From Sminthopsis crassicaudata (Eukaryota), in the NCBI RefSeq assembly GCF_048593235.1, contig NC_133619.1:589179963-589243962 (forward strand): a stretch of 64,000 nucleotides of DNA, written 5' to 3'. A model generated the notes under the pieces. The model worked only from the letters and a program-made list of their open reading frames with translations. It ran no database searches and was not told the DNA's origin. Made by a program: the position numbers and the translations under genes. Positions 1 to 64,000 of this stretch are shown here, piece by piece (position 1 is the stretch's first letter; every line of letters begins with the position of its first letter).

Positions 1-499
1 AAATTTCACTGATAGTGGTTTTTGCTATTATATCTGCCAATTCTTTCAGGAACCAAAATAAGACTCTCAGCTAGGTTGATCCCTGGACAACAAATATACT
101 AGACATATATCAGCAGGCCTTAAAATATTAAAAAATTTTCTATCTTTATAGGACTTTCCAGAATTTACAATCTTCTGGCATAATCTTTGAGATTTGAGGG
201 TCACCTCTATACTACAATAAGGCATCAAAGTAGGAATACAAAAAAGATACATATATAAAAGGTTATTTGAATCTAATATAAGCCTTGAACTCATTAAATC
301 AGCAGAATCCTAAGTGTTATCTAAAAATTACTTAAAGAGGACACAGAAAAGCATAGAGATATATAGATGGGTTTGAAAGGTACCCAAGACGACATTTAAT
401 CCCAGCTTTGCCTGAAGTGTGAACACCTCTAGTGATGAAGCAGCCTACTGTTATCAGCCAGCTTTGTTTATTAGGAACTGCTAGTAATGTGTGCCAGGC

Positions 500-3400
500 A
501 CTTCAGCTGTTGTTTTTGGTTTGCCATGGAAGAATCGCCATCTCAATAAAAGCCACAAAGCTTCGCCAATAATTCGAGCTGGATCAATTGTGAGTGCCAA
601 GAAGCCAGGGAAGTACAAGACAAGAAGAAACAAGGTGGGTAATTAACTTGAATTAGATAATTGGACGCCTGCTTGTGGCTTGCTTTTGACTATATTAAGA
701 TGTGGCAGGCATATGCTAACTAATAATTAAAGACAGCTGTGAGGATAGCCGTGTCCTGTCTCGAGGAAAGCCTGGGAGCCTGCTCTAAATAAACTGTCTT
801 TTCAGGAATTTTCAGTGAAGTCAAGAGACTTAACTGGTCACAAGGGTGAGCTAAGCCCTTCACCAAACAAGAAAACAAAAGGTCTAAGGTTCAGACAAAT
901 ATGGAAGACAAGAAAGACAAGTTAGGCTTTGCAGAAATGGTGCCATATTTCCCTTATTTCCTGGGATAAAGAAAAACCTCTATTCTACAAAGTGCCCATT
1001 AGTTTAGATGTTAGTAGAGAAGGTTAAAAAAAAAAAATGAAAAGATGTATCTCTACTCTCCAAATCATCAGGATGAATAAATACTTCCTTGAAAATGTGG
1101 ACTAAAAATTTCAAAGAAGAAATAAACAAGAAAAAAGCTGTCAGAAGGCATCCAAGGGAGTTAGAAGATGAAGAATATGACACAGAAAAGGAAGGACTGA
1201 TGAATATTTAGGCCTAAGTAATAGATAAGAGTTTCTTTTCATAGAGAGGACAAGTTGAGTCATTTTAGTAAGAAACTACTTCTTGTGTTCCAGGGAATAA
1301 TGATGTGATTCTACAGGTCCCATCAAATAAGAGGTGATCCAGTAATGACTAGAGGAATAGATGAGCAGTGATTAGCGATACTGAAAGTGTGTTCTCCTTA
1401 CAAGGTATATAGTTAAGGATGTAACAGGATGCTTTCTGGGATCTTGTTAAAACTGATGATGATTTTTTCCTTCTGGTGAGTCATGTGGGAACAAATGATT
1501 CTATAAAAGGGAATTTTGAGAAGGCAACAAAGGATTATAAAGTGTTTAGGAAAATTTTAACTACTATTGTTAATTGAAGATATTGTGTAGCGTTGATTAA
1601 AGATAGTAAAAAACAAGAGAGAGGTGGTTAATATTCTATCAGAATATTGTCTGAAAAAAAGGATTTGGAATTTTGTACTATGGCTTGAAATATAGGATTG
1701 ATGGTTAGGGATATGACAAGGGCTGGTCATATGTTTGGAGGCCTCCAATTTTAATGAAGAGTTTTAAACTGAAAGGGTAGAAAGACAAGCCTGATATTGG
1801 AGATTAAGAGAAAAAATAGCTAGAAGAGAGGAACAATTATTCATGGGAAACAATATCCAAGAAGATAGGCAGCAATAAAACACATGACCTCAAATATCTA
1901 TACAGAAATCTACAAAAAATGTGGATAACAAAGAAGGAAGTACAGATTAAAAGACAAGAAAGCAAATCTGCCCTCAGACAGGTCAATAAGAATGGGTGAG
2001 ATGGAACTCTTTTTTTTTTTTTTGCCACGGAAGTATATTTTATTTAGAAATAATAAAAAAAGATAAAATGGTGGCTGCATTATGTTGTTTGTTAAGAAGA
2101 TATACTCACTGACAGGAAATCTGGGAATGTATTTGGATAAGATGCAAAAGAAAAAGAAGAGGATTACTGTTGAAGAGACTACCAAAGACCTGGATGGAAA
2201 GGAATTTGATGACTTTGGGAACCAGATAACAAATCCAAATGAAGAATTGTTATTGCAGTGATTTGGAACGGCAGCAATATGGACATCTGCTGGAATTCTT
2301 ATCTGTTAAGAGCCAAGAAACTAAGGAACTATTGGCTTGCATTAATGACAATTTCATCTTTCAAAAGGTAGAAGATAAAATAAGTGATTCTGCTATTCTG
2401 AATGTAGTTTTGACAAAGTGTTCATTGAAGTAATAATAATAGAGATTAAAGGACCTTCCAATGAAAGAGTTAGTGGTAGATAGAAGCTACCATAGATTTT
2501 GAGAAATATTTCAAATGGTTCAGAAAAAAAAAATGGGTAGGATTCAAAACATCTTATATATAAATTAACCCAGGAAGGAAAGAAAACTCTCCAGTATATA
2601 TTAGTGGGCCCAACAAGCATTGATTAGGATTAAAGAGGAAAAAGGAAAAAAAAATTGTATTTTCATAGGGTACTGATCAATCCAAATTTTAAGAAAGAAA
2701 TGTTTAGAAGATGGTAGAAACAAGGCAAATTATAACTAATTATGTATGTAAAAGAGTAGTCTGATGGCCTCAGTAACAGTGTCAGCTACATTTGGGGCAA
2801 AAATTAGATCAAAGAAGGGAGAGGAATGCTGCTTAAGGTAGATGGTCTAAAAATAATAATGGTGAGAAGGCTGGAAATTTCAATGATTATTTTGCTTTTC
2901 TGTTTCTTCCAAAAAGGCTAATGTTCACAATGGGAAGAACAGGACAAAAATAGCTGAGAGGGAGTTGAAAATGATGAATTAAGTGGAAAGTTATTAGGCA
3001 TCAAACTGTCCTCAGTGAGTTCAAGGCATTAAACCCAGAGAAATCATCTTAGGATAAAAAAAATATCCTCCAAACAACAAACAATCTCCTCCCCTTCTTT
3101 CAAAACCTTAGACCCCAAATCCTAGCAAATATGGCCTGCTACATCATGGTCAAACTATTTTTAAAGGACCCTGGAAAATTAGTAGAGAGGTTACAAAACT
3201 GGAAAAGTACAAATGTTTCTGATTTTCAAAAAAGAGAAATATAAACTGTAAGCTAGTGAGCTTGAATCTAGTTCTAGTACAATTATGGAACACTATTAAT
3301 AATATGGTTCTGAGCTTTTAGAAAGGGAAAAAATGACCTGCAAAAACCAGAACAAGTCATATTTGTCTAAACTAATTTCCTTTTTTGACAGAGAATTAGA

Positions 3401-3760
3401 GACTTATAAAATCAGGGGATGCTATAAACATTATATAGTACTGTATACCAAGACAACAGAGAGACAGCAGTGTGTCACAGGGGAAAATATGCTGGATTTT
3501 GAGTCAGAGGACCTGGGTTAAAATTCCAGTTCTTCCTACCATCTAGATGTCTTAAGGGAAAGTCTTTTAACCTCCCTCTGCCTCAGTTTGAATCTCTATA
3601 AAGTCTTGGACTAATGATAACTCTAGATCTCATGACAAGAAATTTCTTCTATGTTATATATGTTTTACTTATACTATAAGAGGAAATTATGTGTTTTAGA
3701 CAATAGTATAGTTAGGTAGGCACAAAACTGGTTGGGTGATTAGATCCAAAAAGAATTGGG
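500..3760 (+). mobile_element. Ancient L3/CR1 LINE relic (ORF1 esterase through ORF2 EN/RT), degraded and interrupted by MIR
   Basis: HVGTND (1482-1499) matches the CR1 ORF1 SGNH-esterase motif. NDNFIFQKVED...SAILNVVLT matches the CR1 endonuclease and SKLISFFDR the RT region. The 5' boundary is uncertain. Confidence 0.65.
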
Positions 3761-3789
3761 TCAGATGTCAAGTTCTTCTGTTTTGTATA

Positions 3790-4600
3790 CACATTTGCTT
3801 CTGATGGATTTCAATGAGCATTTCTTGAGCACGAGGCCTATATTGCCAACTGTCAACTGGATATCCCATCAGTATCTCAAATTCAACATGTCCAAAGAAG
3901 AATTGATTATTTCCCTCCCATCCCCAAATCCATTCCTCTTTCTAAACTTTTCTTGTTTTTATCAAGGATACCATCATCTTTTCCATCACCAGGTTCACAA
4001 CAGTGGAGTCACTCTCAACTTTTCACTCTCCCTTAGCCCCTAAATCCAATTATTTGCTTACAACACTTCTTGAATCCCTCTCCCTTTCTGCACTGAGGTG
4101 GCCAGCACTCTAGTTTTAGCCCTTATCACTTCATCCCTGGACAACTGCAACAGCCCTAATGGTATCTCTGTCTCAAGTCTCTCTCTTCAGTCCTTCAGAT
4201 AGCTGCCAAAGTGTTACTTCCAAAACACAGATAAGACTATCTCATTTCCCTTCTTGATAATTCCAGTGTCTCCCAGATGCCTCTCAAAAGACAAATTCTC
4301 TTTTTGGCACTTAAACCCGTTTTCAAACTTGTTCCAACCCACTTTTCCAGACTTATTAAACATCACTTCTTTTCATTATTCTACAATTCTGTCAAATCAG
4401 CCTTTTTGTTGTTCCCCACAGTGACAACCTGTCTTCTCTCTCCATGTCTGTGCTTAGGCTGGAATGCATTCCTATCTTGCTCTCATCTATCGGAATCTCT
4501 CATTTTGTTCAATGCTCACATTCAGTATAGACTTCTCTACGAAGAGTCTGATCCTCTACTGCTTCTCGCCCAGAAAAGATTTTCTCTAGATACTTGTTAG
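3790..4600 (+). mobile_element. L2 LINE 3' fragment
   Basis: Typical L2 motifs, e.g. ctggatatcccatcagtatctcaaattcaacatgtccaaa and tagactcctctaggaagcc-like 3' sequence. Confidence 0.65.
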
Positions 4601-5294
4601 CAAATGTCAGCATTGGGAATATTGGATTAAACTCAAAATATCATCCAGAGCATACACCTCAGACACATCAGAGTAGCAAATCACTAAATGTCTGTATGTC
4701 ATTAAAATGCTGAGACAGATTTACTGTTTTGAAAAGTAGGTTTTCTCAATGTTCCATCACCATAGAGATACCAGGTCTAGAGGACTTGGCCCATATTAAA
4801 ATGCAGGTTAGCTGGAGACTGATGAATAGGGAATAAAGCCATACAACATGCATGAATTTCATGCATTCTGCATCCATGCAGCCACATGCTCAAAAGACAA
4901 TGAGGTTTGACTAGGAAAGCTCAGGCAATGAACATTACTCCCTATTGAAACCATGCTCTAGGCAGTTCTGCGATTCAACAGGAAGTTTGTTTCCAAGGAC
5001 AATAAAACAATCCTATCAAAACAAAGGTGCTGCTACTCTCCTAGGCCCTGTGGTACTTTAGGACAGAGTCCTCCTGATTCTAGGGGTGGCAGAGGGAAGT
5101 ACAAAGATCCCTCTGCCAAGTGCTCTTGGGATCTCATGTGCACGACTGGATCTATTTCTTTTAAGGCTCTAGTAGAAAATTAAACATCTTGGTGCAAGGC
5201 TCACGGCTTTTCACCGTTAGTGACTACAACTACATTTGGAGAACTATGTATTTGTGGATGGAGATCTAAGACATGCAGCTAAGAGATACCATAC

Positions 5295-5324
5295 CTCTTT
5301 TCCTGTCCACCTCTGTCCATTCAT
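5295..5324 (-). CDS. OSCP1: OSCP1 30-nt micro-exon (DEWTEVDRKR)
   Basis: Minus strand reads gtgtag|ATGAATGGACAGAGGTGGACAGGAAAAGAG|gtatgg. Phase 1-1; with exon 1 it encodes DEWTEVDRKR, the optional 10-aa segment recalled from the long human OSCP1 isoform. Confidence 0.9.
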
Positions 5325-7879
5325 CTACACGAAGCATATAAAAAAAAACAACACCAGTTTATGAGGCAAGGACATTTTTTTTAAATGAAGTTTTTAAGAT
5401 AGCAACTCTAGCTAATTAGCAGGATTGTATTTTTTAAAAAGTTAGCATTTCATGTCTGCCAAGAAAGCTTTGCTTGACTTTTGCATCTTTAAAGGGAAGA
5501 ACAAGCATAATTGACATCTCCTAGGCAGGGCCAGTGCCCACAGAGTATACAGCATTACAAGGTAGTAGCTGGGGAAAGGAGAAGAAAGGTCCAGCAGATT
5601 CAGCTCCCAGAAGATTCCCCTTGGAGGCTCTTTTTTAGTGTCATACAGGCATGCAACATTGAAAATAACTCTTTCTCCATTATGAAGACTATACCATAGA
5701 AGACAGGGGCAAAAAAATAAGACATAAAATAGTGTATATATTCTCCGTGCATTCTCATTTCTTCTACAATTAAGGTTTCCCTTCAGCTAGCTAGAACCTT
5801 TCAGGTTGGGCAATTTGCAAAGTAATAAAATAAGAAGGAAATATCTGTATTTACCAAATTTCCCATTTGCATAGTAAGATGAGTTGAGTAACAAATATAT
5901 TTCTGAATAGAATATTCCCAAGGACAACTGGTCAGACAGATACTCATAGGATCACTCACTCAAAAAAAGAGCCTATCAGGCAAAATTCACTGGATTTGAA
6001 AAGTCCTTGGAAATCCTACTTGTTTTACGTTTGAAGTACTTACAAAATTTCTTTATTCTTTTCTACTGAAGTCTAATGATATTAACCAAAATAGATAAGA
6101 AAATGTTTTTATTTTTAACCTAATTTCCTCAGAGATTTAAATAACTATAGGCAAACAAAATGCAACTATTAAGAAGTTAACAATTATCTTATTATAGACA
6201 GAATGAGTTTTTGATATTATAAAGGGGTATTTTAAACTTTTTGACATATCAATACAAGGAGCTAATTCTAGCCAACAGTGATGCAAGACAACAGTTCATA
6301 ATGACACTCTCCAGTATTATAGTTTATTTAGTAGCAAAGTAATGATATTTTAGAGAATCAACAACTGTAAAATTCACCCCTCTGAGTTATGGTATTCTTA
6401 AGGTGAAAAATTTATGAAGCAGCACCAGGACCCTGCCTTCTCTGAAGCTGAGAGTGATATCTTAGGCATTCTATCAAAGTTTCTTTTATGTTTGCTAAAG
6501 AGGCAGATTTGCATGGTAAGCTTCTGGGAACTCAGAAAATGCTTAAAAGCTGTGGAATTTCTACTCCGTCCATTACATTGCATGCTTGGGAATAAGGTGT
6601 TGCTGTAAAGAACTCATTGTGTCTGAAGGACATTCAGTCTATCTGTTGCTGAGATATCAATAAGTGAGTGAGTAGGGGATGAATGAATGAGTCCGGGACA
6701 ATAAAGCCCATGTTCAGCAGATATCTCTGTGTTGCTGTTTTTATGATCTGTAAACTTTAGAATGCTATTCTCCAGCTGACTTTTTTTTTTTTTTGTCTAG
6801 ATCATGGGATCACAGAATTAAAACTGGGAGGGACCATAAGGGTCGCCTAGTTGTCCCCTCATTTTACAGATGAGGATTCTGGGGCCCAGAGAGTAAAGTC
6901 TCACAGGTAGTGACTAAAACAAACTCCCCATTCTTTTCCCATTGCATTGCACTGTCCTAGGCTTCCCCACATTTTCCACAAGCTGGAATCCCCTAGTAGT
7001 ATTGAGATACCTTAGTGCACATGATAACTATAGAAGACACTCAATAAGTATTGGTTGATTAATTGATCTTAAGAAGACTTTCATTTCCTAGGAAAGAGGG
7101 AAGATATAACATATGACTTTCCTAGATTCTTTCTGGTTCTATTTCTGTGTGTTTGAACTTGAAGTTCTATTCTAAAGAGTACCTTTTAGACTAAGGAATC
7201 CAGAGATGGCCTGGAATCATAAATATAAAAACAGAACCTAACCTAGATAATGCCAACGAGGTGATCCAGTTCTCTGCTTTCTACATTCTTAAAGTCACAG
7301 TGAAGTCATTTAACCTCTCTACAAATGGGTCAGTTTTCCTATAAAATGAACACAAAAATGTGGTAGAAAGTTATTTTTATAAGTGTTTTTAAAGAGAAGA
7401 GAAAACAACATCCTACTCTTGCTTTAAATATTTCACAACATTCAGTGAGCAGCGTTCAAAGATTACTCCATTGAGGTTGAACTTGCTTTCTGTTGAATTC
7501 TGAAACAAAGACCAAACGGAGGAGGAAGCTTGCAGTATATTCTCTGATAATGCTAGACCCGGTCTGGCCTCCATGAAATACATCAAAACTGATAAAGAAA
7601 ATATTACAAGGCTTTTGGGAGGAAAAGTCCAAAATATAACTCCCCCATATGTGTCTGTGTGTATGTATAAAATTTTTGTTGGACACAATAAAAGGCCCCA
7701 TGAATGAAGGGTCTATTGAAAAAGGGTGACAAAAATGTTTTGGTTTTTTTTTTTGGGGGGGGTTGTGGGCAAGGGGAAGCAAGCAAAAAATCTGGGACTC
7801 TTGTAGGACCATAGGTCTAGAACAGACTTCAATGGGCCAACCCTTTTGTTTTATAGATGAAGAAAATGAAGCCTAAGAG

Positions 7880-8443
7880 TGTAAGGGCCCTTTAAATGGG
7901 CGGACACAGTGCATCGGGAGATTGAGGCCCAGAAGTATTAGGACTGCCCTTGGGCGGGATCCTGGCCATATTGAGATAGTTTCGTAATGGGTGACTCTCT
8001 CGCTGATTGGCTGTGTGTGTGACCTCACAGGCCCTATATAAGCCCACTGCAGGCAGCAACCGCCCTCTTTGACCTCCTGCTGTTCACCGTGGCTCACCAG
8101 CCTGGGTGGCCAAGCCAAGATGGGTAGCCGAAAGAGGTAAGGGTTTTGGTAGTGAACACATGGGTCTTCTGACCAGGTGTTCACTCGGGAACCAACAAGT
8201 CAGGGCATCAGTTAAGGCATTATGTGAGTAGGTATAATAAAGGCTTTTAAGATTACACGTGGTTGTTCTTGAGTGCGCTACCGGTTACTAAGCTATAGAT
8301 TCAAGAGATTGTGACCAGAGACCTTAGAAGGCCTCAGAGGAGGCGAGCCGGGTAGAGCTCACACTGCAAAGGACAGTGGTCAAAGGTGCTCTGGTGGGTC
8401 TAGGACAGACTAGTAATTGTAACTGCCAGGAGAGCACGTTACA
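7880..8443 (+). repeat. 5' LTR (564 bp)
   Basis: Starts TGTAAGG and ends GTTACA. GC boxes, inverted CCAAT (8006-8010), TATATAA (8035-8041) and AATAAA (8236-8241). Confidence 0.96.
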
Positions 8444-8445
8444 AA

Positions 8446-8463
8446 TGGCGCCCAACGTGGTGG
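8446..8463 (+). promoter_or_regulatory. Primer binding site, tRNA-Lys(1,2) type
   Basis: TGGCGCCCAACGTGG matches the first 15 of 18 nt of the canonical TGGCGCCCAACGTGGGGC and lies 2 nt after the 5' LTR. Confidence 0.9.
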
Positions 8464-8566
8464 ACGCATCAGAAATTATCAGGTTTTGAAAATATTTAAT
8501 ATTCAGAATTAAGATTCTGAAAGATCCGGTAGAAACGCCACTTAAGAGGGAAGACAGAGAAGCAAT

Positions 8567-9580
8567 ATGGACCCAGGTAAATCTGGGATCAGACTCAAGG
8601 ACACAGCTGAACATAATGCTTATTATATAAAGAGGTTAAAGAGCCAGATGGAAGATCTTTTAACAAAGATCACCACTGAAGAACAGCAGGAAGCTTGTAA
8701 TCAAGCTCCACAAAGGCTATCCCCACACCCAGTAAATAGAGCTAGGAGAGGGAGCAACCTAGAGCTAATGCGATTGTATGACAGTAGAGAGTATAAAATG
8801 CCACAGCAAGAGTTGCTGGAATTGCAGGTTAAACTACAGATGGAGATAGAGAAAGAAGAAAAAGCTAGGTTACTACAGATAGAACAGGAAGAGTTCAAAC
8901 CAGTGGCTGAAACTAAGGAAGGAAATAAACGAATCACATGGACTAAAGTTGTAGAAATTCTTCTTAGCATTTTGTTGGTTTACCTCCTGCATTGTTGTTT
9001 TAAGGAATTTATCCATTACTCTTCCATTGAGAAGAAGTTTAGTTCTTTTTATGTGCAAAGCTCAGGTTTGATTTGGAATCAGCCTTTGGGGGATTTTCCA
9101 ATTCTTCTTCCCTCTGCCTCACCTTCTTGGGCCAAGGGAGAAGGGGGAGGAGGAAAAGGAAGGGCGATAATACCATCAGCACTGCCCATTAATCCATTTA
9201 AAACTCCTGTGTCTTCATTTCAAAAGACAGGAGTAGGCTTTATGCCCCAAGGCAAAAAGGAATTGTGGGGTATTGAGTATAATCAGAAAAGTTTTAAAAA
9301 TACAGTTCAGTTAATTTCTAAGAAACCTTACAGGGACAAGACCTTGCAGTTAGAGAGAGTGGAGTTTTATCCTTGTAAAACTGCTAGGATCGTCTTTGGA
9401 GAGTTGGAACTCCTCTTTTCTTACCTCGTGGATTTTCCACTTCCACAGGTGAGCTTGATTTCCCAACCCCCTACGGGTACTTATAAAACAGTGTCTATGT
9501 CTAGAATGGGTTGGAAAATTGCTGTTTTAATCACTAGAATAAATAGACAGTGTGTGATCTTTGACCCAGGAGGAAAATAA
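8567..9580 (+). CDS. ERV-encoded orphan protein, 337 aa (coiled coil, single TM helix, possible dUTPase-like C-terminal domain)
   Basis: Uninterrupted ATG-started ORF about 100 nt after the PBS, at the gag position. E/Q/K/L-rich heptads at about aa 20-45 and 80-110; hydrophobic VVEILLSILLVYLLHCCF at aa 128-145. No MHR, zinc knuckle, protease or RT motifs seen. Confidence 0.6.
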   Translation: MDPGKSGIRLKDTAEHNAYYIKRLKSQMEDLLTKITTEEQQEACNQAPQRLSPHPVNRARRGSNLELMRLYDSREYKMPQQELLELQVKLQMEIEKEEKARLLQIEQEEFKPVAETKEGNKRITWTKVVEILLSILLVYLLHCCFKEFIHYSSIEKKFSSFYVQSSGLIWNQPLGDFPILLPSASPSWAKGEGGGGKGRAIIPSALPINPFKTPVSSFQKTGVGFMPQGKKELWGIEYNQKSFKNTVQLISKKPYRDKTLQLERVEFYPCKTARIVFGELELLFSYLVDFPLPQVSLISQPPTGTYKTVSMSRMGWKIAVLITRINRQCVIFDPGGK

Positions 9581-9929
9581 TCAGATTTATTGATTCACAC
9601 TCCTGGAGTACAATTCGGTATCAGAAACTCAAACTTTGATTTTTAGGCAAAAGAATTCAGGGATATAGCCGAGTGTTCTAGTAAAGTCATTACTGCCCAG
9701 ACTATCCCCAAGATCTTCTCTTCTAAACAAGAGAAAGGAATTTTGGGATATGTGATTGCTTACAATTTTTAAATTTTGATTTTACATTTTTAAACATTTT
9801 TGATTTTACATCTTCAAAGTATCTTGATTTTACATTTTAAAGTTATTTTGGTCTTACATTTTTAATCTATTTTGGTTTTACATTTTTAAATTCTTTGCCT
9901 TTTACCTTAGCAATGCACTTCGGGCATAC

Positions 9930-10130
9930 ACAGAAAGTGCAGCTAAGTGACAGACTGACTAACTTTTGTCTGACTTTTGTTAATCTTTTTGACAACAACT
10001 TTGTTTCCACTGTGACGTGGAAAGGCCTGGATGGCATTTGGAAAAGCCCAAGTTGGGCCCTGGGGACATTCTTTACTAGGTGCAGATCCAGCAGCAGAGT
10101 TCATCCCCACCAGAGACATTTGTAACCTGG
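9930..10130 (+). pseudogene. Integrase C-terminal remnant (frameshifted)
   Basis: Frames read VTWKGLDGIWK and WGHSLLGADPAAEFIPTRDI, resembling the betaretroviral IN C-terminal pattern VWWKD...W...WGRG...WIPTRH. Confidence 0.55.
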
Positions 10131-10400
10131 GGATCCAAGAGAAGGACCAGACAACAGTCCAGAGAGACCAGCCAGATGTCCGCAGCCCTTCAGACGCTGA
10201 TGGCAGCGATGCCCCTCCTGACCGTGACACCAGAGACAGCAGACACAGTTCCAGTGTTGCAGCTGAAATGGACTGTTTTGGGTGATACGCAATATAAAGA
10301 CTGTAAATGGACAATGGGCCTGCTTGCTTCTCCCGTGGCCACTTGCCATATGGTGGCCTGGGAAGAGGCTTTGCCCTATGCTTTCTATTGAAGGACTATG
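10100..10400 (+). pseudogene. env leader/signal-peptide remnant
   Basis: FVTWGSKRRTRQQSRETSQMSAALQTLMAAMPLLTV resembles the betaretroviral Env leader (PTWG.LKKL....MLLAAL) and overlaps the IN end as expected. Confidence 0.45.
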
Positions 10401-10496
10401 CTTTTAAATTAGTGGGTGAAAAACCAACACACCCACCTGCCATTGTTATTGAGACAATGTTACTGGACATGACTTTGCTTATGTGCACCTGTGAAT

Positions 10497-10780
10497 CTAG
10501 AATTGTTCTAGAATTGTGAAAAGTGCGATAGAGAATTGTGATAAACTAGAATTGTTCTAGGATTGTGAAAAGTGCAATTGAGAATTGTGATAAACTAGAA
10601 TTGTTCTAGGATTGTGACAAGTGCAATAGAGAATTGTGATAAGCTAGAATTGTTCTAGAATTGTGAAAAGTGCAATTGAGAATTGTGATAAGCTAGAATT
10701 GTTCTAGGAGTGTGAAAAGTGCAACAGAAAATTGTAAGAAACTAGAATTGGTCTAGAACTGTGATAAATGTAACTAGAAT
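10497..10780 (+). repeat. 49-bp tandem repeat (about 5.5 copies) inside the ERV
   Basis: Unit CTAGAATTGTTCTAGAATTGTGAAAAGTGCAATAGAGAATTGTGATAAA with minor variants. Confidence 0.92.
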
Positions 10781-10899
10781 TGTGACAACCTACCTCACTG
10801 ATATTTGTTAACTAGAATTGTGATGTTTTACCTTGTTGACTTCCCACCTCAGTGTTGACATCCTACCTCATTGGCATCCAACCTCTTTGGCTTATTATC

Positions 10900-11104
10900 T
10901 CGAGTATGACTTTGATGAATGGGTTGAACACTTGGGCCACTGTTGAGCCTGGTTCTCATTGTCATACTTCTGTTTACTGATTTGCTGCTTTGTACCTCCT
11001 TGGGCATAACACTCTGTCATCTCATGGATCAAGTGAACTGTAGCTGGTGCTAAAAGTTTAGCTTGATGAGATGTGCGGTTCCCGCAAAACAAGAGAAAGG
11101 GAAT
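10900..11104 (+). pseudogene. env TM membrane-spanning and cytoplasmic-tail remnant
   Basis: Hydrophobic LLSLVLIVILLF and FCLLICCFV segments in shifted frames, ending QNKRKG over the PPT like the betaretroviral ...NKKGG.V terminus. Confidence 0.5.
11086..11103 (+). promoter_or_regulatory. 3' polypurine tract
   Basis: AAAACAAGAGAAAGGGAA immediately before the 3' LTR. Confidence 0.88.
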
Positions 11105-11668
11105 TGTAAGGGCCCTTTAAATGGGCGGACACAGTGCATCGGGAGATTGAGGCCCAGAAGTATTAGGACTGCCCTTGGGCGGGATCCTGGCCATATTGAG
11201 ATAGTTTCGTAATGGGTGACTCTCTCGCTGATTGGCTGTGTGTGTGACCTCACAGGCCCTATATAAGCCCACTGCAGGCAGCAACCGCCCTCTTTGACCT
11301 CCTGCTGTTCACCGTGGCTCACCAGCCTGGGTGGCCAAGCCAAGATGGGTAGCCGAAAGAGGTAAGGGTTTTGGTAGTGAACACATGGGTCTTCTGACCA
11401 GGTGTTCACTCGGGAACCAACAAGTCAGGGCATCAGTTAAGGCATTATGTGAGTAGGTATAATAAAGGCTTTTAAGATTACACGTGGTTGTTCTTGAGTG
11501 CGCTACCGGTTACTAAGCTATAGATTCAAGAGATTGTGACCAGAGACCTTAGAAGGCCTCAGAGGAGGCGAGCCGGGTAGAGCTCACACTGCAAAGGACA
11601 GTGGTCAAAGGTGCTCTGGTGGGTCTAGGACAGACTAGTAATTGTAACTGCCAGGAGAGCACGTTACA
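11105..11668 (+). repeat. 3' LTR (564 bp)
   Basis: No difference from the 5' LTR found by manual comparison. Confidence 0.96.
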
Positions 11669-13260
11669 TAAGAGGTTAAATAGCTTGCCTTAGATCACAC
11701 AAGTAGTAAGCTAAAGGCAGGATTTGAACCCATATATGACTCGTGAGTTATTATGCCTTCCACTGTGCCATGCTGCTCTTTAGTATCATTGTTTTGGGGA
11801 TCAGATATGGTGTCTTGGAACTGGATCATTATCTTTCTAGTCTTAGGAATCCATGTCCTGAATCAGCACAGTTCCCCCACTTTCCAGTAAAGCTAAGGAA
11901 TTCCCTAGTATGATCCAAGATTTCCTTACGTTGTCTTGTTTGACCATAGGATGCTGCACAGCATTTCCACTTCCACAATAATTTATGATTAAAGGTAACT
12001 TGTGGGACCAGTCCCAACTCTTGTGGGAAGGAAGCATCTCAACATGGAGACACAAGACTTTTTAGCTGAAAGGAGTGGGTGTGTGGGGAGGAACATAGGC
12101 TGCAAAAAAGCTCTGTTGTGGGAGTACAGGGAAGTCTTAGAGAATAAGAGCCATTTAAGGAAAAAAGAGGGCTGTGGGCAAAGAAAAGGGAATACATTGG
12201 AGTCTTGATTAGGCAAAAACAGGTAACTATGGGCCTTAATTAAGGATAGGAATTGTTAGAAGAGGATGTTAAAATAGCAAACAAAAGTCCTTTGCACAAC
12301 AATTAATTAAATAATTTCCATTGTTTTTGTTAGTATTGTTATAATAATTATTATTATAAGACATAATATACTTATATAATAATATACTTTTATTGTTAGC
12401 AAGCTCTTCTAGTTTGGAGAAAGAGAATCAAGACAGACCAAGGATTCTCAGACATCAGAGGGACCATTTGTATTAGATCAGAAATCCTGAGAGAACAGAC
12501 TTTCAGTTTTAAAGGGTTGGTGATCAAGGAGTGACATCAGAATTTTGAGAGGAGAGTGGTAAGGGTGTCAGTAGAACAGTGTTTTAGGTTTGGTGGGAAG
12601 GTTCCCCCCCACTTCTAAGGGTAAGATGATGGCTAGAACAGAATTTGAAGGGAGGCAATGGATGGTGTGGGGCAGGGTCCTCCACTTCTGAGTGGTGGTA
12701 CCTAAGGATCAGAATTTGAATGGAAGGTCTGAGGTGATGGGGAAAAGTGTCTTCAGAAGGTATTGGAGAGTCAAGTCCCCCAGTTCTGGGGGATGAGATC
12801 AGGGCAACAGAGAGTGAGGAAAGGAAATTGAAGGTTGCTATGGAAAGCAACTAAGAAAGGGGTCCAAGGACAGCCTCTTTCACTTTTAAGAATGTTCGGG
12901 GGTCTCGGACCTTCAGGAGGCTTTGGAGAGAAGGCAGAGGATGGTTAGAGGGAGTAGCTTTCCTGTTTGGGGGAAGAAGGCCAGAAGAGGAGCATCCACT
13001 AATTTTGAGGGTCTTGGGGACCAGACTGTCTGCTTTTGAGAAATTATTAAGAAGCAACAGCTGAGGATGGTCCATGCAGAAGGGTCTTCCACTTTTGTGG
13101 CATCTCAGGCAGAGAAGCCCCTGGTTTGGGTGAGAGGTAGAGAGAGCATCGTCTGAAAAGATTCCCTGATTTGGAGAAAGGTCTGGAGAGACGGGCCCCC
13201 TGCTTGGGAGGAGGATATCACAAGTAACTGACTGAGAATCTGGGGAATAAGTTCCATGTT

Positions 13261-13440
13261 TTGGAGGCCCTGGGGCTAGTCTCTTGTTTTGGGGGGCCCT
13301 GGTTTCCGTTTCCTGTTTCGGGGGCCCTGGGACCGTCCCGTTCTGGGGAGCCCTGGGACCGTCCCCTGTTTCGGGGGCCCTGGGGACCGTCCCTGTTTCG
13401 GGGGCCCTGGGACCGTCCCCTGTTTCGGGGGGCCCTGGGT
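13261..13440. repeat. GC-rich minisatellite of about 27 bp (about 5-6 copies) at the start of OSCP1 intron 1
   Basis: Unit approximately GGGGCCCTGGGACCGTCCCCTGTTTCG. Confidence 0.85.
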
Positions 13441-13450
13441 AGCCTCTCAC

Positions 13451-13562
13451 CTTTACGGGCCTTGTCTGTCGGGACGTTCTGCGCCCGCAAGCGCTGGTCC
13501 AGGATGTAGAGCATCTCCCCGCCCAGGTTCAGGAAGAGCAGAGGTAGCGTCCGCACCGACAT
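13451..13562 (-). CDS. OSCP1: OSCP1 coding exon 1 (organic solute carrier partner 1); gene continues off the left end of the window
   Basis: Translates MSVRTLPLLFLNLGGEMLYILDQRLRAQNVPTDKARK, matching the recalled OSCP1 N-terminus. It ends at a phase-1 donor G|GTGAGA, lies in a CpG island and has the expected synteny with MRPS15 and CSF3R. Confidence 0.96.
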
Positions 13563-14829
13563 GGCGCCGCGGGGCCGGGGGTCGGGGGCCGGGACTGGCC
13601 GCGGAGAGCCGGGGCACCGGGCTCCGGCAAAGCAGCAAGTGCTGAGAACGGACCCACCGCAGGCGTCTCAGCCACTCGGTTGCCAAGGTAGCGCCAATGA
13701 CTGGAAAAAGCAGCCAATCGGAGCGCCGCTTGTTGGGAGGTGGACGTCTTAAAGGCGCCAGGGAGGAGGGCGAGAAGCCCTTTGGCCGACATTTAAAGGT
13801 CCGCGGACCCAAGTCTGGGGGCTGGGCTGGGAGAGCGCTGGGCCCGGAGTCGGGGACCCGGGTTTGAATTCTGCTTTGGAGAGCGACTAGATGAGTGACC
13901 ACTAAACAAGCCACCTAGAGGCAGTGACGGACCGAGTTCGAATCTGCCTCGTCCACTGACTTAGGCCGGATCTTCCGCCTGGGCTCGTTCCCTACCTGCG
14001 GGAGGTAGGGACGGGCCTCAGCCCGCGCCTGCTCCCGCTTTGAGCACGGCCCCATCGGGACTCCCTCGGCACAGAGGCTAGCTTGCCGTTTCTTTCTCCA
14101 GCTAATTTTTACAGATGAGGAAGCTGAGGTAAACGGGGTTAAGTGCCCGAGGCCCGCCGCTGAGTGTCGCAGCTACCCTGAACTTGGTCTGACTCCGGGC
14201 TTTGCGCCTCTCCCTGTACCACCCAGCTGCCCCTAGCTCCGTCCTCACCTGTAAAGTGCGCGGATGGAAACCACTTTGCAAACGTTTAAATTCTATTTAA
14301 AGCTGTTATTCCATTTTGGAAAAAAAAAATCTCGCTTGTGGAGAACTTTGAACATCCCCCTCCCCCGAACTTCAAGTTTTTACATCACAATCCGTTACGC
14401 TCGGAGGGCGCACCATATTCCCTTTTTGTATCCCCACGCCGGCCGCAGCCAGTGCTTTGTAAATGTTTACAGACATATCCCTCTAACGGCAAGCGGTCTC
14501 TGCTAACCAAGGGTGAAAAAGGGAAAGACAGTGAAGCCGCCCACCGAGGCTGAGTCAGCGCGCTCCCAGACCGAGCCCCTCGGAGGGAGTCCGAGCTGGG
14601 TCGGATTAACCCTTTATCCCCACCCCTTTCCTTTAACAGCGCCCCAGGCTCTCTTCTCGCTCCGCCCACTCCCTTGCCAGTCCACCTTTTAGTCCAACCC
14701 TACACAATCCTGTCTTGAATCTCTTCTTCCCTCGCCTACTGCGGATCTTGCCAACCCCCAACCATGGATTACTGTCTCATCTATCTCCTTCCTTCCTCCT
14801 CATGCTGCTAAGTGTAACTGGAGGAAATC

Positions 14830-15760
14830 ACTAAAATGTTCACCGAGTCCAATACAAATCGATGCTAACTAACCTTGAATAGGTTTTCATCACAGCAAAG
14901 AAATCCTATTTCTCAGTGTCTAAGCCACTACGACCATTTGCCGAGTTCCCCCACTTTCCCTTCCCTTCTAAATCTTTTGCAAATTTAGCTTCTGATCTCA
15001 TCAGTCAATAAAACTTCTTTCCAGTTACCAATGATTTGTTAATTGCTAAATCTAAGGGCTTCATCCTTCCCTCCTCTACAGCCATTGACTCTTCTGCACA
15101 CACTTCCCTCCCTCTCGATGCTCAGTTCTTCATTCATGACTCCGCAGCCTTTGTAATGGATCTTCCTCCATATCTGTCCCACTAACTCTGGGCTCTCTTC
15201 TTGGCAATCTCATCATAGTTCAATAAACACCTCCCCGGGACGATTTCTAGATGTCTTTTTTTCCAGCTCTAGTCCTGAGCTCCAATCCCAAATGACTGGG
15301 GAACATTTCACACTTGACGTTCCCTAGGCAGACTGACCACTCCGTGTCCAAGACACAACTGATTTCTTCACAAATCCTTCCTTCTCCTGAACCTGCCTAT
15401 TACTATGAAAAGCACCACTGACTTAGTCATCCAGATTCATGACTTGGCTATCACATTCAGCTCTTCTCTCCCTCACCCTACATACGTGTGATTAGTTGCC
15501 AAGCCTTATCATTTGTTTCTCAAAGGTACACTCTATCACCACTCACCTTAACTATTCCAATAGCCAATTCTTTTCCCTTCCCCAAGCCCTTCTATACCAT
15601 TAATCTACCCTCTACTGAACTCCCAAAGCAATTTTCCTAAAACATTGCTTTGAGCAATTGCTCAATAAATTCTGGTGACTCCCAATTACTTCCAGAACCA
15701 GAGTCCTTTGTCACTTAAAATCTGGCTCCTTCCTTCCTATGAACCCTATTGTCAAGGCTC
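14830..15760 (+). mobile_element. L2 LINE fragment (RT region)
   Basis: accaatgatttgttaattgctaaatctaagg corresponds to L2 TNDLLxAKSKG, followed by L2 3' motifs. Confidence 0.65.
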
Positions 15761-16971
15761 TGTACTCGATGGTTCTGAACTAGCTCTTTCCCCCTGCATC
15801 TAGCAAGTTAGCCCAAACAGCACCTGTTTTTGTCCTTTCTCGGGTCTCCAATAGTAAATGCCATTCCTCTTTAAGATACATTCACAAATGTGCATGTATA
15901 TATAGCTGGGAGTGTTGTGATAAAGTTCAGACTTCACTCGAGTCTCTTGATTTACTCATGGCCCTGTTTCACATTATGGTTCCCCAAGAACCTGTTCCTA
16001 CTTATGCTAGTCCATCTCTTCCTTATCACGGTTTCATAAGAACCTTGCTTATGCTAGTCCATTTATTTAATAGTCCATTTGCTTCTTGCTTATGCTAGTC
16101 CATTTTTCCTTGCCTGTCAAATCCTTTCCCAACCTTTCAGGTCATTCTTTAGCACAGCAATGGCTGTCTTCTCTGATTTGCCAGCTCAGGGACTTTCTTA
16201 TGTTATAGATAATAACCACATTTACTGTTGCCTTACCCATTCATTTCTTACATCTTATTGTCATTTATTCTCATAATGATCTCTCTGACTTGACTGTTGG
16301 GTCTTCAAGGGCAGAGGCTAGATCTTCTCTTCTTGTACCCTGACTCTCTCCACCAACACCTCGCTTCTTCCAACTTTAGCTGGCTTTGGGCCTCTTACAC
16401 AGTATATGCTCAATGTCTTGTTCACTGCTAGCCAAGGGCACATTTGTATAAGCTGACTGGCCAGGGCTGGGACACACACAGCCTGAATTAATATTTGTTG
16501 AACTGAAATAAAACTTCCAATTTGTAATTCTATATTGAGGATTTTGGCAGGGACCCAAAAGCACCTTCTTTAACCTCCTCATTTTGCGGATATGAAGGAG
16601 TTGGAGTTCAGAGGATGTTAACAATTTGCTCCAGTTCACACAACTTGCTGGTATATTAGTGGGATCAAAACCTAGAGTCAACTCCAAATCTGGTGCTCTT
16701 TCTATGATACCTCTGGACCTTCTGGGCTGAAGGGGTCCCTGCCCTCAGAAGCTAACTTTTCTAAGAAATGACTTATAATGTTCATGAGAACACTCAAGCC
16801 CACGGACAAATGCCTGGCTGGGATGTGGCGTGACTTCCGGAGAGCTGCCCCGCCAGGCTACCTCCCTGAGGCTCCTGTTACACACTTGGTGAAGCTTCTC
16901 TCACTTTTCTCAGACCTACAACTCCATCTATCCCCATAATCTGCCAGGACATGAGGAAGACTGGATTTTAA

Positions 16972-16981
16972 TTTATTTATT
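16972..16981 (-). terminator. MRPS15 polyadenylation signal (overlapping AATAAA x2)
   Basis: tttatttatt on the plus strand, about 40-50 nt downstream of the MRPS15 stop codon. Confidence 0.75.
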
Positions 16982-17020
16982 TCTGGTATTAGAGTGTCAC
17001 ATGATTGGTGGGAGCCTGAG

Positions 17021-20000
17021 CTATCCAACTGAAGCTTTCGGCCTCTTCATTCTTTTATGCTTTAGAGCTTCTTGCTTCTTAAGCTTCTTCAGCGCCTGTG
17101 TCTCCTGGAATACCTATGGGAGGAAGTGGGAGGGAATGTTTCTCGAATTCTGAGTAAGTAAAACCTCATCCATGGAAGTGTCCAAGCAGAATCTGCTGGA
17201 GTCCTACTCAAGTGGAAGAGGTGTTAACAGGGAATCCCTTTTAGCCTAAGTCATCAGTCTCTGCTTAAAACCTGCCAATGATGAACTTATCTGACAGAAG
17301 ATATCCCATGACAGAAGAAAATCTGCCTCACTCTACCTTCTCTTCTCACCTCCTGGTATTCCTCTAAGGCTAAGCAGAAAAGTCTAATCTGTCTCCCACT
17401 TGACAGAACAGACTTTCTCACACTCGAAAACATTATTTTAATAGCCAAGATGAAAAAAAAAAATTGTCTTCACCAAAACTTCTTAGGCTGTGGTTGTGAC
17501 CCCATATGAGGTCACATTACTGAATGTGGGACTCGCAAAGTAATTATCAGCAAGTGCTTATTTTGCATATCTAATCTATATATTCATATGCCCAGGGTTG
17601 TGTAAAAATTTCTCAGGCAAAAAGGTGTCACAAATGGACAAAGTTTAAGCCCTAAACTAAATTGACGTCTAGGAAGGCTACTCTATGCTGCTGGCAGGCC
17701 TATATTTAGCTCCTTAGTTTTCCAACCCATTCCACAGCAGCCCAAGAAAAGTTGCTTCTGATCCTTACCTTAATACAAAAAGCCTTCTTAGTCATCCACC
17801 GTTGGTGTGCAGGGCGGTAATAAAGAGGGGGGAAGGTGTACTCAATGCCCAGCTCTTTACATGTTTTCTCAAACATCTCAAAGTTAGTCTGCCGAAGTTT
17901 CTTCAGGAGCTTATTTCTCTGATCAATGGTCATTAGCAGGGATCGCTTGTGAGCCTTGTCCTGTACAAACATAGAATTAGGGAACTGGCACTGCCAAGGG
18001 CAATGTGGGAAGGCTGGTCCACAAGTAACAGGACTTTTGTGAGGAGCTCATGGCCCAGGCACCATTATTCTACATAGGAATCTTGTCTTGTCATGTGCTC
18101 CCCCCGTAAGTGAGTGGTGGGGGCTAGTTTCTTGAATGAGTTTCCTTCCCCATTCTAATAGGCTGTATGGTTCATAAGGGCAGGGGCTATTTCTGGCTTT
18201 GTCTTTCTATTCCCAGGCACTGAACATATGAATTCCTGATGGGCACTCTAGTTTCTTCAAGTTCAGATAGGAGTGGACTTATTCACTGATTCAACATCAC
18301 AGAGATACAACTCAGGTTGTAGCTAATGGGATTTTGAGAGCAACAAATGTTAAGGTGAAGGGACTTCAGTAACTTAATCTCTCCCTTACTGGACTCTGAC
18401 TGAGGGCCAAATACTACATGATTTGTCCAGCTCAGCCTCCAATCTGTTTCTAAACTCTCAATCCAATCTACTTCATGAACCTTGTAGCCTCTGGAATCAA
18501 AGTCTGGGCCTCAGACTTCCCTTGTGATGGGAGCTTCCCAGAAGAAACAAAATAGTAATAGCTATATGGAGAGAGGATTTTAAGATTTCCCAAGTGTTTT
18601 ACCTGCTCTATTTCACTGATGCCAGTGTACTGATAACTAGTGCCATCTAGTGTCATTTTAGCACACACTGACAGTCAAGTAGTACTTTAATGATATTTAA
18701 TATAAAGCCATTTGATTATCATACAAAATCATTTTCCTTGAAATTACATCTAGTTTGGTTATTGGAAAACTCAGTTAATTTTTGAATACCTGACAGAGTC
18801 AAGCTGGTGTCTGGGCAAAAATTCTATCGGATGCCAACGAGAAACACTCATTTGCAAGCAAAGGTGTGCAAGCTTATGCACAAAAAATAGGATTAATTCA
18901 AACTATCCAAAATTTTATATCCAGTTGCTTTAGATGTAAATCAAAACATCTCCCTCTCCCCCCATAAATATTTAATGAGGAGTGTCCCTTACCTCCTCCC
19001 AGTAAGATCTTAATCCAGACCTGCTTTACTGTAGATGCTGCCAAATCTATCTCCAGGGAGGAAGGGATGGAAGGAAGAGGGAAAGGAAGGTGTGTATTAG
19101 GGGGAATGGAAGGGACAGCTCACCTTGTGATGCTTCTGCATGTGTTCTTCATAGTTTCGGATTTTGACTGTCAATTTTATAACTATAATAACAAACCACA
19201 AAAAGTCAGGACAGCAAACAATTGGAACTCAAGAGTCAAAAAAAATCTTCTTGTACTTCTATGAGAAGTACTCTGGTTCGGCAACATTGGCCTTCAGGCT
19301 GTTCCATGAACATGGTACTCCCATTTTTATCCTCTGGATATCTTCTCTGGCTGTCCCCTAAACCTGGGACAACCTCCTTCCTCCCCTTCAAGTATTGGCC
19401 TTCCTGTTTTCTTTAATTCCCAACTCAAATTCCACTTTCTACAGAAAGCCTTCTTCAACCCTCTTAGGGCCAGAGGCTTCTTTCTCCCTGTCAATTCTTT
19501 CCCATTTATTTTACTTATACCTTGTTTGTACAAACTTTTTGCATATTGTTTCCTCATTAGATTGTAGACTTTTGCCTCTTTTTGCATCCCCAGTTTCAGC
19601 ACAGTGCCAAGCACAGAGTAGGTGCTTAATGAATGTATTGATTGACAGAACTGAAGGGAGATAAAAGCCCACTGCCACCTAATTTAGGTAACTTTGACCT
19701 TTATAACCACCATTTAATCTGGCTAGAGATGGAACATATCTTGTAAACTCCCCCACACAATTCAGATCAGCAGCTATTCAGTCACTTTGCCCACGGTCAT
19801 GTGGCCAGTATGTATCAGAGGTTAGAAGTACAGACACTCTGTAATGCTAGTAAATTGCTAGTATTTCATAAGCTGTCAGTGGCCCGATAATTCAATGGCT
19901 GTGGGAGCCTTGGTGGTCTTTGGCTCCTTTCAGGCCTTCTGGGAGGGCAGGATGGGGAGTAGCAGAAACAGACCTGCATGTGAGTCAGAAGCCCTGGCCT

Positions 20001-23000
20001 GAGGTCCAGATGGGAGCTAGTGCTGCAGGACTTTGGACAGAGAAAGCACTTTCGTTCTCTGGCTCTCTGGCTGTTTCTTCAGGTACATTCTGGATACAAG
20101 ATAACCTCTAAAGCTCCTGCTAGCTCTTAAGAGTGTATGACTCCTTCTCATTTGTCAGTTCCCATCTGCCCTCAGCATCCCCAAGAACTTCTGTCAAGTT
20201 CTTGCTTCATTTCTGTGGGTACAGATGTTACTACTTCTGGGGCAAGGTAGAAAAAGCAGAAGACAGTACAGAGGAGAGACCCTCAAAATGATGGCAACCC
20301 AGCTCTGGCAGACATGCAAGAGATGAGTTCTGAGAGAGAACTGTGATGGTTCCTTGTCGAGAAATCATTGACTAATGGGGTTCTCTCGGGAATGAATCAT
20401 GACACACTACTTTTTCAAAACTACAGCTGAAGTAACCTCTGCTCCAGTGAAAAGAAGGTTTGGGGGGAGGAGTGGCCAAAGGACCAGTTCCCTTAAAGCA
20501 GGGCTAAGAAGCATTTCACAGGTAATCCACAGGTTCAACAATAAAAAGAGCAAGCACACTGTATGTACTTAGTAAGATAACTTAAATTGGACAGATATTT
20601 TCTATCAGTCCTGAGAGTTTTTGAGTAGCAGAGTAGCAGTATCGATTGGACAGGCAGAATTGTCAGAGGGATGGAAAGCTGAGGCCTCCTTCCCCAAACA
20701 GGTTCTGAAAGCAGGCCTCTGAACCTTTCATGTGGGTCTGGGTCTCTTTGATACTGAACTCACCATATAGTAAGCAGAAACTGGCCAAAGGGTAGAAGTA
20801 AGAGTTTGGGTTATTATAAGTGAAAAGGAAACTGTAATAAATAGATGGATGCCCAAGTAGAAGGTGGGGCAAGTGGATATTTGGATGGATGATTGTCCAT
20901 TAGAGCTGGAAAGGACCTTTTACACACTCAAGTCAAATTCCTTAATTTTAAGAGGAGAATGTGTCCAAAGAAGGGAGGGAGATTTAAACAAGTCACAGAA
21001 TGAAATCCCACTAGGAAAGAACCTTAAAACACAGAAATGTTAGAGAACAAAGAATTTCAGGGCAAGGAGAGGCCTTAGATCAAAGAAGTCAGGGTTGGGA
21101 GGAGTCTTAGAACATAGAATGTGAAATTGGGAGGAAGCTGGAACACAGAACATAGACGAATAGTTTAGAGGGGCCTCAGAGATTATCACTCTTTTACATA
21201 CTAGGTAATTACAGCCTAGAGTAAAGCTTTTTAAAGTGTAGGTTGTGACTCTATATGGAGTTATATAACTGAATGTGGCAACAGTAAAAGTTTTCTGAAT
21301 GCTTTATATCCTAGGGTATTGAATATTCCATCAAATATTCTTTATGCAAAAATAAACAAGCACATCCATCTCCATTACTATGCAAATTTGCTTTCATCTT
21401 TATAAATGGTAAAATTGTATATATACCAAAGAATTGTTTAAAAACAAATTTCTTTATGATTAATTATTAGTAAATATTTCCATACCTCTTTTATATATCT
21501 GTAAACCTGGATTGTGTAAAAATTTCTTGGGTGAAAAGGGGATAGAAAAGGTTTAAAGTGTTCTGGTTTAGAGAAGCTAAGGGACTTGTTTAAAGTCCAA
21601 TTTCACACAAGGCCATCTCCAGTCATTCTGATCAATATCTGGCCACTGAATCCAGATGACTCTGGAGGGGAGGGTGGGCAGGTGACCTTGCATAGTCCTT
21701 CCTGCTTGAAATCCAATTCATTTGCATGTCACAGCATCCCCTCCCCAATGTCATGGTCCTCTTTGAGAACAAAGGACAAACAAGATGCCTTATACAATAA
21801 GTAGCAAAGCTGGGAGTGGTAGTAGTTCTCAAAACTATTTGTTTGGTTCCTGATTCATTTGAGTAAGAGCCCAAATATCATTGATTCTCTCTTATCCCAG
21901 CCTCATTGAACTCAAGAGAAAAACACACCAGAATGGACAGAGAGCTGAAGTGGTTCTTACTGAGAAACTAACTAGATGCCAAACCCATTACTAAAGGTCG
22001 GGTTCTCCAAGCACCATTAGCAGCACTGACCACAGGAGAGGCCATAGTCTCACTATCCTTTGCCCTAGTCAGGTCATATCTGGGGTGCCATTCAGTTCAG
22101 AGTGTCATGAGCAATGGTTGAAGGAATTAGGAGTGTTTAGGTTGGAGAAGAAAAGACTAGGCACACTGGAGGATGGAGGAGTGTGAGTAGAGAAGGATAA
22201 AGATGCTAGCTATATTTGGTTATGGGAAGGACGGCCTTGTGGAGGAATTAGAGTTGTTCTTTTAGGCCCCAGAAATCACAACCCAGAACAAGAGAGAAGC
22301 TGCAAAGCATCTGTTTAAGTTTGATGTGAGAGTTTTCTAAAAAGGGGAATGGCTGCTTCAGGAGGAAGTGGCTCTCCTCAGTTCAGGGTTAAGCAGAGGC
22401 TGCATGAGCATGTATCAGGGATCTCAGATTCCCATGAGACCTCTTCCAAATCTCAGATTTCCTAACTGTGACCAAGCTTCTGACCCTCCTTGGAGTGCTC
22501 GTCCAGACCTAGAGCACTTGTTGGGAAGGTAAGAGTTAACTGCAATCCAGTCATTCAACAATCACTGGTTAAGTACCTCCCACTTGCTATATACCAGAGA
22601 GACAAAAAAAGGCTAAAACAGTCCTTACCCTCAGGGAGCTAACATTTTAATGGGGGAAAAATCATGCAAACACACTTTATGAAAATAGGATACACAAGGT
22701 ATAAACAGAAGGTAATCTTAGAAGGCACTAAGCAGTAGAAGGGATGGGGAAAGATTTCCTGCAGAAGTTGGGAAGAGGCCAGGGGAGCCAAAAGGTGATG
22801 AGAAAACTCTAGGTAGAGGATATAGTCAGTGAAAAGGCAGAAGATGGATATAGCATAGGACTAACCTCGAGCTTCCAGCGATGTGGTATCTTCTGGATTT
22901 GCTGTGATCTTGTTTAACAACTGCTCCGTCTTTACCCTCATTTTCTCCTTCTGATGGGAGAATAAACCAGAATGTATGGTTTGGGCTCCTTTATCCTCAA

Positions 23001-26000
23001 AACACCCTTCATGTTCTCAAACTTCTCAGGATACTGCTATTCTGAGTTGTCTCGGAAAAGCTCACAACATTGTTTCCCAGGCATTAAAGAGGATCAATTC
23101 CAGAGTACAGAGGAAGGAGACTGGGGGCTTCTGAAGGGACTTTCTCTAAAACTCAGGATCTTAGGAGTTACTGAGGGCAGTGGTGTCAAACTCAAATAGA
23201 AATGGAAGTCACTAAATGTACATAAAGATCCTTGTAGGATGAGTCATGTTTTAAAATGGAATGCATTGTTTTATTGTATTTATTTTGTTAAATATTTCAA
23301 AGTTACATTTTGACCTAATTCTTGCTGCAATCAGGATTGTTGTGGGCTGCCAGTTTGATACTTATAACCTAGGGCATTGAGTGGTTAACAATGTGACATG
23401 TTGAGGATTACACAGCCAATGGTTGCCAGAGGCAGCAGGATGGAGTGGGTAAATTAGCCCGCCTTGGAACCAAGCACTGGGTTTGAGGTTGACCTTAATA
23501 AATAAATGTGTTGGAGGACAGAGGACATGAGCCTGATATCCCACTGGGGACAGAAAGCAAAGCGAGATGAATGCCACCTCCCTCATCAGAAGCAAGGCCT
23601 TGTGCTTTCCATTCCATTATTTATAATTATACATCAGCTGATATTTTATATAGAGCTTTGCAGTATAGGAAGTACTTTATAACTATGGTCTCATTTATTT
23701 CTCACAGTCCTATGACAGAAGAGATAAAGATAGTGATTGGGGAGTTAGTGTGAAAGTACCCAAGAGACTGATTATGCAGTTAGAGAACTTGGTCTGAACT
23801 CAGACTCTGTCACTTAGTATGTGACTATAAACAAATCATTGTACTTCCAGATTTTCATCTCCTTTGTATGGGGGCCGAGCTAGCTCATCTCTGAAAGTCC
23901 TTTCAGCTCTATATCTCTGACTCACCAGTTGAATTTCCTTGATTTATAGATCAGGGAACTGAAGCCCAATAATTGTGACTTGTCCAAGGTAACAAAGTTA
24001 AGTGGAAGGATCAGGATTGGAACTGAGGCTTCCTGAGGCCAAAGTGATCCTCTAGCCACTTCCTCTTATAAGACAAATCAACTTAGAGAATTCATTAAAT
24101 GATTCTGCTCAGTGATATCAATATTACATTGGTAAAGTATATTTGATGCGCAGCATATCTATGTCTGTTTTTAGAACTAATGGAAATAAATGCCAGAGAG
24201 AAAACAAAAGCAGATCCCACAGTTCACCCTGTTCTGACAATGCACCATAGATGGGTATTGATAAAGAATATGGCTAAGGAAAAAAAAGTACCCTCGGAAG
24301 GAGAGAAGACACTCACCTGGTCGGCCATTTCCAGAGACAAAAGCCTTTTTACAACATCATCGACCCTGTAGGGAGATCGAAATGGTGAAGAATCTCAGAG
24401 CAGATGTGGTGGTTGGTGGTGGTGGGAGTCCGGAAAATCATAGTAACCTAGAACTTCTTTCTCAAACAGATCATAAACTTCTCTAGAGAAGAGAGGTCTT
24501 CTCCCCCAAAATTAGAATAAAAGATTATGATTTTTTTTTGGGGGGGGAGGGACCATGTAGAATGATCTTCATAGCGTGACAGAAAGAAACTTAATCTGTC
24601 CTGCCACATAGGAGGCTGGCAATCAATATTAACCAGAATATGGGCAAAATCATCCAAACACATATCAAGCCTCAAATCACTTATTTTTCTATGTGTCACA
24701 ATGATAAGCAAGTGACCGAAGGGAATGGCTAATGCCTCCATCTCTCCAGATCACTTTTCTTGCTCTCTGGTTTCCTTGCGCTGTCACCAATTTGTCCCAA
24801 TCAATCACTTCCCCAAAATAGGGCCAGCCGCTTATGCTTGAATAGAAATAATGGAAAATGATCAGTTTGTGATAATGGTGATCTGTTTCTTTAAAACTGG
24901 CTTTTTCTATCTCTCTTCTCCCACATTTTGCCTCCAGACCATGACACATACGTACTTGTCAATTCCTGGGACATTTTGGTAATCTTTCATTAGTATGGAG
25001 GAAGGCAGGTCATCCATCTGGCTGCTCTGGGTGGCTAAAGCAGGCACAAAAGGAAACCATGGAAGATCAGCTCTCACCCTTGCCCATTGCCCACTGAGCC
25101 CTAAGACTGGGATATTTGGGAGCCAAGAAGATCAATGGATCTGAAAAGACTGAACAAATCTTTGAGACTCTGGGAGTTTCAGCCTATTCATGTGCAAAAC
25201 TAGAAGGTGGCAAAGGCTGCGACAGGCCTCCATGATGTTAGGGAGCAACTTATGTACATCATTTAAATCAGTCATTCATTAGTTATTCTATACTGAATGG
25301 GTGCCAGACCCTGTGCTAAATGTTGGGAATACAAAGGCAAAAGACTGCCTCTGTCTTCAGGGGTTTCCCCCTCTAAAGGGGAAGAGAACAGAGCAATAAC
25401 CATAAGCAGGAAGGTCTCAGAGGGAAGGTCCCAGATGAATGAAGAGGAAACAAAACTTTTGGGGAGACAACACAGTTCTTTCTGAATAGGGTTTTTTTTT
25501 TTTTTTTTTTTTTTTTTTTGTTGTTGTTTTTTTACCAAGGGCAGGAGGAGCAATTCTTTTTTTTAGCATGATTCACACAAGAGGCTTGGCGCGCTAGGGG
25601 GAGACCCAGTCCCCTCCTGATCCCAGCTCGTCCCCCTCCCCCCCATTCCCTTAAAGCCTGGTGGTGTTTACTGTTCACTTCAAACAACTCCATCCCTGGA
25701 GCCACGCCAGGGGTCACCTACCAGGTGTCTTGTCCGCTGCATAGGCTCGGGCTGCCCGCAGGAGGAGGCCATTTCCTAGAAAGTGAAGGGGAGATTGGAA
25801 GTGGCCCCCTTCCTCCCTCCCCCTCTTCCTTTAGCTTCAGTTCTTTCCTCCTCAGAATTCAAGGTTACTTCGTGTTTTCTTCCCGGATTTCCAGCCTCTT
25901 ACTCGTTCTCTCAAACCTCTCCGCCCGCTTTCTTTCCCGGTTCTGTCCCGTGTCCCTGCAGACTCTCCGCCCGCTTTCTTTCCCGGTTCTGTCCCGTGTC

Positions 26001-26952
26001 CCCGCAGACTCTCCGCCCGCTTTCTTTCCCGGTTCTGTCCCGTGTCCCCGCAGACTCTCCGCCCGCTTTCTTTCCCGGTTCTGTCCCGTGTCCCCGCACA
26101 CTCTCTGCCCGCTTTCTTTCCTGGTTCTGTCCCGTGTCCCCGCAGACTCTCCGCCCGCTTTCTTTCCCGGTTCTGTCTCCGCCCGCTTTCTTTCCTGGTT
26201 CTGTCCCGTGTCCCCGCACACTCTCCGCCCGCTTTCTTTCCCGGTTCTGTCTCCGCCAGCTTTCTTTCCTGGTTCTGTCCCGTGTCCCCGCAGACTCTCC
26301 GCCCGCTTTCTTTCCCGGTTCTGTCCCGTGTCCCCGCAGACTCTCCGCCCGCTTTCTTTCCCGGTTCTGTCCCGTGTCCCCGCACACTCTCCGCCCGCTT
26401 TCTTTCCTGGTTCTGTCTCCGCCCGCTTTCTTTCCTGGTTCTGTCCGTGTCCCCGCACACTCTCCGCCCGCTTTCTTTCCCGGTTCTGTCCCGTGTCCCC
26501 GCACACTCTCCGCCCGCTTTCTTTCCCGGTTCTGTCCCGTGTCCCCGCACACTCTCCGCCCGCTTTCTTTCCCGGTTCCGTCCCGTGTCCCCGCAGACTC
26601 TCCGCCCGCTTTCTTTGTCCCCGCAGACTCTCCGCCCGCTTTCTTTCCCGGTTCTGTCCCGTGTCCCCGCACACTCTCCGCCCGCTCCTCTCCTCTCCGC
26701 TGTTCCACTTCGCCGTTTTCTCTCGGCCCCGCCGCCTGGTTCCTTTCCCGGCTCTCGTTCACGGTCCTGCCTGCCGCTCCACTTCTCCCGCCCTCACCCC
26801 TCCATTTCCCAGCCCTTCTCCCCTCCCTTCCCCTCACCTGAGGGTAGCAGGGCGCGCGGAGGTCCTACGGCCACTCTGGCCGCCGGCCCTCTTGCCAGAG
26901 CCGGGACCTGAGCTTGCCCCCACAGAAGCGCCCTTCGAGCCGCCCTCAGCAT
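17021..26952 (-). CDS. MRPS15: Mitochondrial ribosomal protein S15 (uS15m), 8 coding exons, 241 aa
   Basis: Exons 26838-26952, 25722-25775, 24956-25034, 24317-24365, 22866-22950, 19124-19182, 17769-17960 and 17021-17113. All introns are GT-AG and phase-compatible; total 726 nt. Peptides include [36 protein letters not shown] and [15 protein letters not shown]...[12 protein letters not shown]. Confidence 0.96.
17475..17660. mobile_element. Old DNA-transposon MITE relic (related copies at about 21225-21570 and inverted at about 58290-58490)
   Basis: Shared motifs gttgtgaccccatatg...actgaatgtgg and ggttgtgtaaaaatttct...aaaag in three places. Confidence 0.45.
25917..26686. repeat. CpG-rich minisatellite in MRPS15 intron 1 (46-bp unit interspersed with 28-bp deletion variants, roughly 18-20 units)
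   Basis: Unit CTCTCCGCCCGCTTTCTTTCCCGGTTCTGTCCCGTGTCCCCGCAGA; the short unit lacks the 3' part. Confidence 0.95.
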
Positions 26953-28100
26953 CTCGGCCCCGAACGCCAACGAGCGACCGGACGACTCACATGGGCGCAG
27001 CCATCTTGGCTCAGGCTCAGCCAATCGAGTGCGGGTGCGGGGCAGGAGCAGAGGACGATCGAGCGCATCGATGGAAGTTTTGGCGCTTCTTTAAAAAAGT
27101 GTCAGGGAGTGGACTCAGCTCGTTCTTCAATTCTCTTCCCTCCCTGCATCACCCGGGAAATGAAACTTGAGGGGGAACCTTCAAGTACCGTTGTTCCTGA
27201 AGGGGCCGTGTCCCTCTTCTACAGCCAAGCAGAATCGGTGAATTGGGGAAGCATTTGGGGGAGACCAGCCAAGCCCTTGGTGGCTGCGGCTGTGGGATTG
27301 GGGGTGGACGGGATGGAGAAGTTGCTTGTGTCTGCACATGCCTTTCTGAAGCAATGACCTTTGCAGCCCACAAAATGTCCAGGGGAACCCCAGCTACGCC
27401 CCTGTGGAAGGGGTGAAGGCGGCCAGTCTGGCAGGTGATGGAGAATACAATTTAACGTTAGCCACATTCTCACATCAAGGGGGGGTCTTAGGCACGCTGC
27501 AGCCGGTGAGCGTCCTGGTCCTCCCCGTGGAACAGGCCGACGTACAGGCTGACATATGGCACAACATCCCTCCGGGATGAGGAAATTGGGTAAAGACGGA
27601 AGGCTGCCTTACGAAATGAACTGGCCCTCGACCTCCTCACGCTGCCCAAGGTGGTCCAGCACCCCCGATGCGGTGTACACATTCCCGATCATAGCCACAT
27701 ATTTTCCCAGCCCTGAGTCCACGAGCTCGCACATACCGGCCAATTCCACCTTCCCAGCTGGCCCCCTGAAGCTCCCCCGGAGGCGGCCGCTGACGGACTT
27801 CTTCACGGGAGCGGCTCCTGCTGCAGCCATTCTGGGGGCGGGGCACTGGCCTCCGGGATCCCCGATGTTACAGCCACGCGTACTCCGAGGGATGCAATCG
27901 TGCTTACATAAGCAGCCGCCTTCTGCACGGCGCATCCCGCTAGGTTTTGGCCCCGCAGCCACTTTTGTCTGTAACTCAGTGAACAGCAGCCCAGGATGCA
28001 GTGAGAGCTGCCGCTGCGCCTCCTTCCGCTTCTGCTCTCCCTCTCAGGTCTTCTCCTGGAATCCTAGCGGGAGCGCTTCTAAGGCAATGGATCTGACACA
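26690..28100. promoter_or_regulatory. CpG island / MRPS15 promoter
   Basis: CpG-dense. YY1-like CAAGATGGCTGC on the minus strand near 26996-27007 and CCAAT box AGCCAATCG near 27019-27027. Confidence 0.7.
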
Positions 28101-29025
28101 AACATATAGTATAACCTAATTCCTACAGATGCGCCTCTAATGCCTTGTGCAGGGAAAAGCCTTGGAGTTAACCCAACAAATAAATGAACTAAGTAGAATA
28201 TTGTTTTCCCCAGCTCCCCTACCACAAAGAAAGGAAGTAGGGAGGTGCATATGCAGACTCTGAGTTCCCCTGGCTCTCAATGATTCTGGGACTAGGTTGC
28301 CTCTGAGGTCTCTTTTAGTTCTAGCCCTTGAAATCTGGGATCTGAAGTCAATTCAATGTCCCACTTTTCAAATGAGAATTGTCCCAAGTGCCAATTCTTC
28401 CAAAGATACTCAGTATATAAAAGTGGCATCTGCATGAAAAGTGTCCCTTTCTATACAAGATTGCCTCTAATTCTAGGAGTCTCTCTAGATGATCCCCCAG
28501 AGGCCAAGCACTTTATTTTCCAAATGATTCCAAATACCTCCTAAAACTCCCTCATGGATGCTTATTCTTGCCAGAATAACCATATGGAATTATACACATG
28601 TCCATTAGGACAAGAAGACAAGTAGGTTCATTTGGAGAAGTAACAAAGAATGTCAGCTATTCTTGGAGTTTAGATACAGATAAAGAAAAATATGTATATT
28701 TTTCCTGGAGCATAGCAATTTAGCAACTCCGTATTTCTGATATTAAACACTAAAAAATATACAGAACTCTTTAGTACAGAATATACCAATAGATCAATAT
28801 TTATATGAAATTGAATAACTCAGAATATCAGTAGTTAGACAATCAACAAATGGAAAGTTTCACAAAATCGCAGCAATGGAACTGACTTGTAAGACTACTT
28901 ACTGGAAAAAAGTTTCCAAATTCCTCTAGGATCTCATGGTCTAAAGAGTCTAAAATTAAAAAAAAAAAAATCCCAAGCCGAGAATCCTTCCAGGAGCTAG
29001 CTATACCTTTCCTTCTGGTCTTAGT

Positions 29026-29285
29026 GAATTTGGTAGGACTCCTTCAATCCCTATTTTTTCAAATAGTTTACATAGCATTGGAGTTAGTTGTTCTTTAAAT
29101 GTTTGGTAGAATTCACATGTAAATCCATCTGGTCCTGGGGACTTTTTCTTAGGGAGTTGGTTAATAGCTTGGTCTATTTCTTTTTCTGAGATGGGACTAT
29201 TTAGACTACTTACTTCTTCCTCTGTTAATCTGGGCAAGCTCTATTTTTGAAGGTATTCTTCCGTTTCATTTAAGTTATCGAATTT
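29026..29285 (-). mobile_element. L1 ORF2 internal fragment
   Basis: Translates [55 protein letters not shown], the L1 RT N-terminal region. Confidence 0.92.
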
Positions 29286-29638
29286 GCCCTCCTGGCAGTT
29301 ACAATTACTAGTCTGCCCTAGGCCCAACAGAGTACCTTTGACCACTGTCCTTTGCAGTGTGAACTCTACCCGGCTCGCCTCCTCTGAGGCCTTCAAAGGT
29401 CTCTGGCCACAATCTCTTGAATCTATAGCTTAGTAACCGGTAGCGCACTCAAGAACAGCCACGTGTAATCTTAAAAGCCTTTATTATACCTACTCACATA
29501 ACGCCCTGACTTGATGCTCTGACTTGTTGGTTCCCTAGGGAACACCTGGTCAGAAGATCCACGTGTTCACTATCAAACTCCTTATCTCTCAGTTATCCAT
29601 CTGCTTGGCTTGGCTAGGCTACCCCAGGTTAGGGAGCC
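29285..29638 (-). mobile_element. Partial (R-U5) LTR of the same family as the 7880-11668 ERV
   Basis: Reverse complement aligns to the 3' ~350 nt of the 564-bp LTR with scattered substitutions (about 9 in the 3' ~230 nt); more diverged at the 5' end. Confidence 0.92.
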
Positions 29639-29649
29639 AAGTTAAGTCT

Positions 29650-29880
29650 TCTGTTGAAGACTTTAGCTTAAAAAGGCCAAGATCTCCCATTGCATCCAAG
29701 ACCATCTCCAGTCATCTTGTTCTACATTTGGCCACTGGACCCAGATGGCTCTGGAGGAGGAAGTAAGGCAGGTGACCTTGCACAAACCTCCCTTACTTAA
29801 ATTCAACTCTCTGCACGTCTTAGCATCACCTCCCTGATGTCATGGTCCTCTTTGACAATGAAGGACAAACTATTACAACT
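29650..29880 (+). mobile_element. Marsupial RTE-associated SINE fragment (a similar copy lies near 21590-21790)
   Basis: ggccactggacccagatggctctggagg...catggtcctctttgacaatgaaggacaaac 3' tail. Confidence 0.6.
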
Positions 29881-30249
29881 AAAACTACTGCTAAAGAAAA
29901 GGGCTTCATTTTATGAACTGCTAGGTTCTGTGTATAGTGCTATTCATTGTGTGAGGGCATGCAAAAATGAAAAATAGGTTCTAGTTCAAAAGGGTATTAT
30001 GCCATGTATACAAATAAGTCAGCTGCAAGGTTGATATGATAGGGACATTGAACAGAATCATACGCAATTTATACATGGTAGGCAGATGGTACCAATCTCT
30101 TGGTGGTACCATTGATTCAAACATATTTACTAAACAAGAAGGCAAAAGTAAAACTAACCAAAGCATAGCATTTTCTCAAGAGAAGCAAAAGCAGGAACAG
30201 TCAAATAATAAATAAAATCAAAACAAAATATAATAGTCTACCCATAATT

Positions 30250-30750
30250 TGGGTTACACTCTCCCACTAATGCGCACAGTATCTACATGTTTGTAAAAGT
30301 TGGCATAATCTAAGTGAAATGAACAGAACCAGGAGATCATTGTACACGGCAATAACAAGATTATATGAAGATCAATTCTGATGGATGGGGCTCTTTTCAA
30401 CAATGAGGTGATTGAGTCTAGTTCCAATGATCTTGTGATGAGGACAACCATTTATACCTAGAGAGAAGGCTGCAGGAGCTGAGTATGGATCATAACATAG
30501 TATGCATTTCATTTTCTTTCTCATTTTTTCCATTTTTTCATTTTCTAATTTTTCTTATGTAGCATGATAATTGTAAGAATATGTATAGAAGAACTGCACA
30601 TGTTTAACATATCTTGGATTACTTGCCATGAAGAGAAGAGGATGGGGGAAAGGGAGGAAAAATTTGGAGCATAAGTGTTTTTGCAAAGGTCAGGGTTGAA
30701 AAATTATCCATGCATATGTTTTGAAAATAAAAAGACTTAATTAAAAAAAA
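30250..30750 (+). mobile_element. Old L1 3' end
   Basis: gtgaaatgaacagaaccaggagatcattgtacac... followed by a marsupial L1 3' UTR and A-rich tail. Confidence 0.7.
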
Positions 30751-31089
30751 TTAGACCTTAAATATATACACACACACACACACATATAAAAGAAAGTTGG
30801 CATAATATAGGAGTGAGACATAATGGTAGGGAAAGTCAGATGCCCAAGAAACTTGTAACTGAACTGCAGGTCTTGATGTTCCTTAGAGAATATTCTGTGC
30901 CATGAGTCTCTGGCTGGATGGGATCATTCCTCTGTTGGGCCTTTCCATTCTTCTGGACAAAGCACTTCTTTGTTTCCTTCTTATGAGTAAAGCTGCATTA
31001 AATCTAAAAAACAAAAACGAGTAATGTAACATTCTTTTAATGACAAAGTAATTCTCTTCAACCTGAAATCTTTAGAGCTATGGAAGTAT

Positions 31090-31545
31090 TTCTCTCTTCA
31101 TCCAGAGATTGTAGTTGTTGCTATTGACTTGCATCTGACTTTTTTGTGGCCCCCTTTTTGGGCGTTCTGTGGCAAAGATACTGGAGTGGTTTGCTATTTC
31201 CTTCTCAAGGTCATATTACAGGTGAGGAAATTGAGGCAAACAGGGTCAAGTGACTTGTCCAGGGTCATAGAGCTAGTAAGTGTCTGAAGCTGGATTTGAA
31301 CTCATCTTCCTGAACTCAAATACTCTATCCAGGGTTTCTCAAACTACGGCCCGCGGGCCAGATGTGGCCTGCTGAGGACATTTATGTGGCTCACCAGGTT
31401 ATGGCAAATGGACTGAGGGGCAGAGACAGAGTGTGAGTTTTTGTTTTTACTATAGTCCAGCCCTCCAACAGTCTGAGGGACAGTGAATTGGCCCCTATTT
31501 AAAAAGTTTGAGGATCACTGTGCCTCTGAACCACTTACCTGCCCT
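31090..31545 (-). mobile_element. Mar1-type CORE-SINE interrupted by a hAT MITE
   Basis: ggcaaagatactggagtggtttgctatttccttctc RTE-like tail plus CORE sequence. Confidence 0.7.
31330..31520 (+). mobile_element. OC1 (OposCharlie1)-type non-autonomous hAT MITE, 191 bp
   Basis: TIRs CAGGGTTTCTCAAACT and AGTTTGAGGATCACTG, with internal gtccagccctccaacagtctgagggacagtgaa typical of OC1 MITEs. The 8-bp TSD is not cleanly recognisable. Confidence 0.7.
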
Positions 31546-32999
31546 AGAGGGAGTAGTAGAGAACAATATAATTAAGTCTATAAGACAGGTGTTTTTGACA
31601 TCTGGTTAAGGGATTCCCAAGGTATTAGTGGTTAGATTTCTCTTGAACTTGGATGGCAAAAAAAAAAAAATGACATTTTTAGTTTTAGTAACTTCTCAAT
31701 GAAATTTAGCATTTCTTTCAGTATTTTGAAATAGAGTTCCATAGCCTTTACCAGACTAGTAAAGAGGTCCATGACATAAAAAAATGATCAAGGACTCCTG
31801 ATCTTAAAAGTTTCCCCACTATCTATTTGCACACAGGTTCAGCCAGCTTTTCAAACCACAGAGGCTTCTGCTTTCCTTCAATCATCTCCCAACAGCAGAG
31901 CTCTCATCGAATCAAATTAGCTCTCAGAGCAGCTACAGAGACTGCCTGGTTTGTCAGTTCTCAAACTATAGATGATATATTAAGGCATCTGAACCCAGCC
32001 AGCTCTTCAAACATCAGTGGACTTTGCTTTCTTTAATCAGCTCCCAGCAACAGTTTTCTTCCAGTCAGCTCCCAGAAGCAAAGCCTGTTTTCTTCACTTT
32101 CATCTTAGAGAGGGGAGTCAGTTCAAGCTAAGTTGTTTCAACTCTCATTTTAATTGCTCTTTGCCTCCACATATTCTTTCTTAAAAGGGTATGTTTTTTA
32201 AATTTAGCTTTTACATACACATATTTACTCTAAGAGATATAATTACAAACATACAAACTTAGTCCTCTGGCACAAGGGGATGATTGGGGATGGATGAGTA
32301 CATAACCCCCCTTTTACCTTGCACTCCCTCAATTTCTAGGGAGGTGAAGGGGATTAGGTACCCTGCTAAACTGGGTTCCCAGAGAAGACAGTTCCAGTTT
32401 CCAAGTTCAAAATTCCCCTCAGGATCCATTTCTAGGCTCCTGGGGATTTCTGTGTTTGGGTTGGCTGGCTGGCTATACCATCTGGCCTGCAAATGGAGAT
32501 TGCCTCTCTCCTGCAGGACCCAAGGAGGATAAATAACTAGGAACAGAAACAAAACTCCTAGATTCATATCTTAGAGCTGGGGTAAAAGAGAGAGGGCAGA
32601 GGAAGAATATTTCTTTCATTAGTTTAGTTCATGCTCAGGATGAATTGAGATCTTCACCCTTTAAATGAGGCAGGAAAGAGGATAACTGTTTTTCTTCTGT
32701 CTTCAGCTTCTTCTAATCCTGTCCTGCTCTGTCCTGTCTTGTCTGTTGATCTCCATGAACTCTTCTGCTTCAAACCAGCACTAATAGTGTGAAGCAACCC
32801 ATCTCTAGCTTATATAGCTATTACACAATGTCCCATAGTCCCCAAACTGTTCATTGAGATGATTTCCCAACAATAAACTACAAAATCTTGAAAGCAATGG
32901 TATTTAAATTAGCTGCTGGGAAACTGTGCAGCAGCCAGCTTTATGATTAGTACTTTTGGCTTTGAGCTGCTTTCAAATAGATCCTCCATGTGTATTCAT

Positions 33000-35950
33000 G
33001 TGAGGGGCTGTTTCCCCTCATTTCTTTAATATTTCTTTATTTTTTCAAATTGCTTTTTTCTGTTTCACGCAAAATATTCCTTTTCTGTTTCTTTCACAAA
33101 TAAAATGTTCTCGTATAAAAGGGATAGCACTATAGGCATAGAAAGTAATCTCTCCCTCTCTGTCTCTTTATTTTTTTTCCTGTTTCAGCCATGTATAATC
33201 AAGGTAAATAAAAAATTTCATTTACCATCTCTTAAAAAATGTCACTATCTGTACTTGGAGTCTATTACCTTTTGGTCAGGAGATGGGCAAAATGTATCGT
33301 CATGAGTCCTCAGGAATTGTGATTGGTCATTGTGTTGATCAGAATTTTTGTTTTTAGATTTTTCTTTTTTGCATTAATCACTCAAAATTTGCTTTCCACA
33401 TCTTCCCCACATAACTTTCCCCTTACCCTAGCCCTGTTAAAAACTTTGTATAGCCAATCAAGACAAACAATGGCAATATCCTAGAACATATTTATTTCAT
33501 TCTGTATTGAGTCCTTCACTTATCTCTCAGGAGGTGGGTAGCATATTTCATCATTAATCCTGCAACATTATGGTTGATAATTTTGCTGATAAGAATTCAG
33601 TACAGTAATATTCTACCACATTTATTCACCCATTATCCAATTTATGGGTACCCTTTTTATTCTGATTTTTTGTCACATCAAAAATAACTAAAAATATTTT
33701 TGTACCTTCTTAGAATTTGTTTTGCTTAGGACTAATTTCTTCTTTAATTTAAGAAATTCCATTTCCCCCCCTAATTTCCTCTTCTTCTCCTCTTTACCTC
33801 CTATTTCACTGTTGAATAAAATATATTTCTGTATCCAGCTTTGTGTGTGTATATTTCTTTTTTTGACCAATTCAAATGAGAGAGAGATTCAAGTTTTAGT
33901 CACTATCTCCACCTTGTTTGGAAAAATATCTACTTGTGTACCCTAATTATATGAAATTATTTTCTTTAATCTTTCCCCTCCCCCAGTGTTTTTCTCTTAT
34001 CCATCTTTTCATTCTTTGCTTAAGATCATTAAGACATAATAGAATCACTTTAAGATTTTATCTAATGAGGCTCCCTCTATGAACCCTCCTGATGATAGGG
34101 ATCAGAAGGGACAGGTGTATCATCTCCCCATATTTGAATGTAGTCAGTTTACTCTTCTTTGGTCTTTTTTCATTGTTCATTTACATTTACCTTTGTCTTC
34201 ACTCCTCTGTTTGTACTTCAAAGTTTCTATACAGCCTCTGTATAGAATGTTTATATTTCATTAAAAGTCTATTTTACCTTGCACTTCTCTCCTCTTTCCT
34301 CATCTTCTTCTTGAATTATACTCAGTTTTTCTGGGTGAATTTTCTTGTCTATAAACCCACGTACTCTGCCTTATGAGATATTATATTAACAATTCTTTGC
34401 TCTTTTATAAAGGCCACTAAATCACATGTGATTGTGATTGTGACTCCTTGGGTACTTGAATTATTTTTTTTCTGGCTGTTTGCAGTATTTTTCCTTTGTC
34501 CTGGAAACTCTAGATTTTGGTTATGATGTTTCTGGGAGTTTTCATTTGAGGGGTTCTTTTAGGAGATGACTAGTTGGTTATTCTACCTCTTCCTTCTTCC
34601 TTCTTCCTTACTGTCCTCACATCACCTTTTGGTTCTAAGAAATCCGGTTTATTTTCTTTTAAGGTTCTTTAAGTAGGATGTGTAGGCTATTTTCTTTTTC
34701 TTTTTTTGGTCATGACATTTAGATAATCCAATGATTCTTCATTTCTTCCTTGATTTCCAGATCAGTTATTTTTCCTATAATGTACTTTATATTTTCTTAA
34801 ACTTTTTTTTCAGTCTTTTAATTTTGTTCTCAGTATTTCTTGTTGCCTCATGGAGTTATTGGCCTCTGTTTGGTCCATTTAAATTTTCATTTCAAACAGA
34901 AGAGTTTGTTGCTTGGGCAAGATTTTGTATCACTTGTGTCAAACTCTTCATTCCCTTTCCTATTGTTTCTTCCATAGCTCTCCTTTCTGTTCCAATTTTT
35001 CCCTCCGGTACTTATTCTATTTAGAAAAAAGATTTTTAAAATATTTTTTTAGATTCTTGCTTTATCTCTTTTAGGAATTATAGTTGAATTTGTGACCAAT
35101 CTGTGTTTTCCTCTGAGGCTTTGCTTGTAGATGTTTTGGAGTCATTCTCTTATGTTTGTGTTTTGAATGTCAATGTCGTAGCTCTTTATCACATTCTCAT
35201 TATGATGGGATTCTTTTATTATTTGCTTATTCTTCTAGGCAACTTTGTCACTTCAGGCTTGATGTTAGGACTGGATTCTGTGGCAGTTTAGAAGGGAAGA
35301 TCTGGGTTGGTTCTTTTGAAGTTTTCTTGGGATTTTGAGTGATGTGTTATTCCAGAATCTCAGGAACAGTCTTGGACCTGCAAGGTATTAAAGTTCCCAA
35401 AGGGCAAAGTCTGATTGTTGCCCTGCTGGTCTGAACTCTGAGAATTCCTGACCTGGGTTTGGTTCTGAGTGAGAGTAAATGCTGCAGGATTCCACATTGA
35501 TTATCAATTGGAACACTCTCTTGGTTTGGAATGGCAGAATTGTATGTTCTACTTTGATTGGTTTTTGTTCTGCAGGCTATACTAGGTACTGGAGACTCTG
35601 CTCTCCACCTGATATATGAGCCATTTTGTCTGCAGCTGCTGTCTTCCAAACTTGATACCTTATCTGTACATCAACCAGGGTTACCTTTCTAGGGAAAGTC
35701 ATTACCCTGCCTATGTGGGTCTCCTTATTCCACACTGGAAATCTGAGCTAGAACTGGACAGTGGCTACATGGAATGCTCCAAGCAATGTGCTTCTGACTC
35801 TCTACCCATTTCCAATGTCCAAAGACCTCCCTACCCGTCTCCCTATGACAAATTGGACATGGCAATATGACTTGGAGTATATTTTCATGTCAGGGTTCAA
35901 TCTGATGCATTTTTAGGTATGTTAGGAAAAGAGAATAACTTACCACCTTA
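33000..35950 (-). mobile_element. Old marsupial L1 (ORF1 and 5' region), degraded
   Basis: Long T-rich tract with L1 ORF1-region motifs in antisense; boundaries approximate. Confidence 0.55.
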
Positions 35951-36444
35951 TTTCCTTTCATCTTAGCTTTTCCCAGGTCTCTAGAAAAATCTGGAAAACT
36001 TTCACTTGGGAAGATTCACCTGGGCTTCATAGAGGAGATGGACCTTAGCTGAATCTTGAAGGAAGAGAAAGATAGATAGGTAGGGGTTGAGGAAGGAATG
36101 CATTATAGAAATAGGGAATGGACTCTATATGTATTGAATCAAACATAGTGGGTAGAGACCCAGGGGCCTCAATAGAAATAGAACTGTTCACACAAGAGGC
36201 AGATATGGATGGGGGACATCCTCTTTGGGTGGGGAGCTGAATGGGGAGATCCAGGAGAGGGTTGAATTAGATTTATAGCTAGAGGTAATGAGATCATAAA
36301 TTTAGAGCTTGAAGGATGTTGGAGATACCCTGATACAACTACCTCATTTTGCAGATGTGAAATCTGAAATTCAATGATTCATCCTGGGTTCTTAGATTCC
36401 ATCATATTGTAAGCTCCTTGAGGACAAGTGCTTTTTTAAACCTT

Positions 36445-36475
<31 letters not shown>

Positions 36476-37667
36476 GGGGAGGAAAAAGGAAAGAGGAGGA
36501 TCCCCAGCAAGCACAATATCTGGAATATTAGGCATTTATTTAATAAATACTTATTGATTGAATGATAGATTTGAACATGTGTCTCCTTATCCCAGATCCA
36601 ATATTCTTTGTTTTATTATATTCTGAGGTTGGAATTTAGGGAGGAGATTGGGACTATAACTGGTGATTAAAGAGTCATTTGGACAGAAGCCACAGGAAAT
36701 TATTCTTTCCAGGGCCCATATTCTTGAGTCTAATCCTTTTGGTATTAGTTAATAATTAAATTCATTGGGACAGTGCCTACACATAATGCTGCCTCCAGAT
36801 GCCATTCAGGACAGCATGACAAATAAGACCAAGACCTAAATTCTGGCCTCTTTTTTGTCAGTAGCCATGTAGATCTTTTTAGATCTCAGTTTTCCTTTTT
36901 ATGAAATGAGTTGTGGTTTGTTGGACTAGATGATTTCTGGATTCTGATTCTGATTCATGATTTTGAATACCTCTCCAAATCACACTCAATATTTGAGGTA
37001 CAACTCAAGTGACATGTCTTGTAGAAAAACCAGCATCCCAGTTTCTCTTATCTGAATTTCTCTCACCATGGGCCATGGAATATAGCATTCATTCACATTT
37101 CAGGATTAGACTGTTGATTGTTTCATATGTGGACATGTCATGAATGTCTATAGAGGCTCTTGGGAGCCATGTTTTATAAATTTGTTTCCTTTAAGGGGTC
37201 ATTCTGCACAGAGCTAAATGATTAGGGCATTTGTGAGTTAGATTATGTGTTCAAATTGTTGCTTGTGTGGTCCAAGTTAATTCTTCTGGTCCTTAGGTCC
37301 CTCATGAGGGGATTCTCCCTTCTTAGGTGGTCTCCAGGAAAACTTTTAGCTCTAAATATGGGATCTTGTTATAATAGTGGCTTCCATTTCTACAGTATGG
37401 TAAAATTTCTAACACCTTACTAGCAGCCATGAATATTATTTATTCCATTTTACAAATGGGTCAATTAAGGCTCAGAGAAAGAGACTTGTGCAAGACTATA
37501 CAGAAAGTAAATAAAAGAGTTGGGATGGGAACTCAGCTTGAATGTCAGGCCATACTAAAAGTAAATAAAATAATTAAGATGGGAACTCAGGTTGCCTGGA
37601 TCTAGGTTGAGTGCTCATATACTCATGGTGCATTTGAGATAGAAGGTACTTTAAAGATTGGCTAGTT

Positions 37668-37874
37668 CAGAGACTCTTAATATGGCATTCATGGATGCCC
37701 AAGGGGATTTCAGGGAGTCCATGAGCTTGGGTGAACCAAAGATTACATATGTTTTCATTAATCTATATCTGAAACTGAACATTTTCTTCAATTATTTTGA
37801 AACTGTTATTCTTAGAAGTTTACCATACTGCCAGAGAATTCTGTGACACACACAAAAAAGATTAAGAACGCCTG
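37668..37874. mobile_element. Old hAT-Charlie-type MITE (related copy at about 31586-31800)
   Basis: Degenerate TIRs CAGAGACTCTTAA and TTAAGAACGCCTG. Confidence 0.5.
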
Positions 37875-38204
37875 ATTTAATCCAATTCCCTCATTTTCCA
37901 GAGGAAAAGGTCATAAAAGATAGCATGTGTAAGGACAAAAATGAGGGATTTGGAATCAGAGGAAAAAGATTTGGATTAGAATTCTCATTGTTACTTATTA
38001 CTTATGTAACCTTGGGGTCCCTTCTGAGGTCCCTTTCAGTTCCAAATGTGGCTCTTATGAAGTTTAGAAAAAGAAAAATGATTTAGTTAAGGTCACCTAA
38101 TGAGTTAGTGGCAGAATCTGGATGGAATTGAGATCTTCTATTTTCACCACTCTTTCTATAATATTATGTCACATGTCTTAGATAAGACTTGTTCATCAAT
38201 AATG

Positions 38205-38210
38205 TTTATT
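38205..38210 (-). terminator. Candidate CSF3R polyadenylation signal
   Basis: An AATAAA on the minus strand about 550 nt after the stop codon. Confidence 0.45.
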
Positions 38211-38758
38211 CTCTTCTGCCCTCCCCTGCTCCTCTTTCCCCTTCACCCTTGGGGATGACAGCAAGGACAGAGAGTCCAGACACACCTTAGAATCTGAAAG
38301 AATCAGTTTAAAATATTGTCCATTTGGAAGACATATGGAAGGTACAAAAAGGGATAAGGGAAAGATTCTTTGCTTTTAGGAAATATACACAGTCCTTTCT
38401 TGTCAGGATATGAATCTGTAGTACAGACATGATGTAGATAAAGAAATCTGTAGGTAGAACAGTCAGGGCCAGGCCACTCTGGGGCAAGGAATATCTTTTT
38501 GGACAAGGGGAGGAGACTGGAGAATAGGACATTCATTTTGGAAATAGCTGGGTTCTAGGTACTTTTAGTGATTCTTCCCCAGTTCCCCCACTGTACAGAA
38601 AAGGCCCTCACTATACTCAACTGGAGAAGTCCTAAGCTATCTTCCCCTTTAGGGCAACCAAAATTTCCTGTCTAGTCTTGAGAACAATGGGAAACAATGA
38701 GAACAATTGCCCTGTACCATCCTACAGCATGGAAGTAGGTGGGAGTCCATAAGAGATT

Positions 38759-41700
38759 CTAAATGCCACTCAGTTCTTCAGCTCCTTCAATTTTCAGACC
38801 TTGCAGAAGGGGAAAATCGAGGAGTGGTCCTTGTGGGCAGTGAGAAAGGAAGGCAGAATCATCACTGTCTTCTTCTGGGAAGCCATGAGAGCTGGGAACC
38901 CTAGATCCAGGGGGACTTCTCTGGAACCACATGTTCTCATAGAGTTTGGGACTTGGGGTGAGGTCAGCCAGAAGGGGCTGTGTGGAATCCGAGCGCAGGT
39001 AGAGCCCAGCAGGTGATCTGTGCTGATGCTGGTACCCTTGGTTTCCCATCACCTTCCCATACTGGATGGGGTCATTGGAGCTGAGATGGGGCTCTGGCAG
39101 GAAGGGATCCCCTTGGAGAATGTAAGCCTGGACCAGCTGGGGGAGATTCTTGACTTCTTCATCTGTCCCCATTGTTTGTGCTGGCAACTTCTTCTCCTCC
39201 TCCTTCAGGACTATGATCTTGGAGACAGGGGACATGGCAGGGTCCCTCAGGCTTGACAGATGAATTGTCTCCTGGGAAGGATGGGAGTATTAAAGTGATT
39301 GGAGGGGGATATCCAGAACATTTCTTCTCTTGGGGGCCAAATGTGGGTTTTGGTTGCCCAGTGTTAGGAGTTGGGAAGGGACTACTTACCTTACGAGAGG
39401 AAAAGGTATATAGGGAGGCGAGGGAGATGTAGTTGGATCATGGGAATCATGTGTCCATCTCTCCCCCGGTCTGTTTTCCCTCAGGCTCCTCGTGCCTTTG
39501 TCCCAATCTAAGCCCTCCCTCCAGCCTATATCTTACCCCATGAAGGATTGTGGGGATCCACTGGCCCAAACTGCTGTGGGCTGGGTCTGGGATATTTGGC
39601 CAGAATTGATTCTTCATCCTGGAAAAGTTGAAGTGAGCACAGGCATTGTGGATCCCTGCTTCAGTGTCAAGCTTTCCCATCTCCTAATTTATCCTGTGTT
39701 CCTGTGATTTCTTTTTGGTAAGGCCATCTTGGCCTCTGAAAGCCTAAGCTTTATTTCAAGGTCTAGGGAAGGGAGAATCCTTCATTCTCTTGTAAGGAAG
39801 AAAGAAGATTGAGAACAACTGAATCTTGTTTACTAAGACCCTGAAGTCCCATTATAGACTCTGTAGGCTGTCTCTCCTTACTTCAATATACTGGAGAAAA
39901 GCCTTCAATCTGAAGCCAGGGAGAATCTCAATTCTAAAATGAGGATTCCAAAGTCTCTTCTCTAAGGTACATATTTCCTGGATCCCATGATTTTATTTTA
40001 GGGGAGGCAATAGGCTTAGAAGGAATTCAAGTTAGATGTGAGAAAGAATTGTCCAGTTGGAGGACAATGGATGGAAGGAAGGAAACAAGGGTTATGATGA
40101 CAGATGCCGAGGCTGCTGAGTTACATCTTGAGCCATTGAGCTGTGTCCTCCCCTCTCAGCATCCCTTCTCCATCCCTATCCCACCAGCCCCAGGTTCTCA
40201 ACTCACTTGTGGTTCTTATGGAGGCAGACAAGTGTAATAATAACACAGAACACCAACACAGAGAAGCCACTCAGGATCAAGAACACATTGATATCTTTCT
40301 CCTCTGTGGGGAAGGGTTAATTAACACCAAAGAAGAAAAGATTAGATCCCTGAGCACAGAAACATTTCTAAATCCCCAAATATGGTACCGTGACTTTCCC
40401 TCTTGGACTAGGTCTTCCTGGAGGTAGGGCCATATTTCCCTTTTTCAGACCGGAATTTCTCTTAGGATAAGATGTATCTTTCCTCTGGATATGTCTTTAG
40501 GACAGGAATTTGGTCCTGCTAGGACATATGAGTCTATGGCATTGGAATGTGAACTCCTTGCATATAGGGATCACCTCTTTCTTTGTGACTTGTATTCTCT
40601 GCATCTTACACCATGCTTGGGCCACAGTAGGCACTTGACTTATGGATGTCAGCTGGTTGGCTCTGGCCACCCCCATGGAGAGTGTCTTTACCAAGGGCTA
40701 TGGTCACCACTGTGAGGTCTGTGCTGTTAATGCCTCCGACTCGGTTAGAAGCCATGAGATGGACATGGTACATGGTGCTGGGTTCTAGGCCACGGAGGAT
40801 GCATCTTCGAGAAGAACCATTTAAGTTGACAGCTATAAAATGGTAGTGAAGACAAATGAGAAAGACAGAGTGCCTGGATTAGTACCCTGGGGGCTCTGGT
40901 TTCTCCACATGTGGCTTTTGACCTCTAGGACTCTGGTCCCTGACCCTGGAATCTGAGAAAACATATTTTCTGAGTGGGTGGGTAGGGGGTCAGGGAATAG
41001 TACTTAAAGAATCCTGGTTCTGGACATTGATCCAGAAGTGGTTGAGAAGGACATGTGTGGTCTGTATGGGAGACCCCTGGAAGGAGATAGCCTGAGAATA
41101 TCAGGTATGTATCCTGGGATCCTTGAGTTAGAGGAGAACAGGCAAAATCCCTTGATTTGGGAATAGTTCAAAGGATAGTGTATTAGGTGTGGGAGATCTG
41201 GAGTGTGTGATGGGGATGTCAGGGATCTCTCTAAAAGAATACTGAGCATATGTTCCTTGGGTCTTACATGACTTGGGGGTAGGGATCAGAGAGGGGCAGG
41301 GGCAGCACTCACAGAATCCCTTATCCTGAATATTGGTCCAGAAGACAGTGTATTGGGTGATGGGGCTTTTCCCCAGCTCTGGGGTCCCAGGCTCCCATTC
41401 CAGTTCTGCCCAGGTCCTTCCAATATGCTTCAGCTTTAGCTTTGGAGCATGGAATAGAGCTGTGGAATGAGAAGGAGGATTCTATGGAGGCTGAATGGAT
41501 TTTGATCACCTCCTCACCAGAAAGGTCTAGCTCCTGGGATAGGGTTGGGGGAAAGATGGAGAAGGGAGCTCAATGCCTGTTCCCAGGCCCTGGCAGCTGG
41601 TTGTCACACATATGTGTTAGAAGTAGGGCGCAGATTCAGACAGAGGGAGAATCCCTGAGGCCATTGTGACCTTGTCTCTGAGTACTGCTGTCTTTTGCTC

Positions 41701-44700
41701 CAGCTTTCTTTCTATATCCTTCAGTTCCCTCCATTCCCCCTTCCACAGGGGGATGACACAAGGAAATGCCAAGGGGAGAGAAGGGAAACTTATTTTAGGG
41801 CTAAGGGCCTTGGCTACCTACATAATTTCTCTGCTGGACTTTTACAAGCCTAATGCCTGAAATCAAAGCAGGGGGATTGCCTAATTGGGCACTCACACTA
41901 GTGTTCTCTGCACTAATGGGTAGGGCTGGAATAGAACAAATGTGTCCAGAGCATGAGGAAGCGGGGTGGGATAAGAGTTTGGGAATGAGAGAAAGTTGTT
42001 GGCAAACCCTTTTCTCGGGAGTAGGCATAGATGTGCTGGGGACGCCCTCTGGTGCCATCGTATAGGGGGGACACAATGATCTTGTACAGCTGAAAAGGCA
42101 TGATGTTCTCTGCAAAGAAAGAGCAGTGAGGGCTAAGTCTTGAAAGGGGAAGGGGCTACCCACTGTATTTTCTCTCTGCAATCACTGACACCAGCTAAGG
42201 GAGAAGTACACAAATGATGGTAGGGACTGTTGGAATACAGCTAAAGTAGGAGGGCTGAGGAAGCATATCAGGAAGAACTTTCTATCTCTGAATGTGGGGA
42301 ATGGAAGAACAACAGGTAATCTGAGAAAACCTAGAAATTCTTATTCCCCATAGGAAAAGAACAGACACCACAACAATAACTAACATTTATATAGTGTTTT
42401 AAGGATTGCAAAGTTCTTTACAAAAATTATTTTATGCTCCTGACAACCCTGAGAGGCAGGTGGCGTTATTGTGCTCATTTTACAGGTGGGGAAACTGAGG
42501 TTGAGAGCAATTGAGTGGCTTGTCCAGGGTTGCACAACTACTAAGTGTCAGGGGCTTTCTTATTCAAAGTCTATCATGAAGAACCCCCCTCCCCCCCATA
42601 TAGGTTGGGACAAGAGCTGCTTTGCCTTGAAGCAGGAGAATGGATGGGATAATGAAGTGGAAGGACCACATATGTATATTTTAAGGGATCTATCATCAGT
42701 AAAAAGAACCCCAGTTCCCTGCTAGGCTCTGAGCCCTCACCATCCAGCAGGGTCCCAGTGCTGCTCCCATTGGACTCGATCTTCCAGTAGCCGTTACAGT
42801 CATCCTCTTGGTGAACTGGGGCCAGGCACCATTCTATCACATAGGCCCTGGGGAGAGGCTGGCCTGGAGGGTGATCCCATCCTACCCAGAGGCTGTGAGC
42901 ATCTGGGGCAGAAGTGTGGATGCTGGACAGAGAGGTACCTATAGATGTGGATATGGTAAGGAATCTACTTTGTGGAGAGGAAAGAATCCTGGCTCTGGAC
43001 AGTGGTCCAGAACTGGTTGAGAAGGACATGTGTGGTCTATATGGGAGATCCCTGGAAGGAGACAGCCTGAGAATACCAGGTATGTGTCCTGGGGCACATC
43101 CCACTCCACCTATCCTTCCCATCCCCACTTCACTCTCAATGAACGCAATAACTAATGGTTGATCCCAGACCTTCAGCCTCAGATGGATTTGGCTTTAGCT
43201 AACCCCAGGCTCTATGAAGAGACTTATACATTCTCTTCATCTCCCTCCTTATCTCTGAAGACCTGGAGGGAGGTGGTGCTGTAAACACCAAATAGTGTGT
43301 CTGCTCTCTCAGGAGGAATCTTATCCTTACCTTGGGATTCCCAGAAAATGATGGTGGTAGGGGAAGATTCTCCAGCTATGTTATAGGCAGTGAGGGTGAC
43401 TTCTTTAGCCCACTCTGGCAACTGGAAGGCACAGCTGAACTCTGTGGTGTTGCAGAGGGGTTGGGACTCCCCATCTTCTCTTAGAGGACTTGGGAAGACC
43501 AGATAGCCTTGGATTCTGTTGTCATTTTCCTCTGTGAGCACTGGCTGCATAGACACACAAAAGGGTATGGTCTCTTCAAGGAATCCCTGCACTTGGAGTT
43601 AGGAGAGTTTTGGGTTTAAATTCTGCCTTAGAAGTTAGATTGTATTCTGGGCAAATTACCAAATTTTTCTGAGCCTCAGTTTTTCTTATTTGTAAAATGG
43701 GGATAATAATGCCAGTAAAAAAAAAATTCATAGCTATTGGGGGGCTCAGAAGAGAGCAGCATTTCAGAATTAGAATGTAACTTAGAGGCAACATAGAACA
43801 ACTTATATCTGACCAGAAATCTCCTCGACAACATAACAGACAAGTGTTCATTCATCTAGTTGTGGCTTAAGAACTTCCAAGAAAGGGGGCTCCACTATTT
43901 TCAGGCATCTAGGTGGTGCAGTGGATAGAGTCCTGAGCCTAAAATCAGGAAGACCAGAGTTCAAATCTAGCCTCAACTTTTAATAGCTATTTCTCTTAAC
44001 CTCTGCTTGCCTCCATTTCCATATCTGTAAAATGTAAAATGTATGTATCTACCAGTGTTGGAATCAAATGAGATAACAATTGTAAAAAGCATGGTACAGT
44101 GCTTGGCATTTAATAAGTGCTATATAAATACTAAGTATTATTATTATTATTGTTGTTATTATTATTCCTTAATTGGCCCATTCCACGTTATGTGCAGGAC
44201 ATTTTCCCCCAACATCAAACCTAAATTTGTTTCTTTGAACTTAGACCCAATGCTTTTGATTTTGTCTTCTGGGAAACTGTAACATCCTCTTCCACATGGA
44301 ATCCTTAAAATATTTGAAGATTGCTAGCATCCTTCCTAATTCTCCTCTTCTCCAAGATTGGTACTTCTAGTTGCTTCAACTGATTTTTATAGAGTATGAC
44401 AATGAGGCTATTCGTCCCCTTGGTAACCTTCTTCTGGACACACTGTTATTATTATTATTATTTTTTTCTGTTTTAAAAGAAGCTGCCCAGAAATGAACAG
44501 TTATCCAGATGTGGTCTGACCAGGGCAGAGTGCTATGGTACTATCACTTCTTAGCCTTAGACTGTATTCTTTTCATGCACTTAAACTTGAGTTTAGCTTT
44601 TTTTGGTTGCCACATTGCCCTCTTAACTTATCTTTTTTTGGACAAAACATTATCTGTTCATGTTCTTTTCATCTTGAACTTTTGAAGAGGAATTTTTGAA

Positions 44701-47700
44701 TCCAAATATAAGATAATGGCCATAAGGCATATTGTAAAACTGAAGTTGAGCAATGAGGTGACACAGTATATGGAGTCAGGAGGTTCTGTGTTCAAACTTG
44801 GCCTCAGACACTTTCTGGCTTGATCCTCAGTTTCCTCATCTGTAAGAATAACCCATCTCCCAGGATTGTTATAAGGAGGAAATGGTCATATTTGTAAAAT
44901 GCTTTGCACTGTAGAAATGGTAGCTAACAAATTATTATAATGCTATAAATATCGACTATGACTATTACATTTTTACCTCCAAAGCATACATCCTCTCTTC
45001 AACCTTCCTGACATTTCCAGCCTTCTTTTCAGTGATAGGTAGTTCATCACTTCCAGAGGCAGCTGATTCCCTTTGTGATAAGCTGAATGGGATTCCCTGG
45101 ATCACAGAAACTAAGAGTCCTGAGCTGGGAGTTGACCATGCTTTCATGACTAGGATCTTTCCTATTCCCCAACTTCTGAGATATATGATTGAGGAAAATG
45201 ATAGTGAGAGGGTTGAAAGTAATAAGGAGCATAAATAACATTTGAACCAGGAGTCATAGCTCTAGTTCTATTTTTGCCTGTAGCTTAGCCAAGATGACCC
45301 TGGAAAGGTTTCTCTCTCTATTGTATGGATTTGCATTTTTGTAAAGTGATAAGAGTTGGACTGTATAGTCTCTAGAAATCTTTATATTCTGTGTGTTTAG
45401 TTAACAATACATATCTATTGAATGACTGGCATTATCTAAAAGGAGGACATAAATATTCCACCTAAAACCTATGTAGAATTGAGGGCCTGTCTATCTCTCA
45501 CATATTCCCAACTTCTTGGTGTTACTTCTCTAAGCTTAGAAAGGGAATGAGCTTCCTAGAGCAGGGACTAAAGAGAATCACTTCTGGTAAAGAGAGTTAC
45601 CTTCCAGAGAAGTTGGATGTCCATCATTGTATGGTTTAGTTTCTGCACTCGTTGCCTCCACCACACATCAAATCTGACTCTGGGACCTGGGAAATAGAAT
45701 AGAGTCATGGCTGACTATGGGGAATGGGAGGAGGTGAAAGAATACCAGAAGTAGTCTCTACTAACAATTTCCATCAACATCTTTGGCCACTTACGCCTTT
45801 CCTTGGTAGTGAGTTCCAGGCTGGGGCTCCAGTCACTCCAGTGACCACCCATGGGCCAACGGATACACCGCATTTGCAGGACATAGCGAGTGACCGAGAG
45901 GAGACCACAGAGGTCATTTTCTCCCTCATGTTGGTGACTTGAATTTAAAAAGGGTGACACCTGTGAGAAAGTGGTCAGAAACCATGTCAAGCAAACCCTG
46001 AGCCCTGGATCTGGGCCCATAAAGGAGGAGAAATCTGAGTGCTTAGAGAACCAGAATGGATAGATACATAAAGGAAGAAGGCATTATGGTAAGGATGAGG
46101 GCTCATTATGGTGAGGGGAATGCAAAGGATCAAGATGGGGATGTATGCTGAGTGAGAGGAACAGGGACTCTAAATAAGGGGAGTGAGTGTTCAGTGAGGA
46201 GGAGAGCTTCGCTAGGGGACTCAGAGACAGGGACAAGGTTCCCAGGTTCCATGAAGACACTGAGGGAGGGTTCCTTGAAGGGGATGCAGGCTTTCTCCCT
46301 CAAGCACAGAGTGCACTGCTTTGAGAGGGAAGTGAGAACCTTACCAGGACCCAGGTCAGCTCCCCAGGACGCTGGTACTGAAGCTCACACATTTGCTCCA
46401 TATGTTTGCTCATCCTGGCCTTCTCCCACTTTAGCCGGAGGCATCCAGGCTGGTGAAAGGAGGAGTCTGGGTCTGGGCTGGCCTTAGCAGCTTGGAGTAT
46501 TGGGGGGTCTAGTTTTACTGTAACAAAGAAATCAGTTATTACCCCTTTCCTCCATATTTCTCTTGTGATCCTTCCTTTGTGTTTCCTGCTTTATCATCTA
46601 TTTCTCTGTTCTTGCCAGAAGGCATCTAGGCTAGAGCACTACACCTAGAGCCAGAGAGATCTGAGTTGGAATCTGGCCTCAGAAACTTACTAGTCGTGTG
46701 ATCTCAGGCAAATTGTTTCACCTCTCTCTGCCTTAGCTTCCACAATTTTAAAATAGGGATAACAGCATTAACTTCTCAGGTTTGTTGTGGGGATCAATTA
46801 GGAGAATAATTATAAGTTATCTAATTTAAATTAAATTATAAATATATAGTAGGCACTTGATAAATGCTTGTATGCTTCCTTTTTTTTTTCTTTCTTTTAG
46901 AAACAAATAATTGGTATGTATCTTATGCATTTTCCTGAATCCCTGTCTCTGCTCCTTATCATTCCCTATGCCTGAAATCCCTTCCTCCTCTCACTTTTCA
47001 GGTTCACTTTCTATCCACCCTTCAAAGACCAACTCAAATGCAACTGCTCCAGGAAGTTTTCCTTGATACCAAATCTCAAAAGCAATTCCTCCTCAGACTT
47101 CATAGAAAACTTTGTTTGTACCTCTCTAATGTTTTCATGGCATGGAATGTGACAATATCCATGCTTATGTTTTATCATCTCACTAACACTTGTATCAGCC
47201 TGCTGTGTGGAACACCAGATATAAAATTTCATCACCTGTCACCATCTTTTAATTTCTGATTGGATCTCTGTTTCTCTGTTTCTTGTTTCTGTGTCTTCAT
47301 GTTCTTGCTTCTGTTTTTGAGCCTAGTTAGATGGACTCCTCTTGTCCATATTACTCACCCTCATCCATGGGGTTGATACACAAGTGTGAAGACTCAGCTT
47401 CTCCGAGCACATTCTCTGCCTTCACCCAAATGTCTACCTTCTGGTACAAGAGAAACTGGTTTCGGGGGATGGAGCACTGGCTCTCACCATCTTTGGAGAC
47501 ACAGTCTTGGATGGGTTCTTTCCTAGACTGGCAGGTATCTTTGCTCCTAGAGCTTAATAAGAGGAGTTTATGTTGGAGCTAGTTGTCCACACGTCCTTCT
47601 CCAAAACTCTATCCCTTCACCCAGCCTCTCATCTAAGTTTCATCCATCTCAATGAGCCTTTACCTGTTTCACTGAGACTCTCTCCCACTCACTTATCTCT

Positions 47701-50700
47701 TGCCACTTAACTTGTTTATGTCCTTGGCCATGAGATATGCTTTCAGTGGAATCATTGAAAGAAGACTTAGAGGAAAAAAAAACCCCAAAAAACTCTTCCC
47801 CATACTTCCAAGGCCTGGACTACAATGTTTTCGTTTCCCTAGTTTCTGATTGTGGCCAGATTTGCTACAGACTCCATTTGGGGTCTGGTCCTCCTTACTT
47901 CAGGCCTAAGCTCTCTATTATCTCTTATACCATTTTCTCTGTAGTTCTTATACATGTCCCTGTGGTCAGGGGGATGAGGATTGGGAACTCAAGGCTGATA
48001 TTCCTTCCATAGATTCACTTACTTGTAGCCCTTCAGAGTGAAGTTGGTGGGCAGGTATGTGCTGGGACCAGGCTTCCACCGACAGGTGAGGACCTGGGCT
48101 GTGAGGTTCATGACACAGGAGAGGTTGCTGGGTGGCTGAGGGGGATCTGGGGTAAAACAGTGGTGAAAAAAGAGTATGAGAAGAACAGGGATGTTGAAAA
48201 GGAACTTAGACAGGGGACCCAATCCTGATTCTCATAATTCCTCCTCTTCTTCATCTATTAGCCTCAGAGCTCATAACATTCAAGACTTCCCTACAGGACT
48301 GCCCTTGAGATCCATGAAGGCCAGAGGGTGAAGGCTGATAAAAACTGAGGTCCTACAGTTGAGAAGACTGGATGGAGACTCAGGAGATATTTATCTAATG
48401 AATCCCAGCTGGGCCACTTATTACTGTGTGACAGACAATGGGAAATTTAGTTAAGTTCTGGAGTGGTTTCTCTAGTTTACTTTTCTGTAAACTGAGATTT
48501 AGAAAGGAGCTCTCCAAAGTGTTTTTCACGTCTTAGTTTATATGATTCTAAGACATTGTCTTTCTCATGGTCTTACTCCAGTTTTGAACATAGGGACATG
48601 GGAACTAGACCTAGTTGTTCATGACAACCAGTCCTACCAATCTGGCCCCTTTGCCCTATGTTTAGGTTACTAAATAGGAAATTTAGACTTGTTTTTCTCC
48701 CACTCTCCACAGAAAGGACATAGACACAGAAGGGGAACTAGAACTAGTCGTCAAGACTTTAGAGAACTTATGTCTCCACCAAATCTTCCCCATACTGAAA
48801 GCCTTGATCCTGTGTTTAACTCTTTCTCCCTATTTCAGCAAGGGGTGATGAAGGCAGGATTATCAGTGGAGTGGGAGGGACTTACATCCAGCCTTCAGCT
48901 CTGCCTGCTCTATGATCTGAAAAGTCTCTTTCCAAAGCAGGCAACAGGAGAGCATGGCGTGGGTATGATTGAAGTGAGGAAGGGTAATGTTGGATTGCAG
49001 AATTCCATCTTCCCTCTGATGTTGCCAACCTTCAGGCAACTTCTCCAAGTCCAGCTTCCACACAATTCTTGTGGCTGTGCCAGCTGGTATCATGCAGTTA
49101 GGGTTGATGATACAAGAAGCTGTGACAGAGGCACCCAGGTGGATGACAGAAGCCGACACTTGGATGTCTCCACAGTCCTGAAGACCTAAAAGATGGGGAA
49201 AAGGTCAAGTCAATAACAGAGCCATGAGGGTGCTGTCTCTTGTCAGAGAAAGCTAATTGGGCAACCTGTGATAAAAAGAACAATCCACTGGGGTTCAGAG
49301 GACCTGTATTCTAATCCTGATGCTGAAAATTATTAATGATGTGACCTTGATCAAATTATTTGACCTCTCTGGGAATGAGTTTCCTTTCTCTCTTTGTTTT
49401 TGTTTTTGCTGAGGCAATTGGGGTTAAGTGACTTGCCTAGGAAGTATTAAGTGTCTGAGATTAGATTTGAACTCAGGTCCTCCGTCTTCAGGGCTGGTAC
49501 TCTATCCACTGCACCACCTAGTTGTCCCAAATGAGTTTCTTCTTCTGTAAAATGAAGGGACTAGAGTAGAGTACTATTATTAGTACTTTTTCAGCTCTCT
49601 ATGTATGACTCTATGATCCTGTCCTTTAGGAGGCAACATTTATAACATTGTGTAAACCCTTTGATCCAGTAATACCACTGCTAGGTCTATATTCCAAAGA
49701 CATCCCCAAAAAGGAAAAAGACCTATTTGTATAAAAATATTTATAGCAGCTCTTTTTTTTTTTTTTTTTTTGTGGCTAAGAATTAGAAACCAAAGGGATG
49801 TCCATCAATTGGGGAATGACTAAATCATCTGTATATGTGATTGTATGAAATATTATTGTGTTGTAAGAAATGACGGGCAGGATGACTTCAGAAAAGCCTG
49901 GAATAATAATGAACTGATACATAATGAAGTGAATTATGGATCTATCTTCTAACTTCTATGACCTAAGAGGAATGTATAAGATTGCAATATGTAAAAGAAC
50001 TATTTCTCTGTCATTCTGACATAAATTGGCCTATAAGAAGGTTTGGCAGAATCAATTTTTTTTTTCTGAGGCAATTGAGGTTAAGTGACTTGCCCAGGGT
50101 TATACAACTAGACCATGTTAAGTGTCTGAGGTTAGATTTGAACTCAGGTCCTCTTGACTTCAGGGCTGGTGCTCTATCCACTACATCAACTAGCTACCCC
50201 GTTTGGTAGAATTCTAATGATTGTATAGATTTTCTCTGAGATCTGAACCTATGCTTGAGCATAATAATAAAATCTAGGATTTTAAAAATTTCTATAATTT
50301 CTTTAAATATATTTTAGCAGTAGCTATCTACTACAGAAACCCAGAGAAAAGATATTTCTCCCACATGAACTGTTTGCAAGTTGTCTTCCTTCATTAGACT
50401 GCAAGCTCCTTGACACCTGGGCTGTTTTTTTTACCTTCCTTTGGACCTGGCACATAATAGCTATTTAATAAATACTTGTTACTGACTGACTGATTCTCTG
50501 AAAAAGGAGGTTTCTTTTCAGCTCAGGTTTGTCTGCATTCCTAAAATCTTTGAGGACTCTGCTGACTTTCTCCTTAGATAACTAACATAATAGGTTTCCA
50601 TCCTAGCTCATAGACAGTAGTCATGACATTGTTCCCTTTCCACCAAGTCCCCAGACTACTTGCCATTAGAAAACCGGAAGAGCAGAAAGATTCCCAGAAG

Positions 50701-50721
50701 GTTCCAGGCTCTGCGCCACAT
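38759..50721 (-). CDS. CSF3R: Granulocyte colony-stimulating factor receptor, 15 coding exons, 862 aa
   Basis: Exons 50664-50721, 48886-49185, 48023-48146, 47359-47546, 46345-46517, 45795-45960, 45601-45686, 43331-43544, 42741-42938, 42008-42109, 41313-41459, 40692-40832, 40207-40303, 39537-39618 and 38759-39271; sum 2589 nt with all phases compatible. Shows signal peptide, Ig domain, WSDWS motif, FN3 repeats, TM helix, Box1 (WPNIPDP) and cytoplasmic [19 protein letters not shown] and YENMWF motifs. Confidence 0.96.
49394..49528 (-). mobile_element. WSINE1-like SINE
   Basis: tRNA-derived head and CORE with an A-rich tail, flanked by a probable TSD aatgagtttc. Confidence 0.8.
50053..50200 (-). 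mobile_element. WSINE1-like SINE
   Basis: Full-length short SINE with poly(A), flanked by TSD gtttggcagaat / gtttggtagaat. Confidence 0.82.
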
Positions 50722-51099
50722 GGCTGCATTGTTGGTGTTCACCTGAAATAAGTCCCGAGACCCCAAGGTGAGAAGCAGGTCTTCTGCTTTTTCTATAGTT
50801 ATATCTCAGAGAAGACTTGAAACAGAACCTTGGGGATAAAGAGTTTGCCAGACCCACTGTATCCCTGGTATTATAGGATTATAGATTTAGAGCTAAAGCT
50901 GGAAGGGTCTCTTCAGAGGTCATCTAGTTCACCCCAATCCCTAGTTAGGCAGTTGAGAAACTGAGGCTCAGGAAATTAACAGAATTGCTCAAGATCACAC
51001 ACATATCTATATCTATATCTATCAAACCCTCAGATAGTAGAAAGAAAACAGGACTGATTAAATTATCTGGCCTTTACTTTTTGGGTCATTAGAAATCTC

Positions 51100-54000
51100 T
51101 TCCCTCCTTCCCCTCTAGTCAGTTGCTTAAGGAAAGGATCTATTCTCCTTTTTATTTTTATCCAGAGTGCCCAGCTTTGTTATTGTGTTGTGACCATATC
51201 AAGACTCTATTGAAGATCCATTTTACAATCCTCTTCTCCGTTCATTATGGAATTTAAAGCCCTCTACATTTATTGCTGCCACTGCTGTATATACTTCAAC
51301 CACAAGAAGTGTAGATTCTGTTTTCACTACTCTCTAAAAGTTACTCTCTTTGGGGCTGCAATTTGACTTCCTTACCTCTAAAATGAATATTCATTTTTCT
51401 GTTTAAAAGTCTTTACACTCTGACTTTTCTGCCAAGTTTTAATCTGCAGGTTAGTTCATCTTTCTCCTCCCACAGCTTGAAGTTTCTCCTATTGCTTTGT
51501 CCTTGATGCTCCCATTTTTAACACTTTCTCCCTTGGTGGTCTCATCTGCTCCCATGGGTTCATTGATATCTTATGATTTCCAAATCTAAATATACTATAT
51601 TTACAGGCCTAATCCCTCTCCTGTGTATACAGGTTACAACTATAATAATGAATAATTGATATGTCTGATAAATTATCTATTATTATTATTATTAATAGAT
51701 AATTTATCAGGCACATCAATGTTTGAAAAGCATTTTACATATATCATCTTTTTTGATTTTCACAATAACCCTGTGAATAGGTAAATGCTATTATTATCCC
51801 AATTTCAAGATGAGAAACTGATGAAGCTAACAGGTTAAGTGGCTTTCCCAAGATTATAAAACTAGTTAGTATTGGAAGTAGGATTCAAATATGGATGTCT
51901 GATTTCATATTCAGTACTATTTCCACTATATTACCTGTACTTTTCCAGCTGAATGTCCCATAGGGACTTTTACTTAGCATGTCCCATATTAAACTTGTCA
52001 TTTTCCTCCTGAACCTACTTCTTCCCCAATTTCAGTTAATGACACCATTCTCATATTCCCTCAAGCTTATAACTTGGGAGCCCTCTTCTTTCTTTCTCTT
52101 CCTTTTCCCTTATCTGCTACATCCCAACAATGGCCAAATCTACCATTATGATCTTTCATTCTTCCTCTACTCCTGCCTTTAAATGAGGAGACTTCAGCAT
52201 ACATATTGATACTCCCCAAGAAATCTTTACAGTTTCTCACTTACTCATTTTCCATGATCTACTTCTTTATCCCAGGTTAGTTACACACAGAGATGCTCAT
52301 ACCTTTCATCTTATTGTCTCCCACCACTTCCATGTTTGTGAACTCTGAAATTCTCTTATATTTCACAATCTATTAGTATTCTATCTTTTCTTCTTATTTC
52401 TAATACTAAATCTTTCTCTTCATCCATACGATGACCTCCAATCCTTTAACCGCTCAATTCTCTCTCCTTCACTGGCCATATTCTTCTCTTTCCCTATTTT
52501 GACCCTTAGTGAGCCAGTTCAATCTTTTAATGTACTCTTTTGTTGAATCCCTAGCTCCCTTATCATATCACTGTTTATATCCTGCCAAACCTCAGCCTTA
52601 TATCTCTTCGAAACACTATCTTCCACTGATCACAGAATGAATAAAAGTAGAGAAAATCAAACTGTCCTGACTGAGTCCACCTCTAATTTGTGTTAAACAA
52701 TCCCAACTGGACCCTTACTGCTGTAAGGCCACCCTTTTATAGCTTCCTAATTAAATTACTATCTTATTCATCTCAAGGGCTCTTCTAAATCTTTTCATTC
52801 CTCCTTAAATTCTCATGGTTTCCCTTCCCGTCCTCTCAGTTAAGCAATCCATCTCATATTTTACTGAAAAAAAAAATTGAAGCATTCTCTTAAAGGTCCT
52901 TTTTCTCCCCTACTCCTTATCTCATATCACCCAGATGCTTTTTTGCCCACTATTTCTCTCTTTATTCCTGTCTCACATGATAAGGTAGCTCTTCTTACCA
53001 AGGCCAACCCTTTATGTACACAAGTGATCCCATTCCAACCTGTCTCCTCAAGTTGATTGCTCTCTCTATCATCCATTCCCCTTCCATTTATCTTCAATCT
53101 CTTCTTGTCTACTGGCTATTTCTTTAATGCCTACAAATTTGTCTCCCCAACTCTCAAAAAAACCTCACTTGATCCATCCATCTCTACTAATTATATTGTC
53201 CCATATTCTACCTGTCTTTTGTGGCTAAACAAATAGCCTTGAGAAGGCCATTTACAAATAGATGTCTCTACTTCTTTTTTCCCTCTCTCTCTTCTTAACT
53301 CCCTGCAGTTGGGTTTTGGACTTCATTATTTAACTGAAAACATTCTCTGCAAAGATACCAAGATCTTTTAAGTGCCAAATCCAATGACTTTTTCTCAGTT
53401 TTGGTTCCTTTGCAGTCTCTGAAATAATCATTCACCCTCTTCTCCTGAATATTCTCTTCTCTCTCAATTTTCTGGACACTACTTTCTCTGTTTCTCCTCT
53501 TACTCATCAGAGTTATCTTTCTCAGTATCCTTTGCTGGCTCCTCATCCAAGTTGAGGATACCTGCCAATTGTAGATGTCCTAGAGGATGCTGCCTGCTCC
53601 CTTTTCACTTCTTTTTCCATTCAATTTCATTTGATGATCTCATTAGCTCTCATAGATTCAATTATCATCTCAAAACTACTTATCTTTGATTTTTCTGCTG
53701 ACTTTCAGTCTAGCAGAGAACTGCTACTCCAACTGCTACTGGATATTTTGAACTGGCTATCCTGTAGACATCTTAATCTCAATATTTCCAATGATGAATT
53801 TTTTATCTTTCCCATTTTGTTCCCTCTTCCAAATTTCCTTATTACTGTGAATGATATTATCATCTTCCCAGTCTCCTAGTTTTGAAACCCAAGTGCTATC
53901 TTGATACCTCACTATTTCTCATTCATATACAATCGTCAATAATTTTCAAATTTCCTCTTTGTAACATCTCTGGAATATATTCCCATTTCCTCCCTAACAT

Positions 54001-54750
54001 TGTCACTACCTTCATACATCCTGGTTTCTTCTCTTTCTGAACTATTCTAATATTGCTGGTAGGGCTCCCTGACCCAAGTCTCTTAACTACTCTTGGATAT
54101 CATCCACTCAGCTACTAGAGTGATTTTCCCTAAAGATTTAGGCAAAGATAGAAAGACTTTCCCAAAGTTTGGGTCACCCCCCCCCACTCAATAAACTTCA
54201 ATGACTTTTTAACACCTCTAAGACTTAATTAAAATACTCTGATATTCAAAGTACTTCATAATCAAATCTTGGTCACATTTTCAGTCTTCTTACACCTTAA
54301 ATTCCACTAATTACTCTTAATTCTAGTGCTTTCTTTGTATGTTGTTTTTCTCCAAGAATGTGAATTCTTTAAGGTCAAGAATTGTCTTTTGCTTCCTCCC
54401 CCACTTTTTTTCTATCCCAATGCTGCCTGGCAAGGAGTAGATGTTTTATTGACTGACAATATCTCTTCAAATCCATCTCTTTAGCATTCTTGTTCAGGCT
54501 CTCATTACTTCTTTCCTGGAATAAGACTCTTTTTAAAAGTATTATTTATTTTCCTGTTCTTTTTGCCTATTATCTCTGCTCAGTCTATTCTATATGACAT
54601 GAAATTAATCTTTCTAGTGCATAAGTCTGATAATGTCACTAACTTGTTTAAAAAACTTTAGTGGCTCTCCATAGCTAATAGGATAAAATGCAGATCCCTT
54701 AGTCTGATAATCTAGATCCAACTTCCCTTTCTGCCCTTACTTCATACTAT
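51100..54750 (+). mobile_element. Long degraded L2 LINE with nested MIR, in a CSF3R 5' intron
   Basis: Pyrimidine-rich L2 ORF2 remnants (gccaaatccaatgac, ctggatattttgaactggctatcctgtagacatcttaatctcaa). Confidence 0.6.
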
Positions 54751-55699
54751 TTCCCTATATACCCAATGTTCAAAGCAGAAGACTTTCTGGTCCCTAGTCT
54801 ATGTTCTCTTACCATTGTGGCTTTACTTACATTGATTCATCCACCCAGAATGACTTTTATTTCCTATCTTCCTTCCTATCATCTTCATTTTTTTGGTTAG
54901 ATTTGGAGGAAAATTCAAAAAAGTTTGAATCCCAGTTCTGCTACTTATTACCTATATGACTTTTGGCAAGTCCTTTTATTTCTATGTGCCTCAACTTCCT
55001 CATGGGTGAAATAGGAGGGGGGAGAAGAGAATAGCCTCTCAAGTCCCTTTCAGCTATAACCCTCTAATCTCTATGGATTTAATGAGAGGGTCTACTCTCT
55101 TTTATCTATTTCAGCTTTTTATCTCTGATCCCAAGATATAATACAGGCATTTTTTCTCTGAGAGCCACATCTCTTATCCCTCAGTATCTGATTTCTCATA
55201 AGCAGTTCTCATTTTAAAAAGTTACATGTATTTGTGTATATTCAATTAAGTTAACTTTTATTTACCTCCTCTTCTGTTCCAGGCATTGTGAGCAGGCCCT
55301 GTTTTTAAGGAACTTACATTCTAGTATAACTCTACAAGTATCATCATCCCTTTATAAGACTGTAAGGTACAGGTGATTTTTGTTTTTGTTTTAATATCCC
55401 CAGTGCTTAGAACAGTGTAGGCACATAGCCTGAGATTGATAAATAATTTTTTGGTAAATTTTTAAATTTTAAACTTAAATACAAAATGAGGAAAGAAAAA
55501 AAAACACCCCAACATTACCATGCAATGCAGCAGATCATAAGAAAGAATTCAATATAAAACAAGTTTCCGTTTCAAGAAAACTTATCTAATAAAGAACTTC
55601 ACATTGTTTTCAAAACTGCCCAGCTTTTCTTTGCTTCCTTATTGAATTTATTTTATCCTCTGCTGTATGCTATTATTTCTCCCTTCCTCTTCCAACCCT

Positions 55700-55860
55700 N
55701 NNNNNNNNNNNNNNNNNNNNNNNNNNNNNNNNNNNNNNNNNNNNNNNNNNNNNNNNNNNNNNNNNNNNNNNNNNNNNNNNNNNNNNNNNNNNNNNNNNNN
55801 NNNNNNNNNNNNNNNNNNNNNNNNNNNNNNNNNNNNNNNNNNNNNNNNNNNNNNNNNNNN
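55700..55860. other. Assembly gap (161 N)
   Basis: Run of n. Confidence 1.
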
Positions 55861-58843
55861 TGTTTATTTCTACCTGTTATCTTTTTCTCTGAAGGTGGAT
55901 AGCAACTTCCTTCATCAATCCAAGTCTTCTGATGCTTTTCTAAATCAACCAACTCATCATTTTTTATAGCACAGCAATATTCCTATCCAATCACATCCCA
56001 TATGAGAGCTTGTCTATGACATTTCCTCCCCTCAATTTTCTGCATTCCCTCTAGGCTACATGGGTTTTATTTATACAAGAAAATTTTAATTCAAAATAAT
56101 CAAAATTAACCTTTTTACTCTTTAACAAAACTCTCTCGTATAAGATAGTTTAAGTTCTGATACTTCTGACTCTTCTTGATTTACATTTTTTTCCCTGTTT
56201 TTTTGAAGTTTCTGACCTTTTGCTTTTCATATTAACTTTGTTATTTTTTCTAACTCAGTAAAATACCTTTAAAAATACTTTAATTGGGATGATACTGGAT
56301 AAGCAGATTAGTTAAGTAAAATCATTTAAAAATAAGATTGGCTTTGATAAATATTTGTTGAACTGCCCTGGCTCTGCCATTTAACACCTGTGGCTCCCAG
56401 GGAAAGAAATTATCTCTTTGCGTTCCAATTTCCTTATCTGTTGAATGAGAGGATTAGATTATGTGAGCTCAAAGATCCCTTTCATTACAGATCATCTTTC
56501 ATGTAAATGGATCTGTTGGAGAACTGGACAGGGGGGAAAGTCTCTTATTTTCCTGTCCTTGGACTCCTTCCTTCAATCCAGCTGTAGCTGAAGATTCTGG
56601 TCCTCCTGTAGAAAAGTCCAGAAACTTGGATTGATCAGCACCATCCTTTACTTCACTGTATTATATTGTCTTTTCCCTTCAATTTCCTCAGAGGTAGGAT
56701 AGTGTAATAGACTTGATTTCAAATCCTGTCTCAAATATATCCTAGATGTAAATTCTAGCCTCCAGAAGCCTGTTTCCTCATATGTCAAAAGGGAATAATA
56801 ATAGCACCAAGTTATTGTAAGGATCAAAATGATTTGCAGGTTTCATTTAAGGTTCTACATTAATATTAATCAAACAACAAATTTTCTCTGTGCCAAGTAC
56901 TGTACTAAATGTAAGGGGTACATAGAAAGTAAGAGTCCCTGCTTACATTCTGATCAATATCATCGGTTTCTTTCTTTTTAAAAAATTTATTTCTCAGCTT
57001 CTTTTTAATTTTTTTTTCTTATTCTCTGCTCATTGATCCCTCAATGGATCCCTCTCCCCTCTTGAAGTTTTTTTTTTTTTTAACTATTTTTCCTTTCTCT
57101 CTTCCCTTGATTCTTTTATAGTCTTATATTCCTCCCCTGATTGATACTTTCTCTTTGTCTCTTACCTTTCCTTCTTCCTTGCTCCCCACATCTGAACTGG
57201 AAAAACCATAGAGAAATGTTCCTTAATCTGTCTCCTTCAGCACCCAGAATATACAGCAGCTTTTGCTTAATCAATGGTGAGTTGGGTTGAAACCTCATCT
57301 TTTCTAAACTGTGGGATCGTCTCTCTTTCTGTTTACCACTCACCAACTTGGGCCAGATTGTGGTTCTGTGTAGGGAACTTAGGTCCAGCAAAAGCCTGAA
57401 TATCTCTTGTTTAAAGACCAACAACCTAGCTGGACTCAGAAAAAGCTTATCACTAGAGAGCTAGTAATACACTGATTCATTTTTATCCTCTCTCCCTGTA
57501 ACCACTGGCTATCATTTTACAGATGGACAAAGTGAGGTCAAGGAAAGAGAGGGGACTTGCTTAAGATAATATTGTGAGTTAGAGACAGCTAGGTGTAATA
57601 GTGGCTAGAACATTGGACCTGGAATCAGGAAGATCTGAATTCAAATTCTGCCTCAGACTCATATTATCTGTGTGATCCCTGGACAAGTCAGTTAATCTCT
57701 GATATGGTTTTTTCATTTGTACATAAGGATAATAGCATTTTTGCCAGGATCATTGAGATCATATTTGTAAAATACTTTGCATGCCTTAAATGCTAATTGT
57801 TACTACTAACAATCCTAGATCAGAGGTTTGGCTGTTTTACTTTCATTTCAGAGCTCTTTGCATCACTGCTCAGTGTTCCCAAACCACTAATAATCAATCT
57901 TTGTGTTTTTTATCATTTCTTACTCAGTTTGTGGTTTGCCTTAGATTTCCCACCAAAATATTAATAGGCCACTTTTGATTTGATGTTAGAGCATACGCAT
58001 TAGAATCCCAGTTTAGCTACTTTGCACCTCAGTTTCCTCATTTGTACAATGAAGCATTTGGATTAGATGATTTTTAATATGTAATATTTACATAACAATT
58101 TAAGCTCCTCAAGTCAATTTACATATATTATCATCTCATTTGATCCCTTTGAGGTAGGTACTATTGTTATCTCTATTGCACAGATTGTTCTAGAGTAAAC
58201 AGAAGTTAAGGCTTGTTCAGGGTCACACAGTTAGTGTGAGGTAAAATTCCAACTCAGAGCTTTCTCACTCCACCTATTTTCTAAAGACCAGGACTTCTTA
58301 CATTTTTTTCTACTTGTGACCCCTTTTCCCCTTGAGAAATTTTTATGTGACCCTGGGTATATAGGTCTATAAAACAGGCATATAAATCAAACATTTCAAA
58401 TAAACCATAATTTTCCAACCTCCCACTCAGTTACGATCCCACATGGGTTTGCAAACTACAGTTTCTTAAACTATAGATTATACCACCCAGAACCCTTCTA
58501 GTTCATTCAAGCAGAAGTGGATTCATCTTAAAAAGTATATATTCCCTCTCTTTCAAGTCATACACGCTCTATGAAGATGGGAGGGGACCTTTTCATCTGT
58601 GCAGCAGAGTGACAGACATCTAGAGATGCCCATCAGTGATACTTGTCTGGGGAGAATGTCACTGTGCATCCCCACATGTCACCACTTCTGTTCCTAAGAA
58701 GCTGGACCTTAGGTTTCCAGGGGCTCAACTTCATGGCCCAGATCTAAATCACGGGACCTCAGGATGGCAGGTCTCAGCTGAGGTAGAATGGCAGGGCTGC
58801 CTGTCTGGGGAGGTGGGAAGGGTTGGGGACCCTCAGGACTTAC

Positions 58844-59030
58844 CTCATTCTTGGAATGATTTTGCCTCCTTTTCAGTCATTTCTCAGAGAGAGAGAGATG
58901 GCCCGCCTCAGGAATTCACCCGGGGCCTCACATCATCCCCTTTCTTGCTCAGTTCCTGAAAACTACTTCAGTACAGACTGTTCTGACACCTTCCTCCTCC
59001 CTCCCCTCCTTCCCCACCCAGGGCTGTCGT
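58844..59030 (-). other. CSF3R: Probable non-coding exon 1 of CSF3R (5' end approximate)
   Basis: Strong donor GAG|GTAAGT at 58844/58843. Contains GTTTTCAGGAACT, resembling the human CSF3R 5' UTR PU.1-site region, and lies just downstream of a conserved C/EBP site. Confidence 0.65.
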
Positions 59031-59064
59031 TAGTTTTTCTGACTTTCTGACTGGTCTTCCCCGG

Positions 59065-59084
59065 GCTGGGGGATTGCAACACCT
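59065..59084 (-). promoter_or_regulatory. C/EBP site of the CSF3R proximal promoter
   Basis: Minus strand AGGTGTTGCAATCCCCCAGC is nearly identical to the recalled human G-CSFR promoter C/EBP element (AAGGTGTTGCAATCCCCAGC). Confidence 0.75.
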
Positions 59085-60179
59085 GCTTCAGCCTCCTTCC
59101 CTGGGACGGGAGCCCCTTCCCCTCAGGAAGGAGCCTCTGAGAAGCTAGGCAGCCACTTCGGGCCAGCCTTCCTGCCCTGGACCCTTAAAGGAGGTTGGGG
59201 ATGTGGCAAGGCTCAGAAGACCCCACCCCCACTCCCACCCCCGGATTTCCTGACCTAGAAGTCTTGCTCCTGGGCAGGGACCAGGAGTTCTCCAACCTGG
59301 ATGGGGGCCTGTCCTGGCACCTCCCCCAAAATAGGTGTATTGGGAACCTGCCAATTGGGCAGGTCAAATGCAATCTTAATCCTTCCTTCTTTTCCCCAAA
59401 ATATTGATCACTTGGGTAATCTGAAGCCTACCTTTCCTTGAAGCCCTTGGCTTTGAATGGTGCTGAGTAATTCCCATTCTTTAGCCCCAAATCCCACTGT
59501 CTGTTTTCTTATCTGCCTTTGCTCTACCACTGATCACCGTTGCTCCTGGTCCAGTTTGGAGTAGTAGGTCTTTCCATTCTACAGCTAGAGAAACAGAACA
59601 GGCTGATGGCAGGATAGAACAAGGTGGAGGAAAATATTGGGTGTTGGTCATTGTTTTTGTAGAAAGAGGAGACTCTCACTTCAAGTTTGTGTCTCAGAGT
59701 GTCAATTATATTGAGGCATTTTCTCTCCCAACATGATTCATAAAGCAATATGTATTAAAAATAAATAAATTTTAAAAATTATATCAAGGCAACTTGGTGG
59801 TGGTGAAACAAGAATTAATCAGAGCCATTCAACCCAGATTCAAATTCTTACTTAGTATTTATGTGATTTTGGATGTTTTATCTGAGCCTTAGATTCCTAA
59901 TCTGTGATATTAAAGGGCTGGGCTACATAATCCCTTCTTCCTCTGATATTCTATGATAAAAGTCCCCTTTGAGCTAGAAAGAATTTGTGAGTTGGAAGAC
60001 ACATCAACAGCCAGCTCTCTAATCCAGTCCACACATGAAAGGAATCCCTACTATAGCAGACCCAATAACTGGTCATCTAATCTCTGCTTGAAGAATTCCA
60101 CTGAGTTTGCAGTCCACTAAAACCCTAAGTCTATACTTCCCTCCAATTTATGCCCAAGGAGTAGATTTTTTATTTTTGT

Positions 60180-60670
60180 TGCCAAGCGCTAGACTTCATA
60201 TTTATCCTTGTTGAACCGTATTCTAATATAGTCAACTCCATTCTCCAACCTCATAAAACACTTTTGAACCAGAACTGCTGTTCAACATGTTAACAATCTC
60301 TCCCACTTTTGTGTCATCTGCAAATTTGATGAGTGTGCCATTGATGCCTTTGTTCAAGTCATTGATAAACATGTTAAGCCACCCAGAAGAAACTGAGATG
60401 CCCCAAATTCTGGGGGTATTCCTAATGTATTGACATTGAACCATTAATACCTACTATTTGAATTTGGCTACTTGTCCAGTATTTTGTTAATCCATCTGAT
60501 TGTGTTTGGATCTAATTTATATCTTTCTATCTTCTTTGCAAGAGTAGCATGAGATACTTCAAAAATAGCTTGGCTAAAATGTAGCAAAACTATATCTACA
60601 GCTTTCTCACCTGGCAGTTTAGTAATATTGTCAGTAAAGGAGATGAGGCTAGTCAGGCAAGATAGGTTCC
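60180..60670 (-). mobile_element. L3/CR1 RT fragment
   Basis: Translates SCLTSLISF...AVDIVLLHFSQA and LNMFINDLNKGINGTLIKFADDTKV. Confidence 0.8.
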
Positions 60671-61336
60671 TGATGAAGCTGAGCCTCAAATTTCTCATTT
60701 ATTAAATGGGGATAAATATACATGTATTGATTATAGATGTGAGACTTAAAGGAGATGATCAATATGAAGTGCTGTTGTTAATGGTAAAGCTTTATATAGT
60801 TATACCTCATTTTACTGTGTTTCACTTTGTTGTACTTTACAGATGTTGCATTTTTTTGTTTGTTTTTTTGTTTTTTTTGTCTTATAAATTGAAGATTTAT
60901 GGCAACACTGTCAACCAAAGCTGCTGGTGCCATTATTCTAAAAGCATGTGCTTCTGTCATGACTATGTGTCACAGTTCGATAATTTTCACATTATTTCAA
61001 ACTTTTTCATTATTGTTATATCTATTATGGAGATTTGTGATCAGTAATCTTTGATGTTATTATTGTAATTGTTTTGGGACACTATGAGCTTTGTCCATAT
61101 AACATAGGCAACTTAAATAATAATTGTTTGTGTTCTAACTGTTCCATTGACAAGCCATCCCCAATCTCTCTCTCTCTCTTCTGAACTTCTCTATTCCCTA
61201 ACAATATTGAAATTAGGCCAATTTATAACTTACAATGGTCTGTAAGTATTCAAGTTTAAGGAAAAGTCAAAGCATGAGGCAAACTTCATTACTGTCTTAT
61301 TTTAAGAAACTGCCACAACCACTCCAGCTTTCAGTA

Positions 61337-61466
61337 NNNNNNNNNNNNNNNNNNNNNNNNNNNNNNNNNNNNNNNNNNNNNNNNNNNNNNNNNNNNNNNN
61401 NNNNNNNNNNNNNNNNNNNNNNNNNNNNNNNNNNNNNNNNNNNNNNNNNNNNNNNNNNNNNNNNNN
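61337..61466. other. Assembly gap (130 N)
   Basis: Run of n within the Tigger element. Confidence 1.
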
Positions 61467-61566
61467 AAATATTCTTAAATTATAGTATGGACATTGGTGG
61501 GTTTTTTTTTAGACATAATACTATTACACATTTAAGAAACTACAGTATAATATAAACATGACTTTT

Positions 61567-62732
61567 TTCTATTCTTTTTTAAAATTAATTTTATAATTAT
61601 AGCATTTTTTACAACATTATCCCTTGTACTCCCTTCTGTTCCGAATTTTCCTCTCCTTCCCTCCACCCCCTCCCTTAGATGGCAGGCATTCCCATACATA
61701 TTAAATATGTTATAGTATATCCTAGATACAATATATGTGTGCAGAACCAAAAAAATTTTTTTTTTTTTTTTTTTTGTTGTTGTTGTTGCAAAGGAAGAAT
61801 TGGATTTGGAAGGTAAAAATAACCTGGGGAGAAAAACAAAAAATGCAAGCAGTTTACACTCATTTCCCAGTGTTCCTTCTCTGGGTGTAGCTGATTCTGT
61901 CCATCATTAATCAATTGGAATTGGATTAGCTCTTCTCTGTGTTGAAGAAATCCACTTCCATCAGCATACATCCTCGTACAGTATCATTGTTGAAATGTAT
62001 AATGATCTTCTGGTTCTGCTCGTTTCACTCAGCATCAGTTGATGTAAGTCTCTCCAGGCCTCTCTGTATTTCTCCTGTTGGTCATTCCTTATAGAACAAT
62101 AATATTCCATAACATTCATATACCATAGTTTACCCAACCATTCTCCAATTGATGGACATCCATTCATCTTCCAGCTTCTAGCCACTATGAAAAGGGCTGC
62201 CACAAACATTTTGGCACATACAGGTCCCTTTCCCTTCTTTAGTAGTTCCTTGGGGTATAAGCCCAGTAGTAGTATGGCTGGGTCAAAGGGTATGCACATT
62301 TTGATAACTTTTTGGGCATAATTCCAGATTGCTCTCCAGAATGGTTGGATTCTTTCACAACTCCACCAACAATGCATCAGTGTCCCAGTTTTCCCACATC
62401 CCCTCCAACATTCATCGTTATTTTTTCCTGTCATCTTAGCCAATCTGACAGGTGTGTAGTGGTATCTCAGAGTTGTCTTAATTTGCATTTCTCTGATCAA
62501 TAGTGATTTGGAACACTGTTTTATATGAGTAGAAATAGTTTCAATTTCATTATCTGAAAATTGTCTGTTCATATCCTTTGACCACTTATGAATTGGAGAA
62601 TGGCTTGATTTCTTATAAATTAGGGTCAATTCTCTGTATATTTTGGAGATGAGGTCTTTATTAGAACCTTTAACTGTAAAAATGTTTTTCCAATTTGTTA
62701 CTTCCCTTCTAATCTTGTTTGCATTAGTTTTG
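61567..62732 (-). mobile_element. Young 5'-truncated L1 (ORF2 C-terminus plus 3' UTR)
   Basis: Open ORF2 C-terminus including CWRGCGKTGTLMHCWWSC, with a 14-bp TSD TAAACATGACTTTT at 61553-61566 and 62733-62746. Confidence 0.95.
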
Positions 62733-64000
62733 TAAACATGACTTTTATATGCATGGGTACTCACTTTATTTCTATGTGTTTGAATCAAACAATAGAAACA
62801 CAAATCAAACATAGAAAACACATGTTTCTGAAATAGATTTAGGCTATTATTATGGAAACATCCCTCTCTTTCCCAAATATATGATACATAGTTTAGATTT
62901 AAAGGAACACATCCTGCAAGGGAGCAATGGGAGATGACAAAATACATGAAAATGTGGGAGGGAGATAGAAAGGGGAGGGAAGTGGGAGAGTATGAAGCAT
63001 ATATAATATAAAACAAACAAACAATGGGCTTTGAGATTGAAGAACCTTGAGATGAAATCCTGTTTCTTATGACAAACTTTTTACATCCTGGCCCCAACCT
63101 ACCTTTCCAACATTATTATTATATGTTATTCTATTCTATTATACTATTATACATAATTCCCCTTCTCTATGGTCGAACATGCCTGCACCCTTGCTATTCT
63201 TCATATATGTTCTTCCATCTCCATCCTTTGTTTTGCCTGTCTTCATGCCTGGAATACACTCTTTCTCTTCAACTACTGCTTCTAAGAATACTTATCTTTC
63301 TTTGATACTTTGGTCAATCATTACCTTTTAAGTAAAGTCTCCTTTACCTCCTGAATTTACTTTGAATTTATTCTGTATACACTTAGCAAATTACATATCA
63401 TCTCCTCTTCTAGAGTATAAGTTCTTGGAGGGCAGAGAATGTTTCATTTTTGTCTTTGTATACCTGGTGGTAACATAATACCCAGCATGTAAATGAGGTG
63501 TTTAATAAATGCTTATTGATTGCTTGCTGCTATGCAATCACATGTAAATCACCTTTCTGAGCCTCAGTTTCTTAATCTGCCAAAGACTATTAATTTCAAA
63601 GGATTCTTCTGAGACTCTAAGGATATTAATGTATGTAAAGTGCTTTGTAAAACTTTAAAACCCAATATAAATGTCAGTTATTATGATGATGATGGATTTC
63701 TTTCTCTAGAGCCTTTAAAAGCAGGAAGAAATTTTCATCTGTCTGGAAAGTATTAAGAACTGACTGTCTTGCCCAAAAATAAGGTAATGAGAAAAAAATC
63801 TAACATTTCAAGGTTGCTTATAGCCAGCGGGCATCTTGAACTTGGTCTACTATCCAAATTTCCCTAGTGAGATTCTCAAGTGTTTTGGACTTCTCTTTTC
63901 ACCACTTCTCTCCCCCAACATTTTGCATGGACAAACAGCCACCAGTTATTTATCTGCACATGACTTTGTCATTTTTTCTTCATGGTTTAGTTCTAGTGTC

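Follow-up and report, generated by a model that had tools for sequence, protein, structure and literature searches.

The stretch of Sminthopsis crassicaudata DNA analysed here, 64,000 nucleotides long and referred to as the window, contains a copy of a young, non-autonomous endogenous retrovirus (ERV) family in whose open reading frame (ORF) stops and frameshifts are purged while the amino acids drift. As the best explanation, to which we would give about an even chance, translation of this ORF would be a requirement acting in cis in a parasite of an env-less ERV, possibly by way of tethering the RNA to a membrane. The LTR element in the window is complete (7880-11668) and has the following features:

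7874..7879, + strand: 5′ TSD, TAAGAG
7880..8443, + strand: 5′ LTR of 564 bp, TG...CA; read by eye within it, a TATA-like site at ~8036, a splice-donor-like site at ~8135 and AATAAA at ~8236
8446..8463, + strand: PBS of the tRNA-Lys(CUU) type, with a diverged 3′ end
8567..9580, + strand: ORF, 337 aa in the window copy and 337-360 aa in intact copies
8567..8932, + strand: charged helical region, aa 1-122 of the ORF, predicted coiled coil, no homolog found
8933..9013, + strand: single predicted transmembrane helix followed by Cys-Cys, aa 123-149 of the ORF
9113..9316, + strand: Pro/Gly-rich remnant of the Gag spacer between matrix and capsid (MEBrv3-like family), ORF aa ~183-250
9329..9646, + strand: pro remnant, from its degenerate, dUTPase-like part, ORF aa ~255-337 and bases past the stop of the window copy
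9650..10130, + strand: integrase remnants, deleted and out of frame, and a T-rich repeat; significant in longer or older copies only
10445..10773, + strand: 49-bp tandem repeat, copy number differing among elements
11085..11104, + strand: polypurine tract
11105..11668, + strand: 3′ LTR of 564 bp, identical to the 5′ LTR
11669..11674, + strand: 3′ TSD, TAAGAG

By structure (a TG...CA LTR pair, a 6-bp TSD, a tRNA-Lys PBS and a polypurine tract) as well as by homology (internal sequence related to beta-type gag, pro and pol), the element belongs to the class II, beta-like ERVs, and the preliminary description was right about the TSD, the 2.66-kb internal region separating the two LTRs and the uninterrupted ORF. 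The tRNA-Lys PBS it had named, at 8446, is backed by a family copy (L091) in which the primer tRNA itself was copied after the LTR, with the anticodon CUU (Rfam tRNA, E 4e-7). At L057, L082 and L091 (two of them recognised by eye), some 60-70 nt of primer tRNA-Lys(CUU) sequence follow the LTR in the genome, and L047, L082 and L116 contain a segment of the element LTR in inverted orientation. The ATG of the ORF, with A at -3 and G at +4, is placed 123 nt past the LTR, and comparison with the candidate helper discussed below bore out that this is the position where gag would start. Of the integrase and env remnants previously described around the ORF, those of integrase gave no significant match in the window copy and reached significance in longer and older family copies, while env was not detected in a comparison with the 3′ portions of 12 autonomous copies, of which several carry env-sized ORFs.

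The insertion is situated within an OSCP1 intron, antisense to the gene, and the first coding exon (window 13221-13556, minus strand) is ~1.8 kb away. The gene is recognised by a Pfam Oscp1 exon at ~13,450-13,515 on the minus strand, and its next exon is located 7.4 kb to the left of the window. The LTR has the splice-donor-like site at ~8135. Elsewhere in the window, a 46-bp tandem repeat within a GC-rich stretch (25872-26703, 15 overlapping units listed) gives spurious long ORFs on both strands, exons at 38759-43194 on the minus strand resemble a cytokine receptor, which gave no Pfam match and which we take to be CSF3R, and a 3′ fragment of L1 ORF2 was recognised by eye at 61961-63112 on the minus strand.

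In regard to abundance, for which a count of copies in the source genome had been proposed, exact 22-mers gave 838 matches for the ORF, 3,850 for the LTR and 315 for the LTR-PBS junction, and this excess of LTR matches indicates that most LTRs are solo. A direct TSD was present at 21 of 30 loci picked by LTR. Only 0-4 differing sites were found in 43 of 46 scored LTR pairs (none in 15), the remaining three being mis-parsed truncations that were set aside. The family is thus large and young and, with 15 of the 46 scored pairs identical, it was recently active and probably still is. Older subfamilies at 83-92% identity also exist, and all six full-length copies among them have a broken ORF. Head-to-tail tandem arrays with shared LTRs were observed at four places in the genome assembly (G000; C1 at 12.87 Mb and 75.48 Mb, C4 at 419.11 Mb and 258.96 Mb). 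The literature searched, including the available text of the paper on MEBrv3, an env-less dasyurid beta-ERV (Harding et al. 2024, PMC11334065), holds no description of this family, whose LTR may carry a Repbase or Dfam name.

The protein encoded by the ORF has one hydrophobic stretch at ~aa 123-149 (Kyte-Doolittle maximum 2.08), in agreement with the single helix previously described. As for the two coiled coils of that description, the AlphaFold model of the whole ORF (mean pLDDT 33) has low-confidence helices at aa 11-45 and 80-109, which a crude heptad count did not single out. Because the best Pfam match had E 0.068, no capsid, knuckle, protease or RT domain is recognised in the ORF, as already stated for CCHC knuckles, protease and RT, and the element as a whole does not have gag (capsid, knuckles), protease, RT and integrase intact as in an autonomous MEBrv3-like ERV. 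Searches of Pfam, PDB sequences, the ESM Atlas (with the whole ORF and with aa 1-180) and collections of 5.8 billion and 1.84 billion proteins returned the family's own RefSeq models only, all from Sminthopsis crassicaudata and, in the large protein searches, 96-97% identical. Eight RefSeq models (LOC141566280 and seven others), annotated as uncharacterized host genes, are copies of the element's ORF, and beyond the element's own models these searches found no homolog among host or viral proteins. The window copy of the ORF has no N-glycosylation sequon. Contigs of four runs span the element, although such contigs cannot show transcription.

As judged from the alignments, the ORF is chimeric, with a C-terminal half that is derived from Gag and Pro and ~175 N-terminal residues without a recognisable source. 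Residues ~255-337 align just before the protease in the pro frame of the helper (tblastn E 8e-10, 39% identity; z 22.7), and residues ~183-250 align to the helper Gag spacer (DNA z 11.5, protein z 4.8), hhalign and BLASTP comparisons of the latter segment with Gag not being significant. The ORF therefore holds an in-frame fusion of a Gag spacer to a pro remnant, of which the Gag part is the weaker. The helper region aligned to the ORF is degenerate and dUTPase-like, with a Pfam E of 0.08 that falls short of the cut-off, and the corresponding domain of the window ORF has no Pfam match. A joint profile gave two matches among 177,635 PDB sequences (E 0.63-0.67), the dUTP pyrophosphatase 1dut and a near-identical pol-polyprotein chain, and the helper region as a query gave nothing at E 0.01 among 95 candidates. 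The C-terminal domain, modelled by AlphaFold with a pLDDT of 32, would at best be a pseudo-dUTPase. On the other hand, aa 1-175, also when taken from older copies, had no significant match to the helper gag, other frames, leader or LTR on both strands. The term orphan thus suits aa 1-175, which match nothing searched, and not the C-terminal half; likewise, the earlier caveat that the protein could prove to be a diverged known Gag applies to the gag/pro-derived half and not to the N-terminal ~175 aa. The oldest family copies retain remnants of protease, RNase H and integrase from the helper lineage, while capsid and nucleocapsid are wholly lost from the element.

Selection was assessed on a young set of 76 copies, comprising the window copy and 75 junction-picked copies chosen by position and not by ORF. 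The ORF is at least 335 aa long in 68 of them and shorter in seven, with one copy lacking a length score, which is contrary to the earlier reservation that it might be disrupted in most copies. Variants common to at least two copies were regarded as inherited and were counted per codon, with expectations from the same mutation spectrum. Counted in this way, which takes no account of recombination or recurrent mutation, the 76 copies hold 76 nonsynonymous and 32 synonymous inherited variants and no stops, against 74, 27.5 and 6.4 expected; the deficit of stops is significant (P=0.001), while omega, at 0.88, is not. Inherited indels are in frame in five of five cases within codons 1-336 and in 5 of 27 cases outside (Fisher P=0.001). 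A second set of 40 loci picked by an ORF 22-mer comprised 26 intact, 8 broken and 6 partial copies, the last being dropped. In a set of 125 copies, omega was 0.82-0.91 and four shared stop alleles were found against 12.6 expected, three of the four being scattered over distant copies, whereas a stop at codon 244, present in four of the nine oldest copies, looks inherited. Between old and young subfamilies omega was 1.02, shared indels were again in frame in five of five cases, and the reading frame is also retained between subfamilies 10-16% apart.

In contrast to the frame, the amino acid sequence shows little sign of constraint. Overall tests gave P values of 0.05-0.18, and omega was 0.94 for aa 121-150, so that no constraint on the helix is measurable; where the helix core has inherited changes, one hydrophobic residue replaces another, and the helix is hydrophobic in old and young copies alike, within chance expectation. 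Nucleotide diversity of the ORF (0.027) is not lower than that of non-coding parts (0.015-0.025). A 4-nt deletion at codon ~337, common to 37 of the 76 copies, removes the residues in which the dUTPase-like alignment ends; the tail of the ORF is dispensable, and the Gag/Pro-derived tail is predicted to be largely filler. The absence of stops and the restriction of indels to in-frame changes, combined with dN/dS of ~0.8-1.0, indicate that the frame is selected more than the protein sequence. A dN/dS near 1, which had been named beforehand as a sign against a functional gene, was thus indeed obtained (0.82-1.02), yet together with strong selection against stops and frameshifts.

These patterns could in principle arise without any selection if the family were too young for an ancestral open frame to decay, and the LTR pairs do imply only ~1.2 post-insertion changes per ORF, omega is near 1 and the old copies are all broken. 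However, the copies lie ~20 sites off a column yardstick, mostly by inherited changes, and the tree has many internal branches, which means that many lineages were filtered; with 0 inherited stops against 6.4, inherited indels in frame only and a frame retained across the subfamilies, such an explanation is very improbable and largely refuted. In a simulation, 28 of the 76 copies were expected to be stop-free and 74 were observed, a comparison that treats the copies as independent and is descriptive only.

The proposal that the element carries its own accessory or captured gene did not withstand the analysis, since dN/dS is near 1 and half of the ORF is diverged gag/pro, which argues against a conserved gene of this kind. 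A fast-evolving accessory membrane protein acting in trans under mixed selection, be it in immune evasion, as a restriction-factor decoy or as a particle modifier, nevertheless has the strong Kozak context, the long frame and the membrane helix with adjacent cysteines in its favour, along with an omega above 1 for aa 121-180 among the young copies (16 N, 3 S; not significant) and the modelling of eight such proteins in RefSeq. We hold it to be unlikely: a product acting in trans would shelter broken copies, yet no such copies have spread among the young ones, half of the copies lack the residues at which the dUTPase-like match ends, and the protein searches gave no homolog beyond a single species name. 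MMTV sag and JSRV orf-x are betaretroviral accessory genes, and glyco-Gag puts a membrane helix before the MLV Gag sequence. The ORF resembles all three in that a retroviral genome encodes an additional or membrane-anchored product, and differs from them in having no sequence match, in replacing gag, in lacking an N-glycosylation sequon in the window copy and in showing little amino-acid constraint.

Related to the question of how the element moves, autonomous relatives were found by a Pfam RT-thumb search, which returned many long pol frames, and 12 loci were compared. Two related env-less beta-like families, with pol frames of 907 and 895 aa, have gag, pro and pol domains by Pfam. The helper is ~7.1 kb long, with gag-pro-pol, near-identical LTRs and no env-sized ORF, and its Gag begins with Met-Gly. 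We infer that it is MEBrv3-like, a label that comes from size, gene content and the absence of env in the published description, and not from sequence. Of 90 loci chosen through the LTR-PBS junction, 15 are without the ORF region, and in four of these (L073, L078, L110 and L113) the LTR and PBS of the element are joined to an LTR or pol of the 907 family inside one 6-bp TSD. A comparable hybrid at L120 lacks a matching TSD, L097 and L103 are hybrids of greater age that involve the 907 and 895 families, and further element-helper junctions were seen among older copies. The env-bearing 887 family, whose PBS is of the same type, contributed to none of the hybrids at the 90 loci. Such hybrids are expected when both RNAs are co-packaged, so that, by retroviral template switching, they would point to a shared particle. 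With its own enzymes absent and hybrids contained within one TSD, the element probably depends on a partner, and the autonomous env-less, MEBrv3-like family is likely to be its helper. The number of internal copies of the element, 838, exceeds the 322 junctions of one main helper subfamily. The initial characterisation as a young, helper-dependent, beta-like marsupial family, absent from the searches made and with the ORF intact in most copies, is accordingly upheld.

Several further observations concern these loci. At L073, L078, L110 and L113, the LTR-PBS of the element is fused head-to-head to an inverted helper LTR via the self-complementary start of both PBSs. The dUTPase-like domain of the env-less families (pro frame of L137, L138 and L143-L146) is somewhat constrained (dN 0.12, dS 0.34 between the 907 and 895 families). 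In the 895 family (L137, L144, L145), gag and pro form a single 795-codon frame with no frameshift between them, and the env-bearing L136 and L147 likewise have very long first frames.

In regard to the mechanism, an internally deleted beta-type element would rely for packaging and copying on an env-less autonomous family resident in the same genome, and its ORF would be translated from the very RNA due to be copied, whereby the open frame would be kept in the copies that spread. Selection would have to act in cis: if the protein worked in trans, hundreds of intact sister copies would supply it and so protect the broken ones. The nascent N-terminal coiled-coil/membrane segment is the predicted working part of the ORF; it would tether the translating RNA to the membrane where the helper Gag assembles and thus raise the chance of the element RNA being packaged. 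Co-translational targeting of a retrotransposon RNA to the ER has been described for Ty1 (PMC3945221, as far as the available text goes). The shared codon-244 stop, the uniformly broken old copies and a helper Gag that still begins with Met-Gly count against this reading. More tentatively, the parasite may have evolved a new membrane-anchored domain (aa 1-175, arisen de novo or acquired from a source not yet sampled), which drags its RNA to the assembly site of the helper.

Since neither the helix nor the ORF overall shows measurable constraint, translation as such could also matter rather than protein chemistry. The peptide would then be irrelevant, and a long open frame would spare the unspliced RNA from NMD or clear it for packaging, an explanation that we find possible but still doubtful. 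It agrees with omega of ~0.8-1.0 in all ORF regions and between subfamilies, with ORF diversity not under that of non-coding parts, with the tolerance of late stops and with the precedent of RSV, in which a premature stop in gag lowers packaging through NMD according to the available text of PMC5035971. On the other hand, ~1.9 kb already follows the stop in intact copies, and more in older ones, and the hydrophobic character of the helix persists in copies of all ages, though within chance. With an omega of 0.94 for the helix, the data do not separate tethering from a shielding of the RNA from decay by translation alone.

Non-autonomous LTR elements of other mammals offer several parallels. 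In the mouse, ETn and VL30 are largely non-coding, unlike the element studied here, whose membrane-helix ORF is actively kept open, and MaLR belong to class III and not to class II. All three are, like our element, moved by an autonomous partner, in the case of VL30 via co-packaging (PMC6466679, available text). The closer parallel in organization is IAP 1-delta-1 of the mouse, which likewise arose by deletion from an env-less class II ERV, is non-autonomous and has one in-frame fusion ORF. According to PMC6466679 and PMC7411935, this gag-pol fusion aids its own retrotransposition in cis, Gag and Pol are needed in trans from full-length IAP, and the subtype has been very successful. However, IAP 1-delta-1 differs from IAP by a simple deletion of 1.9 kb, whereas our element has an LTR of its own that is not detectably similar to that of the helper, is ~40% identical to the helper where alignable, and has lost the capsid and carries an unassigned 175-aa N-terminus. 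By its sequence, it is best described as a 1-delta-1-like parasite that has diverged far more from its helper than the IAP precedent. The C-terminal half of its ORF and its pol remnants come from the MEBrv3-like lineage; the helper LTRs (~304 and 375-407 bp) differ from the 469-bp LTR of the MEBrv3 quoll representative (PMC11334065); the available main text of that paper makes no mention of a dUTPase or dUTPase-like domain, nor of the terms non-autonomous, transmembrane and accessory.

Hundreds of dated copies of a non-autonomous LTR element competing for helper particles constitute a natural experiment, and the family separates selection for an open frame from selection for a protein sequence. 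Such a family would tend to be missed by screens based on similarity to gag, pol and env, here in a marsupial lineage already noted for its ERV load, and a set of uncharacterized RefSeq genes is explained as retroelement ORFs. The N-terminal part of the ORF may represent a new membrane domain that originated within an ERV and, if true, the tethering of the RNA would be the LTR-element counterpart of Alu taking the L1 machinery.
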